A stretch of DNA of 64,000 bases from Schizochytrium sp. TIO01 (GCA_004764695.1 SMSO01000032.1:8154483-8218482); one strand, 5' to 3'. Positions 1-64,000 are shown, counted from the stretch's first letter. A program made the numbers and translations. The notes: generated by a model not told the origin, from the sequence alone.

Positions 1-2136
1 CTCCATAATATCACGAAGTTTCTGTAGTTCGACAGAGTCAGTAATACGCTCACATGTTGTTTGTTGCAAAGCTCTAACATGCAAACTCTTCAACGTTAAG
101 ATTTCCTCACGTGCCCGCTTCAGTTCTTCAGCAAGTTTCGTCATCTCGCGAGAATGATCAGATTGAAGATTCACAAGGTCTTGCTGGTGCTTTTCTTGTA
201 CCTGAAGAGCATATGCCGCTTTGCTGAGCTCTGCTTCTGCGCGTATTTTATCAACACGTGTCTCTAATTGAGCTCTGACTTCGGCAGCACTTGCAGCTTC
301 CTGCAAAATCCCTTCCTGAATTTCTTGCATTTTTACTTCGCTAGCCTCGATGTACCGATCCATGCGTTCGTGGAAAAGACGCTCACAAGTGTCTTTGAAC
401 TGCTCCTCTTGCTTTGCAAAACTCTGTGCAACTTTAGTTTGCTCATGAGCCCATGCTGCCTCTGCAGAGGCGCGAAGTTCCTGTGCGGCTTGTAAACGGT
501 CCTCCATCGCACGAAGTTGCAGGTCGAACCTATGTGAAAGGTCACTTTCAAGGGAAATCCTGCGCGACTCCTCCTCACGTTTCCAAGCTGCGCGCTTCTC
601 GCGGAGAACCTCTTCCCAGCGTGTGTTCACTTCGATCTCAGCCTGGGTTGTTGCATCTCGAGCAATCTGAAGCTCTTTTTGCTCCATAAGTGCTTCTTTG
701 GCCGTAAGGTCTACTTGTCGTCGCATAGTTTGCGCGAGAGCTTCTGCTTGTTGCTCTTTAAGGGAAGCTGTAAGCATCTCAAACTGTGCTTTGAGATTTT
801 CCTCAAAAGTTTTCTTCTCTGTTTCCATACGTTCTCGTTCAAGCTTTAGCAGGCTTGCAATATCTTCACGACTCTGCTGATGCTGAGCGCGAATCGTCTC
901 TAGTGAAGTACGAAAGGAGTTGCGTTCATGCTCCAGTACATTTGATATAGATTCTAACTGTGTGCCCAGGGCCTTCTTTTCGCTAGAAGTACGAAGCTCA
1001 AGATCCTTTTCTTGTTGCTGTAAGGCTTCCTCCAGCTTCTTGGTGCCAGCTTCAACCATCTCACGCATGTGGTTAAGGTGAGCCTCCTCAGAAGTCATGA
1101 GATTCTTTAAATGTTGCTCTAAACGATCTTGAATTGCGGTTTGTGTGTTTTTAGTCTGGGCCAATACAGCTTCTGTGGTCTCTTCTGCTTTTTGATGTGA
1201 AAATTGCACGAACGCTTCAAGTGACGCTTCACTTGTGCTATCCATTGTAGCACAAAGCTCTTCACGTAGACGATCATGCTCAGCTTGCAGCTTTTCTCGT
1301 ATTTCCTTCACTGCATTAATAAGTTTAAAATGATATTCTCTCTCTAAAGTCTCAAAGCGAGCGGCTTCCTTAGCGTTGTCTTCTGACATTTCCTTGGCAA
1401 TCTTACCTCGGATATCACGCTCAAGGCCTTCATAGAAGCTTCCTTTTCTTATCTCGCATTCAGACAAAAGATCTTTTTCTACTCCTTCTTGAATCATGCG
1501 GTATACTGATCCTGCTCCTGTTGAGCATTGTCTCTCAACAAAGCCCTTGGTTGCCATAATGACACGCTCTAAGAGTTCACCTTGACCACTATTGATTTGC
1601 GATTGCAAAAGAGCCATCATGTTCTCCTCAAGTTTTTTGTAGATTGGCCCCCGTTGGCGCTGCAGTTGCTCTTCCACATCTGCAACGGCAGAATCCTGCA
1701 CACGCCGCAGCTCTTGTTGATGATTTGCACGAGTCTCGTGAAGCTTGCGTGAAAGCGAAGCGAGCTCTTCGCTTAGAGACTCTTCCTCTTTTCGTTGTAG
1801 GGACTTAGTTTTCTGCTCTTCTCGAAATCGCAATGCACGCTCTCTCTCCAGAGTATCCCGAAGCTCCTTAACCTCGGCCTGTAGACTGGTCACCTGACTT
1901 TCTTCTTTGCTCTTGGGGTGATAGACGCCCAGACGCTCCAGAGCATTTCTCCGCAAATGTTCACTTCCATAGGCTACGAGCTTGGCTTCTTCTTCGCTGC
2001 CATATTCAAAGCTCTTGCGCCGCTCTCGAGTACTGGGGCTTGGTGGAGGCTCCAAAACTGATGATGACGATGGTGCTGTTGACAGCGGCCGCGGACGAGG
2101 ATTCGACATATCCTCCTTTTGCTCTTTCCAAAACAT
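1..2136 (-). CDS. Long coiled-coil protein, partial (3' end runs off the left edge of the window); function unknown
   Basis: Manual translation of both ends of the minus frame. It begins at ATG 2136 (or ATG 2109), preceded by an in-frame TGA at 2139-2137: MFWKEQKEDMSNPRPRPLSTAPSSSSVLEPPPSPSTRERRKSFEYGSEEEAKLVAYGSEHLRRNALERLG...EVKELRDTLERERALRFREEQK. It is still open in the same frame at base 1 (...ELQKLRDIME). Composition is E/K/R/Q/L-rich and heptad-like. The ORF track misses it because the stop lies outside the window. Confidence 0.85.
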   Translation of the reverse strand, partial: MFWKEQKEDMSNPRPRPLSTAPSSSSVLEPPPSPSTRERRKSFEYGSEEEAKLVAYGSEHLRRNALERLGVYHPKSKEESQVTSLQAEVKELRDTLERERALRFREEQKTKSLQRKEEESLSEELASLSRKLHETRANHQQELRRVQDSAVADVEEQLQRQRGPIYKKLEENMMALLQSQINSGQGELLERVIMATKGFVERQCSTGAGSVYRMIQEGVEKDLLSECEIRKGSFYEGLERDIRGKIAKEMSEDNAKEAARFETLEREYHFKLINAVKEIREKLQAEHDRLREELCATMDSTSEASLEAFVQFSHQKAEETTEAVLAQTKNTQTAIQDRLEQHLKNLMTSEEAHLNHMREMVEAGTKKLEEALQQQEKDLELRTSSEKKALGTQLESISNVLEHERNSFRTSLETIRAQHQQSREDIASLLKLERERMETEKKTFEENLKAQFEMLTASLKEQQAEALAQTMRRQVDLTAKEALMEQKELQIARDATTQAEIEVNTRWEEVLREKRAAWKREEESRRISLESDLSHRFDLQLRAMEDRLQAAQELRASAEAAWAHEQTKVAQSFAKQEEQFKDTCERLFHERMDRYIEASEVKMQEIQEGILQEAASAAEVRAQLETRVDKIRAEAELSKAAYALQVQEKHQQDLVNLQSDHSREMTKLAEELKRAREEILTLKSLHVRALQQTTCERITDSVELQKLRDIME

Positions 2137-2945
2137 TCAACTTTGCGTCCGATTTTCTCGAGCAAATACGATCAACGTAAGTTGCACGCGTCTCTGTATT
2201 AGTTGACAATATTTGTCAAACCTGCCACGTTCCAGTACTACTTTATCAGGTTCTTGCGCTCTGCTTGGGGTGTGAGGGTACTCACAAGTCAGCCAAATCG
2301 CCAAGGTTGGCTCGCCACACGGGCGACCCCTCTTCACCACAAGCGGTGTTTTTTGCAGCTTTCTGTATTTTGTTTGCTCTACCTCGTCTATCCTTGCACT
2401 CAGTCAAGCTCCTAGACAGGTGCCACTTGCTTTGCGCGCAGTGCATACTATGCTTCGCCCCTGATGTCAATCATGCGCAAAAAAGATAACAATGCGTAAA
2501 ATCATTACTTGGAACATCGTTAAGTTCTCCACATCAGTTTAGAGGGTGTGTACCCAACGATTACATCATAGTCCACGGTCATCTTACAATAGGGAAGTTT
2601 AAGTGTAAATGAAGAGACTCTCCATACGTACTGGCATTTTATCTATAGACAAACGAAGCTGCCCCTACGCTCGCATACAACAATCTTAACAGTTCGCCAA
2701 GTGTATTCGTGACCTTGATATTTTCTTAAAATGTGATAGTTCTTCACCACGGAATATTCAAGAGAAAGTAATAGTAGAGTAATTCCTAAATTGAACAACT
2801 ATACGGAGTGGGAGAGAACACTGTTGACCGAGCAAGCCTAACGTTGGAGCATTGGTCACCATAGCTAGTGGTCGAAGCAGCAGGCTTCAAAAGCGAATAA
2901 GTTTGAGCTGCTCGGAAGAGGAACTCATTTTTTTAGCCAGACCTT

Positions 2946-5900
2946 ATGAAGTCGGAGGCCAAGGGGAGATCTTTCAAGCAAAAAAACGGTGACGATGACG
3001 AGAAGATTGTTGCTTTGAATCAAAAGGAGTTGAAACAACTCGTAGATAAGGTATCCTTGGAGATCGACAAGACACGCGAAAAGAAGAATACGCCAACAAC
3101 CAAAATTATTCAACCACTTTATAAATCGTACGCTGTAGCAGCTCAAGTAAGCGTAATAGAAGCAAAACATCATGCCATTTGGAACGAAGAGACAGTTTTA
3201 AGACAGGAAGATCTTGAAGAGAAAATCACAGGTGAACCACCTGGCGTAGAATATGATTTGGCAGGACGCACGGGTGCAAGTCCGCTGCGGCGACCTTCGA
3301 CATTGTTAGCAACGCACGAGAGTGGTAAAACGCGCACTATTGTCGATCCAGAATATGCCCTCACATGTCTCGAAGCCCTCGAAAAGATGTCACAGTCAGA
3401 TCGTATGACTCCTCTAGTGAGTGATGTTCTTGCTTCAGCCTGCAAAACGCTTCGACGAGGCCTATACAGTGATAATTTAGGGGATAGCTTCTCTAGAAAC
3501 TTTTATTGTGTTGAAACTGGTGTGTTGCAACGCGAGATTCAGGCACTTCGCGAACAATGTATGCAAAAACAAGCTAAAGTTGGTTCACTACGTAATGAAT
3601 ACACTGACCTTGTTCATAAGTTTGCCAAGATTGAAGACGAACTTGAAGTTCTACTTGAAGATTTTCATCAAATCGAAACTTCAGGGGAAGCGGACCAACT
3701 CAATGTTAAGATGACACAGGAGCGCGTCGACGAGGAAGTGCGAAAGCAAGAGCAGTTTGCCCAAACTATAGAAGAACAAACCAAAGCAGTTTATAGAATT
3801 TCCCAGCAGCTATATGAAGCAACAAACCGTCGCAGAGATCTACGCACAGACTTGCGTCGAGCCAAGCGAAAGTTTGAAACATTTCGGGATGAAATGGAGC
3901 TGAACAAGGGTACCGTTTCTCGAGAGGAATACGAGAGCATTCTGCAAGAGGTTAGTGATGCAAAGGATCGTTTGGCTGTAAGTGAAGCTGCAATGCAAAT
4001 GCGTCAGACTGCTTACCTTGAGGTTGTACATGAAATTCAGAGTCTAAACGAGGAGCTGAGACGTGAGAGAGCGGAGTATGCTGCCAAAGTCGAGAAAGAA
4101 AAGGAAATTGAGCGTTCACTTACACCTCGTCCTAACCTCAAAGAAGCAATACCAATGTGTAGTGCAATCGTCAGGAAGCCAGCACCTCATAGACGCACGA
4201 GTTCAACTCCATCTATGGCAGAGCTTATGCAAAAGCAACAAGCAAGTGGCGAAAAAGAAGCCAGGGGTCGAAGCCCCCCCGCACGACGCAACTCCGGGGG
4301 TAAGCTCGGCAAGCTTCAGCGGTCATCGACTAAAGCTAGTGTTGAGGCAGAAGGCGGAGCCTTTGTTATGCGTGGTGCATCTCTGCGCAAAGGTGCTCGA
4401 TCCAAAGCTTCACGTGGCAGTCGCTCATCAACAGCCTCTGGTAGCAACGCTTCGGAAAGTCGCTCACAATCACTCAGCAAGGATGGAAAGTTGCCCATTT
4501 CTCGAAAGAGTGTCGGAAATCTGACAGTCTTGACAGGAAATCTGAGAGGACGAAGTGAGGACCGCATGAGTCCAACAACAGAGAGCAACATTATCTCTAC
4601 AAAAGAAGCTGTGTTAGAAATTGCTAAAGAAATTGAGCGTCTAGGGCTTGACGGACCCAAGCTTATGCGAGCTCATGAAGAACTGCGTGAGCTCCAAGTA
4701 TCATTACGAGATGCACGATCACGCTTAAAAATTGCAGAGTCTTATGTCACTCTCGGCATGACTATGTCAAAGAGCAAAACCATTTCTCTGGCAGGGCATG
4801 TCACTCGTCTTCGACGGCATAGCAAATCTGATCCAGTTGATAAAGAATGGTTTGAGAGGGAGTTGCACTTTATAACAAATAAGCGTGGGGAACTTTCAGT
4901 CCAAGCGTTGGGTAGAGGACCTCGGATTCCTCAGTTTCTCAAGTACGATGGACAAATTCAGATTCGCATGATTCCTCGTGGTGAGCTGTTAGATATTGTT
5001 CATGATGTGTGGAACTTTAAGCTAGTGAAGGAGAAGTCTAGCGTGGTTATGTCATCTACAGTGCCACTATCAGACGCCTTTTATCAAATATTGAAGAATC
5101 GATATGGCTTGCAAGCAGTGGTAGCTAAATGGGCATATAACATTCTATATTCCCTTGATCAACTCAAATGGGATCCTGATCTAGAGCTCTTTCGGCTTGC
5201 CCTCATCAAAGAAATCCCAGAAGGGACATATGTTGATCAACAAGTTTTGTTGACAACTCTTCGTTCCTTTTTTCAGCGTCTTAGCTCTCTCGATATTGGT
5301 GGCTCCCTCGGCGAGGTTTCAAAGAACACTCTTTTTGCCTCGCTCGTGAATCTTTTTCCTCATAAAAAGGACCACTTCATTGATGAGTTAGAGGAGTGCA
5401 TTAATAACGAACAACCAATGCCTCTTGTTTTTATTGACTTGTTGCTCGAAACACAGGAAGATGGTGGACAACTTAGTCACGCTGAGTCATTTCTTGCTGT
5501 TGTAAAGCGCCAACACCTCGAGGAAACCCGAGATTTTTATGCTGCTCTTATTGAAGGTCTACACATTGCTGCCCTAAAATATGGCGGTCATCTGCAATGC
5601 AAACTTGCCGACCTTACACAACTTATTCATAAAATCGACGAGAGTATTCAGGATTCTCAGTTGGAGCAGCTGCTGCGATCCGCATTCCCCATGAGAATCT
5701 TGACTCAGGAGGATGCTCGAATGGCACGGCGTTTGGGCAAATTTCCAGAACAAGTGCCCGCAACACCAAATGAAGCATCAAATGAAAAGACAATGTCCAA
5801 CGAAAGTGTTCCACCACCTAGTAGCGCAACTACTGATGTGTCTACTTTAGGATCGCCAACTTTAGACTTGGAGTTTTTCAACGTTGACGATCTTGTAGAG

Positions 5901-5975
5901 TCATTACGTCAAGGAACTTTCAAACCGTCAAGTAATTTTGAAATTGATCCCGAGCCTGTGATTCAAAGTCACTGA
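2946..5975 (+). CDS. TSNAXIP1: Translin-associated factor X-interacting protein 1 (TSNAXIP1)-like coiled-coil protein
   Basis: 1009-aa ORF with an N-terminal coiled coil ending in LTPRP. The C-terminal block ALGRGPRIPQFLKYDG...VHDVW...FYQILKNRYG...KWAYNILYSL...DPDLELFRLAL..EIPEGTY resembles the TSNAXIP1 family pattern (GLG..VP.FLR..G / W.YN...L / D.D..LF...L). Confidence 0.7.
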   Translation: MKSEAKGRSFKQKNGDDDEKIVALNQKELKQLVDKVSLEIDKTREKKNTPTTKIIQPLYKSYAVAAQVSVIEAKHHAIWNEETVLRQEDLEEKITGEPPGVEYDLAGRTGASPLRRPSTLLATHESGKTRTIVDPEYALTCLEALEKMSQSDRMTPLVSDVLASACKTLRRGLYSDNLGDSFSRNFYCVETGVLQREIQALREQCMQKQAKVGSLRNEYTDLVHKFAKIEDELEVLLEDFHQIETSGEADQLNVKMTQERVDEEVRKQEQFAQTIEEQTKAVYRISQQLYEATNRRRDLRTDLRRAKRKFETFRDEMELNKGTVSREEYESILQEVSDAKDRLAVSEAAMQMRQTAYLEVVHEIQSLNEELRRERAEYAAKVEKEKEIERSLTPRPNLKEAIPMCSAIVRKPAPHRRTSSTPSMAELMQKQQASGEKEARGRSPPARRNSGGKLGKLQRSSTKASVEAEGGAFVMRGASLRKGARSKASRGSRSSTASGSNASESRSQSLSKDGKLPISRKSVGNLTVLTGNLRGRSEDRMSPTTESNIISTKEAVLEIAKEIERLGLDGPKLMRAHEELRELQVSLRDARSRLKIAESYVTLGMTMSKSKTISLAGHVTRLRRHSKSDPVDKEWFERELHFITNKRGELSVQALGRGPRIPQFLKYDGQIQIRMIPRGELLDIVHDVWNFKLVKEKSSVVMSSTVPLSDAFYQILKNRYGLQAVVAKWAYNILYSLDQLKWDPDLELFRLALIKEIPEGTYVDQQVLLTTLRSFFQRLSSLDIGGSLGEVSKNTLFASLVNLFPHKKDHFIDELEECINNEQPMPLVFIDLLLETQEDGGQLSHAESFLAVVKRQHLEETRDFYAALIEGLHIAALKYGGHLQCKLADLTQLIHKIDESIQDSQLEQLLRSAFPMRILTQEDARMARRLGKFPEQVPATPNEASNEKTMSNESVPPPSSATTDVSTLGSPTLDLEFFNVDDLVESLRQGTFKPSSNFEIDPEPVIQSH

Positions 5976-6332
5976 GCCGCAAAACCTGACGATTTATCCA
6001 GTAGTAGCGTGGTTGAGTGGTGAGTGTCTCCCAAAACTATAATTCTTAAAAATGACATGTACTTTTGAATATTATTTTTTAAAATGTTTGTTTGTTCTGA
6101 AAAGCACACTGAGGAAACACCTTTGGGACCAAAGTGCAACTTGATTAAAATAAAAAAAACTGTGGCAAATAAAAAAAGAAATGACTAATGAATTTTCTTC
6201 ATGCAACATAGAAAGTAGGTTTGTATGGATACGCGAATTAAGTTTGTACGCACTGGGTGCTTGTAGATTAGCGTTTAACAGAGCAGAGTATTTAAGCAAA
6301 GCGCACAGAGAATGTCAACTAATCTAATCACT

Positions 6333-8054
6333 CTAGTGAAGGTCGGAGATCATCGAGCTTGGCGACTCGAGGTACTGCTTCAGTTGATTCGAGAAGCGAG
6401 CCATGGTGGCTCCATCAACAACTCGGTGGTCTGCTGCCCAGCTCATGTTCATAATTTTAGCAGCGCGAACGCCAGCTTCGACATTAGCCTCGTCAATAAA
6501 ACGCGGCAAAGTCTGGATCTTTCCAATAGCTCCAATCACTAAAGTAGGAGAAGGGATGACAGGAGATGCATATGTGCCTCCAATAGCACCAATGTTAGAG
6601 AGAGTAAACGTGGCTCCAGTAAGTTCAGCCTCGCCTAGTTTGTTGTTTTTGCCTAGCTCCTGTAAGCGAACGAGATCTTGAGCAACGTCAAAGATGCTCT
6701 TGTTCTGAACATCCTTGATAACCGGAACTAGGAGCCCGCGAGGAGTGTCCATAGCGACACCAATGTTATGGGAAGCTTTTTGGGTGACCTCTGTGGCATC
6801 TGCGTTGATGTGGCCATTCAAGCTAGGGTAACGAACAAGCGCAAGGGAAGTAGCTTTGATAAGGATCGGCATGTAACTCAGCTTAAGACCACGAGATTCG
6901 GCTACAGCCTTGAGCTGAGCACGAAATACAGCCATCTGTGTCATCTCGTATTCCTCCATGAGGTTGAAGTGAGGAATGCGCAATGATGCCTCCATAGACT
7001 TCACCATGATACGCTGTACACCACGAACTGGTACGACGACGTCCTCAGTGAGACGTTCAATGCCTGTAAAGCTCTTCGAAGCCTTGTCTTCTGAAGCAGC
7101 TGGGGCGGGCGTCTGCTGGACTTCTTGAAATTCGCCGTCCTTGGCCTTCTTGGCATCGCGAGCCTCTTGAGCAGCACGAGCACGGGCCTCCTCAGCCTGA
7201 CGACGGCGCTCTTCAAGAGGAACTGAGCTAATGTACGACAACACATCTCCCTTAAGAATGCGACCCTTCGGCCCAGTACCCTCAATGAGACTGAGATCAA
7301 GATCATGGTCACGCGCCAGTCGACGAACTGCTGGGGTTGCAAGAAGTTTATCATCTTGACGCACTGGTGAAGTGCGAGGAGTAGATGGGTCCGGAGCAGG
7401 CGAGGATGAGGGGCGGATCACTGGGTCCACAGAGAATGACCCTTCCCGCTCAAGAATCCGAGGCGGGGATGTGATTTCGACGACGGGTTCAGGCTCTTCT
7501 TTAGATGCTTCCGCGGCGGGTGCCGCGGATGAATCCTGAGCTTTAGGGGCATCCGGGGACTTGGCCTCCTTGCCTTCGACTTCCATCCAAACTAGAGGTT
7601 GGCCAACCTGTGCCATATCCCCGACTTTCCATTCGAGAGAGATGATCTCTCCGTCGTAGCGAGAGGACACCACGACTGTAGCCTTGTCGCTCTGGACCTC
7701 ACAGATGCCTTGAAATTGCTCTACAGTGTCGCCAGGCTTGACAAGCCATTCCATAACCTCACACTCTTTAATACCCTCACCAATATCAGCCAAAAGGAAC
7801 GGAATCTTTCCGAGAGCGCTGCGAGTAGCACGAAATCCACGGATGCCACCAAGGCTGGCAGTTGTAGGCATCATGGTAGAGTTCACAGACATCGGACATA
7901 CCGTCACGCCTTGAGAATACTTAGCGTCGATAGAGCATCTAAGCTGGTCGAGACCAGATCCCAACGCACGCGCACTATGGCCACGGAGCTTTGACTGTCT
8001 CAAGTAGCTCCTCGCGGCAAGGCTTGCGTTCGATCGGCCAAGATGTTTCCACAT
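6333..8054 (-). CDS. DBT: Branched-chain alpha-keto acid dehydrogenase E2 (dihydrolipoamide branched-chain transacylase), mitochondrial
   Basis: Arg/Ser-rich presequence; lipoyl domain LADIGEGIKEC...ICEVQSDKA; E3-binding domain LATPAVRRLA...GTGPKGRILKGDV; catalytic domain with HNIGVAMDTPRGL, TFTLSNIGAIGG and ADHRVVDGA. Confidence 0.96.
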   Translation of the reverse strand: MWKHLGRSNASLAARSYLRQSKLRGHSARALGSGLDQLRCSIDAKYSQGVTVCPMSVNSTMMPTTASLGGIRGFRATRSALGKIPFLLADIGEGIKECEVMEWLVKPGDTVEQFQGICEVQSDKATVVVSSRYDGEIISLEWKVGDMAQVGQPLVWMEVEGKEAKSPDAPKAQDSSAAPAAEASKEEPEPVVEITSPPRILEREGSFSVDPVIRPSSSPAPDPSTPRTSPVRQDDKLLATPAVRRLARDHDLDLSLIEGTGPKGRILKGDVLSYISSVPLEERRRQAEEARARAAQEARDAKKAKDGEFQEVQQTPAPAASEDKASKSFTGIERLTEDVVVPVRGVQRIMVKSMEASLRIPHFNLMEEYEMTQMAVFRAQLKAVAESRGLKLSYMPILIKATSLALVRYPSLNGHINADATEVTQKASHNIGVAMDTPRGLLVPVIKDVQNKSIFDVAQDLVRLQELGKNNKLGEAELTGATFTLSNIGAIGGTYASPVIPSPTLVIGAIGKIQTLPRFIDEANVEAGVRAAKIMNMSWAADHRVVDGATMARFSNQLKQYLESPSSMISDLH

Positions 8055-8645
8055 GATATCTATCTAGGGTTTCTTCTCGTTTTCTTTGTTTTATCTAACA
8101 GCCCTTTCCTTAAAACCTTGCAACTTCCTTTAAGTTTCTCTCCAAAAACTCTACTCTACCAAGAACCCTTGACGTGAATCACCTCGATCCACTCCAATCT
8201 CCGTTGTCGAGCTCTCCGGAATCCCTCGAGAGGTCGCTCTGCCTTAAACCGAAGGCCCTTCCAGGTCTCACGGTTTTGGCCGCTTCAAAGAGGGTCCAAA
8301 TTTGTATTCCTATATTCCACTAAGTATGTATACAACAAAGTCAACGAGCGAATCCAAGGAATCCGATGGGACGATCGTCCGTGTCCCAGGCTCCTGGCCG
8401 TCTGCGCTCTCAGTGCAGGTATTCTCTCGGCGCCTCGCAGGCTCTCCGTGCAGAGTTCTGTGCAGCTTCGAGCTTTCTTCAAACGCCTTTCCGCTCAGGA
8501 CTCGAGTTCGCAAGGTACAAACTCGCAGGTGCCAGACACAATCAACAAAGCGGATTTGCTCTCTCTTTCCTTCGCCTCGAATCGACACAAAAATATGTGT
8601 ACCGTTTCATGGTACCGGTACATCCGCAATCACAAAAACAGCGGC

Positions 8646-8750
8646 AGAAACAAAAACAGCGGAAACAAAAATCAGAAAACAAAAATCAGAAAACAAAAAT
8701 CAGAAAACAAAAATCAAAAAAAGTGCAAAAATCAAAAACAAAATAAAAAA
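8646..8750. repeat. A-rich 14-bp tandem repeat (AAACAAAAATCAGA)n, about 4 copies plus degenerate flanks
   Basis: Read directly; explains spurious K/Q/N-rich ORF tails at 8.3-8.75 kb. Confidence 0.85.
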
Positions 8751-8950
8751 TGAATGAATGAACGAATGAATGAATGAATGAATGAATGAATGAGGCAATT
8801 CTTTATTTCTTTGTTTCTTTATTTACTGTGTATTCATTGAATGAATGAATGAGGCAATTCTTTATTTCTTTGTTTTTTTATTTACTGTGTATTCATTCAT
8901 TCATTCATTCATTCATTCATTCATTCATTCATTCATTCATTCTTTCATTC
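8749..8950. repeat. (TGAA)n and (TTCA)n microsatellites flanking a duplicated ~47-bp unique block (59-bp period)
   Basis: (TGAA)n at about 8749-8793; block GAGGCAATTCTTTATTTCTTTGTT.TTTATTTACTGTGTATTCATT at 8792-8838 and 8851-8897; (TTCA)n at about 8891-8950. Confidence 0.9.
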
Positions 8951-9339
8951 GTCTCTGCGTTCACAATTTTAGTCAAGTCGATACCAACCATGGCAAAGAT
9001 CGCAGGCACTCCTGCTTGCTGCACTTGCTCACGAAGTTCTCGGTGCCGCTCGCGTACTGACGGTTGAGGACGTTGCAGAAGATCGCGGCTGACTGCGAGA
9101 AGATGTAGACGGCATCGATGACGACAGCGAACCGTCATTGGAATTCTGATTGCGCCGCTGCTCAGCGATCGATATCTGTGGGGCTCTTGGGAATGAATGA
9201 ATGTATGTGCTGTCGGCTGGAGCACACAAAAATGGACCTCGACCCGAGCGTTAATCTGCTTCTTCATGGGCCTCGTCGGCAGTCGCTTTTGATGCTCTTT
9301 AAGAGATGCGTGTGCTCGACTCTTCACAGCTTCATGCTT

Positions 9340-9373
9340 CGATTTCGATTTCGATTTCGATTTCGATTTCGAT
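9340..9373. repeat. (CGATTT)n microsatellite
   Basis: Read directly, about 5-6 copies. Confidence 0.85.
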
Positions 9374-10525
9374 TCATTCTGGTGATTGGATTATTCATCT
9401 AGATTCTTCGTTATCCTTGTTGTCCTTGTGATCAATAATTCATTCTTAGTTCAATCGAAAGTGAATAAATCTATTTAGTCCTTATTGTCTCTTTCGATGG
9501 CTTTTGTTAGATGTTGTTGGTATAAAACGGTGTTGTTCGCATCATCCAAAAAAATGCAGTCGTAATAGAAACAAATCCAGCTACAAATCCGCCATGAAAT
9601 CGATTTGCGGAGAGACCAACACCGCTGCAGTACGACATAATTCAAAACTGCGCCCCCCCCCTGCACATCCCACGAAAGAGCGAGCTGAGGCAGCGGCCCT
9701 TTGCGTGGCGGACGTCAACTTTCAACAGTATTTATCGATTCATGTTTGTGGCTCTGTACATGTCACAAAGACTGTACCAATGAAACAAAAACAGTCTTCG
9801 ACATGGACGCCCTTCGGCCTAGGCCGCCAAGTAAAGGCAACAAGCTCTCGCGGGGGAGCCTCCGCGCTTCGAGCTCGACGCTGTCTACGTCATCTTTGAA
9901 GACGACTCTGACTCTCAGCAATTCCTGCAAGAGTTCCAAGGTTTGTGAGCCTGAATGACTCGCTCGCTCTGATGCAGCTCAAATAAGTTCTTCGCGCTTC
10001 GGCTTCAGGCCAGGAACTCAACGTCCCAAGTGCTGCACGCAGCTTCGTGCGCGGCCACCCATCAATCTGTCGCTGCCGCGGCCTATTCGTTTCGACCGGG
10101 AGCTGGGACTCAGTGCTTCTGCTCGAGGTCAACGCCAAACAAACAAAGTACGAAGAGTGGTGAGAACTTACTTATTTAAGGCAGACAGTTATTATTTATA
10201 AACAAGTTAGTCACTGATTTGCACTGCTTAGATTCTTAGGCTGATCTTATCATGTTTTAGTTTGTCAATTAAGAATTCAATTAACTTTCATTCTGATTAA
10301 AAACAATGGGAAACATTTATTTAAGCTCTTCGCGATTTATCAGGCGGTGGGTTGGTAGTCTGGGCTCATGGTCGCTCCTCTTCTTGAAAGCAATTTGCTG
10401 TGCACTCTCACGCACATGAGTGAGCGCGGAGGCCTCTAGTTCCCGGTTTTCTCGGGCCGCGTTCAATTCGCGCGCCCCAAGGCACCACTTTGCTACATTC
10501 TTTTTCATCGCGAAAACTGTTTCTA

Positions 10526-10775
10526 AAACTAAGATAACTAAAATAATTAAGATAACTAAAATAATTAAAATAACTAAAATAACTAAAATAACTAAAATAA
10601 TTAAAATAACTAAAATAACTAAAATAACTAAAATAACTAAAATAACTAAAATAACTAAAATAACTAAAATAACTAAAATAACTAAAATAACTAAAATAAC
10701 TAAAATAACTAAAATAACTAAAATAACTAAAATAACTAAAATAACTAAAATAACTAAAATAACTAAAATAAAAAT
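10526..10775. repeat. 9-bp minisatellite (TAACTAAAA)n, roughly 27 copies
   Basis: Near-perfect tandem array; produces the artefactual poly-ITK and poly-ILV ORFs in the track. Confidence 0.95.
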
Positions 10776-12458
10776 AGTTTTAAAAAGTAGTATACATATA
10801 TACAAATATATAATATAGACACAAATCATCGAGGAGGGCAACAAATCTGGGGCGGCAGTAGTACAAATCACGCCGCGTGGAGCCTCATCAGCCGTTGCCG
10901 GCGGGGAGTTGAGGCGCCTATTTGCTAGGCTAAATTCAGGCCGCTTGCAGACAGCCACGGCCGAGACCCGAGCTGCGGCTCCCTTCTAACTATCGCACCA
11001 ACAGATTGGTTATTGGTTTGGTTGAGTCCCATTCTGGGCATGACGCCGTTGAGTTGATATGGGAACACATGTATGGAGGGCACAAGAGCAGAATCACAAA
11101 ATTGATGTGTGCCGTAGGTCCAAAGCAGGCCAAGGAGGCTCCAGCAGGCGTGTACAAACGATGCAGAGTTGTGCAAAAGTTGGAGAGTATGTGCAAAGGG
11201 GCGTGGTCTTGCAGCTGGGTCTGCGAAGATACTCTCGCAGTTATTTTGGCCACAAGAGAGCGCTTGGACAACTTTAAAGCTGGTACTGCACTGAGGATCC
11301 TTATGTAGATCCTTGAAATTAACTGATGACAAAAATAAAATGCCCTCTCCCGAATGTAATTATGGGTCTTTAATAATCGGTCAGAGCTTGCAGGATGAGA
11401 ACACTCGTGTCGAAAACTAAACTGCTCTGCTTTGGACATTCTATTTTCCTAAAGATTTCTAGATTGTTCATTTTTACGCTGCGAAAGAATGAGGTTGCGG
11501 TGTTTTAGAGCTTAGGATGGATCGTTCGAAGTCATGTTTAATCCTTTGCTGTCCGCGTTGTACACACCGTATCCGCAAACATATCAAAGAGGAGGGGACA
11601 ATTGTTGGCCATCCCCTTGCAAAAAATATTTCTCGGACATAATATGTAAAGTTAGGTACATATTCTCAAGGTCAGATATGTGTCAACTGATCGATGGTAA
11701 TTCAAGGTTTCAACGGCTTGGGAAAACAAGAGAGCTTAGCTTTCAAGAACTCGATGGGATCCTTACCCTGCTGATAAGAATCGAGAAAGGGGCTGTTTGA
11801 GCTTTCTTAGCTCCTTTTCTTCTTTCTCTCTCTCTAGCTTTCATAAACTTTATTCCCTTTTACTGTTGTTTCACTAAACTTCAGCTCAAAGCGGACCACC
11901 CCCAGTTTATACAATTTAACCCTTCCTTCATGTCACCTATTTAGTTTATAGATCGACGGTCTCAATGGGCTCTGTTCCTGGTGCTCGTCATCCTCGCTCT
12001 TCAGCGCCTATAATTCCATTTTCCCTCAAAATATCGCGATTTCAAGCCATTCTAAACGAGATATTTACCTCCTAAACTAGGCAACTTTCTCTGGGGTACA
12101 TCGAATATATTTCAAAAAGCAAGCCATTTCCTCTTTTGACCCTCGAACCTCATCGAAATCTGCGAAATCCCATCAACTATTGCGATTTTGTAATCCCGCT
12201 AGATTTTACACGAAGCCTCGGTCCCATTTTTGGTGGTACTCATTCCATAATTAAGTACCATATTTTTTAGATTCCAGATTATAGTACCAATCAATGATAC
12301 CAAACTGTGCAGCAACGGCGCCCTGAAGGGCGTACAAACCGACGTCAGGAGCGCCGAGCACCGCTGGAGCGTGACTCTGTCGTCCTGGCGACGTACCTTA
12401 TCTATCCCTACATCCACCTCAGGTCACAACCACTGCGAGTGCCAAGCGTGTGCTCAGG

Positions 12459-14453
12459 ATGGACGAAGCCCGGCGTCGTAATGAGGAGCGCAAGCGTGCT
12501 ATCGAGGCCAAGAAAAAGCGTCTCGAGGAGATCCGTCAGTCGAAGCGAGCTGCTGCCGAGGCATCTGCGGCTTCTCGGTCTGCAACAAGCTATGCGGATG
12601 ATGCTGATGATGACTCTACCGCTTACGCAGACGCTGGCACGCCCGCCCGAAAGCAGTATCTGACACCTGCCAAGTCCAAGTCACCTATGATGCAGCAACA
12701 AGACGATCCCGGACTTGACAACCTCATTGAATCGCTCCTCAGCACTCCAGCAGGTAAAAACGACAATGCAGAAACCTCTGCAGGGGATTATGGTGCCGCC
12801 GCAACTGATTTGAACTCCCCAGACCCTGCCCGAGAGCGCTTTATTGCTGGACCAAAGCCGACCTTGAAAAGGGTTACGCAGATTGGCACTGTGAATGTGC
12901 CTCTTCGTGAAGTTGATGCCTATGACAAAAGCACTCAGACTGATGTGGAGGTCCAGGCGGATGAAGACGAGTTTCCACGGCTGCAGTCAATTGGCTCGCC
13001 ACCTCAGAAGCAGCGAAGGTCATTTCGCAACACCGCGTCCGGAACCACGATGACACAGACCGCTGCAACCACAGAAATCTCACCTCTTGCATCAGGAATG
13101 AGCGAGGCCGGTTTCCAAAAGACCGCAGAGGATATTCCGCCTCTTGATGACGAGGAACGAACAGTGCTAGAGGCAGAACCTGGGTACAACAGTTTTCTTA
13201 ATCAGAGTGTTCGTGTGATGGAGCGTGCCATGAAACAAAACTCCTTATTCGATGTGACCATCGACTACGGCGGCCTCGAGTCGTCAAAGAAGACCGAGGT
13301 CGAACGGATCACTCTTCTGGAGACTATCTCTGATGAGAGGTGGAGCAGAGGGCGGACTGTGACGGATATCCAGTGGTCTCCGCACCACAAAGAGCTCTTC
13401 CTGGCATCTTACACCAAGCGCATGGTGAACTCAGAGCTGGATTGGTCGCGTGGAGCTTCCGATCCAAATGGTGTTGTGCTTATCTGGTCAACGCACATGG
13501 CTGGCGAACGACCTGAGTATGTTTTTACTTGTCCCTCCCCAGTCCATGCAGCATGTTTTCACCCTTATTCCGCCAACCTGGTCATTGGTGGTACCTATTC
13601 TGGCCAGATCGTAATGTGGGACTTGCGAGCCAAGTCTGTGCCTGTGCAGCGAAGTTTGCTTGCTCCGGAGTCACACACTCACCCTGTGTATTCTATGACT
13701 GTCACCGGTTCAGCTAACGCCCACAACTTGGTGAGTGTGAGTACTGATGGCCGCCTCTGTGTTTGGAATCTTGCGAACATTTCGGCGCCTACTGAAAGCC
13801 GCCAGCTGAAGTTCAATAAAAAAGATGTCACAGCCACTAGTTTGGCATTTGCTGATGGTGAAACCAATGAACTCTTTGTAGGATCTGAGGATGGTCGGCT
13901 TTTTCGCGCTCAGGTACATGGAACAAAGGCAGGAGTGCAGTCTCAGGTCGAAGCACACTTTGGTCCCATCACTAAGTTGCAGTTCCATAAGGGAGCGAGT
14001 GCGACATCAGACTTGATGCTTTCAGCATCCATGGATTGGACCGTCAAGCTTTGGTCTCATCGTGCTGGAGAAATCCCTTTGGCTTGCTTTGAGGGCTCTA
14101 CTGATTACGTCTTCGATGTCAAGTGGAGTCCTACACACCCCTCAGTTTTTGCTACTGTTAACGGAGCTGGAGCTCTCGATATTTGGAATATTAACCTTGA
14201 CCGAGAGATCCCTCAGGCAAAATTCAAGGTACCCTTGCCTGCAGGAGCGCAGGGCTCAACTGCTGCGCTTGCTAGTCTGCAGTGGGCTCCCAATGGCCGC
14301 CGCATCCTCGCAGGTGATGCACGTGGTAACGTCCACGTCTTTGATGTTACAGCAGATCTGGCAGTGCCCCGCCGAGATGAATGGTCACGCCTTGAGACTA
14401 CTGTGGCTGACCTTACTGATGAACTTGCTGCGAACGGAGGAGCAAGTAAATAA
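12459..14453 (+). CDS. DYNC1I: Cytoplasmic dynein 1 intermediate chain
   Basis: First ATG at 12459. N-terminal helix RKRAIEAKKKRLEEIRQ; LC8-type motif YDKSTQT; roadblock-binding-like FLNQSVRVMERAM; WD40 propeller with DERWSRGRTVTDIQWSP, GGTYSGQIVMWD, PVQRS, HTHPVY, SMDWTVKLW and VFDVKWSPTHP. Confidence 0.93.
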   Translation: MDEARRRNEERKRAIEAKKKRLEEIRQSKRAAAEASAASRSATSYADDADDDSTAYADAGTPARKQYLTPAKSKSPMMQQQDDPGLDNLIESLLSTPAGKNDNAETSAGDYGAAATDLNSPDPARERFIAGPKPTLKRVTQIGTVNVPLREVDAYDKSTQTDVEVQADEDEFPRLQSIGSPPQKQRRSFRNTASGTTMTQTAATTEISPLASGMSEAGFQKTAEDIPPLDDEERTVLEAEPGYNSFLNQSVRVMERAMKQNSLFDVTIDYGGLESSKKTEVERITLLETISDERWSRGRTVTDIQWSPHHKELFLASYTKRMVNSELDWSRGASDPNGVVLIWSTHMAGERPEYVFTCPSPVHAACFHPYSANLVIGGTYSGQIVMWDLRAKSVPVQRSLLAPESHTHPVYSMTVTGSANAHNLVSVSTDGRLCVWNLANISAPTESRQLKFNKKDVTATSLAFADGETNELFVGSEDGRLFRAQVHGTKAGVQSQVEAHFGPITKLQFHKGASATSDLMLSASMDWTVKLWSHRAGEIPLACFEGSTDYVFDVKWSPTHPSVFATVNGAGALDIWNINLDREIPQAKFKVPLPAGAQGSTAALASLQWAPNGRRILAGDARGNVHVFDVTADLAVPRRDEWSRLETTVADLTDELAANGGASK

Positions 14454-14857
14454 GACCGTTCTGCAACAAACCCTATCTGTAGTCATCCACTAAAGAAGCA
14501 ACGCGATACTGTTAGGTACTATAATGGTGTCTCTGTGCCTTGTTGCCCTCTGCAAATAAAAAGTTAGGGCTGTCACTATCTTCTCTCAGGGGAGGCAAGA
14601 TTGGATTTGTCCTTTGTTACCGACGACATCTTACATACACTTGGTTTCTAGTATACACATGATAACAAATAAAATAGAAAAATAAAAAATGCAATTTAAA
14701 CAAATAATGTTTCTGGCTGTACACTGTCAACTAAGAATAAAAGTGAGCAGCTACTAAGGGAGTGAAAAGGTTGCACATGCTCGATTTTGTCTACTTGAGC
14801 TGCAAATTCACCTTCCTTCATGGAACGTATAGTTCTATTACTATCATAAAAATCTAT

Positions 14858-16786
14858 CTATCTTTTGACTGGGCCACGATTGCGTTCTTTCTCAAGCTGA
14901 TCGAAGTCAGCCCGCCCGCTTGCTGTCTTCGAATCGATAATTGTTAGTTCAGCCTCTTCAGAAGTTTCCTCGGAGACACCGCGGCGCCCGGCATTGTCAG
15001 AGCCTTTCTTTGCGACACGAAACGCATCGTCAATGTGGCTTCTAAAGCGCAACTCTGTGTGCATCCAGGCATTACTATTGGCATCTGGAAGGTCATCATC
15101 CTCCATGCGATTCTCACCAATGCCCCCTTTGTAGTTTTCTTCGGTTTTTGCTACATCCAGTATCGGTGTTCCTCCGCATTCCCTATCTGCTACATCAGAG
15201 GAAGAGCTAGAACTAGAACTTGTTTTCCCAGATGCACCAGCCTTTGTAGTTGCTAGTTTAGCCTGGAACTCTTTAAGTTTTGCAAGAGTAGACTTTTGAT
15301 GAGATTTGCTATTTCCAGCCAGGGTTTTATTGCTCATATATTTCGCTCGGCGCTGCTCAAATGCAGACATTGTACTTTCCTGAACAATTTCACTTTTGCT
15401 GCTGGAATGTCCATGTTTAATCTTGTTTCGGAGTTCCTCGCGCAGCTTCTCCATCTCGTCCAGTTCTTTTTTGGGTGCAGCCGCAGAGGATGATGATGAA
15501 GAAGAAGGCCTATTGCTTTCACGACGATGTTTGTCTCGGTTAGAAGACTCTTCTTTAGATAACGAGGACTTATGCCTTTTATGCTTCTTGCGATCCTTGG
15601 AAGAGTCGTCATGGTCTCTCTTTGAAGATTCGCGACGGTCACTCTTCCGGTGACGGCGTTCTTCATTTTCGTCCTCACTGCCATTGGATGATCCTCTGCT
15701 ACGGTGCCGATCGCTCTTACGTCTGTGGCGACGCTTATCCTGATCTTCGCTAATTTCATCATCACTGGAGTGATCTCTATCGCGGTCACGCTTGGTTGAC
15801 TTAGACTTACGCATTGAGCTTTCGCTTCGATCTTTCGGTCTCTTTTCGCGTTTCTCTTTCTTTTCTTTTCTCTCTTTTCTCTCTCCTTTTCCATGCCTTC
15901 TATTCTCATCGTGTTTAACAAGGTCAGCGTCTGCATCTGCCTGAGCAACGCTTTCTAGTTCGGTACGACCCGTTGGGGATTCGGGCTTAGCAGACGTCAT
16001 TGAAGGTATTTGTGCCGAGGAAGACGATGAAGACACGGCTGCACGTTTGTCATCAGATGGCTGCAACGCATGGTTTGTGAGGTTAACAGAAAAGTCCACG
16101 GGATCCTCATCCTCTTCAACCCCAAAAGATACTAGCCTCGTGTCCTTTTTATCCAGATGCTTACGCTCTTTCTTCTTGCGTTTGGCTTCTTTCTTCGCTT
16201 CCTTACGCCGTTTTTCCTCTTCAATCTCGTGGCGAGATTTACGAGGTTTGAGATCTGTGAATGGGTTATCCAGTACCTTCGTAGATATGATTTTCGGCTC
16301 TGGAGCCGTGGGCCTTCCGTCTTCGCTGACTTCCACGCCATCAAACTTATGCAAATTGTACACAGAGTCGCCGGTGACTTTGCCAAAGATCGTATGTTGT
16401 TTGTTTAGCCATTCGCACGCTCCTAGCGTAATAAAGAACTGGCTCCCATTAGAGTTCTTCTGGTTATCTTTAGAAGCCATAGCAAGAAGCCCTGGGCGCA
16501 CAAAATTCAGACGCTGATGAATTTCATCGCGAAATGGTTTTCCATTATAAATAGATTCACCGCCGTTGCCTGTTCCTGAGGGATCACCGGTTTGGGCCAT
16601 GAATTTCTTGACAACGCGATGAAAAATGACATCATCGTAGTAGTCCTCCAGGCATAGGGTCACAAAGTTTTTACACGCCATAGGTGCTTGCTGAGTCCAT
16701 AGTTCCACCTCAAAGTCGCCAAGGCTCGTCTTCACAAGCACGCGTCCTGCCGTCGGTGGCTCATCCGGGCGCACGAAATCGCCCAT
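14858..16786 (-). CDS. CWC27: Spliceosome-associated cyclophilin CWC27
   Basis: N-terminal EPPTAGRVLVKT...ELW...APMACKNFVTLCLE.YYD..IFHRVV...GDPSGTGNGGESIY...NGSQFFITL...HTIFGKVTGDSVYN...NPF.D; LVSFG motif; K/R/S/D-rich low-complexity middle; C-terminal TLAKLKEF and WMHTELRF blocks. Confidence 0.9.
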   Translation of the reverse strand: MGDFVRPDEPPTAGRVLVKTSLGDFEVELWTQQAPMACKNFVTLCLEDYYDDVIFHRVVKKFMAQTGDPSGTGNGGESIYNGKPFRDEIHQRLNFVRPGLLAMASKDNQKNSNGSQFFITLGACEWLNKQHTIFGKVTGDSVYNLHKFDGVEVSEDGRPTAPEPKIISTKVLDNPFTDLKPRKSRHEIEEEKRRKEAKKEAKRKKKERKHLDKKDTRLVSFGVEEDEDPVDFSVNLTNHALQPSDDKRAAVSSSSSSAQIPSMTSAKPESPTGRTELESVAQADADADLVKHDENRRHGKGERKERKEKKEKREKRPKDRSESSMRKSKSTKRDRDRDHSSDDEISEDQDKRRHRRKSDRHRSRGSSNGSEDENEERRHRKSDRRESSKRDHDDSSKDRKKHKRHKSSLSKEESSNRDKHRRESNRPSSSSSSSAAAPKKELDEMEKLREELRNKIKHGHSSSKSEIVQESTMSAFEQRRAKYMSNKTLAGNSKSHQKSTLAKLKEFQAKLATTKAGASGKTSSSSSSSSDVADRECGGTPILDVAKTEENYKGGIGENRMEDDDLPDANSNAWMHTELRFRSHIDDAFRVAKKGSDNAGRRGVSEETSEEAELTIIDSKTASGRADFDQLEKERNRGPVKR

Positions 16787-17994
16787 GTTTCGAGGCCTTA
16801 CTCTTGATCAAATGCAGTGCCGCTAGAATCAAGTGACGCAGGTCGCTCAATGCTCCTCGCAGTCCACAAAAAGAATTGGTCACGGGCCCCCACCGCGCCA
16901 ATCCGCTTTCCTTCAAGTGCTCGCAAAATCGCTCTTTGCCATATGTGCCGCCCATCATGAAAAGAGGCCTATTTAATGTCAACAACCTCTTCAAAGTGGC
17001 CCAATGTTGCTCTCTTTTTCTTTCTTTTTTCAATTGAAAATCAGGCCTATTTCTCAAATAGGCCCGTTCAGCCTTCAATGGTTTGCAAATTCGCAGTCAG
17101 TCCGACGAAATGTTGAGCACAGATGTGAACTTGGGCAAACTGAGCGCTGCTTCGAGCGATATACCGAATACTCTTCTAAAGTATCAAAGCCAACGCTGCA
17201 TCGATTGATATTCGCGTTGCTCAGAACGAGGGCTCTCCTTTCCTTGAATTATAGATTATAGAGGCGACGAGCGATTGTGAAGGAAGAAGACAAACAACGA
17301 AGCAAGATAAGCTTGCCAATAACACGCATGATCTTGGAACAGAAAGCACACACGCACACAGAGACAGAAGGTTAAGGTTGATTTTAATGAGAGCCGCCGT
17401 TTCTAACTCCTTCGCAGCTGGACGAAGCCATGCTCCTCTGCGTAGCGTCGTCGCGAACGCGGAGGGAGAGATGAAGACGGCGGCCAGGATTTGCTTTCGC
17501 GATCAATCAAGACCCACTATCGTTTTCGTTCCTGGATTTGGTTTGTTTCCATCTTTGCATTCGGAACTAAATAAACAACAATCACGTCAGTGATTACAAA
17601 ATACATAAATAAAGAGTTGTAAAACTGTTAGAAAAGGAGGAATTCGTTACAAAGGTACAACTTGAAAGGCTTTTTACAATTAATTTTCTTTGAAGTAAAG
17701 TAAAGTCAAATGTCAATTAAAATTTATTCACTGGGATCCAAAACTTGGAGTGCTAGGGGCTCCTACCGAAAAGCTTAGAGAAAAGGGGACGCTAAGGTGA
17801 AAAGGAAACAGACGCACCCAAAGCAAATCCTTATTTGTGCCGCTGCTACCGACAGTCCATCGCTTGCGAAGCTGGTCATGAGCCTCGGCATGTGTGTTTT
17901 TGCGTCGCTAGTTTGCACTCTGAGCAATCGACAGCGCTTGAATCGACCTCTGATTGATTTGCACAGGGCCTCCTTTGAGGGCGAATCCCAAGGA

Positions 17995-18092
17995 AGCAAG
18001 CAAACAAATAAACAAACTAACTAACTAACCACTTGAAACGAATAAGTAAATAAATGAGTGAATAAATGAGTGAATAAATGAATGAATAAGTA
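17995..18092. repeat. Compound tetranucleotide and 12-bp repeats (CAAG/CAAA/CTAA; TAAATGAGTGAA)
   Basis: Read directly in the CWC27-epimerase divergent intergenic region. Confidence 0.7.
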
Positions 18093-18702
18093 ACCAATAT
18101 TAACAAAAAGGAGTTTTTCTTCTTTATTGCTTTCTTTCTTCTGTTTATTTGTTCGGTCCTCCCTCAAAAACTGTTCTGCACGCTTCGCAAAAACCCAACG
18201 ATCGAAGGGGAAACTAATCAAAAGGGCACGTCCAAAGGGTCTCGCGAGGTCCCAGGATGCACGCAGGGGGGATATAGACGTGTGCTCTCTGGTCTTAGCT
18301 GTACATTTTACGATGATGTGAAGGAGCAGAGGACGATAATCGATGGATTCCAACTTACGAAATTCCTTTCTTCCTTCCTTCGTTCTCTTTCCCGGCTGCG
18401 CAGTGCTCGTACCGACTGCTATACAATACTTAGAGTTAGCTCTAAGAGTCGGAATCATGTTTGTTATCTTTTCTTTAAGATTTCTTTCAGATTCAATATT
18501 GTAATTGTTAAAGAATGAATGCATTGTTTTTGATCAATTACAGACGAACTTGAAGAAGAAATCGGCATTACCTACATAATAGATATCGACGACGTCACAA
18601 CAAAGTTTTACAACCAGCAGAACCTAAACTCGCGAGAGAACTCGCACATTTGCTTTGGACTCGCGGACCGTGCGCCTGTACACCCGTGCAATTTAAGAGA
18701 CC

Positions 18703-19248
18703 ATGTGGGCAGCAGCAGCAGCGGCGTCCAAGCGCCTGGTACCTGCCTCGATGATGGCCAAGCGGGAGCTCTCGGCCTCTACCAAAGGCCCCAAGACCTT
18801 CAAGGTCCTTGGCATCCAACAAATTGCACTTGGAGGCCTTGACAAAAACGAGATGAACAAGCTCTGGGTGGACACCTTCGGTCTCACCAAGGTCAAGGAT
18901 TTTCAAAGTGAGAAGGAAAATGTTGACGAAGACGTTCTCACCATGGGCAAGGGCCCGTACGCCGTCGAGGTCGACATTATGCAGCCACTAGACCCGAACA
19001 AGAGCCCGAAGGTCCATATCCCGGCGCTTAACCACGTTGGACTCTGGATCGATGACCTCGACGCAGCATACAAGGAGCTCCAGGAAATGGGAGTTCGTTT
19101 TACTCCTGGTGGCGTGCGCCCTGGTGCCAGCGGCCACAATGTTTGCTTTATTCACCCCAAGGGCAATGACAAGTCCCCTATTGGAGGCGCCGGCGTCCTC
19201 ATCGAGCTTGTCCAGGCTCCTCCTGATGTTGTCAAGGCCCTCAAGTAA
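18703..19248 (+). CDS. MCEE: VOC/glyoxalase-superfamily protein, probable methylmalonyl-CoA epimerase, with predicted mitochondrial presequence
   Basis: Motifs [29 protein letters not shown]...[15 protein letters not shown]...GVLIELVQ fit the epimerase-type VOC fold (G.HG..V.F.HPK...GVL.EL.Q). The N-terminus [23 protein letters not shown] is Ala/Arg/Lys-rich. Substrate is inferred. Confidence 0.75.
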
Positions 19249-19652
19249 GCAGCTAGGAAATCGTAGACTAGACTTTTGATTCGGGAGATATCACCAGTCC
19301 AACGGGTTGCTCTCGAGGATAGATTAAGATTCGAGTTTTCGATAAACAGCTGAACACAACTAGTGTTGTACGCCGGAAATCTCTCTGTTGAAAGCAATGT
19401 TGTTGTTTCAAACACCGAGGTGCACGATACTGGTTCATTCAATTTTTAACTTTCATAAAATCATTTGATTAAACATTTTTGCTGCACATTAAGTGTTTTA
19501 CTCCAGAGTTTTCCTACCAATACCCACTTGCTTAGTTAGAATAAGAGCGAGAATTAGGAGTTTTTTTTTTTAACAAACCACATGGTCAATATCCTATCTG
19601 ACTTATTCTCGATTTGGGTAGGGTTGTGTACGTTTTGACGAAACGATCTCGA

Positions 19653-20849
19653 CTAGCCTGTAATCGACAAGTTCTCATAAGGGGGGTTTCGAGACCGAAA
19701 TTCTGTTACTGCCTTTGCTTTAGCCTCATTTTGTTTACGTCGGATCAGCATTTCTCTTGCTCTAGTTTTTGACATATCCTTGAGATCAGAGTCACTGAGC
19801 TGTGCGAGATCTTTGGCGTTACGCAAGTCCTTGCGCACAGCTTTGGCTAATGCATTCAATTCATTTATGCCATATTGAGACTTTAGCCAAGCGTGTACCT
19901 TGCCAGTGGCATTCTTCATAGCAAGCTCTACAAACTCTTGCTCGCTCTTTTGGCGCTGAGCTTCTGCGATCAAATGCTGTTCATTGCAGAGTTGTGCAAT
20001 TTGAGCGGCATACATTTGAGCTTGATCCATCTCGTAAGCAAGAGCATCCAGCTCAGCAAGGTATGCACTCTTTTCTGATTGCTCTTGAGTAATCATTGCT
20101 GAGGCTCGTTCACGCAGTTGAGCGTATGCAGGACCAGAGTGGGCATTTAAAAATTCGTGCAAATGCGCATTGTTTGGTGCACACTTGTGAGCAATGTCTA
20201 TTGGTGTACGCCCTCTTGAGTTGCGAATCTCAAGGGCTAAAATTGCTTTCGGCGTTGCTTTGAACAATGCTCTCATTATCATGACGCTCTCTGTTCGGGC
20301 AAGTAAATGAATACAAGTGTCACCATTTCGATCCTGCTCTAGGACATTCATGTGTAATAATCCAATAAGGTTTCGGATGAGCATGACTCTCAAAGCAGCA
20401 TGGTTGTCTTTCCCAACACAGGCTTCCATTAGAACTGTCGAACCCATAGCATCGCGCTCTTCCACAAGCCAGGGAGCATACTCGATAAGTAAGCGAGCCA
20501 CATGATAATGAGCATGCCAGCATGCAATGTGTAATACATTCCGGTTCTTGTGTAGCAATTTCCATCCATCTTCGCCAGCTCCTTGAATACACTCTTTCAC
20601 AAAACGAGCATCACCGCGCTCACAGGCCTGCTCGAAAGAATCATGCATCTGTGGACCAACATAGGTTGTCATCTCCTCCAAATCTGAGTTCAACTCCCAG
20701 CCTAATTTAGCCTGCGCCTGGACAGAGGTCAGCACTGCACTCGATGGTCGCTTCGAACTCTGGCGTCCATCATGAGTTCGCTTGATTGCATTTTTGCTAT
20801 GCTTGAGCTTTTCCAAAGCCCTTTCCGCAGTTCGGCCCTGCAAAGTCAT
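19653..20849 (-). CDS. Ankyrin-repeat protein with C-terminal coiled coil
   Basis: Ankyrin-like repeats NVLHIACWHAHYHVARLLI, DAMGSTVLMEAC, DRNGDTCIHLLA and NSRGRTPIDIA, followed by an A/E/Q/K-rich helical tail. Confidence 0.85.
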   Translation of the reverse strand: MTLQGRTAERALEKLKHSKNAIKRTHDGRQSSKRPSSAVLTSVQAQAKLGWELNSDLEEMTTYVGPQMHDSFEQACERGDARFVKECIQGAGEDGWKLLHKNRNVLHIACWHAHYHVARLLIEYAPWLVEERDAMGSTVLMEACVGKDNHAALRVMLIRNLIGLLHMNVLEQDRNGDTCIHLLARTESVMIMRALFKATPKAILALEIRNSRGRTPIDIAHKCAPNNAHLHEFLNAHSGPAYAQLRERASAMITQEQSEKSAYLAELDALAYEMDQAQMYAAQIAQLCNEQHLIAEAQRQKSEQEFVELAMKNATGKVHAWLKSQYGINELNALAKAVRKDLRNAKDLAQLSDSDLKDMSKTRAREMLIRRKQNEAKAKAVTEFRSRNPPYENLSITG

Positions 20850-21207
20850 CGTGCACTCAATCTTGGTCGAAACTCTTCGCCCTGAGCTCTGATAGTGGCA
20901 TCAGATCACTCTGTAGACTTTGCCATCCTCGGGAGCTTGGCAGACCGCAAACCACAAACAAGGTAAATCACCATCTCGATTCAAGCACACTAAGTATGCT
21001 ATTCAGTGGATCTATGTTGACAACGGATTTTTTTTTGTTTTTTTTTTAAAGATAAAAGAAATACCTGTAAAACTGTGAGGAAATACAAAGTATCATAGAA
21101 GAGTTATTGTCTTGGCTCATGAAAAGGTATGGGCGTTTTGACATCTAGTGAGAGTATGCGTGTTAGTTTGGGCCAATCACCACGCCGTTATCACTGCTTG
21201 AAGCACG

Positions 21208-21750
21208 CTAGTTGGAGTAATCCTCGTTCTCAGTCTTTTCATCAATGGAGACGCCTGAAGAAGGTATATGGTTTAAGATAGGAGATGCATTCAATGAGGC
21301 AACCTGACGCTGAAGCCATACAAATGCAGAATCGAGCGGGCAGAGAAGTTGCGAATGAGGAAAGCTTAACTGATTTGGAGAGCCTGCTCGCATCAAGCGA
21401 AGGAGGCGAAAGCGTGAGCATGGGATGAGAACCAGGGAATCTTCATAATTTAACGAGTCCAAATAACTTGCAAGAAGGTAAACATCTGGATTGCCTCGAG
21501 TTGCCCAATCCCGCCAAAGCGTTTGCCCATCTTGAAGCAAGGGGAGTAACCAAGGGTATGCAATCATGCCGATTTGAGTAGTATTATTTTGATCTCCCGT
21601 GGTGAAGGCGATGACATCCCCATACGCAAGATTGTGGTCTCTCAGGAAGGTTTCTGTACGATGGAGGGCGGCTAAGAACGCTGCAAAGAGAAGGTACTCA
21701 TCTGGCTGTAGATCAGCCACGCTAATCTCGAGGTTCTGAGGCAATGTCAT
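21208..21750 (-). CDS. Hypothetical protein (180 aa), no family recognised
   Basis: ATG-initiated 180-codon ORF with globular-like composition that occupies otherwise empty space between two minus-strand genes; no motif recognised. Confidence 0.55.
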   Translation of the reverse strand: MTLPQNLEISVADLQPDEYLLFAAFLAALHRTETFLRDHNLAYGDVIAFTTGDQNNTTQIGMIAYPWLLPLLQDGQTLWRDWATRGNPDVYLLASYLDSLNYEDSLVLIPCSRFRLLRLMRAGSPNQLSFPHSQLLCPLDSAFVWLQRQVASLNASPILNHIPSSGVSIDEKTENEDYSN

Positions 21751-21865
21751 TTGGGATTTGCTGACTGTCTACAGAGCAGAATTCTTCAAACCAGCCCTAA
21801 CCTAGAGAAAGGTGCACTCTCAATTTGGTGCTATTATCTTCTTGTCAAGGTTCGCAGAATTCAGA

Positions 21866-22285
21866 CTCCCGATGGAATATTAGGTCATTCTTGCCTCCCG
21901 ATGAAAATAAGAAAGTGTGAACTCCCGATGAATACAAGGGAAGCTCTATGGGTTCTATGAAGCTAACATCTATACAAAATTTAGAGCAAATGCGTTGTAT
22001 CGGAGTATGTACCTGCGTGTACTGAAAATAGCTTAACCAGCAGCTATCGAGAGATATACTGATAAGTCACTGTCAAAGTTTGCACTTCATAGGATATGTT
22101 TTATTGATGATTCCAGTGCTTTATATTTTGAAAATAATTTTTCTTTTTTTTTTCTTTTTTTTGTTAATTAAAAAAATCTGAATACTACCTCTTTATATAT
22201 TTCTTAACATTTGGAATAATAATATCTTTCTCCCGATGAGCAGACATTTACGAAAGTGCTCCCGATGAAAATGCAATGAGGGAAG
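21866..22285. promoter_or_regulatory. Cluster of five identical CTCCCGATG motifs inside two degenerate ~75-bp direct repeats (candidate cis-element)
   Basis: CTCCCGATG starts at 21866, 21895, 21922, 22230 and 22259, all in the same orientation; four continue as CTCCCGATGA. The motifs are directly visible; function is inferred. Confidence 0.5.
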
Positions 22286-22304
22286 GTGATGCTTGGAGTT
22301 GGGT

Positions 22305-25300
22305 CTATTTACGCTTTGCTAGCTCTGCACGATATCGACGGCCACGAAGTGTGTTTGAATAGCCACGCCCTGCCATTCGGGCGTCAACAGGAGCAAGTCG
22401 AGGTGTTCGACGCTGATATGGTTCAGGTTCAAGCTTTGACTCTGCTAGAGAGTTTTTGTTATTTTGTTGTCCTTGGTTACGTCTCACGATGAAGGATGCG
22501 CCATGAGAATCTGCAGCATGAAAATGAGAAGAATTATCATCATCGGAGTCCCCATCTTCATTTTCAAGCGCCGCGCGTGCTGCAGCAAATTCGACTTCAA
22601 GCTCATTCATTTCGCTAAGAATGCCTTCGGCATATTCAAGTCTTTTCGCATTTCGAGAAGCAATGTCAACCTTCAAGTGCCAGTCCTTGCCCATCAGCTG
22701 GTCACCTTGGCGTAGTGTGCCGAGAGGATTTCCTTTAAGATCCCAAACACGCACAAGACAATCATTTGCCGCAGTGATTAAGCAGGAATGGTTATGATCG
22801 CACACTAACTGCATATGTTGAATTCCGTCCCGGTGTGCTTCCCAAGAATGAAGCTGTAAAACAACATCTGAGCCACGGAAAACTGTGCTTGATGTACAGT
22901 TTGGCCCCGTAGGACCGTCTGAATAATCAGCACCTGACACTGATGGTGCCCGTTGTTTGCGATGTTTCATTAGAGGCCCCTTTGTAGAGACATCCATGTG
23001 AATTCTCCTCCTTGCATTCTCGCATTCGTGAGGTTTAAAGCTCCCCAACTCTTCATGTACTTTGCTCACGAGAGGGGCATAGTCCCATATTTTAACATAT
23101 CCTTTCTCATCAGCAGTGAATATCTGATAGAGTTCTTGTGCTAGGCAAACGGCGGAGATTGCTGTGGCCTGAGTGTCATGATGATTCAATACACGTGCGA
23201 GCTGTCTGTTTCTCCAGACTGTGGCTGGACGAACAGCCCAGAATACGAGACCACCTGCGTCATCAGCACTAACTAGTCCGGGGAAACCAATATCTATGAA
23301 TTCAAGTGCTGTGATTGTTTTGGAAGCAAGACGTCTGCTTGGACGAATGCCATTCTTGCTTGATGATTGAGGATGTGCTCCTGAGCTTGACATGCGTGGA
23401 GCAGGCTGCTCTGGGTCTTGCAAAAGTACTGCTTCTACACGGCCAAACTCAAAGTCCCAAAGCACAATCGGTGCTTCTGCACAAGGTGAACCAGATGCAA
23501 TCATTGACAGCTTGTGCGAGAATGCGAGCGCAGTGATGTCTGCTCCAAAATGTCCTCCTTCAAGCTTTCGGAGCTGGATACCTTTCTCTGGATTCATTTC
23601 GTCATGTAGAATGATGCAATCGTCCCAGCCAGCAGAGATTACAATTTTGTGTTCATTGCAGTATATCAAAGCAGATACCTCTGATTTATGAGCTCTTTCA
23701 GGATATGCAAAAGCCTTCATTTCACAGCCGTTCATATAGTCATAAACTCTGATATGTCCTGCGTGATCTCCAATAATAAATTTGCGTTGCCGATCATCCA
23801 AACAAACTGCTGTTAATTCCGCGCCTTCCATGAGATCTCTAAATCGGTTCAGAAGAGTTCCCTTCTGTGCATCCCATAATCGTACATCATGCGGCGAAGC
23901 CGTCAAGATAGTAAGTGTTGTACCATTTACTAATGCTGCGAATGTGCCCAGATCATTGGTTTTTTCTGGGTTCTTAAGTTTCTCGTATTGAAATTGATAC
24001 ATGTGACGACCCACGGCTAGAATAGTTTTGTTGGGGGTAATACTTGCAAAATATTGTAGGGTTTCAGGAGTGCCTAAGCCAAAAGTTTGAACACAACCAA
24101 AGTTGCGTATGTCCCAAACTTTGAAGATCCCACTTGTATCAGCAGTAATGATTTGCGGGGAGTTTTCAATCATTTCTACTTTACAAAGGGGGGCATTGTG
24201 GCCATGTAGACGTAAAATTAAATGCTCCACGTATGGGTTCCAAACAAGCGCATCATAATCAAACCCTGCACTGACCATGAAGCGGTAGTCTTCGTTATAG
24301 GCTAATGATCTGACCCCCTTTTCGTGTCCTTCGAGCGTCTTTTTGTGCCTACCTGAGTGAACATCCCAAAGCCGAATCGTGCGATCCATTGAAGCAGATG
24401 CTAGGCACTCGAGGGATGTTATTTGCAATAAGTCAAGAACCATATCTGTGTGTGATTCTTTCATGATATAGTATGATGTTGAGTTGAGTACACCACCCAT
24501 ACTATGTTTTTCAACTCCAGCGTCCAAGTCCCAGCAGTGCACTATACCGTTCAAACCAGCTGAATATAGGTTTTGAGAATAGGTGCTCCAATTAAGGCAT
24601 GTTTGGGACGTGTCGCTCTGGAATTGAAACATTTCGCGATGACTTTGATCATCATAGATTGACACACAAAGGTTAGAATTGGCAATAGCAAACGCAGATC
24701 GTCCCATTAAATGTGTTGCTGCAAGAATTTGGCCTCCATCAATTGTCAAGCTGCGCTCCAAGTTTAATGTTTCGGGGTTATATAAGTTTAGCACATTAGA
24801 ACGAGCCTCAAAAGCTGCCGCCCGATCAATACCTGGAAAATAGTAGCAAGCAGAGATTGGTAAAGGGTGTTTAGCGTCATCAACCCACGAAGTCAGCGAA
24901 TACGGCCGAATACTGCTGGGCTCATTCATTCGTTCAACAGTGCCAGCCTCTACAATGTAGGATGTAAACTCATCCCACTCCATCGTTCCATCACCATTGA
25001 CATCAATTTGAGCGAAAAGTTCACAAAGATGAGAGACTAGTTGAGCATCACTGAGCGAGGAGCGCTTCAGATATTTCCGCATAACATATACAAACTCTGA
25101 CAACTCAAGACCCTCTTCCTTTTGCTCAAACTCCTCCCGTAATGCTGGAACTTTGTCAATATCCAGCAACATCATGATGTCAATACCTTCATCTTCAGCA
25201 TCTTCTTCCTGCCCTTGGGGTACGTTTGACCCATTCTTGGACTCATCAAAATTCACAAGTTGCTGATGCTTGCTTTCACTTTCAGAGTAGTAAGATGAAG

Positions 25301-25391
25301 AGCTTTGCGTTCTTCCACGCGGCACTTTGGCGTTGGCGCCATGGAGCTCAGTAAGGCGAAAAAAGTCTTCGGCGCGGTCTTCGTCCGCCAT
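22305..25391 (-). CDS. EF-hand plus WD40-repeat protein (WDR49/WDR64/EFCAB8-like, cilium-associated family)
   Basis: First ATG at 25391. EF-hand LFAQIDVNGDGTMEWDEFTSYI, then many WD repeats (LASASMDRTIRLWD, LEGHEKGVRSL, LHGHNAPL, FKVWDIRNF.CVQT, ITAANDCLVRVWD). Confidence 0.85.
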   Translation of the reverse strand: MADEDRAEDFFRLTELHGANAKVPRGRTQSSSSYYSESESKHQQLVNFDESKNGSNVPQGQEEDAEDEGIDIMMLLDIDKVPALREEFEQKEEGLELSEFVYVMRKYLKRSSLSDAQLVSHLCELFAQIDVNGDGTMEWDEFTSYIVEAGTVERMNEPSSIRPYSLTSWVDDAKHPLPISACYYFPGIDRAAAFEARSNVLNLYNPETLNLERSLTIDGGQILAATHLMGRSAFAIANSNLCVSIYDDQSHREMFQFQSDTSQTCLNWSTYSQNLYSAGLNGIVHCWDLDAGVEKHSMGGVLNSTSYYIMKESHTDMVLDLLQITSLECLASASMDRTIRLWDVHSGRHKKTLEGHEKGVRSLAYNEDYRFMVSAGFDYDALVWNPYVEHLILRLHGHNAPLCKVEMIENSPQIITADTSGIFKVWDIRNFGCVQTFGLGTPETLQYFASITPNKTILAVGRHMYQFQYEKLKNPEKTNDLGTFAALVNGTTLTILTASPHDVRLWDAQKGTLLNRFRDLMEGAELTAVCLDDRQRKFIIGDHAGHIRVYDYMNGCEMKAFAYPERAHKSEVSALIYCNEHKIVISAGWDDCIILHDEMNPEKGIQLRKLEGGHFGADITALAFSHKLSMIASGSPCAEAPIVLWDFEFGRVEAVLLQDPEQPAPRMSSSGAHPQSSSKNGIRPSRRLASKTITALEFIDIGFPGLVSADDAGGLVFWAVRPATVWRNRQLARVLNHHDTQATAISAVCLAQELYQIFTADEKGYVKIWDYAPLVSKVHEELGSFKPHECENARRRIHMDVSTKGPLMKHRKQRAPSVSGADYSDGPTGPNCTSSTVFRGSDVVLQLHSWEAHRDGIQHMQLVCDHNHSCLITAANDCLVRVWDLKGNPLGTLRQGDQLMGKDWHLKVDIASRNAKRLEYAEGILSEMNELEVEFAAARAALENEDGDSDDDNSSHFHAADSHGASFIVRRNQGQQNNKNSLAESKLEPEPYQRRTPRLAPVDARMAGRGYSNTLRGRRYRAELAKRK

Positions 25392-27084
25392 CACGTCTTG
25401 GCTTCAGGTGCTTACCAAAGCTACCTAGGCCAGACACAGACCTTCTGGCATAGGTTAAAGCGTCAACTGTACTAAGTCTCAACTCTTTGCTATCCGAGTG
25501 GCGTTATTGCAGAGATCTCTAGCCGTCTGTGTGTCTATCTCTTTGTATGTTTATATATGTGCGTGCCTGTCTTTCTATCTCTCTTTGTTTGTCTGTGTCA
25601 CCTTTTGCAAGTCGTTGTCCTTTGCAAGCCCAAGTGCTTGCCTACTGGAGTTAGCAAACTAGCTGTAAGGGTACGTCAGTAGTGTAGCTAGCTAACTAAA
25701 GTAGCTAGGATTGAAGATATTCGTATTTTCAACCTAGCTTTTTATGCGCCTTATCCGATTATATGATAGTAAATTGCTCTCAACGCCCCATCTCAACTAA
25801 ATTCTTAATGCTTCAACGGTCATAAATTTTCAGGGGTGTGTACCATCTAATCACTCACACGAGGTCTCGCGGGACCATGTCACAGTTTTACTTCCTTCCT
25901 TACTTTCAAATGGCCTTCCAGCTATTGGATATCTCCTAATGCTATCCCTCATGCTTTTCAACTTAGATCTTGCATTAATCGATGAAGCGCGATGCGGATC
26001 TTGGTTTGTTCTAACAGGGTATTATAATCACCGTCTCTATTAGTTCCAAGAACTGGTAAAAGGTGTCAGGAGTATGATGTATGACAAGGAAACAAATTAA
26101 AACGTTCATTCATGGATCCTACCCCTTGCAGAGACTACAGATTCCCAGCTTCAGATTCTGAATAATGGCCCGCCTCTGTTTTCTGCATCGGCAGCAAAAT
26201 CAGCAGCAGTGATGGTTTCAGATCTTACCTAGCTAGGTAGTTTAGTTATCAACGAATCTGCAGATGCTCAAACTTAATCTCGCAATGACAATGGGTTATT
26301 TTTTAGCAACAAGTACACAATACGAAATAGTCTACTTCAAATAAAAATACTGTACAATTTACACTACGCTAACACAAACCATGAGAAAGAACGCTCACAA
26401 GAACACCCATTGTGATACTAGTACCTAGACACTAGCTAGAGTTGAGCGAAGCAGAGAACAGCACTTGGAAGTTCAAAGTTCTGTTTTGGGCATTGAGCTA
26501 CACTATAGATCGAATGAATAGTCCATAGTATGGAGTTTTAATAGCCTATTTGGGAGGTACTTCGTAAGTGGGTTATACGGTAAGAGCTTTAGATGCAGCG
26601 AAAAAGAAAAAGCGGCTCGCTGGCAGCAACTTCGGTTCAATCGGTCGCTGCTCACTCGTGAACAAACTACTTTCGGCGCTACGCCTTGCGTTGGCGCGAG
26701 CTATCTGCTGGTCGGCCCTTGGGCTGGTCAGGCCTTTTTGGCTTTTGGACCTCCCTGAGAGCTGGGTGGCGGGAGCCCGTGGATAAGATCTCGACTTGTG
26801 GGCTGCAAATCACTTCATTTCATTGGGTGGCCGAGCCGAATTGGTGCCACGAAGCGAGACAAAACTGGCTGAAGGTCTGCGAATCGAATACGATACTGGA
26901 GTTCTTTGGAAACACGGGTTGTGTTTACCTCGAGGCCGAATTAAGAACAAATAATCGGGCAGGGCCGGTCCTAAAGCGGCTCGGAACTCCTCGCAGGCGT
27001 GAGGAAGAGGACCTTTCAGGACAGATTTCTAGACTAAATAGGCAAGACGGTTGATTGTTACGTGAGGAAGTGGAATTGAGGGAA

Positions 27085-29367
27085 ATGATGCAGCAACGCG
27101 GGAAGCGAAGGACTGCCGTCTTGTGTGAAGGCGAGGTTGTGGATTTTGTACTTAACAGTAAGCAAGTGCTTGATGACCGTGAAATTGTGCAGGGCTTGGA
27201 GCAACTGAACACAGACGGCGCAGCAAAATGCATGCAATGCAAAAAAACGTCGGTGATGAAGCTTGTAGCGAAATATAATCAGGACATTGGATGCTCCGGA
27301 TGTGTGCGTCAGCTCAAGCAAAGGCTTGAAGGTTTCAGCTTATGTCGCGGTGGGCTAATGGGCTCTCTCTTTGAAGAGACCTCTGATGGCATGCTAAGAC
27401 TTAGACCTCAGTTTCAGCACAAAGACCATGTGGGGAAAGTTTTTTCTGCATTCAATAGCCAAGCTTACTTTAATGCGAAGAAAGGCGGGTCAAAACGGCA
27501 AAGGTGTTCGCTTCACACAGCTAGTCCACGAATGGACGAACCGTGGATTCAGGTTTGGGAGGATATGCCTACGGAGGTTCAGGAAAGAATTGCGCGGCTT
27601 GAGATTCACGAGCTTAGCAATCAGCTCACAGACCACCTAAAACAGCTCTACTTTTGTCGAGATTGTCGGGGGAATGTTCTAAAAGCTTTGGATCTCTTAG
27701 TGGGCTTTATGGATCCCTTCGAACTGGAGGACCATGATGAATATGCACCAGAGTATTACCGTCCGTTTTTATTAGGAAATGCCGGTGATACCTTTTGGAG
27801 TCTTGTAGATTGCACAACACCGAATGCACGTCGGCTCGGACATGGCGGTTCCTCTGTAGATTCTGATGGAGACGCTGATAGCACGCATAGTAAATATGAC
27901 GACGACGACGAAGATGATGATCTTGGCGAACTTGATGATGTAGACTCTACAGACTTTCCTATTGATCTCGATGAATATAAAGTCAGGAGCGTGTCACCAC
28001 AAGTGGAAATCACTGGTAGCGAAAAGTTGCATCCGCATGATATTCACTCCAATACCGTTGAAAGACGGAGTTCTCGTAGTTTAAAATCTTCTCGGTCAAA
28101 TCAAGGTGAAGCGGTACATCAGCCGCAGCACAAACGCAGCCTGAGTTCCAGCAGCTGTGATTGTATGGAGTGCACAGACAATGTTTCGGGAGACGACAAC
28201 GATGACGATGAAGATGATGACGATGACGATGACTTTATTACTCGTCATCTAAGTGAAGATAATGACAATTTGGATGGGGGTCATGGTCACGCCCATAGTC
28301 ACAACCATGCCGATCATGGGCATCAGCGTCATCACCATCATAACAATGAGCATGGCCATGGGCATCACCACACCCATAGTTTTAGTAGACGTAGTGAGGA
28401 GGAGGAAGACTACCAAGATGGGGACTCAAATTCTTATGCAATGCATGGTGCTTCACATTTGCTGATTAATCTCGACGACGTTCTAGGATTGATTCAGCGT
28501 TCTGAGGATGCTGATGCTCGGGATGAGTTGAACCGTCAAAACGGAGGGAGTAGTGATCGCCATGCTCCAACCTTAAAGGATGGACAAATGGAGTTGCTTC
28601 ATTGCATTGGCAAAGTGCTCCTTGATCGGATTCGGGATACTTGGATCGACCAGCTCATTCGTGGACGTACAGGAGAGCTTCTTGCATGGCTGACTCTTTC
28701 GTGCATGAGGACCAACATGCAAACAGCGATTCAGAGCAAAAGCGAAGAGACTCTTTACATGTTGCTGGAGGAAGAGGAGCACCGCGAAAAGGAACGCAAG
28801 GACGGTAAGAAGAAGAAGAAGAAAAATAAGAGCAAAAAGAAAAAGAAGGGATCTTCTGGCAAATCTGCAGAAGACGGTGAGGAGGATGAGGATGAAGATT
28901 TGCGGAAAACCTCTTTGGCGGAAGCTACGTTTCCAACTCCTGGAATCACAGATGTGGAGTCGGTCCTTTCTAATCGTCAACATGTGCCAAAAGTAGCAAA
29001 GTCCAGTGGCGCAGACATTTCTTCAGACCTTCACAGGCCTGATAATGGGCTTTCCACATCAACTGTTAAATCTCCAATGAGTGAATGGGACCAAGCTTGT
29101 GAGGCACGTCTGCTTGCTCAATTTGGAGCAAGCGCATCAAAGTTTGATGGCGCGAATGAATATTCGCACACCTTCAGTTCCTCATTCTGTGATCTCGTCT
29201 CTAGCTTAGAGCAGGACGATTCGGATGAAGAGGATGAAGGTTTGACTGAGGATGAAATCCGTGAAGCACAGTTGCAGCTGAAGCGAATGATGGGTACTTC
29301 CTCACGCGCTGAGCTTCGGGCTAATTTGCGTGAGCGCTTTTATAGTTTATCACAAAAATCAACTTGA
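27085..29367 (+). CDS. GGNBP2: Gametogenetin-binding protein 2 (GGNBP2/ZNF403)-like protein
   Basis: First ATG at 27085. Ordered motifs resemble remembered GGNBP2 blocks: CSGCVRQL (cf. CVGCRRSV), KRQRCSLH (KRCQLH), WIQVWEDM (WMDVWELM), YFCRDCRGNVLKAL..LVG (FCTDCKNKVLRAY..LIG), DRHAPTL..GQMELLHCIG..LLDRI..TW (ERHAKTI..AQEEVLTCLG..LYERL..IW), a basic K-run, and C-terminal LTEDEI...RAELRANLRERF. Confidence 0.8.
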   Translation: MMQQRGKRRTAVLCEGEVVDFVLNSKQVLDDREIVQGLEQLNTDGAAKCMQCKKTSVMKLVAKYNQDIGCSGCVRQLKQRLEGFSLCRGGLMGSLFEETSDGMLRLRPQFQHKDHVGKVFSAFNSQAYFNAKKGGSKRQRCSLHTASPRMDEPWIQVWEDMPTEVQERIARLEIHELSNQLTDHLKQLYFCRDCRGNVLKALDLLVGFMDPFELEDHDEYAPEYYRPFLLGNAGDTFWSLVDCTTPNARRLGHGGSSVDSDGDADSTHSKYDDDDEDDDLGELDDVDSTDFPIDLDEYKVRSVSPQVEITGSEKLHPHDIHSNTVERRSSRSLKSSRSNQGEAVHQPQHKRSLSSSSCDCMECTDNVSGDDNDDDEDDDDDDDFITRHLSEDNDNLDGGHGHAHSHNHADHGHQRHHHHNNEHGHGHHHTHSFSRRSEEEEDYQDGDSNSYAMHGASHLLINLDDVLGLIQRSEDADARDELNRQNGGSSDRHAPTLKDGQMELLHCIGKVLLDRIRDTWIDQLIRGRTGELLAWLTLSCMRTNMQTAIQSKSEETLYMLLEEEEHREKERKDGKKKKKKNKSKKKKKGSSGKSAEDGEEDEDEDLRKTSLAEATFPTPGITDVESVLSNRQHVPKVAKSSGADISSDLHRPDNGLSTSTVKSPMSEWDQACEARLLAQFGASASKFDGANEYSHTFSSSFCDLVSSLEQDDSDEEDEGLTEDEIREAQLQLKRMMGTSSRAELRANLRERFYSLSQKST

Positions 29368-29596
29368 TGATATATACCAAAATAATACCACGGGTTCGCC
29401 CTCCCTCTGGTGGTCTTTAAGGATTTAAAAAGATGATCTGCGAGGCCAATAATTTAGGTGACCCCTTAGACTGATTTCCTTCTGCATACAACAAAAGGGA
29501 AATGATAGATTTCTGTTCTTATTTTATTTTAGAAAAATTGACAAGTTCAACAAAAGTTAAAGTGCCTTGGAAGCCAGGTTATTTATTTAGCTATTT

Positions 29597-31000
29597 TTAT
29601 GCTTCAGCGAGTTGCTCCTCGACTTGAGATTCTGGGAATGCGTGCGCAAATATTGTTCTTGCAATGGAATCGTCATCAAGATTCATTTGTTGCAGCAAGT
29701 GGGATAGACTGTCGGGGTGCTCCTTGGAAAATTGGAGATTGTCAAGGGTAGTCTCAGTTTCTTCCGCTTGATCGAAGCTCTTTAGGGAAATAAGGTCTTT
29801 TGAAGGAGTAAAAGTGAAACGACCGATAACCTGGGACGCAGATTGACGAACAATTTTCATAGCATGCTGCCCAGCCTTTTCAAATGTAATTGCAGCACCA
29901 AGGACCGATCCAGGTTGATAGGAGATTCGGAACGGATTCAACTGTTCATCTGTAACTCCTGGAAGGGACATTTCCGCATTGTTATTAATGATAATAACGG
30001 CTGCAGCACCAGCGGCAATCGCATGGTTGAATTTTTCGACGAATGGGCAGCCTCCTCGGGCGATGAGAAACACCGAATCTGGAACGACATCAGGCTTCAT
30101 GATCGGTCCGCACGCCATCTCATTGCCCTCCTCAGGAACCTCCATTGGCAAGCCTTGCTCCTGAGCTGGCAACGAAACCCCTGTGAAACTGCCGAAAAAA
30201 TCAAATGCATAGAGCTTCTGCTCCTCAGCAGGATTTTCATGATTGAAGAGAGTTACATGCCCGCTCCTTGTTACATCAATATAGCGTTTGCGGAGTGCAG
30301 TTTGTTCTTGGTCAAGGTTCTTAGCTCCATCACGACATTCTCCGCAGCTCACAAACTTTTCAGTCTCTGGATGTAAAGTGTATTGGCTCTCCAGAAGGAT
30401 TTTATCGGTAGGATTATATTTAAAATGGTGTCGAAGCAGTGCTGCAGCACGTGGGCGCACTAGGACACTTGAAATGGTCCGAAATTTCGTATTATGATCA
30501 CCAATGGCTTGCTGCTTTGGTGCAGACGGATCAGTTCCATCGCTTTCTAGAGGCGCAGCTGATTGAGGAAGCCCCTCTGGCATTGCAAATAGACCATCCT
30601 CTTGCGAGTTCTCGACGATCATGACAGAAGCACCTGCTTGAGCAGCAGCCTCGGCTTTTTGTTGAAAACTGCACTCTCCACGTTTTACAAGTACGGTTTT
30701 GCCAGTGTAATCCCCGATAAGTGGACTACATGCCAGTTCGGGCTCTGCAAAGGCAAACTCAGTTGCCTCACAAGGAAACAGGGCACTAAATTCTGAAGTG
30801 AAGAATTCAATGTATTCTTGAGAACCAGATACGAAAAGATGGCCCCAGCGACCTGGGGTAGTTGCCGTAGCGGCACACTTACCCAGCGTTTGGGATTTCA
30901 AAGAGACTTCATTTTCCTTGGCGTGTGTATGTGTGGCAGCAAGGAGTACCAAGTATACCACAATCAACGTTGCGCTCAAGGCCAAACCTCGGCACCGCAT
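29597..31000 (-). CDS. Signal-peptide protein with two PA (protease-associated) domains
   Basis: First ATG at 31000 gives MRCRGLALSATLIVVYLVLLAATHTHA (signal-peptide-like). PA motifs are ACSPL...GKTVLVKRGECSFQQKAEAAAQAGASVMIV and ACGP...VFLIARGGCPFVEKFNHAIAAGAAAVIIINN. Confidence 0.85.
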   Translation of the reverse strand: MRCRGLALSATLIVVYLVLLAATHTHAKENEVSLKSQTLGKCAATATTPGRWGHLFVSGSQEYIEFFTSEFSALFPCEATEFAFAEPELACSPLIGDYTGKTVLVKRGECSFQQKAEAAAQAGASVMIVENSQEDGLFAMPEGLPQSAAPLESDGTDPSAPKQQAIGDHNTKFRTISSVLVRPRAAALLRHHFKYNPTDKILLESQYTLHPETEKFVSCGECRDGAKNLDQEQTALRKRYIDVTRSGHVTLFNHENPAEEQKLYAFDFFGSFTGVSLPAQEQGLPMEVPEEGNEMACGPIMKPDVVPDSVFLIARGGCPFVEKFNHAIAAGAAAVIIINNNAEMSLPGVTDEQLNPFRISYQPGSVLGAAITFEKAGQHAMKIVRQSASQVIGRFTFTPSKDLISLKSFDQAEETETTLDNLQFSKEHPDSLSHLLQQMNLDDDSIARTIFAHAFPESQVEEQLAEA

Positions 31001-32541
31001 TGCAAAGGCAGACAACACTTGTGACTAGTAGAAGAGAAAGCTATTTGCGGCACCCCGCGGAAGTCTTGTTATCGAGTCTTGCGAGGTATCTACTCAACCT
31101 TCACTCGATTGTTCGGGTCGGCTGTTGTACAAAAAGAGTCTGTCAGCACGCGAAGCCAGATCTGGTAGAAACTGGGATGATTCTCGCTCAACGGTTGCTT
31201 GTATAAATATTACGTAGATACTTCTACTGATGACCCCATGATATCACTACTACTGTTAGCACTAATTGAGTACTAACCTGAATTCGCGAAAATAACAACG
31301 AGATCTTCAGCCACATTTTTATGGATGATCTGCAGAGGAGTGGTATAAATAAGCTGCTTGAACGACGTTGCTCTACATTATATTCAAGTTTGCTACATGA
31401 ATCTTAAAGACAACATTGGAGATATGACAAGTAAAAAGCGTAAGTATGATAAGGAGGGAAATGGAAATGGAAATGCCCAAATAGGTTTTCTGAATGAAAC
31501 CAAGAACCTAGCTGATAAATGCTAAAGTTTAATATGAGCTTCAGAGCTCGCTCGACCTTATCGGTGAACGTTCATCAATGATGTACCTATAAATTATAGA
31601 TGCAGGTAAATGCATAGAACCTGTGCACGCTAACGTTCAACTTTTGCTTTTACTTGGGCGAACCGAAGAAAATGTAAAAAAAAGTTCAGGAACAAGCTTA
31701 TTCTTTCTTTGGTAACATGGAAGGGCATTAGACTTAGAAAGGAGCAGCTTCAAAATATTGTTTCGATATTGCTTGCATTCTTCAATGCGCATAGAAGTTC
31801 AGAAAAAAAAAATGATCTTTCAGAGTTGTTGCGCTCCGCGTGTTCAAAAACCTTCATTTTGCTGAGTCAACCCTGGCAATTTGCGTTTCTAGATATGCAT
31901 TATACCAAATTTTAGAATGATCCTCTCGTGGCGCATTTCGATGTTTAGAACTTGCAATATCTTATTTTCTTTGTAAACTGAAACTTTCTTCATGTCTGTT
32001 TTAGAATGGTTACACATCTCTCAAATTATTACCAAGGTTCACTGAACCTCAACCAGTACCATCCACTTCCTCACTCACTGGGAAAAGAGATGCCAGCCTC
32101 TGCTCGCGACTTTTAAGCGAATCTCCAGCCCACTGGTCTCTCTATTTTGCCACGCTTTCAACGGATCTGCCTACCCTGTAAACACTCAGGCCAAGCCGCC
32201 AAATAATGCTCCTAGCCCTTACTTAGGGGAATACTCCATGTCTTGCTCACTGTGCGCTCAGGTCATTAAAAAATGTGACTGGTACTAACTATCTGTGAGT
32301 TCATGATGTCGAGGGCGACTCAAGCAAGCCTGAAAGCCTCGAGCGTCATTTTTCTGGCGTGCACCGTTGACCCGTACGGCCTTCGCATGGCCGCGGTGGT
32401 TGTGGGCTGCGTCGCAAAGCGGCAAAAGGAGTTATTTAGAACAGGAGAAGGGAAAGCGTTGGATTAAATACTCATCCAGTTGACGTTGGTCGTTTTGCCC
32501 CGCCCCGACAATAAGAAGAGAAGCGCTAAAAAAGGAACGCC

Positions 32542-35500
32542 ATGAACTATAGGCAACTGAATAGCCGTGGGGCGAGCGGCTCGAGTGGATCACATGCAAA
32601 TGGAAACTCTGGCAATGTCTATGGTGCAAAAGCTGCTTCGATTCTTAGCAAATTACATTCATTGGCGGCAAATCGCACCGATGGTGTTACTGAGGATGAT
32701 GCTCGTAACTGTCAGGAATGCTTGGCAGGACTATGTGTTCTCGCGCGGAAACCTGCTGCAAAAGAAGTTGTTTTAAAAAGTATATGCACATTGCTAACGA
32801 ACACATTTCGAAGGTACAGAGCATATCCTTCCACATTACAATCTGCATGTGACTTGGTGTGGAGCCTTGCGTACCACGATGACGCGACGCAGGCTCTCTT
32901 TGCCGAAAGCGGTATTACAATTGCTGTCTTAGAATGCGCAGTGCACCACGAAGGCCTTGTAAGCTTGCTGAAGTCCTCATTTGGAGCCCTTTCAAGTCTA
33001 TGCCGAAATCAAGCTAATCAGAACCTTGCACGTAAGCATGGTGTTGTTGATCTTGTGCTTCGGGTTTTGGACCAAAATCCAGCAGAGGATCCCATGCTTG
33101 TGCAATACACGCTCGATTGTGCTGCATCAATATGCCATGCACACAAGGATAATGGGAACTTTTTCCTTGCCTACGACGGTGCGCGCCACGTGGTTAAGGC
33201 GCTTGATAATTATATGTCGCACCAAGGTGTGGTGCGATCTGCCTGTATTGTGCTAGTCGTCTTGCGAGATCGCGCAGGAGGCCCTAAAGCCGTCGCAGGT
33301 ACCGGGTGCATCCCTACCCTTGTGCGGGCAATCAAATTGCACGCATCAGTGCCAGAGCTTGAGCATATATTGTGCGCTTTACTCGGTCAGCTTATGCGCG
33401 AAGTACCCAATGTAATACCAGAAGGCCTCGAGTCAGGCGCTATAAGTGCTGTTTTGGAAGCTATGAAAGTTAATCCTGGACATTATTTTATTGTAGAGGC
33501 CGGTTGTATGGTACTTGGAGCGTGTGGGTCTTTGATCATCAAGCGCTCAGGAAGCGACAAGAGTCGGCTTGGTCGTCGGCGGCTACGAGCACGATTGTCA
33601 GACACAACTAATGGAGAGGATTCTGCAGCGGAAGAACTGGAGCGCGCATTAGATGGAGTAGGGTGGAGCGGTATTGCGGCTGTACTTCAGAGTCCAGATG
33701 CCAAACCTGGGGCATATGTAAGCTGTATGCGTGTTCTTGCCCAGTTTTGCCAAATTTCAGAAGGTCGTGGTCAATCCGTTGCACGTCTTCATGATCTTTT
33801 ACCTCGCGTGTTTTCTGTTTGTGGGCAATTTTCAGGAATCCATGTAGGACAGAGTTTGAGTATTCTTGAAAGTTTACTTTTGAGTTCATCTGTTGATTGC
33901 CTTGTTGCATCAGCGGTGTGCTGGACCAATAGCTTTATTGCCATTGTAGCCACCGGTGAGCGTGATGCTCGCATCGATTTAAATACCTGCGCTGCGTTTC
34001 GGCCACACACGAAACTAGGTGGCGACACACAATCGATACTTCGATGGTATCGAAATGCTGGCTCGTTGACGGTCACAGACATGCAAAAAATCGTTCTTGG
34101 TGCTTTATCTCGGCTTAAGCACCTCGAGACAGATAGGACTCAAGGTCTTCATCAAAAGCAACAGCGGATTTTTGTTCAGGTGTATAATATGTTTTACTTA
34201 CTATCCGCATGGCTTTTAACTCGTGAGAGTAGGCAGGAGATCGTAAATCTTATTGATCGAGATGTCACTTGGAGTGAACTTCTTGGTCTTGCTCTTACAT
34301 GGTTGCGGGAAGCGCGTTGCGCTAATGAGCTAAGCTGCTTTGTGAAAGTTTTAGGCGAGCCCATGCTGGACGACGCTTTGCTTGTAATTGTCTCAACCCT
34401 TCAATTTGTTGTATGTACATTGTTGAAGGAACGACAGCTTACCTTGCGTTGCATGGCTTCGAACGGTGGCGTTACACTGGTGTTACAAATTCAGAAACTT
34501 GTCAAGGGTTTAAATCAGGTTGAACAAATTGGAGGTCATTTTGGACGTCTTCAAACTCTTGCTCTTGACACGACTGCCGTCATTCTACGCTTGATCGGTG
34601 CTGGAGCCTTACCTACAATGGACTTTTCACCATCTGAATCTGCTGTTACGAGCCTTTTATGGGATTTAAAGCTCTTGGAAGCTGCTGATGACCGCTCTTA
34701 TGAGGACCATCGGGCCGCGGCATGTGGCGAAAACGTGGCCAGTGATGGTGTGGAGGCAGCCGCAGAAGAAGAGAGGCCTTCATCCGGTAGACATGACGAA
34801 GACGAAGCGTCAAGGGATGGACAAGGCCGTGCCCCAGAAGATGATTCTGATGAAACTAAAACGCATGGACGTAATGGAAAGGGCTCCAATCAAGAAGATG
34901 ATGACGAAGATGGAGATGCGAATGATGATTCTGATGCTGACGATTCTGATGGGGATGATGAAGGCGTGGACGACGAGATAGTACCGCAACTCGATGGTGC
35001 TGATGACCAAGGTGCTGATGAGCTTGTGGTAAATGATGATGACGAGAAAGATCAAGAGGACACAAAGAGGCGCTCCGCAGACCGTCGTTCTTCATCACGA
35101 AAGATAGGGCATATTATTATGCCATTTGGCTCTGATCAAGATAGTGAGCGTGCTCCAGCAAAGTTTGTGGCAACGCTTCCAACTTTTATTCATGACCTCA
35201 CCGATGATGATTTTGAGCCATGTATTCCAATAACACAGCGCCTGAATCCAGCAACTGCCCAGGCGCTGTCAAAGCTAGGTGAATACCAACAACGAAGACT
35301 GGTGTATGATTGGCGCCAGTCTCTTGGAGAAGGAGAAGGTCGTGCACGATCTTCGTTACCTATGGCTGTTCCTTACTCATGTGGAACTGAAGAATCTGTA
35401 CAATTGAACGAACCTTCTATTCTCCTCGAAGGAGCCAGTTCGATACCACGCACCCCAATGGCAGGAATGCAGGATCACTATTTACGCTTTGAGAGTCGTT

Positions 35501-37785
35501 TTGAGGGAGGTAATCTTTTGCAGGCAAGCCGAATTGGGCCACGCGAATATGATTTGGTCATTCGATCGGATCTGCACACACGTTCTCATCATCAATGGTT
35601 TTACTTTGCTGTGTCTAATACACATACCGCAGACATTACAACCAGTGTTCAATACAAGTTTAACATCGTTAATGTGACGAAACCTAGCTCAATGTTTACA
35701 GAAGGCATGCAACCTGTATTGTATTCAATGAAGGACGCTAAGGATGGAAAAGGCCAGGGATGGCGTCGTGTTGGTAAGAATATAGCTTACTTTGCTAATT
35801 CGTACGCTACGCCACCGGCATTGTCGAAGAAAAGCAATACGGCCCATTATTATACTTTGACTTTTACCATGACATTTCCAAATCCGGAGGATATCTACTT
35901 TATTGCCATGTGCTATCCCTACACATATACACAGCTTCAAGACTTTCTCGGCAATGTTTGTGAAGAGAGTGCCAAGTCTAAGAGTAATATCTGCCGCCGC
36001 AGTCTCTTGTGTAATACGCTGGGCGGTCTGCGTTGTGACGAACTAACCATTACTGATTTTTCAAGTGACCCTGGGGAAGTTGCTGCAAGACCTGCTATAG
36101 TTCTAACAGCGCGCGTTCACCCGGGTGAAGTTGTAGCAAGTCATATGATTGAAGGTACTATTCGTTTTTTGTTGGGGGATAGCGCATTGGCCTGTACGTT
36201 GCGAAGGCTATATTACTTTAAAATTATTCCAATGCTGAATCCAGATGGAGTTTACCATGGTAATTCACGAACCTCATTATCTGGGTGCGATTTGAACCGT
36301 GCCTGGGTTGCGCCTAACCCGAATGTGTTCCCCACCATATATCATACTAAACAGATGATCCGCCGCCTCATTGCGCAGCGGAAGGTGTCTTTGTATGTTG
36401 ACTTTCATGGCCATTCGCGGAAGAAAAATATTTTCTTATACGGTGTTGAGTATAAAAAGTCCGCGGCTCGTGCCAGGGACGAGGTTGTTTATGATATGTC
36501 GAATCCTGTGCGCGCATTTCCAAAGCTGATGTCAGAATCAGAGTATACCAGTGATATTTTTTCATTGTCAGATTGTTCTTATGGCGTGAGTAAGAGCCAT
36601 ACGCAGGCCGCACGTGTAGTTGTTGCGCGAGAGCTGGGTGTACGGGCTTCATTTACCTTGGAAGCTTCATTTTGCGGTGCTGCCCATGGAACTTTGGACC
36701 CTCGTCTGGAGGAGCAGCATTTCAACGTGGAGCACTACCGCCGAGTGGGACTAGGGCTCTGTGACGCATTGTTGCGAATGAATCACGCTAAGCTGTACCA
36801 TGGGCTTCGTGAGCTTTGTGGAACTGCTCCAATTACTCGTACATCTGCGCCCCCGACATTACTTGAGGACCTTCTCGCACGTACAGTTGACAAGCCTCGT
36901 GTGGTGATTGCTCCAGAATTGATAAGTGCATCTGGCAACAGACCCCGTGTAGAGGTCACTTCAATCTTGCACGGTAGCAGTTCTTCTGGAGGAAGTGTAG
37001 GGCATAAACTTTCAACAACACCGTTGGCGCGAAAAGCAAACCAAGATCGGCGCTCGCCCACTCGAAAGAGCAATAATGGCTCTTCTTCTAGCTTGGGAGG
37101 AGGGTTACCCGGTAATAATATCGAGGTGGGCGACAAAACAAGCCTAGCTCCAAGTATTCCGCACTTTATGCTTGCTCGATCGAAGACGCATACGAGACTA
37201 AAACCTGATGATGCCGGGCGCTCACCAACAATAATACCGGGCGCTCAATCTGAGACATCATCTTTTCAGTGGACAGGACCAAATGCTTTGTCGACGGAGA
37301 CTAGTGATACCACGCTTGTCCGTAAATCTTCTCAAGGGCGCACGAGTAAAGGGAAAAAGAAAAAGAGCTCCTCTCATAATCAAGGTCGCATGTTGCAGAG
37401 CGTAGATGATGAGATGAGTAACAGAGGGAGCTTCACATCAGCAGGTAATAACAATCTCGGTCGACGTGCTCGCACAGCGAATGCAACAAGTTCGCGGGCT
37501 GGCAGACGTTTAAAACAGCAGCAACAGCAGCAACAGCAACAACAGCAGCAACAGCAGCAACAGCCAAAGCTGCAATCAAAGCACCTCCGAGGCAAATCAT
37601 CTGTCACGCAGAACAATGATCACCATCTTCCACAGCAGCTTCACATGCACCAAGCTACAAACCAGCCTCATCTTCTGAGCAATGCAAATAGCCAGAGATC
37701 GCTTCGTTCAACGGTACCTTCAACTGCGACCTTGGGTTTGTCTCTCTTGCCTGCTGTGCAGAATTCGCCAACTTCTCGTAATTAG
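32542..37785 (+). CDS. AGTPBP1: Cytosolic carboxypeptidase (M14D, CCP1/Nna1-like tubulin deglutamylase) with N-terminal armadillo-type repeats
   Basis: Pro-domain FESRFEGGNL, HQWFYF and CYPYTY; zinc and catalytic motifs ARVHPGE, PMLNPDGV..GNSR.SL.G.DLNR, VDFHGHS and FTLEASFCG; helical ARM-like N-terminal ~700 aa and an acidic linker. Exact paralogue assignment is uncertain. Confidence 0.88.
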   Translation: MNYRQLNSRGASGSSGSHANGNSGNVYGAKAASILSKLHSLAANRTDGVTEDDARNCQECLAGLCVLARKPAAKEVVLKSICTLLTNTFRRYRAYPSTLQSACDLVWSLAYHDDATQALFAESGITIAVLECAVHHEGLVSLLKSSFGALSSLCRNQANQNLARKHGVVDLVLRVLDQNPAEDPMLVQYTLDCAASICHAHKDNGNFFLAYDGARHVVKALDNYMSHQGVVRSACIVLVVLRDRAGGPKAVAGTGCIPTLVRAIKLHASVPELEHILCALLGQLMREVPNVIPEGLESGAISAVLEAMKVNPGHYFIVEAGCMVLGACGSLIIKRSGSDKSRLGRRRLRARLSDTTNGEDSAAEELERALDGVGWSGIAAVLQSPDAKPGAYVSCMRVLAQFCQISEGRGQSVARLHDLLPRVFSVCGQFSGIHVGQSLSILESLLLSSSVDCLVASAVCWTNSFIAIVATGERDARIDLNTCAAFRPHTKLGGDTQSILRWYRNAGSLTVTDMQKIVLGALSRLKHLETDRTQGLHQKQQRIFVQVYNMFYLLSAWLLTRESRQEIVNLIDRDVTWSELLGLALTWLREARCANELSCFVKVLGEPMLDDALLVIVSTLQFVVCTLLKERQLTLRCMASNGGVTLVLQIQKLVKGLNQVEQIGGHFGRLQTLALDTTAVILRLIGAGALPTMDFSPSESAVTSLLWDLKLLEAADDRSYEDHRAAACGENVASDGVEAAAEEERPSSGRHDEDEASRDGQGRAPEDDSDETKTHGRNGKGSNQEDDDEDGDANDDSDADDSDGDDEGVDDEIVPQLDGADDQGADELVVNDDDEKDQEDTKRRSADRRSSSRKIGHIIMPFGSDQDSERAPAKFVATLPTFIHDLTDDDFEPCIPITQRLNPATAQALSKLGEYQQRRLVYDWRQSLGEGEGRARSSLPMAVPYSCGTEESVQLNEPSILLEGASSIPRTPMAGMQDHYLRFESRFEGGNLLQASRIGPREYDLVIRSDLHTRSHHQWFYFAVSNTHTADITTSVQYKFNIVNVTKPSSMFTEGMQPVLYSMKDAKDGKGQGWRRVGKNIAYFANSYATPPALSKKSNTAHYYTLTFTMTFPNPEDIYFIAMCYPYTYTQLQDFLGNVCEESAKSKSNICRRSLLCNTLGGLRCDELTITDFSSDPGEVAARPAIVLTARVHPGEVVASHMIEGTIRFLLGDSALACTLRRLYYFKIIPMLNPDGVYHGNSRTSLSGCDLNRAWVAPNPNVFPTIYHTKQMIRRLIAQRKVSLYVDFHGHSRKKNIFLYGVEYKKSAARARDEVVYDMSNPVRAFPKLMSESEYTSDIFSLSDCSYGVSKSHTQAARVVVARELGVRASFTLEASFCGAAHGTLDPRLEEQHFNVEHYRRVGLGLCDALLRMNHAKLYHGLRELCGTAPITRTSAPPTLLEDLLARTVDKPRVVIAPELISASGNRPRVEVTSILHGSSSSGGSVGHKLSTTPLARKANQDRRSPTRKSNNGSSSSLGGGLPGNNIEVGDKTSLAPSIPHFMLARSKTHTRLKPDDAGRSPTIIPGAQSETSSFQWTGPNALSTETSDTTLVRKSSQGRTSKGKKKKSSSHNQGRMLQSVDDEMSNRGSFTSAGNNNLGRRARTANATSSRAGRRLKQQQQQQQQQQQQQQQQPKLQSKHLRGKSSVTQNNDHHLPQQLHMHQATNQPHLLSNANSQRSLRSTVPSTATLGLSLLPAVQNSPTSRN
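37516..37563 (+). repeat. CAG/CAA repeat encoding Q16 in the carboxypeptidase tail
   Basis: Read directly. Confidence 0.95.
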
Positions 37786-39380
37786 CCTATTCTCATCATT
37801 TGTGCTGATATCGAAGTCTCACCATCGTGTTCATAATTTTTACATAAAGCGCAATTGCATCTTGATGGCAGAAGCCTCCCAGGACAAGTGCAAAGTGATC
37901 GTGACTAACACGGTGTGCGGCACGCGGCATGATAAATTCTTGAAACTTGCACTAATAAGAAAGAAACCCGGGCATTCACAGGCACAGTGTGAAGTACCAC
38001 CTAGTTAAATGTGATTAAGTCGATTAGCAGTATTGGCCTTCTCAATTTTTGGCAAGATATATGCTTTCCTAAACAGTCATATTTTAGAATGAAACAAAAT
38101 ATTTTCCTTTGTCGTTCTTCAAGCTGCGCTGTGCATTTGCAATCAGCAGGCAACCAACCACCAGTTGGGGTTGGAACTTACCTATTGTGCCTACCATCCA
38201 GTAGAGCAAGTTAATCCACGCTTGCACACCCCATCATGAACCATGAAGATCTCCATCACATATTGCTCGCGCTTTTCGCGATGGCGTTCTCTAATGCTGC
38301 AAGACTTCTTACATATACTAACAGGAGCACCTCGTGCAATTTCCAGGTTCGCCATTTCCTTTACTTCCCTCCACACACGCGATGGACTATTCCCTCGCCC
38401 AGGTCGCGTCAAGTTACTTGAGCTGAGCCATTACTTCCGATGATGACCACTTCTCTTCTACCTCCCCGCCACATTTTTTTCATTAAAAAGAACTCGACAA
38501 CTCCGAGCATCTGGAAATGAATACTAACCCCATCAACATCGCAGCTCTCCGAACACCCTTGCCACGACGAGTGTAGTGTTTTATTTGCATTTCTAATTCC
38601 ACAAAGGCCGCTCCAATATATTCTGAACTCAGTTGGACTTGGTTGAGCCTAGCTTTCATCCTCGCAGGCCTCGTACGCTATGGTGTGCTCTGGGTATTCA
38701 TTAATTCTATCTCGAGCTGCTCTTATCCCGGCTGCACCAGCTCGAGATTGTTGTGCTTTGATTTCCCACGACGATCGCGTGAGGTGAAGTCAACATCGAT
38801 CAATCTCATTTTCACACGCCTCCCAGCTCGCAGGAAACTTAATTTCTCCGCGGCCTCAGTCATCCTCAAGACCAGCAAATGGATGGAATGTAAATCGCTG
38901 TACTGCTAAATGCAAAGACCCTTAAAAGCAGCGTGCTCCTTGAATGCGTCAGTAACAAACAACAATCAACCCACCACAGAAACAGCTCCAATACTTAAAT
39001 ATTTTATTACAAAACATAAAATGTATAACTGATTGTAGTACTCAGCATCATCATAGCACATAACTATACCGCCTAACTAATGTTATTTGATCTCGCACTC
39101 TGAAAAGGTGTGTTCTATAAGATGAAAGCCTCCTCCTCCCCCCCTAAAATTTCAAGAACCTCTCCTCAAACGATCGCCACACCAGCAAAAGCAGCTAATA
39201 TCTCATTATCTAGTCTGCTGCGCTGCCTCTCTACGCGCCCCAAATGCTCTTCTCCCTCCATTTAGCTTGTTTCGCAAAGGGTCTCTCATCCCGACTTCAG
39301 ACTTGGGTGGACCTGAGCGCACGTGTATCCATCTATCTATTTATTGAGTAGGCAACAACAATATTATGGACATTCTTTTA

Positions 39381-39417
39381 ATTGCATTGCATTGCATTGC
39401 ATTGCATTGCATTGCAT
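39381..39417. repeat. (ATTGC)n microsatellite
   Basis: Read directly, about 7 copies. Confidence 0.9.
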
Positions 39418-40754
39418 GCATTCGCAATATGATTAGGTACCCCCCTCGCTTCGTAGCGATGGCGGAAAACACGTCTCTGCATCCTTCATGTGTCTATCGT
39501 GATTGCTTGCGAGGCAGCGCTTGCTTGTTTTGTTTGGATTCCTTCGGTTTCCGACGAAGAGTTCGTGATGGTTCGAAGAGCAAAAAAATTGCTCTGCTTG
39601 AAAGAAAGGACATTGCTTCCTAAGGCGCTATAGGGTACTCCTACCCACCACATATAATACGAGAGCAAAGGAATAAAAGAGAAGAGCCATCTTCGAGTCC
39701 TTTCAGGAAAGGGAATTAAGTTGAGGATTGGGTGAAGGAGCGAATATGTGCTTATAAAACGATCCGCATAACTCACCGCGGAGGCGGGAAGAGGCATCGA
39801 GGAGCTTGGAGACAGTCTGAGGGACCTGCCATCTGACGCTTTTTATCTGTGCGAAGGGGGCTTAGTTTGTAATAACTTTGTTGTTCTTTTTTATCTGTAT
39901 TATCACCATATTCGTGTGAAAGGGTACGAAAGTTTTGTTCCGAGAGTTAAATAAAAGAAAGTTAGGCGCTCTAAAACCTCAAGTTAAGTTTTTGTTTCTT
40001 GGTGAAAAGGCCGCAAAGAAATGAGAACTTGAATGAATGAAACGCCTCAAAGTTTTCTTCATCGCCTGCCTAATTAGGAGGTAAAAGGAAAATGAAAATG
40101 AAAATGAAAATGAATGGCCGAAAAGGGCCTAAATTGAATCGAATGGCGCACTCCGTGGATTCCGGAGTCGTAGTGCTATAACAACCTGCTCGAGAGTCAA
40201 TCAATCAAGCCGTGGTCCCTGACCGACACAGTAGCAAGTACTTGCCGAGCTCTTCGAACCTCCTGGCGAGTCATCGAATGTGCGAGTTTGGCCTCGAACA
40301 GCGCATCGCAACTGCTGATTCTACTTTGTAACGCTCCGGCACTATAGATGGATAGGTTGATTGTTAGATGGTTTATAGATTTTATAGATCTTAGGTCTCT
40401 TATTTCTGCCAATGTATGTATGTATATATCTATATATCTTATATATATGTATCGAAGGCAATTCAATTCGTTACACAACTAACTAATGCACGACGGACCA
40501 GGAACTCGAACTCGCGCCTGAAGTTTATGAAAACCGAGCACCCACTCACTCACCACTTACTCACTCATTCACTGCCTCCGGCTAATACGGTCTCGACGAA
40601 GGCGCGTTTGATCGTGCTTTGGCTACGGGTTCTCAGCCCCAATCTCCAAGGAATGGAGATGAACGAGCAATTGCTGGAAGAGCTCACGCGAAGAACTGCG
40701 ATGTTCAACTATCGACGGCGATTTCCTTTTCCAATATAATTCTTTAGGCCTTTC

Positions 40755-40889
40755 CTTTTCTCTTCTTTTCTCTTCTTTTCTCTTCTTTTCTCTTCTCTTC
40801 TCTTCTTTTCTCTTCTCTTCTCTTCTCTTCTTTTCTTTTCTTTTCTTTTCTTTTCTTTTCTTTTCTTTTCTCTTCTTTTCTTTTCTTTT
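40755..40889. repeat. Polypyrimidine pentamer array (CTTTT/CTCTT)n
   Basis: About 135 bp of pure C/T on the + strand; source of the spurious KRKEK ORF. Confidence 0.92.
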
Positions 40890-43087
40890 GTTTGCCCCCC
40901 GAATCAACTTTAATCAAAATATGATACTGCGTACCTTTTCAAGTTGATTTTTAAAATTAAAAATAATGACATAATTGAAATAATTTAAACAATTAAGGAT
41001 AAGAGCATCCATTGTGGTCTCCTAACAGATGTCGGCTGAAAGAGAAACTACTAAGGTTAAAGTTAATAGGCCCCTAATTCGGGAATGCGGTTGCACACTT
41101 TCTTCGCTTATGGGAGACGGCCGCGCGTGCGTATACTAATCGTTACCATAGCAACACACGGGTTAATAACTTAGAATTGATAATCACCTTAATTGTATAA
41201 TTTATTAAATAGTCCTGTAATGTGAGGCTGGCTTTAATTAAGGTGGTGTATGCCACGCGCAGCCAATATTCCAGGCCTCTAGAACTTACTTATGCGCTGA
41301 TAAGGAAGGTAGAGTAAGCAACTGAGTATAGACTCTATAGTAGTACTAATCAAGACATCACTATGGCCCACATAATTGAGAAAAAGAGAAGTAAGAAAAT
41401 AACTTCAAGAATAACTCATAATCGTACGGTCGCTATCGAACACCTATTTAGTGCTACGCGGAGGGGTGGGCACGGCGCTTCTTTTAATTTATGTATATAT
41501 ACATATATAGACTTAAAGATGAATAATCAATTAATCACAAAGAATAGTGTCATATCCTCTAAATGGAGGTGCTATTGGTAAGAGTCTAATAAGACTATAA
41601 GTTGATCATTCAGAGTGTACCACTACTACTATGTATTCTATAGATTACCTATCTGTCTGTTTATTTCTTTCTTTGTTTCTTTAATTAGAATTCGTTTTTT
41701 AAGTATATTGTCAATTATTTTATGTCAATTAAAAAAAGAGAAAAAGTGAGTCGATGTGTATGGTATATATAGTTGATTGATTGATTCTCCTTCTGCAGTT
41801 CTTGGTTCATAATGTTTGAGTCCAGTTCTCTCAGGAGTCCGAGGGACCTGAGGCCGCCGAGACAAGGTTGGGGGCCTGTGCCAGGACTCTTCAGAGCCTC
41901 CTCTGGCCATAGCAAGAGGGCAGAGCAGAGCCAAGTCGGCCGGATTCCCGTTATTCACTCTGGTTTGGTTTTTAGTTTATTAATTTATATTGATTTATTT
42001 CTAAGTTTTCAATCAGCTAAAAGAAAAGGAAAACGAAAACGAAACGAAAGAAAAGAAAGTTGTTATTTGGTTATCTAATCTAAGGCAGAGGGAGACAAGT
42101 ACAGACAGAAAGAAAAGGGCCTTCGTGGAAAGCAAAGAACAAACACGGCTAATGGCTCTGCGTTTCTGAAATGAAAGGCTGCGCTTCTTGGTATATGTCT
42201 CTATCTCTGATCATAGTTGTTTAGTTGAAACAATGAGACATAACTTTGTAGATATCTATGCGAATCAGGGAAATATCAGATGACAAACTGCTCCTAAGAA
42301 GAAGAAAGAAAGAGTCAAAGGGTAGAGTAAAGAATAGCAATGGGGCTATTAGGTTTTCCCCGAGCTACTGGTACTGGATATCTATGATAAATAGTAAAAC
42401 ACATTTTAGGCCTTTTCAGATAAAGGAAGGCTTTAAAAGAGGCCCAAAGGAAAGAGAAAGAGATGAGATGAAGAAGAAAGGGTAGTACCAACTAGTAGTA
42501 CTTACTATCGCTTAATACGTAGGTAGGCACGACGAACTCTTTGTGGTGTTTAGATGGGTCTAGATGGGTCTAAATTCGCATGCGCTTTTATGGATTGGCA
42601 TTCGATTGAATACACTTACTTGAACACAATTGAGCACAATACGACACAATACAATGCAGTTCGAGTTAATTCAATTAGCTCGACGCAACTCGATAGCATA
42701 GAATTAGGCCCTGCGTGGGTATATTTGGACGTTTGTGGAGTCTGGGGCCGTGTAAAAAGGGAGGCTTACGAGCAGGTTTGAGGGTGATTGCGCTGTCTAT
42801 AAGTTAGACTTATAGGCCTCTTTTAATCCTAATACTCACTGGAAGAATAGAATACTTTTGTTCTTTTTCTTTTTGAAATAAAAACCAATCAAAGACTACC
42901 TTCCTACTGACACTTCTGTAGTGCATTTCAAATAGGATGTAAGTAAGTAGAAAATAGAAAAAATAGGTGAATAAGAATATGACAGTATATGGTGAATATT
43001 ATACAACATACAAATATGAAAATAAGGAATAAAGCACAGAATCATAAGACACATCGATAAACACACCCAAAAAATTGAATGAAAGAA

Positions 43088-43226
43088 GAATAAATTACAG
43101 AAGTTAAAGAGAAATAAATTACAGAAGTTAAAGGGAAATAAAGAAGTTAAAGAGAAATAAATTACAGAAGTTAAAGGGAAATAAATTACAGAAGTTAAAG
43201 AGAAATAAATTACAGAAGCTAAAGAG
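43088..43226. repeat. 24-bp minisatellite (AATAAATTACAGAAGTTAAAGRGA)n, about 6 copies, one internally deleted
   Basis: Read directly. Confidence 0.9.
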
Positions 43227-44155
43227 AAAGAAAGTAGAAATAGACTCGCAGCTCCTTGCCAGGCGGCGCGGCGGGAGCGCTGGAAACGCAGCACTGGTCC
43301 AAGGTCGCCGGAAAACGCCAAGGCCAGAGAGGTAGCTGGCTAAACGAGGAGCTCTCCACCCAGTGGGTGTTTTACTCTCAAGCGGTGGCGCTTGCGAAGA
43401 AGCGGATTTCAAATTCATTGGTCATTTTATTCGTTCATCCTTTTGGTGATCCACCCACCCTGCAACTCATCCATCAGCTACGTTGGCCAGAAGCTGAAAG
43501 GAGGACACAGTATTGAGCACGCGGGGACCTCGCGACGTTGCCAAGGGCCTCTTGCGCGACTATATCGCAGGCAGTAGACTCTCGCTTGCTTCCGCACAGC
43601 TCCAAAAGGCCCTTCTTGAAAAGCGGAAGAAGGCGAAACATATTAGAGGAATTCTTAGGAGACAAGTAAGTAAAACTCTAAGAAGGGAGTGCGTGCTCTC
43701 TTTGACGGATCGATTGATCAATTGTTATTATTGGTATTGTTGAGCTGGTGTTGAACGTCAATAATTGGGTACCTTTGAAGTATTCGTGGCGAACAAGTGC
43801 AGAGGGTTCTACGTTGTTTGCAAACGGTTAAGACTGTATAAGGTTGTACTTTGACAGACGCTAGTCAAACATTTCTTGAAGGAGCTTGGTGACTTAGGAA
43901 CAGTCCTTGGAAAAATTAACTACTGGATCACTTGAAGCGCTCACGGGGTGCGCAAAAGCTATCTGTTTGTCTGTCAAATTCCTTGGTATTGTTGGTGAGG
44001 TTTGTGTGTAAGCCAATCTGTCCACGGGAGGAAGGAGATAGATTTATTTCTCTGTAATCCCTTCGGTTGAGTCAAGTTCCTAGATCGTGGCAAAACTCAA
44101 CCAAGGTCTCCGACCCCTGGAAAGGGGTGCGGAGGGCCACTATAAAAAGGGCCCA

Positions 44156-47100
44156 ATGCAGGACGGAGGAATGGGTCAATATGAAAAGCCAAATCACACT
44201 GATAAAGGCCCAAAACAGAATGATGATGCCGACAATGACCTTGCAAATATTGATTATGATGTTGAGTTAGGTGACGTAGATTACGACGAGGATGCCATGT
44301 CACGCTCTTCGTCAGTTGTGTCAACAACCAGCTCAGCTCGCCGAAGACGCAGAAGCAGCAGTGGGAGCAGTATGCACAGCGTTGTTGAGGTGCCAATAGT
44401 TGATGAACTTTTTGAGAGCACAACTGTACTTCGGGAAAATGCTCGCCTTGCAGAAATCACTCGTGCTCAATCAGGAGGTTTTGTAGGTGCCAATGGGTTT
44501 TCAGATTCACAGCCTTTGGCAAACGACAAACAATTACAAGGTCTCGCACCACAGGGTGGAGATCATGAGGCCTTGACAAAAGTTGGGCATTCTATTGCAG
44601 AACATGACGGTAACGGTGATATAGGTGGCGATGCACAAGAGGGAGAAGTAGCTAGCGAGTCCACCGGGAATGACTCGCGACGGGGTGGTTTTTTTATGCT
44701 GCAATCTCGCCTCGCAGCTCTCTTTGTAAATCCTTATGTAGAAATGACAATGGCGGTAACGAGTCTCATGTACATGTGTTTGGTCTATGTCCAGGTTTCT
44801 CTAGCACTTCCTGGTGCCATAGATGATCTCAATATCTGGCGTGGATTTTCACTTGCAAGTATTGTTCTTCTTTGTGTATTCTCAACCGATGTAATTTTGC
44901 GCATGTTTGTGTTTGGCCGTTCGTACTGGGCTACTCTTGCAAATTGCATCGAGTTCGCCATTGTTATGGCTGCTCTCGCACTCGAAGCCGTTGTGTATGT
45001 GCGTATCTCTAGGGCAACGGAATCTGACCGTCCTGGCGTTAATGCAGTGACTATCATCAATAGTCTTCTGAAGCTCCTTTTATTTTTGTTCCGATACCGT
45101 CGCTTTGAATACGTATTCTCCTTCAAGTATATTCAAGAGCAAGCTCGCCTATCCAGTGCCCATGATGGACTTACGGCCTCGGATCGTTTGTTAGACCTTC
45201 TCCGAAGTTTTCGTCATAAATATCCTTTGACTACCCGCGAGGCACAAGAGATTACTTGGGTGAGTTTCTTAATTGCTTCGAGAAGACTGTACAGCAGCGC
45301 AGCTGTACCCTCAACAGAAGATCACCAAACCGAAAAGCTCTTCGAAGGTCTTGATGAAGATACCACAAATTGGTTATTAGCAACTTATTCTCGTGTACAA
45401 TTACAACAAGATGATAATCGTGCAGCCCTGGGCTCACCAGAGCTCACACCCTCTGGTTCCTCAAGGCTTAGTGATCTTGGTGAGAGTGAAAGTGAATTAA
45501 TGCCAACGTTTTCCCTGAATGATGGTGGAGAGCATGGAGATGATCCTGAGTATATGACATCTCTTCCCAGAGACGAACCAGACTCAGAAAGGGAAGCCCA
45601 TTTGCACCAAGACTCGCTTGATGCGGCGCCGGCCCTTAGTTCTGCTCATACAGCTATCCCTCCTAGTTCACCACGGGGACCATCTGCAGTGTTGAAAGAT
45701 AATAGCAGCCATGCTGGAAATCTCAACAGGGCAAGTCATACAGACACTGAGCTGGTCCTTCCTGTGTTGCCTACTGTAGACTCCGCAAAGAGTGTTTTGG
45801 GTGCTGCATCGACACGGACAGAAGGTAGCTCCGAGCATCCGGAGGAGATGAAGTCACCATTACTACTTCCAAGTGAGGCTGGAAAGAATCATTACCCACC
45901 TGCATCTGATCTTGGTCGGCATATTTCTGGTGGCTCTGTTGGTGTTCAAGCTCGCGATTTGTCACAATTTATTGAGGCTTTACATCGGGAAACATACTCA
46001 CCAGCGGGTACCCAGACACGAGTTCTTGGCGCATCTACAGCTCCAATGCGTGTGCAAGATCTGGTAGGCCGCAAGTTCCCACCAGCGAAAAGCTATACTG
46101 ATCTTCGAGAGATCGGCTCGGATATGGACCCCAATGTGCCTTTGTCTCCAGTTCAATCCCGGACTATGGCAATTAATAGTAGACGGGTTGTCGCAGGGGA
46201 TACTGAGGAGCTTTCAACTTTTCATGATCGACAAGTGAGTGGCGAGATGAGTGACTCTGTGACATCAAGATCAGCAAATATTGCTACCCAGAGACCCGAA
46301 GCGAAATCATTCGAAGACGACGAAGGTTTATCACCAACTACACCTCGGAAGCGGTCTCAATTAAATGTATGCACTACCATGTCCAAGTTTGAAGAATGTG
46401 ATGAGGATGACGATCATAACTCACGGGTCAATGACCATGGTGAAGGCCAAGAACGGCCGATAGAAACTCTTACTTCGCGTGGGGCACAACGTTTGGATGA
46501 AATCAGTCCTCATGAACATGGGGTTGTTCAGGTGGACCAGGCTGACGATGATGACGATAATGATTCTGTAATCAGTACACATGAGAATATAGTTGAGAGT
46601 ACTGATCGAGCCGGTGTTGCTAGCCATGCTAGAAATTCTAATGATATTGGAGAAGATGATCTTCCTTCCCCACCTGCACCACCCTTGGTGTTATCAGATC
46701 ATGCAAGGGATGCGGATGATATCACAGGAGGTGGAGATGAAGACGAATGTGCCAGGGGCTTGGCCGAAAGTGACTTCACTGATGAACTTATGCCTCATCA
46801 AATAGAATCCCCTGGATTAAGGGCAATGCCTCCAGTTCTGCAAACTCTCACTGCTCATAGTCGCAGCTCAAGCACAAGCGTTCCAGGCCAGCGGCGTTAT
46901 TCGCAACGAAAACACTTTACTGATGCAGTGCATAGTAGTCGCGCAGCAGCGAACGTGACGTGGTTTGATACCCCTAATGGAACAGGAGTACACCATCAGC
47001 GTACATACACGACTGGAGATGGGCCCAATAATATTGCGCAGAACAGCTTTATGGAAAACCCTCATCGTGACACTCCTGCTCACCAAATGGAGCTAGTAGA

Positions 47101-48790
47101 TGCTGACGGAGTGGATAGGCTCAAACTTCTGGCAGGAGAGCTGAACAAATTGAAGGCTCTTCGTTGGACACAGAGTGGGATTGATCATATCAATGATACT
47201 ATGGATGAATGGGACTTTGATGTCTTTGAAGCTGATGCCTTCTCAGCAGGCCGACCTCTTTCTTTGGTGTTTTTAGGAGCACTTCGCAAGAACCGCATCT
47301 TTGAGCAATTTCGTGGTTTGCGGTACAGCACAATTGTTTCAATGATCAGCCATGTAGAAAATGGCTACCGGGTGACAAACTCTTATCATAACAGGATCCA
47401 TGCCGCAGATGTTGTACAAACAACCCACTACTTTATGACCCACACACTTTTGCGAAACGCAATCACGACACAGGACATTTTTTGTGCTCTTGTTGCATCA
47501 GCAATTCATGATTTTCAACATCCAGGCATGAATAATGCATTCTTAATTGCTACTGGTGATAAATTGGCCTTGCGTTATAATGATCGAGCTGTACTCGAAC
47601 ACATGCATGTCGCTGCTGCCTTCGAGATGATGCGGACTAAACGATGTGATGTCTTGAAGGCAGTTGGCTCAACTGATCGTTATTTGGAAGCTCGAGAGAC
47701 AGTTATCCAAATGGTTCTAGCAACTGATATGAGCCACCATTTCGACGGACTGGAACAGTTCAAAACGGAGGTGGTAGGTTACTTTGACCGACTTCGCCAG
47801 AAGCGGCGCAAGGGCCATAATAACACTGTTACTGGCTCGAGTCTAGACTCCATGCTCTCTGGGGATGCAAACATGGACTCTGAAATTGGAACGGGGATAA
47901 CCTCGCCAGATACTAATGGCGGAGGCGATGACAATGCTAGTCACTCTGGAGATGTCACAGACCATGTCGCCCCAATCGAGGTACGCCGTACATTGCTGAA
48001 AACAACTCTCCATTGTGCAGATGTATCAAACCCTGCCAAAAACCCACGCCTTTGCCAACGCTGGGCAATGCTTGTTCAAGAAGAGTTTTTCCGCCAAGGT
48101 GATCGGGAGCGCGATGCGGGACTCAAGATCAGTACATTCATGGACCGTCGTAAGCCTGCATTTCCAAAATCTCAGATCGGCTTCATTACCATTATTGTTC
48201 GTCCCCTGTTCAATTCGTACTGTCAATTTCTTTCGACTTTAAAGCCCCAGGTGGATTGGTGTCTGTCTGCAAATCTGTCACATTGGGAGCAACGCCAAGC
48301 TGACGAAGAGCAAGGCTTGGTGGGGCCTGGTCTTGGAGGCTACGCGCATCATGGAATGATTTCGACTACAACATCACCAGGTCTAGGTCCAATTTCTCCC
48401 TCCTTTGGCCCTCTTAATAGTAGTAGTAGTATTACTGGAGGTCAGCATAGTGGTACCATACATGGAAGTTCAGGCATGCAGCAACGTCGCAAGTCTTTTC
48501 GTTACGTTTCAAGTCGCATTAAATCTTCTCTCACACGATCGCAGAGCAGTGCAGTAAGTGGGGATGTTTTGCAGAAACAACAGCGTCGACTTGGGAAAAA
48601 TGGCTTAAAGCTTGACCTCGACATGCTTGTTTCTCCCACCTCACCAGATACCCAGCACCCATCAACCGCATCAACGTTTTCTCCAACAACACCAAACGCT
48701 CGTCCAGTGAGCTCTCCAGCTCACGCCGCCTTGAAACGTGCAGCAACCGATGCGGCACTTAACGTAGGCAATCCTCGATTTCTGTCATAA
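44156..48790 (+). CDS. Class I 3',5'-cyclic-nucleotide phosphodiesterase with an N-terminal 4-TM voltage-sensor-like domain
   Basis: The catalytic domain (~47180-48300) has all class I motifs: WDFDVF, YHNRIHAADVVQ, AIHDFQHPGMNN, RYNDRAVLEHMH, LATDMSHHF, LHCADVSNP, EEFFRQGD.E and SQIGFI. Four hydrophobic helices lie at ~44729-45112. First ATG is 44156; the frame is open from 44084, so the true 5' end is uncertain. Confidence 0.92.
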   Translation: MQDGGMGQYEKPNHTDKGPKQNDDADNDLANIDYDVELGDVDYDEDAMSRSSSVVSTTSSARRRRRSSSGSSMHSVVEVPIVDELFESTTVLRENARLAEITRAQSGGFVGANGFSDSQPLANDKQLQGLAPQGGDHEALTKVGHSIAEHDGNGDIGGDAQEGEVASESTGNDSRRGGFFMLQSRLAALFVNPYVEMTMAVTSLMYMCLVYVQVSLALPGAIDDLNIWRGFSLASIVLLCVFSTDVILRMFVFGRSYWATLANCIEFAIVMAALALEAVVYVRISRATESDRPGVNAVTIINSLLKLLLFLFRYRRFEYVFSFKYIQEQARLSSAHDGLTASDRLLDLLRSFRHKYPLTTREAQEITWVSFLIASRRLYSSAAVPSTEDHQTEKLFEGLDEDTTNWLLATYSRVQLQQDDNRAALGSPELTPSGSSRLSDLGESESELMPTFSLNDGGEHGDDPEYMTSLPRDEPDSEREAHLHQDSLDAAPALSSAHTAIPPSSPRGPSAVLKDNSSHAGNLNRASHTDTELVLPVLPTVDSAKSVLGAASTRTEGSSEHPEEMKSPLLLPSEAGKNHYPPASDLGRHISGGSVGVQARDLSQFIEALHRETYSPAGTQTRVLGASTAPMRVQDLVGRKFPPAKSYTDLREIGSDMDPNVPLSPVQSRTMAINSRRVVAGDTEELSTFHDRQVSGEMSDSVTSRSANIATQRPEAKSFEDDEGLSPTTPRKRSQLNVCTTMSKFEECDEDDDHNSRVNDHGEGQERPIETLTSRGAQRLDEISPHEHGVVQVDQADDDDDNDSVISTHENIVESTDRAGVASHARNSNDIGEDDLPSPPAPPLVLSDHARDADDITGGGDEDECARGLAESDFTDELMPHQIESPGLRAMPPVLQTLTAHSRSSSTSVPGQRRYSQRKHFTDAVHSSRAAANVTWFDTPNGTGVHHQRTYTTGDGPNNIAQNSFMENPHRDTPAHQMELVDADGVDRLKLLAGELNKLKALRWTQSGIDHINDTMDEWDFDVFEADAFSAGRPLSLVFLGALRKNRIFEQFRGLRYSTIVSMISHVENGYRVTNSYHNRIHAADVVQTTHYFMTHTLLRNAITTQDIFCALVASAIHDFQHPGMNNAFLIATGDKLALRYNDRAVLEHMHVAAAFEMMRTKRCDVLKAVGSTDRYLEARETVIQMVLATDMSHHFDGLEQFKTEVVGYFDRLRQKRRKGHNNTVTGSSLDSMLSGDANMDSEIGTGITSPDTNGGGDDNASHSGDVTDHVAPIEVRRTLLKTTLHCADVSNPAKNPRLCQRWAMLVQEEFFRQGDRERDAGLKISTFMDRRKPAFPKSQIGFITIIVRPLFNSYCQFLSTLKPQVDWCLSANLSHWEQRQADEEQGLVGPGLGGYAHHGMISTTTSPGLGPISPSFGPLNSSSSITGGQHSGTIHGSSGMQQRRKSFRYVSSRIKSSLTRSQSSAVSGDVLQKQQRRLGKNGLKLDLDMLVSPTSPDTQHPSTASTFSPTTPNARPVSSPAHAALKRAATDAALNVGNPRFLS

Positions 48791-51700
48791 GACTCCCCGC
48801 TTCCTTTTAATGTCAAGAATAATTTTGTAAGTTGTATAGTAATAAAAAGCGCATTTTCGACGTTCTTTTCTTTTTCGTGTTTTATAATTTTTGTTCTCAG
48901 ATGTTCTATCGCTGCATGTCAAGATAGCTTGTTCTCTAGTTTCGTTACTTAACATTTTATAAGAATTATACAATCTTACACATTATAGTATTCAACTAAA
49001 TGAGCAAGCAGTCTTTGGAGTACAGACAACATCTTGCAACTTTTCATCAATAGACTTTGTCATGATTGCTCATATTTAATGGGTAACGTGAAGTCCAACT
49101 AACATCCATACGCTACGACAGATGATACAAAATAAAAAACTTGATCTTCATGTATTCTTTTGCATGATTGAAATGAAACGAACAGTGTATCTTAGAGGTT
49201 CGGGGAATTCTGTATGGTATACTACACTCGCAGTTATGTGTTTTAAAGAAAATTCATTAGAAAAGAAGCACGTGTTTCAATATTTACTTTGATTGTCCTT
49301 TTGTTTTACAGGAAGCTAATGAAACGTATTCACTTTGTTATTGTGGGGGGAATAATTATTTTCAAGGAGCAGTGTTGGACGATGCCTTTTCATTTCTAAA
49401 TATATTAGAAGTTCAAATTACTACATATATATACAAGTAAAAACAGAAAGAGTAAAAATAATGTTGATTTAAATTGTGCGCTCCATTGAGGTGCCTAAAA
49501 ACTACATTTTTGCAACTGCCTTGGTATAAGTCTAGCTTGAAAGAAGTTCAAAAATTTAAATGAAGTGCAAATCAACTTAACAGGAACCTTTGTGAAATCA
49601 TTGCTGAATGATAAAGTAAACCTCTCAGTTGCATGTCATTAAAAATAAACAATTCACGAAGGTTCTCTATATTTAGAATGGGTGCAGAATACTGCGCTTT
49701 AAACAATGTATTTCAGAGTTATCAGCAGACTATCCGAGAATAATAATGTGAATATTATGTAGAATATTCCGGGACTGATGTAAAGCATCCACATCGAAGT
49801 TGGTCTACATTAGCAATGTAGTAACTGTACATTTAAAAAAAGCAATATGCCTTTAAATCAAAAGCAATCGAAAGCTGTCAAGTATGCATTCGGTAAATGC
49901 TCTCGTATGATATGAAACAATTATGACGGTGTGCTCCAGCTGTTAAATGCACTAAGGCATCACTACCATTCAAATCACTTTAATAGAGAATTGAATATTC
50001 TTCGAGAGGGAATAAGTACCGCAAATACCCCTCTTTATATTTCTTTATTTGTTAGCAAACATTTCACGAAGTTTTTAGAAATCAATCACTTGCACAAATT
50101 GGCTGAGTCGGCATATGAAAATTCTTCTGTGACGTTTTCAAAAGAGCAAAACAAGGTGAACGCTCGTACTAAACATGTTTCTTTTGCATTTTTTACATTT
50201 TATTTTATTTACCGAAATGTGTAGTCAGTTGAGTAAAGTTCGTTTGGGAACTCTCAACCTTTCCCTGTATTAATACGAGAAACGATAGTTTATTCTTTAA
50301 ACTCTAAAACTAAAAAAAATAAATATTGGATTGACTTTTAATGGTAGACCAACAGTAAAACAAGATGTTTGAACATGCGGTCAGAGGAAGGAGCCAGATC
50401 TGCAGATCATATATTCAATCAACAACTTATGTATTAGAAGCTTGAGTGATAGGTTAACCTATGTTGTTACACAGCAAATATAAGAAAATAACAAAACAAG
50501 AGCTACCACATTTTGAGCCAAAATTGAACTGCCCTTTGGACTAGCTACATAAAAATGATCCAGCATTTTGAGATATATAGCTGTATGAAAACTTCTTCAA
50601 CTACTCTCTCAGCTAGTATTTTATGTAATCTGCAAAGCACTAGATGGAAATTGTTGTAAGGTATTTAGAGTTGGCGAGGATAGTTGACACCTTACCAAGA
50701 ACTATATGAGATTGTTTGGTAGAGAATACTCACCTTAAATTCAGTCCTTGTTCTTTCTGCCCTAAACATAACCAACAAAGCAGGCTTTTAGTACTACCTA
50801 CCTGAGGTTAACTTCAATGCTAATAGGTCGAATAGAAAACTATCAAAGGCCTGCAGGGTCGTACTAAAATATTAATCAGGAATAATTTTACCAACGTTGG
50901 GAAGTTAGTAAGCCAACAATTCTGAGAAGATAAGCTAGATAAACGAAACGATAAAATCAGGCTTGAGAATATGTAGTCGCTGTCGTTTGAGGAAATACAA
51001 TACCTAGGTAGTGGACGTTTCTTGTAAATCTGAATAGGGCTTCATCATTTCCGAAGCAGAGCTGCTTGTCCCTTCTTTTCTTGGCTCAGAACAGAGGGAG
51101 CTTTTTTGTAGACTATACAAGTACTAACAAATCGAAGTACTTGGTTCTGGAGATTACCTTCGAAAGAAAGCCCTGTAAGTCTTAATCCAAATTATAATAT
51201 TTTTACTAAATTCTAAAAAAGTTACTCCTTCCTAGTATGCCTCGAGCCATAGACTGTTTTATGCCTTGTGTCTTATTGGTTATTGAAAAATAAATGCTCT
51301 TTTGATTAGGTTATTCGTGTTTAGTTGATCCTTGCTTACTGGGACATACGGGTGTCATAGCAGCACTGTGCAGTTTTGTTTTGACGAGGAAGCTGATAAC
51401 ACTACTAGGATGCCTTCCTGCTTGCTATGATAAACTTGTCGATGTTCTTCTTCCAGCTTGAAGGTTGAATTGTCCTTGGAATCCACGTAACTTGGGCGTC
51501 GTAGAGAATCGCTAGACGTGATGCCAAAGCAAAAAGGACGGAAATCAAACTACAATAAAATGCTGCTGCCTGCTTTTTGGACCACGTGTAGAAGAAGTGC
51601 TTCGTGAGTTGCATCGTCATCTAGTGCTTTCCTCTAACTGCTTAAAACATTTCGCGAATTTGATGGTACTAACTATTTAAGTGGCCTTGTAATGATTTCA

Positions 51701-54700
51701 GTTTGCGCAGATCCTCGGATGCGGTCCACGCACGAGCCTAGTTGCTCCGACTATGTTCCTATGCTATAATTAACCCTAGTACGTACTGGAGGTGCGAGAT
51801 TATTGTTCATCCAGTGTAAAAGAGGAAATGTCAAGTTGGTTACATCTGCAAGAATTACGAGGCTCAACCTCCGAGTCTGTCAGCCACTCCGACTATATTT
51901 ATCCCATCTTCTACACGTGATATGACTTGGCCATTCGGGCGATTGCCTTTAAAAACAGGGATCGATGACATTCTCTGGTATCATCATTTGGCTTCCTTTT
52001 TTAACCATTGCATTTCTTTTTCCCTATCTATTTTATAATTCATTTTAAAAATTATTTTTTGGCAACTGTTTAGTAATTATTGCTTTATATATGAGTATTG
52101 AAAAAGTAAAAGTAGAGTTAAAGAAAAAGAAAAAGTAAGAAGAAACGATATTATTCTATTTATTTATTTTACCTTAGAAGAAAGAGAAACATTTGTTACG
52201 ATTTGTTATAACAACGTCATAATCCACTCCACTCCACTACCCTTTTCTTTTTCCTTCTAAAAGCCACATTAATTAGTTCTAGTAGGCATGTGTTAGTTTT
52301 AAAACTTCACTCATTTTTAAAATGATATTATTATTTAAGCGTTAAAAAGAAAAATGTTGATGAGTTAATTAAAATATACCTATATTAAAAAACAATACTT
52401 CCAAATTAAAACTAATAAAGACGTTTAAATTTTATTTTTAATGATTTGGAAAGTTACAGAGAATACTTCTTGTTATCAGAGGATCCTCGTGAAGGCTTGC
52501 GACACATCGTCTGCAATTGGTAGTAAGATAACTTTAGGTTCCAGTAGACAAAATTAAATGATACCAGCACTGTATTTCGAAGAGGTAAAATCAAAACTCG
52601 AGCAACTGAGCAACTAAAATGCGTTTTCTGAGTCACCAATCTGGCGCACCTAGCAACATGATTTAATCAAATCACAATATAGGTCATAACGAATTTTGTA
52701 TGCATAAAAATTGGATCTATATGAAAAAGCAAAATTTTAGTCTCGATTTTTCTTTTTAATGCAGTGATTGTACCCTCGTGTCGGCGAACTGGAATTTGAA
52801 TTGCCGGAAGTGGTTTCATGAACATTTTGTCCTTCAAGGTACGTCGAATGAAATGTCAGTCAATCAACTGCAAGAATCGAAAATGAAACTATCTGATTAA
52901 GCTGAACTTATGGAATATAATGAATTAGCTTCAGTCATCTGAAAGCTATCTCTTACAGTTGCAAATTTATTAGATTCTGTTCTGTAATACACATCGAAAC
53001 ATGTAGATCAGACATTGTAGAATTGTTAAGAAAGTCTGAGAAAGCTTAATTTATGCAAAAAGGTGTTTCCATTTGGATAATACATTTTGTAATTCAGGGA
53101 TTTTTTTAATTGCTTGACCAGGTACGGCCGCTTCGAAACTTCGTCAGAATTTGGAACACGGCATAGAAGAAACTATTCCATATGCGACATTTGTCAGCAG
53201 TCTTGTTCTGAAAGAATGTGCATTCTCCATATTGAACTTAATTTGCATGCTAAAATATTAGCCTTATATAGAGACTTGCATATCGTTCATCAGACAAATT
53301 GAGTGATGTGAAAACCTATAAAGTCAAGAAGTTAGAATTCAAAGCGCGCCCATGAAACTTCTCCTTCTTCATATCATTGCCACTAGGCTCAGGTTTGATC
53401 AGGGAAATTTCGTAGATCTACTCAAAGAGATGAGGCATAGTACCTTCTACATTTCCCTTAAGGAGAGTGTGGACAGCACAGCTCATCTCGCTTACTTGCT
53501 CAGATGATTGTATTCTTCAAGATACGGGAAATCAAAAGCTTAGCAATTTATATTAGGCGTTAGGCAGGTCTCATAGAAGTATTAGCACTGGCACCTACTA
53601 TTTATCAGGGAATATTAATAGTGCTTGTTCAGATTTCAAGGCGAGGAGCCACTAGATAGTATTGCGTGAGTATATTCGAAGCTGCATTTTCCGGAAATCT
53701 CGCATTCGAAAACTTCTTGTGCACATGTCTAAACTAATGCGGAGAAAAGAAATCCATCTGGTTAGTGCAACTTCCTGCAGATTTCGCAATCAACGTGTCT
53801 AATTACAGTCGTGTTGTCATTTGTGTAGTTGGTGGTGGTGGGAGGGTAGCTTTTTCTGAGTTCTCTATCTCAAAGAGTCTTTGAGAAATGCTGAGAGCAA
53901 TATTTATGTTTGAACGCGGCGTAAAGTGAGCGAACCAGCTTGCAGACACGACACGTCCTTTTGATAATTTATGCCATCAAGATGTGTTCATCCCCATGCT
54001 CGATTTTCGATTGAAAAAAAGCTGCAAAATGCATCCAGTACTGTTGTTTCAAATTTTCTGGTCAATAACCAGGTAGTTTTTGCGGGCCTAGTATGCCCAA
54101 AACGTTATGAAGCACGAATACATACGTGTCAGAAGTTGTGGAAGATGAGGAGATATTGTATTCACGCAAGCAGAACGCTGGAGGGTCACTTCTATTTATA
54201 ACGTACGAAAAGGTAACTAGTTCTGGAAGCAAATTTCATGGCTTGGGATACGACATAAAACATTAGATAAATTTTGCATCGACTTCGCACAAGAGTACCA
54301 AAAAGGGATATATAGGTACATGCATGACTATACAATTGGGTTATTTCCCTGCTTGGTTATATTGTCAAAGACAGCATAATCCTGTTGAAGAAGAACAAAT
54401 CCAAGCCTCTGAAATTGCCAATAGAGAAGAGCGGCGCGAACTCCGCCAACGCAACTGTTTTACTGGAAATATACATATGGATCTACAAATAATTCATAAC
54501 ATTCTATTATACAAAAAGTAATCGCAATACAAGAGAACCACATCATTCGTGCTCTCAGCGATTGTACAATTCAGAGCGCAAAGTAAAGTAGGGTCAACTT
54601 ATATATTTTGTGAAATAAGTAAATACTTTGCTTAAGTTGGCCGGTTCAAAAGCTACCAGCTTAACATATCTATATTGACAAGACTACTTCTTAGTGCAGC

Positions 54701-56353
54701 GGTGCTTTCATGAGCAAGCTTTGTTCACATTGTCCAAACGTCCACGTCAACGATGGCGAGCTTTCGTGCAGTCATTATCACAGTGTTGGTCATCACACTG
54801 CAATACAACATGAACCTTTATGAGACTTCTTTATTGTATTACTTTCATTTGAGGTACTTTTGATATACAGAGGTTTGTGTTCATATTTAATAAGTAGGAG
54901 ATTTGTTTAAAGACATGTTGCAGCTCGAGTACAAAGAAAGCCTCGACAGAAGCAACGTGGAGCTATTAGTCACCCAAAGATAAGGTCTGGCGGAAGTGAG
55001 GTTGTTAGAATAAACCATACATCTCTTCAAACAACATTCGACTAACTTTTAATAATGCAAATTTTACTATAGGTATTGCTGTTAATACTAAGGTTGATAG
55101 TTCGAAGACAAAGTTTAGGTTTACAATTATGATTTTGGAGCAGTTGAATAAATTGAATTAATATCAGTACTTACAACTTACAGCACAAATAGGTTCAATA
55201 TATGATGACAACAGGTTTTGTTTGTGGCAATTGGAGGGCCCAACATGATGAGTCCACCTAGCCTATGATAACTTATCTAAAGTCAGAGGTGCCGGAGCAT
55301 TTCTTAAACCTTTGAGCTATTCCAGAGACATACTGCGATGTGTTTAGGTCTAGGCATATGCAAGTGTAGTATAGACAGCATTATCACACAGATGTGGGAA
55401 TGCACCTTCAGCAATGACTCCATGGCTGTACGAGTATACCATAGGAGACATAACCTTTGGAACGAATAATGGCAAGTTGTCATGCGTTTGAAATATATCA
55501 TTGAGCACTGAGCCAAAGAATGGAACTCACACTCAATAACGCTAATTTACAACAAAGGCTTCACAAGTGGGGTGTGCGGGGGTTCAAGATCTCACTGGTA
55601 AACCTCAGAAACCATTCTGAACTTGGAGCCCTAGTGACTGTATACTTAGCACCTTTGTAGGTAGCAGATTGGAGTAATAACTTGATTGTCATGAACAAGG
55701 TCATGACGTTGCTTTCTGACTGGTAATTTTCTGTCATTTTACGACCAGTTTGGAAACCCTGTGTTCTTATTCCGCCAAGATACTATATTTCCAAAGTATT
55801 TGATCTTATTTGCTAGAGCGGGAAGTCGAGGTGCTGTATCTAGATGAGCTTTGTTACAATGAAGTATTTATATAGTCTGCCTATTTAAGCCAAGATGTGT
55901 CTCACAACGAGACGCCAGCTTCAAGTAAAGACTGAGTGATCAGTAAAACTTTATTTGGCGAAAATCACATGTCTAGTCTCATGAAGTCAGAATAAACTTT
56001 GCTGTTTCTTCACTAGAAGAAAAGACCACGGAGGAAGAACTTTTACATAAATGAACCCGCTTAGACCAATTGACGCATCGTCTTACATGAACATGTAGCA
56101 TCTCCTCAATATAAAACTAATGCACCTTAACGTGCGCACTTTGGATCTAGAGCACACGCAATCAAGCGCTAACCTTAGCTCACTCTGTTCTTCTCGGTTT
56201 ACCTTTTTCTTTTCTTTTTACAAGAAACATTGTTAATAAGCATGATTTTAGTTGAAACTTTACATTATAAAGCATTAAAAGTATTAATTTAAGAAGATAT
56301 TAAACATTGCCAGTCTCTCATTGAAGAAATAAAACAAATATAAAAATGGGCTG

Positions 56354-56398
56354 TGGAAAGGAAAGGAAAGGAAAGGAAAGGAAAGGAAAGGAAAGGAA
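56354..56398. repeat. (GGAAA)n microsatellite
   Basis: Read directly, about 8-9 copies. Confidence 0.92.
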
Positions 56399-59300
56399 TG
56401 ACATAGGAATGAATATGACATAGCAACGAAAATATTCATAAATTTATGAAACGATGCAATCGATTGTGTAGAATATTACATAAACAGAAATTGCAAAACA
56501 AATATGAGCTAACCCGAAAGTATTCGTTTGTCAACAAATTTCCTTCGACTTCTGTTTGTAATCCTTTAATTATTGACTATGTGCGAAGTACTTACAAAGT
56601 TAATTAAGTCAACCAGACCAATTTGATCGAGAAATTAAGATGTAAATGCTCACTAAATATGTCAATTGTTTTGGGGTCGTCTCTTTGTTCTAAATAGAGC
56701 TCTGCAGTAAATCTTGTAACTATCTGCATTTGTTGCTGGATCTTTTAGTTATACAAGGAAAGGGTTGAATTGAGTTCCTTTTTTGACATTGCCTTATATT
56801 TTCAAGTGGGTATTTAGAATTAAGCTAGACCTATAATTCCATACCAATATTTCTTTCATTCTTTGGAGCTCTATAGATATCCCACTTCATGATTTTGATC
56901 ATTAAGGAATTTGGTGGAAAGTTATATGAAATCTTTTATTAGTCTGTCAACGAAATGCAACATATCAAATGATTGTGCATAACAAGCAATCCTTTCTATA
57001 TGGATAATGTCTGTTCCTTTTCCCAGTTCCTAAAGTTCAATCTCACCTTAAAAGCTGAAAATAGCAATGATTATATTCATAGAGCAAACTGGTAAGAGCC
57101 AGGGATTTACTGAAGTCAGGCTATAGGAGGAAACGAATTAACATTTTTTATTGTTTGATGAATGTTCTCTATTTCCTATGTAGGCACCTAACTTGGTGAT
57201 TTTACAATATATATCCAATTACTTTGTCAATTATTTTCTCGAGAAGAAATGATTCATCAAAGTTTTGAAATACTTTGGTTTTATTTTTAATTTAAAGAAA
57301 AGGAGTACTATTCCTGCATTGAGATAAAGAAATAAACTTAAGAATTATATAGAGAACCCAGTATTTATTATTATAACCCTTAATTAACCCCTTATATCAC
57401 TGAACTATGAGTTTTCATTTTCTCTTTTGTTTTGTACCTTGAGATCTATAGGAACCAAAAGTAATCAATCCTATCGGTTACAACAGTCCTTTTAGAAATG
57501 GAGATAACTTCATTTGAATATACGCCTTTAACTTTAAATAAAAAGAGGTTCTTTCAAAGAACAGTAAACCAACCTACAACTCACTATGTCCACTCAGTAA
57601 GGCCTTTATGCTATCTCCTATTGTCACAAGTTGGTACCAAATGGTTCAGCAAAAGTTTAGGAAGTCTTGACATGTTTAGGAGGGTCTGTGCTTAGAAACA
57701 AGAATAAAAATGGGTCTACAATTTATCAATGGAGACGTTAACTTCCTTTCCCCATGGTTTGAGCTCTCCTTTTAACAATATGACTAAGCATTATTATTTT
57801 ATTTTATTTTATTTTATATTTTATATTTTATATTTTTTGTTAATGACTGACAAAAGTTGAGATGAAAGAAAAGAAAGAGCAAAAGAATAGAAGAGGGAAT
57901 GCAACAATACCACCCAAATTGTTTTGTAGAATTTGAGTGAACAAGGGGAAAAAGTAGCAGCTTGAACACAAGCAAGGAGAACCCATCGGTGAAAGGTTGC
58001 GGCTCCCGCGCAGTCTCTTGTCAGGCAAATATAATATTCGGAGAACGCGAACAATGCGTTCAAACGAATTCTTGAGGAATAAATGACGGCGATTTGCTCT
58101 ACCTGAGGTTGTACAACGTTGGTTTTGATGGTGGCGCGTTTTTTGTTTGGTACATTTCATTTTTTGCTTTTAAGGCTACTGGAGACCTCCTCAATAGTTT
58201 TGAATTATAAATTAATAAACTGCACTTGAGATTTTTTTTTGTTTTCAAATTAAGAATTAAGATAAACAAACCTCATATTCCAGACGAAAGAGAAAGAAAG
58301 CGCTTGAAACCTGCCTGTTCTGAAGGAGCGCACTGCTAATATTGTTTCTTCTATTCAGTCGTAGCTTAGACCACCTCACAGCCAGATAACCTTTTCCTTC
58401 GATTCTAACCAATTTGACAGAATCGACGCGCTTTACTATTTTTTATTTGTGATAGTCTTGAAAATTGTGCATTTTGGAGAAGATTCCGCGACTAGACAGA
58501 CTTTGGACCGCGCATTGCGTAAAACCTTTTTCTTCAATTAAAAAGTAAAAGAAAACATTATATGAAAAATAAAAGCGAGCGCGGAAAGGATGGAGCAAAG
58601 CTTCATCTTTAGTTTGTAAATATTTACTAGTCATTATTTTGGCTTTTATAGAAAACTATATACAGTGGGCGCCGCCGCTTAGTGTTGACCAAAGTTTACT
58701 ATGGATTTAACGATCTTAGGAAACCTTCGTAGACATTCAGGTTTCCTCCTCTACTTTCAAAACTTTTAGATTAAAACTGATACTAGTACACCATAAATGG
58801 GGCTTAGTTGTAGTGTTAGTGTTATTGTTATATTCACTAAATTTTTTAAGATTAAAAGGTAGCTTTGAACAGCAGCAAAAGAGTATATACTTCACCGCTT
58901 TCATTGAGTAATAAATGGTTGTCAAGAAACCTTATAAGATGCTAATAGTTCCAAACACTGTCTTTTTGGCTAGAAAGGGGAGCAGATAAGAAATAGAAAT
59001 ATAGAGTAATGCCTTATATAATGGAAACGATACGAGTGCGCAAGTAATAAGCAGTAGAGCTACACGCCATGATTTAGGAATTTGTCTGTCTCATAGATCA
59101 TCGTTGTCGTCACACCCTTCCTTGCAGATGTAGATCTTCGTTAAAGTAACACCTCCAAGCAATGATTTGGAAACAAACTTGTCTATTTACAAGCCCCCTT
59201 CAAAAGCACATCGGCGTCTCCTTGACGATTATAGGGAATGATTTTGCTTTCGAAATATTGGATGAGAAGTCCCACAGTCTTCAGATGTGTTTACCTTTGA

Positions 59301-62300
59301 AGTAGGTATGGGCTTCAAAAGCTTATGTATGCTTCAACCGCTGTTTGATTCAGTCTAATTCAGGGTTTGCACGGTCTCTGCATGATGCGCGGCACCGCCT
59401 GAGTATTAGACACTTAGACACTTACCATTTATGAGCTATCGGTTACAGAAACGGAAGACCCATTCGAAGAAGCCAGAGGATCTCGATTCTCTGCACTCAC
59501 CTGTAAATGGGTGCTGGCCATCTGTCAGAAGAGTTGAGACCAGGTACCAAAGGCCGCGGCGGCTGGTGAAAAAATCTGATAATTCAAAGAGATTCAATCG
59601 GGGGCATTTAAGATAACCCCGTTTCTTCGTTATGCACGTGTCAGTCAGCAGAAGCATCTCTTGCACTTCTTATTATGGAGCCGGAATAGATTGCCTTTGC
59701 CAGCACAAAGCACCAAGAGTAAAAGAATTGGTTTCGAAGTTGAAAAAAAGAAGACATCATTACTAAGAAGTGGGTGTGTAATTTCGAAATTTTGGCGGCT
59801 AAGGTCGTGAAACTTCTGTGACATTTCTTATCGTTCTGCAGTCTCACTTACCTTCGTAATGTTTTGTCAAATCCTCCTTGTGGTATAACGCCGATGTCGC
59901 CTGTTTCGCACTCGATTGTGGGGTTGTGAAGGTCTCAACGAGAAATTAGCGAGTGCTATCGAACACTGCTGTGGCAAAAAAGTTATGCTGTGAAGTTGCG
60001 TAACCCGGGCTTGCAAGTGTCCGGGCCAAGCAGCGAAATAGAATGAAATGTCAGCATCACAGAATTAAATGCCACTATAGTTACAGTACATCTAGACAAT
60101 TTTAAAGCCCACGTTAAGCTTTCACATACTTTATTGGATAGAATTTTTGAATTTGGTTTGTGATCTTTGTCTTCACACATTTGGGGTGTGATCAACAAGA
60201 CCTCCAATTTCAAACGTATTTAGCCCTAATAACACGAGCAATCAAGTGCACGAGATCGAGATAAAGCCAGGCAAACCTGGCACGCTTGCCAAATGACTCT
60301 ACGCTCACTTAACGCGTCAATCAATCGTTCACTGAGCGAGCCAGAGTTGCTGTTTCTGCGGCCGTACTAATCGTTCGAAAGGTTGAAGTTCGACGCGACG
60401 TAGACATGAGATTTGAGCAGCCGCAGAGTTGACCTTGTTACCTTCAACCGTCTACAATCCTACCTTAGTTTTTCAGTCGTGTGTTTGGGGGGCAAGATCA
60501 CGGTAGTCCCTGTTCTTCAGAACCTGACAGATTGTTTTTGATCATACCTAGCATAGTGTGCAGAGAGTGGAACGGTAGCTGTTTGGTTCGTATTGCGCAG
60601 TGAGAGACACTAATGGAGTTCCTACACGCGGATGCGGAGATTGTGCTTGGCGGCTCTTCAAACGTTCCGAAAGAAACCAGGACTTGAAACTTGAAAGTTT
60701 TAACACAAGGTGGCGATGCGACAGAGAAGTACCGAAAACGTCTCAAGAGAAATTAACAATCGCACTGCTATTGGACGATTGAACGCTGAGCTAAGCTAAA
60801 GTGCACTTAATTTTCAATCCACATCTGTAGATTATCAAATATACAAATATTCGAATTTTAAATTAAAAAGAGACTCTGTAACCATGTTATTAAGCTAGGT
60901 AGTACTTAGCCAAGTCACTAAGTTGTACCGAAGTCAATTTTAGTATTTTTTTTCTTTTTAATTAACTAAGTACTTGCTATATCGGCTCATCGTAATACAC
61001 TTACGAAGGCTGTTATTAGTTTCAAGGTACTTTATCTTTTGTTGTTTCTAACTGTTTAATAAATAACCACAATAATAATAAAACGACCTACGGTGCTCTT
61101 TTCTGTCTCTTTCAAGAAGGCCTGGTCAATTTGCAAATAGAAATTGGTGGTGAACATGGTACTTCAAATAACCAACAATTTCGTTCGTCAGCTGAGAAGT
61201 GCCATGAAGATAGTCTTTCAATAAATTTCCATGCACTAGCTCCAGCCCGCTCGCGCAACAATTTAAATCAACAGCAACACTCTTTAGACGCGAGATTTAG
61301 CGACTGTAAGTGTAAGCCATCAAAGTGTCTTTGCGTCTGGAGTATTGGACGGTGATTTCGACTCGCCTGACTCTTAGCTTAAACGGAATATGTGATCAGC
61401 TAAATTGAAATACCTAGCTTTGAATTGGAGTAGGCCTAAGAAGCGCTTCGTGTTCTGCTAGCCTTTTCTTAGTTTAAAACGGGCTAGAACAACTGCATGA
61501 GCCCCGTGCGTCGCTTCATTCTATTTACAGTATAGCTAACATTATAGCTAAACATTAAGGACTGTCACAGAGCATTGCCGCTTCTTGTTATTCTATAAGA
61601 AATCATTTTAATCGGAATAATACGTTGTAGGTACTTACTACTCTTTCTTTTTTGTAAACCTAATTCTTAAAACCATACATTCTAGTATTTACTTACGGGT
61701 AGTTTTGAAGGAATGTCGTCCTAGCAAGTTTGAATAAGACAAACGAACATACAAACGAGCACACAAACATCTAATGTAAAAGCAGTACGATATCAAAGAA
61801 GTAATCATCAACCGTGCCGCTGCGTTGCTGCGGGAACGTCGCTGACAAAGCTCGAGGATATGCTAGACGGCTCTTCTCAACGTAGGCATCGCCTCTAATA
61901 ATTTGAGGCAACCCGAGAAGAACTAAACCAGAACAATCATCAATACAACATTCGTAAAATCTAGGTAGTTATTGGCAGTCTGCCAGTAGGAAGATGGTTG
62001 ACTCCAGGCTTACAATCACACCTCACTGATCAGAGTCATCTACAAATTATTAAAACAGCTAAGCAACCTTACACTACAAAACCGAACTCTATCAAAAGTT
62101 TGTAAAACTGAAATCGCTATCGAATACCGAACCTAAGCTCCACTTCGTTTTTTCTTTAATGGTGGCTCTTGATTGATTTTGCGTGGCTGCCGAAGTGCTG
62201 CTCCTCTAGTTAATGGTCACAGTGCCCAAATTTCAAGGATCTAATAAAAGTTTTTTTTTTTAATCTGTAAAACATTTTTTCTTTCTTATTACAAAACTGG

Positions 62301-63156
62301 TTGATAAAAAGAAAATGGGGAGAGTGTAGAAAAAGTATTTTTAATTTTATTTAAAATAGAAATTCATTATATATATTTCTAAAAACATGTGATTTGACAT
62401 AAATAAAAACATCTTAGAAAACTTTAAATTTTAAAAGGGTCTGTGGAGTACTGTAAAAAAAAATAGTACTCACCATTTAGAAGGGAGGGGAAAGATCCAG
62501 ATTCAATCGAATTTGTGCTGCTGTATACTTCTTTCATTTCTTCGCATGAAAAACCATACATTACCTACTGCTACTCCCAGCTGAAGCCGTCGCTGGTGGT
62601 GGAGAATTCAATAATGTATATATTAATTCCATTCTGCACCACCTTTTTTTACTTTCATTCTAAAAGAAATGATATCATTTCATCCCCTTTTAATCAAAAT
62701 CAACCTGTTTAGAAAGAGAGAAGAAAAGTGTGATGCGCTTATTGTAATCTTTCATTTACTTAATTTAAAAATAACATTTTTAAAAAAAAAGCTTCCGAGT
62801 CAGGACATCTGGGCCGTGTTTTATTCGTCCTTTTGTAGGATCTGCAGAAAACAGACTTTTAAAAAGAGAGAAACAACAGAACAGAGCTTTAGTAAGTTGG
62901 CTGGCTCGGACCGACTCGAGTCTAGCGCAAAGCAATAGTGAAACCCGCTCGCTTACATCGAAAAGTTCATGTAACTTGCTTGCTTGCTTGCTTGTTGCTT
63001 GCTTTCATCTTCTGCGTGGGCCCTCCTGCAACTTCCTTGTTTTTTTTTTTCGCGCGCCTTCTTCTTCGCTCTTTGCGTTTGTTTATTCCTGAAGAATTCC
63101 ATCGATCGATTTACAATACACAATGATCGATTTACACAGTGGTTGATTTACACAGT

Positions 63157-63283
<127 letters not shown>

Positions 63284-64000
63284 TTTCGAGATGATATATA
63301 TAATGGAATCTGCAAAGACGAAGCCGCGACCCCTTGAAGGGAAGGGCCCTTTTGGCCAACCTAGGAATGAACGGCTTTGGGCATCGTAACGAAGGCCGTG
63401 GTTGTGAGCATCTGAAGGCTTTACTACTACTTCTGCACAACCGCCAGGGAAGGAGGCCCAAGACCCAAGCAAGCAAGCAAGCAAGCAGGTCCTGGCGGTC
63501 CCATCGCGAGCCTCCGCTTCATTTAAGCAAGCAAGCTGAGTTTGATTTCGAGTTATTTCCTCGCTTGCTTTCTGTTATTTATTCCCGAGCTTCAGGTCCT
63601 GCACTTGTGAGCAGTCCTTTCCCGACACGAGTCCGCGACGAGGAGGCGCGCGCACGCCTTAGTTAATCTGCCCATTTGCGCACACTTGTTGCTTCCGTGT
63701 GGGTAGCCTGGGTCCTACGAGCGCCACTACTGCCGTGCACTCCCTCTATGTTTGCGCTGCCATTGGCACACGGGTTGTATGTAATGGTTTGCCTCAGTGC
63801 CATGACTGGAGTCGCTTTCCCCGAATGCTTGCTTGCTAGCTTGCTAGCTTGCTTGCTTTGTTTGCATCGCTTGCCGCTGACTGACTGAGGTTGCGGCGGT
63901 TCTGCGAAGGCTAGAGGGAGCTAGGACAGAGTGCTTACTCCTTTGGAGCAGCGTACAGCAGCGGTCTCAGTCGTCTTTGTTTCTTTTTTGCGACATCGTC

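What the first reader, a model, noticed from the sequence alone, without database searches (positions are those of the whole stretch)
44729..48300. Candidate voltage-sensing phosphodiesterase: a pore-less S1-S4 voltage-sensor-like domain fused to a class I PDE
Seen: in one uninterrupted ORF, four hydrophobic helices precede an intact PDE catalytic domain. They are S1 NPYVEMTMAVTSLMYMCLVYVQVSL, S2 FSLASIVLLCVFSTDVILRMFVFG, S3 RSYWATLANCIEFAIVMAALALE and S4 INSLLKLLLFLFRYRRFE. Established: voltage-sensor domains have an S2 F-x-x-[DE]-x-x-x-[RK] motif (charge-transfer Phe plus countercharge; cf. FMLDLGLRIFAYG in Ciona VSP and FMMEIIFKLFVF in Hv1), an aromatic S2-S3 loop, an N-x-x-[DE] at the start of S3, and basic residues in S4. 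All of these are matched here. No S5-P-S6 pore follows, and the Hv1 hallmarks (S1 Asp, RxWRxxR) are absent, so it does not look like a channel. The layout parallels voltage-sensing phosphatases (VSD plus PTEN-like enzyme), but with a cyclic-nucleotide PDE as effector. Inference: membrane potential (or pH or lipids) could control cAMP/cGMP breakdown, e.g. in flagellated cells. I know of no characterised VSD-PDE, though uncharacterised relatives may exist in other SAR genomes. Caveat: the S4 charge pattern is degenerate (K...RYRR; only one clean RxxR), so the domain may be a membrane anchor that has lost voltage sensing.
Basis: partly seen in the sequence, partly recalled or inferred. Interest (0 to 1): 0.88.

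Follow-up and report, generated by a model that had tools for sequence, protein, structure and literature searches.

The report
Voltage-sensor domain fused to phosphodiesterase
This marine protist gene joins a voltage-sensor-type membrane domain, without any ion pore, to an intact cyclic-nucleotide phosphodiesterase; it belongs to a small protist family I found in no paper, some of whose members have a fully charged sensor, although this copy has lost most of its sensing charges.

Summary
One intron-free ORF (44087-48790; likely start ATG 44156) encodes four helices at the stated coordinates, then an intact class I PDE (Pfam E 2.8e-75).

The four helices are a true voltage-sensor domain (VSD):
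- Best PDB sequence hit is the Ci-VSP VSD (E 0.003).
- A family profile that includes this sequence hits Cav/Nav voltage sensors (single-repeat E 5.6e-13), S1-S4 only.

The gene belongs to a rare VSD-PDE family: 18 representatives among 1.84 billion proteins. Members such as the one from Platysulcus tardus carry five S4 arginines and pass Pfam Ion_trans. All share a conserved module after S4.

This copy's clade keeps the charge-transfer residues (F265, D268, E289). It has only one S4 lysine (K329), and Gln replaces the outer S1 acid. Its own voltage sensitivity is therefore doubtful: I estimate about 0.27, against about 0.5 for the charge-rich relatives.

Eight paper searches and two recent VSD reviews mention no VSD-PDE. 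No function was measured. The scan had not noted this family before. Two unchecked notes describe other VSD fusions in this genome.

The parts
43250..44155 (+). Probable 5' leader of the mRNA. The 5' limit is approximate: contigs start between about 43245 and 43415.
   Evidence: One contig per run in 4 runs of 4 studies starts here and runs colinearly into the ORF. There is no ATG in 906 nt, with a chance of about 6e-7. GC is 0.49 against 0.33-0.35 in the flanking DNA.
44156..48790 (+). Coding sequence of the VSD-PDE protein: 1544 aa from the first ATG. The frame is open from 44087.
   Evidence: ORF listing. The database copy P0001 starts at this ATG. It is the first ATG of the transcript. No joints appear in the contigs, so there is no intron.
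44339..44413 (+). N-terminal cytosolic motif: an Arg5-Ser3 cluster followed by SVVEVP..DELF. The SVVEVP-type part recurs in several relatives.
   Evidence: The motif is located. Variants (GSVVEVP, GSLVEID, SSVVEVA, GSV[VI]TY) occur 60-80 aa before S1 in P0003, P0002, P0123, P0006, P0008 and P0122. A role as a phosphorylation site is only an inference.
44729..44803 (+). S1 helix. E219 is kept at its inner start. Q236 sits where most non-clade relatives have Glu or Asp (the outer countercharge).
   Evidence: E219 is invariant in A1.
44846..44917 (+). S2 helix with F265-x-x-D268-x-x-x-R272, the charge-transfer-centre motif.
   Evidence: The motif is kept in most family members. It aligns to the FxxExxxK of Cav S2 in the profile match.
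44918..44986 (+). S3 helix with N286-x-x-E289.
   Evidence: N286 is invariant in A1 and nearly invariant in A2. It aligns to the NxxD of Cav/Nav S3.
45056..45109 (+). S4 helix. Its only in-helix basic residue is K329. A cytosolic-end cluster R336, R338, R339 follows.
   Evidence: Family alignment. K329 sits in the most conserved basic column of S4. The other four periodic basic columns, which are Arg in P0125 and P0037, are G, A, T/I and S here.
45170..45409 (+). Conserved cytosolic post-S4 module of about 80 aa with three predicted helices. Signature: ..ER.L.LL....KYPL / ..W....IAS..LY / D.ET..WL..TYS.
   Evidence: Present in all family members. It also lies in front of the PDE domain of chytrid and blastoclad multi-TM PDEs. 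The model gives low to medium confidence here. There is no Pfam match.
45410..47203 (+). Long low-complexity linker of about 600 aa. The same linker is only about 50 aa in P0125.
   Evidence: Sequence. It shows 6 nonsynonymous and 9 synonymous differences from a related strain. The corresponding stretch in the P0125 model is disordered.
45908..46003 (+). Conserved island inside the linker: R.[VIT][ST]G...G[LV]...D[LIV]..[LF].
   Evidence: Found in 12 listed relatives, all from the clade that holds the window protein. Function unknown.
47204..48256 (+). Class I cyclic-nucleotide PDE catalytic domain, intact. It carries a low-complexity insert of about 55 aa at roughly 47795-47970.
   Evidence: Pfam PDEase_I E 2.8e-75. 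Catalytic residues are invariant in A3. The closest solved relatives are PDE4D (E 4e-60), then PDE4B/A/C, PDE8A, PDE1B and PDE7A. It shows 0 nonsynonymous and 8 synonymous differences from a related strain.
48841..48846 (+). AATAAA hexamer, a likely poly(A) signal.
   Evidence: The contigs of all four runs end 3-25 nt after it, at 48849-48871.

Best explanation
The gene encodes a membrane-bound phosphodiesterase that is closest in sequence to cAMP-type PDEs. Its membrane part is a true four-helix voltage-sensor domain with no pore. S4 runs on into a conserved cytosolic three-helix module. A long disordered linker then leads to the catalytic domain, which faces the cytosol.

The gene is a member of a small protist VSD-PDE family. 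The deep-branching members carry four or five S4 arginines and probably link membrane potential to cyclic-nucleotide breakdown.

In the labyrinthulomycete-like clade that holds this gene, the sensor has been stripped of charge. Only K329 remains in S4, and the outer S1 acid has become Gln. The inner charge-transfer residues (F265, D268, E289, R272) are kept under purifying selection.

My commitment: in this protein the VSD is most likely a static or at best weakly voltage-dependent scaffold, with K329 parked at the charge-transfer centre. It would hold the PDE at the membrane in one state of the ancestral switch. Activity would then be tuned through the post-S4 module and the N-terminal Arg/Ser cluster.

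Shown here: the architecture, the fold, family membership, the charge loss, the conservation and a colinear mRNA-like contig. Inferred: the position of K329, the locked state, cAMP as substrate, and any regulation.
For: VSD identity:
- phmmer of the window fragment puts the Ci-VSP VSD first (E 0.0027).
- The AlphaFold2 model has pLDDT 76-92 over the helices.
- Foldseek's top hit is Ci-VSP 4g7v (prob 1.0, target TM 0.78).
- The family profile A2 matches Cav/Nav VSDs, E to 6e-38 overall and 5.6e-13 for one repeat, over S1-S4 only.

Family:
- phmmer over 1.84e9 proteins finds 18 relatives.
- Ion_trans above Pfam's cut-off plus PDEase_I occurs in P0037, P0125 and P0129. Ten of 16 aligned members match Ion_trans at E up to 10.

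Charge loss:
- Alignment. On the PDE tree the five-Arg members branch deep, and the window sits in a clade (support 99) whose members have 2, 1 or 0 in-helix charges.

Selection:
- 0 nonsynonymous and 9 synonymous differences in VSD, module and PDE, against 10 and 9 elsewhere; Fisher p 0.0098.

Transcript:
- One 5.4-5.6 kb contig per run in 4 studies spans the leader to 48849-48871 without joints. The leader has no ATG, and AATAAA lies at 48841.

PDE:
-.
Against: - No charge movement or enzyme activity was measured.
- A single basic residue can still give weak voltage dependence. From my own knowledge, BK channels and TRPM8 work with very little gating charge.
- S4 is strongly conserved within the clade. 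That could mean a working sensor rather than a scaffold.
- I could not read model coordinates, so the position of K329 relative to F265, D268 and E289 is an inference.
- The register between this S4 and those of Shaker or Ci-VSP is uncertain. The phmmer alignment pairs K329 with Ci-VSP R226.
- The sequencing runs are only guessed to be RNA.
- The root of the family tree is weakly supported (SH-aLRT 83), so the order in which charges were lost is not proven.
Confidence: 0.5

Rival explanations
1. This protein is itself a working voltage-controlled PDE. Movement of S4, with K329 and perhaps the R336/R338/R339 cluster carrying the charge, would be passed through the post-S4 module to the catalytic domain. 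Membrane potential would then set cAMP or cGMP breakdown, for example in the flagellated zoospores.
For: - The VSD fold and the charge-transfer centre are intact.
- S4 including K329 is invariant across the six clade members, and the VSD shows no nonsynonymous change between strains.
- The genome encodes many voltage-gated channels, including four-domain ones, so the cell is likely to be electrically excitable.
- Charge-rich relatives have the same architecture.
Against: - Four of the five periodic S4 charges and the outer S1 countercharge are gone.
- From my own knowledge, lysine is a poorer gating charge than arginine.
- The linker between module and PDE is about 600 disordered residues long. 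This argues against tight mechanical coupling of the VSP kind.
Confidence: 0.27
2. The VSD has been re-purposed as a sensor of something other than voltage, such as a lipid, pH or a metal ion. TRP channels use their S1-S4 'voltage-sensor-like' domain in this way.
For: - The helical bundle and its polar core are conserved while the charges are lost.
- The module shared with chytrid PDEs sits behind a different, non-VSD-looking membrane domain there. This suggests that interchangeable sensors feed one output module.
Against: No ligand-site motif was found and there is no direct evidence of any kind. This reading rests on analogy only.
Confidence: 0.15
3. The fusion is an artefact: two adjacent genes, a pseudogene, or an assembly error rather than one expressed protein.
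For: - The run type is only a guess.
- The linker is long and of low complexity.
Against: - A single 4.7 kb open frame.
- The same colinear contig in four studies, with shared ends, an ATG-free leader and a poly(A) signal.
- The same architecture in more than ten relatives, including transcriptome-derived ones.
- Purifying selection on both domains.
Confidence: 0.03

Closest known systems
Voltage-sensing phosphatases (Ci-VSP, TPTE/TPTE2)
   Different: The effector is a class I cyclic-nucleotide PDE, not a PTEN-like phosphoinositide phosphatase with a C2 domain. The connection is a conserved helical module plus a long disordered linker, not a short phosphoinositide-binding linker. This copy has one S4 lysine, where Ci-VSP has four sensing arginines.
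Hv1 proton channel and TMEM266
   Same: Both have a VSD with no pore domain, and in both S4 continues as a cytosolic helix.
   Different: The window protein has no RxWRxxR in S4 and no mid-S1 Asp (sequence). It carries a large enzyme domain. No coiled-coil dimerisation segment was identified.
VSDs of four-domain Cav/Nav channels (Pfam Ion_trans, S1-S4 half)
   Same: The family profile matches all four repeats of Cav and Nav channels. This includes the FE at the start of S1, the outer S1 Glu, the S2 FxxExxxK, the S3 NxxD and the S4 Arg repeats.
   Different: There is no S5-P-S6. The window sequence alone does not reach the Pfam threshold, and its S4 repeats are lost.
Rhodopsin-phosphodiesterase (Rh-PDE) of choanoflagellates (from my own knowledge, not tested here)
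   Same: An N-terminal membrane sensor domain is fused to a C-terminal class I PDE, so a physical stimulus at the membrane controls cyclic-nucleotide hydrolysis.
   Different: The sensor there is a light-driven eight-helix rhodopsin, not a four-helix VSD. No sequence relation of the membrane parts was seen.
PDE4 (closest solved catalytic domain)
   Same: The catalytic domain is most similar to PDE4D (E 4e-60), then to PDE4B, 4A and 4C. By eye the post-S4 module recalls the UCR1 and UCR2 helices.
   Different: The UCR resemblance failed its tests: hhalign probability 5.8% and no PF18100 match in 16 members. PDE4 is not an integral membrane VSD protein.
Chytrid and blastoclad multi-TM PDEs (annotated 'PDE7A-like', e.g. 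P0016, P0048, P0073)
   Same: They share the conserved juxtamembrane module directly upstream of a related PDE domain.
   Different: Their 5-6 membrane helices show no S2, S3 or S4 sensor motifs. They form a separate, well-supported clade on the PDE tree.

Membership tests
Voltage-sensor domain superfamily (S1-S4 half of Pfam Ion_trans PF00520) | Four-helix S1-S4 bundle fold | tested here: met
Voltage-sensor domain superfamily (S1-S4 half of Pfam Ion_trans PF00520) | Significant sequence or profile similarity to known VSDs | tested here: met
   The window fragment alone hits Ci-VSP at E 0.0027. The family profile including it hits Cav/Nav VSDs with single-repeat E 5.6e-13. Relatives found with the window fragment (P0125, P0127-P0130; P0037 came from the PDE-domain search) pass Pfam's Ion_trans cut-off. 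The window fragment alone gets no Pfam Ion_trans hit.
Voltage-sensor domain superfamily (S1-S4 half of Pfam Ion_trans PF00520) | Charge-transfer centre: S2 aromatic plus acidic residue, and an S3 acidic residue | tested here: met
   F265, D268 and E289 are present, together with R272 and N286. These columns are conserved in the family.
Voltage-sensor domain superfamily (S1-S4 half of Pfam Ion_trans PF00520) | S4 with basic residues at every third position (the gating charges) | tested here: not met
   Only K329 remains in the helix. The other four periodic columns are uncharged here, although they are Arg in P0125 and P0037. The family meets this feature; this copy does not.
Voltage-sensor domain superfamily (S1-S4 half of Pfam Ion_trans PF00520) | Charge movement in response to voltage | not testable with these tools
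   This needs sensing-current or voltage-clamp fluorometry recordings.
Voltage-sensing phosphatase (VSP) | PTEN-like phosphatase plus C2 domain after the VSD | tested here: not met
   Pfam finds only PDEase_I in the cytosolic part. The protein works on the same design principle but is not a member.
Class I cyclic-nucleotide phosphodiesterase (PF00233) | PDEase_I domain above threshold, with the His/Asp metal ligands, the catalytic His and the substrate Gln | tested here: met
   E 2.8e-75, 253.6 bits against a cut-off of 24.8. In A3 numbering H80, H84, H120, D121, D193, D291 and Q342 are invariant columns that the window sequence occupies.
Hv1 voltage-gated proton channel | S4 RxWRxxR and the mid-S1 selectivity Asp | tested here: not met
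   S4 reads INSLLKLLLFLFRYRRFE, and S1 has no Asp.
PDE4 upstream conserved regions (PF18100) | Detectable homology of the post-S4 module to UCR1/UCR2 | tested here: not met
   hhalign probability 5.8% over 13 columns. No PF18100 hit in 16 members at E up to 10. The PDE4 alignment used had low diversity, so this is a weak negative.
VSD-PDE family defined here (VSD + post-S4 module + PDE) | All three parts in one chain, in this order | tested here: met
   Local HMM of VSD plus module: window protein E 2.7e-74, but it was one of the 19 seed sequences. Independent support is phmmer E 1e-62 to 4e-4 to the other members. PDEase_I lies downstream.

The most novel reading that the evidence does not exclude
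The VSD-PDE family is a second natural class of voltage-controlled enzyme. In its charge-rich members (the Platysulcus tardus protein P0125, and P0037, P0130, P0128), S4 movement would gate cyclic-nucleotide hydrolysis directly, turning membrane potential into a cAMP or cGMP signal without any ion flux. The gene in this window would be the charge-poor labyrinthulomycete branch of that family, either a weak sensor or a locked one. The probability given is for the family-level claim. For this copy alone I put voltage control at about 0.27.
Probability: 0.5. Interest if true: 0.9.

Novelty: new variant of a known kind. Interest (0 to 1): 0.75.

Why it matters
In the two recent reviews I read, voltage-sensing phosphatases are the only enzymes listed as controlled by a voltage-sensor domain. 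A natural VSD-PDE would show that the VSD can drive a second, unrelated enzyme. It would also give cells a direct route from membrane potential to cAMP or cGMP.

The family offers a natural series of sensors with 5, 4, 3, 2, 1 and 0 charges on the same output. That makes it a ready-made experiment on how much charge a sensor needs.

A voltage-gated PDE could also become a tool for controlling cyclic nucleotides by voltage.

The post-S4 module is shared with chytrid membrane PDEs. This hints at a common output adaptor that can accept different membrane sensors.

Tried and rejected
I therefore could not fetch the DNA of relatives or cut them by reference. Alignments for the remote tools had to mix the window fragment with full-length or naturally truncated relatives.
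- Word-index protein searches with the membrane region of the window protein and of P0125 found only the queries themselves (plus, for P0125, an isoform of it).
- Pfam on the window fragment alone gave no Ion_trans hit.
- A search of the window's own genome found no second copy of the VSD-plus-module unit.
- The idea that the post-S4 module is a PDE4 UCR1/UCR2 homologue was not supported.
- Complex prediction on the PDE domain against the post-S4 module gave ipSAE 0.00, and the tool's verdict was 'no answer'. This is evidence neither for nor against contact.
- The full-length model of P0125 has pTM 0.58 and a disordered 50-residue linker, so it predicts no defined arrangement between the domains.
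None were co-located at E up to 1e-5.
- ESM Atlas: the nearest named clusters are all Ion_trans, but their scores are below 0.9, so this is only a lead.
- Readings rejected: an Hv1-like proton channel (motifs absent); a channel subunit with a pore (no S5-S6); and an apicomplexan-style generic multi-TM anchor (the fold and the profile say VSD).
- The run type in the reads tools is a guess, and only contigs were available. Transcript ends are therefore inferred, not shown.

Full report
**What is in the sequence**

A single open frame runs from 44087 to 48790 on the + strand. The S2 motif F265-x-x-D268-x-x-x-R272, the S3 motif N286-x-x-E289 and the S4 residues K329 and R336-Y-R-R are all present. 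Numbering counts from the first codon of the ORF; subtract 23 for Met1 numbering.

The C-terminal part is an intact class I phosphodiesterase. Pfam PDEase_I matches aa 1100-1390 with E 2.8e-75. All metal-binding and catalytic His/Asp residues and the substrate glutamine fall in invariant alignment columns. The closest solved relatives are PDE4D (E 4e-60), then PDE4B/A/C, PDE8A, PDE1B and PDE7A. That gives a weak hint toward cAMP as substrate. No hydrophobic segment follows S4.

**Gene model and expression**

The scan's earlier notes describe the genome as an Aurantiochytrium-like thraustochytrid. I did not test that.

In four sequencing runs from four studies, a single contig of 5.44-5.56 kb lies colinearly on the window. 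It runs from about 43245-43415 to 48849-48871 with no joints, and nothing covers 49000-49399. The tool only guesses that these runs are RNA. Three independent features nevertheless fit an mRNA:
- The 906 nt between the contig starts and the first ATG of the ORF (44156) hold no ATG at all. The chance of that is about 6e-7.
- GC is 0.49 in this leader against 0.33-0.35 in the flanks.
- An AATAAA sits at 48841, which is 3-25 nt before the contig ends.

I therefore read one intron-free transcript, with translation starting at 44156 and a 1544-aa product. That is also the form held in the protein database as P0001.

A related strain (run X7) differs at 28 listed positions inside the ORF. In the VSD, the post-S4 module and the PDE domain together there are 0 nonsynonymous and 9 synonymous changes. 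Elsewhere there are 10 and 9 (Fisher p 0.0098). Both domains are under purifying selection. The VSD-plus-module part contributes only one of those changes.

**Is the four-helix block a voltage-sensor domain? Yes.**

- The window fragment alone (aa 192-438), searched by phmmer against all PDB sequences, puts the Ci-VSP voltage-sensor domain first (4g80 E 0.0027; 4g7v E 0.0036). The alignment covers S1-S4. Human TPTE2 comes third.
- An AlphaFold2 model built on a 7-sequence alignment has pLDDT 76-92 over the helices.
- Foldseek's best hit is Ci-VSP 4g7v (probability 1.0, target TM-score 0.78), followed by TPC, Kv, Nav and Cav sensors.
- A profile of ten family members that includes the window fragment matches Cav and Nav channels with E down to 6e-38 overall and 5.6e-13 for a single repeat. 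Only profile positions 23-160 (S1-S4) are matched.

Pfam alone does not see Ion_trans in the window fragment, so the call rests on the other tests.

**The family**

An exhaustive phmmer search of 1.84 billion cluster representatives with the window fragment found only 18 proteins at E up to 1e-3. The family is rare.

- P0037 (found in the PDE-domain search), P0125 and P0129 carry Pfam Ion_trans above the curated cut-off (E 9.9e-12, 1.1e-13 and 1e-8), matching only profile positions about 2-122 of 241. They also carry PDEase_I.
- P0127, P0128 and P0130 are truncated predictions with Ion_trans that run into the start of a PDE domain.
- Ten of 16 aligned members match Ion_trans at E up to 10, and 14 match PDEase_I.
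- Named sources are few. P0125 is from Platysulcus tardus, which from my own knowledge is a deep-branching stramenopile. P0121 and P0139 are MMETSP transcripts. P0126 is filed under Batrachochytrium salamandrivorans BASA81, which may be contamination given its nearest relatives.
- This genome has a single copy.

**What the family alignment shows**

S4 has five periodic basic columns.
- P0125 and P0037 fill all five with Arg.
- P0130 has four and P0128 three.
- P0006, P0008, P0009, P0122, P0129 and P0131 have two.
- The clade of the window protein (with P0003, P0121, P0002, P0123 and P0124) has one, and it is always Lys.
- P0139 has none.

The column that holds K329 is the most conserved basic column. 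It is the innermost of the five and is basic in 18 of 19 sequences.

The same clade, and P0139, have Gln where ten of the thirteen other members have Glu or Asp at the outer end of S1. The profile alignment to Cav channels places this column on the outer S1 glutamate. So outer charges and their countercharge were lost together.

The inner set survives: E219, F265, D268, R272, N286 and E289.

On a tree of the PDE domains, the VSD-PDEs group together only weakly (SH-aLRT 83). The five-Arg members branch deep. The window lies inside a well-supported clade (99) whose members have 2, 1 or 0 charges. This fits secondary loss of charge, but the root is not secure.

**The rest of the protein**

S4 continues as a long helix into a conserved module of about 80 residues with three predicted helices (window 45170-45409). 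Every family member has it.

My local HMM also finds this module directly upstream of the PDE domain in chytrid and blastoclad PDEs, including proteins labelled Allomyces, Batrachochytrium and Synchytrium. There it follows five or six membrane helices that show no sensor motifs. The module thus looks like a shared output adaptor behind different membrane domains.

By eye the module recalls PDE4 UCR1/UCR2, and the catalytic domain is closest to PDE4. That idea failed hhalign (probability 5.8%) and Pfam.

Between module and catalytic domain lies a linker of about 600 low-complexity residues here. It is only about 50 residues, and predicted disordered, in P0125. This argues against rigid VSP-like coupling. 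A test of module-to-PDE contact gave no answer.

**How it most likely works**

For the family, the simplest reading is a voltage-controlled PDE. S4 movement would be passed through the post-S4 module to the catalytic domain. I put this at about 0.5 for the charge-rich members.

For this gene, the loss of four of five S4 charges and of the outer countercharge, with the charge-transfer centre retained, points to a sensor that is locked or only weakly voltage-dependent. K329 would probably sit at the charge-transfer centre. The VSD would then serve as a conserved membrane scaffold in one state of the ancestral switch (0.5).

The rivals are:
- a working weak sensor (0.27);
- a sensor re-purposed for another stimulus (0.15);
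- an artefactual fusion (0.03).

None of this was measured. The position of K329 is an inference, because model coordinates could not be read.

**Comparison with what is known**

The design principle is that of voltage-sensing phosphatases. The effector (PDE instead of PTEN-C2) and the connection differ, so the protein is not a VSP. It is not Hv1-like, since it has no RxWRxxR and no S1 Asp. From my own knowledge, rhodopsin-PDE is the nearest case of a membrane sensor fused to a class I PDE.

Eight full-text searches found no paper with any phrasing of a voltage-sensing, voltage-gated or voltage-dependent phosphodiesterase, and none linking VSDs to PDE domains. Two recent reviews of voltage sensors list channels, Hv1, TMEM266, the sperm Na+/H+ exchanger and VSPs, and never mention a phosphodiesterase. 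The paper library lacks most subscription journals, so absence is not proof.

**Context from this scan**

Unchecked earlier notes describe other VSD fusions in the same genome: an NCKX exchanger with a VSD, and a voltage-sensor adenylyl cyclase. I did not verify them. My quick look found no cyclase and Ion_trans matches lying together. The genome does hold at least 79 Ion_trans matches, including four-domain channels, so the cell is probably electrically excitable.

**Limits**

- The single exhaustive search had to use the degenerate window sequence rather than a profile, so the family census is a lower bound.
- Only assembled contigs of runs of guessed type were available.

Noticed in passing
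window 43250-44155: The 906-nt leader upstream of the start codon contains no ATG on the coding strand (chance about 6e-7). Its GC content (0.49) is like that of the coding region, while the flanking DNA is at 0.33-0.35. This is an unusually long 5' UTR kept clean of upstream AUGs.
   Followed up: partly
window 45170-45409; also P0048 aa 450-614, P0073 aa 338-530, P0016 aa 429-502 and other chytrid PDEs: The conserved post-S4 module also precedes the PDE domain in chytrid and blastoclad fungal PDEs. There it follows 5-6 membrane helices without sensor motifs. It may be a common juxtamembrane output module for membrane-bound PDEs. It has no Pfam family.
   Followed up: partly
window 45908-46003: There is a conserved island in the otherwise free-running linker (R.[VIT][ST]G...G[LV]...D[LIV]..[LF]). 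It occurs in 12 listed relatives of the same clade and is absent from the compact charge-rich members. Function unknown.
   Followed up: partly
window 44339-44413: An Arg5-Ser3 cluster is followed by a motif (SVVEVP..DELF) that recurs 60-80 residues before S1 in several relatives. It could be a kinase site plus a docking or sorting motif. This is an inference only.
   Followed up: no
G000:C34:2265141-2265458, C33:4244561-4244983, C13:2892606-2892974, C30:3016926-3017498, C30:5297517-5297984: Other places in this genome match only the S1-S4 half of Pfam Ion_trans, inside open frames of 400-923 aa. They could be further pore-less VSD proteins such as Hv1, VSP or other fusions.
   Followed up: no
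window 47795-47970: A low-complexity insert of about 55 residues interrupts the PDE catalytic domain, between the helix after the LATDM motif and the HCADVSNP motif. Relatives have shorter inserts at the same place.
   Followed up: no
window 44529: A related strain (run X7) has an in-frame 3-nt deletion here, in the N-terminal low-complexity region. All four listed substitutions in that region are nonsynonymous, so this part evolves freely.
   Followed up: partly
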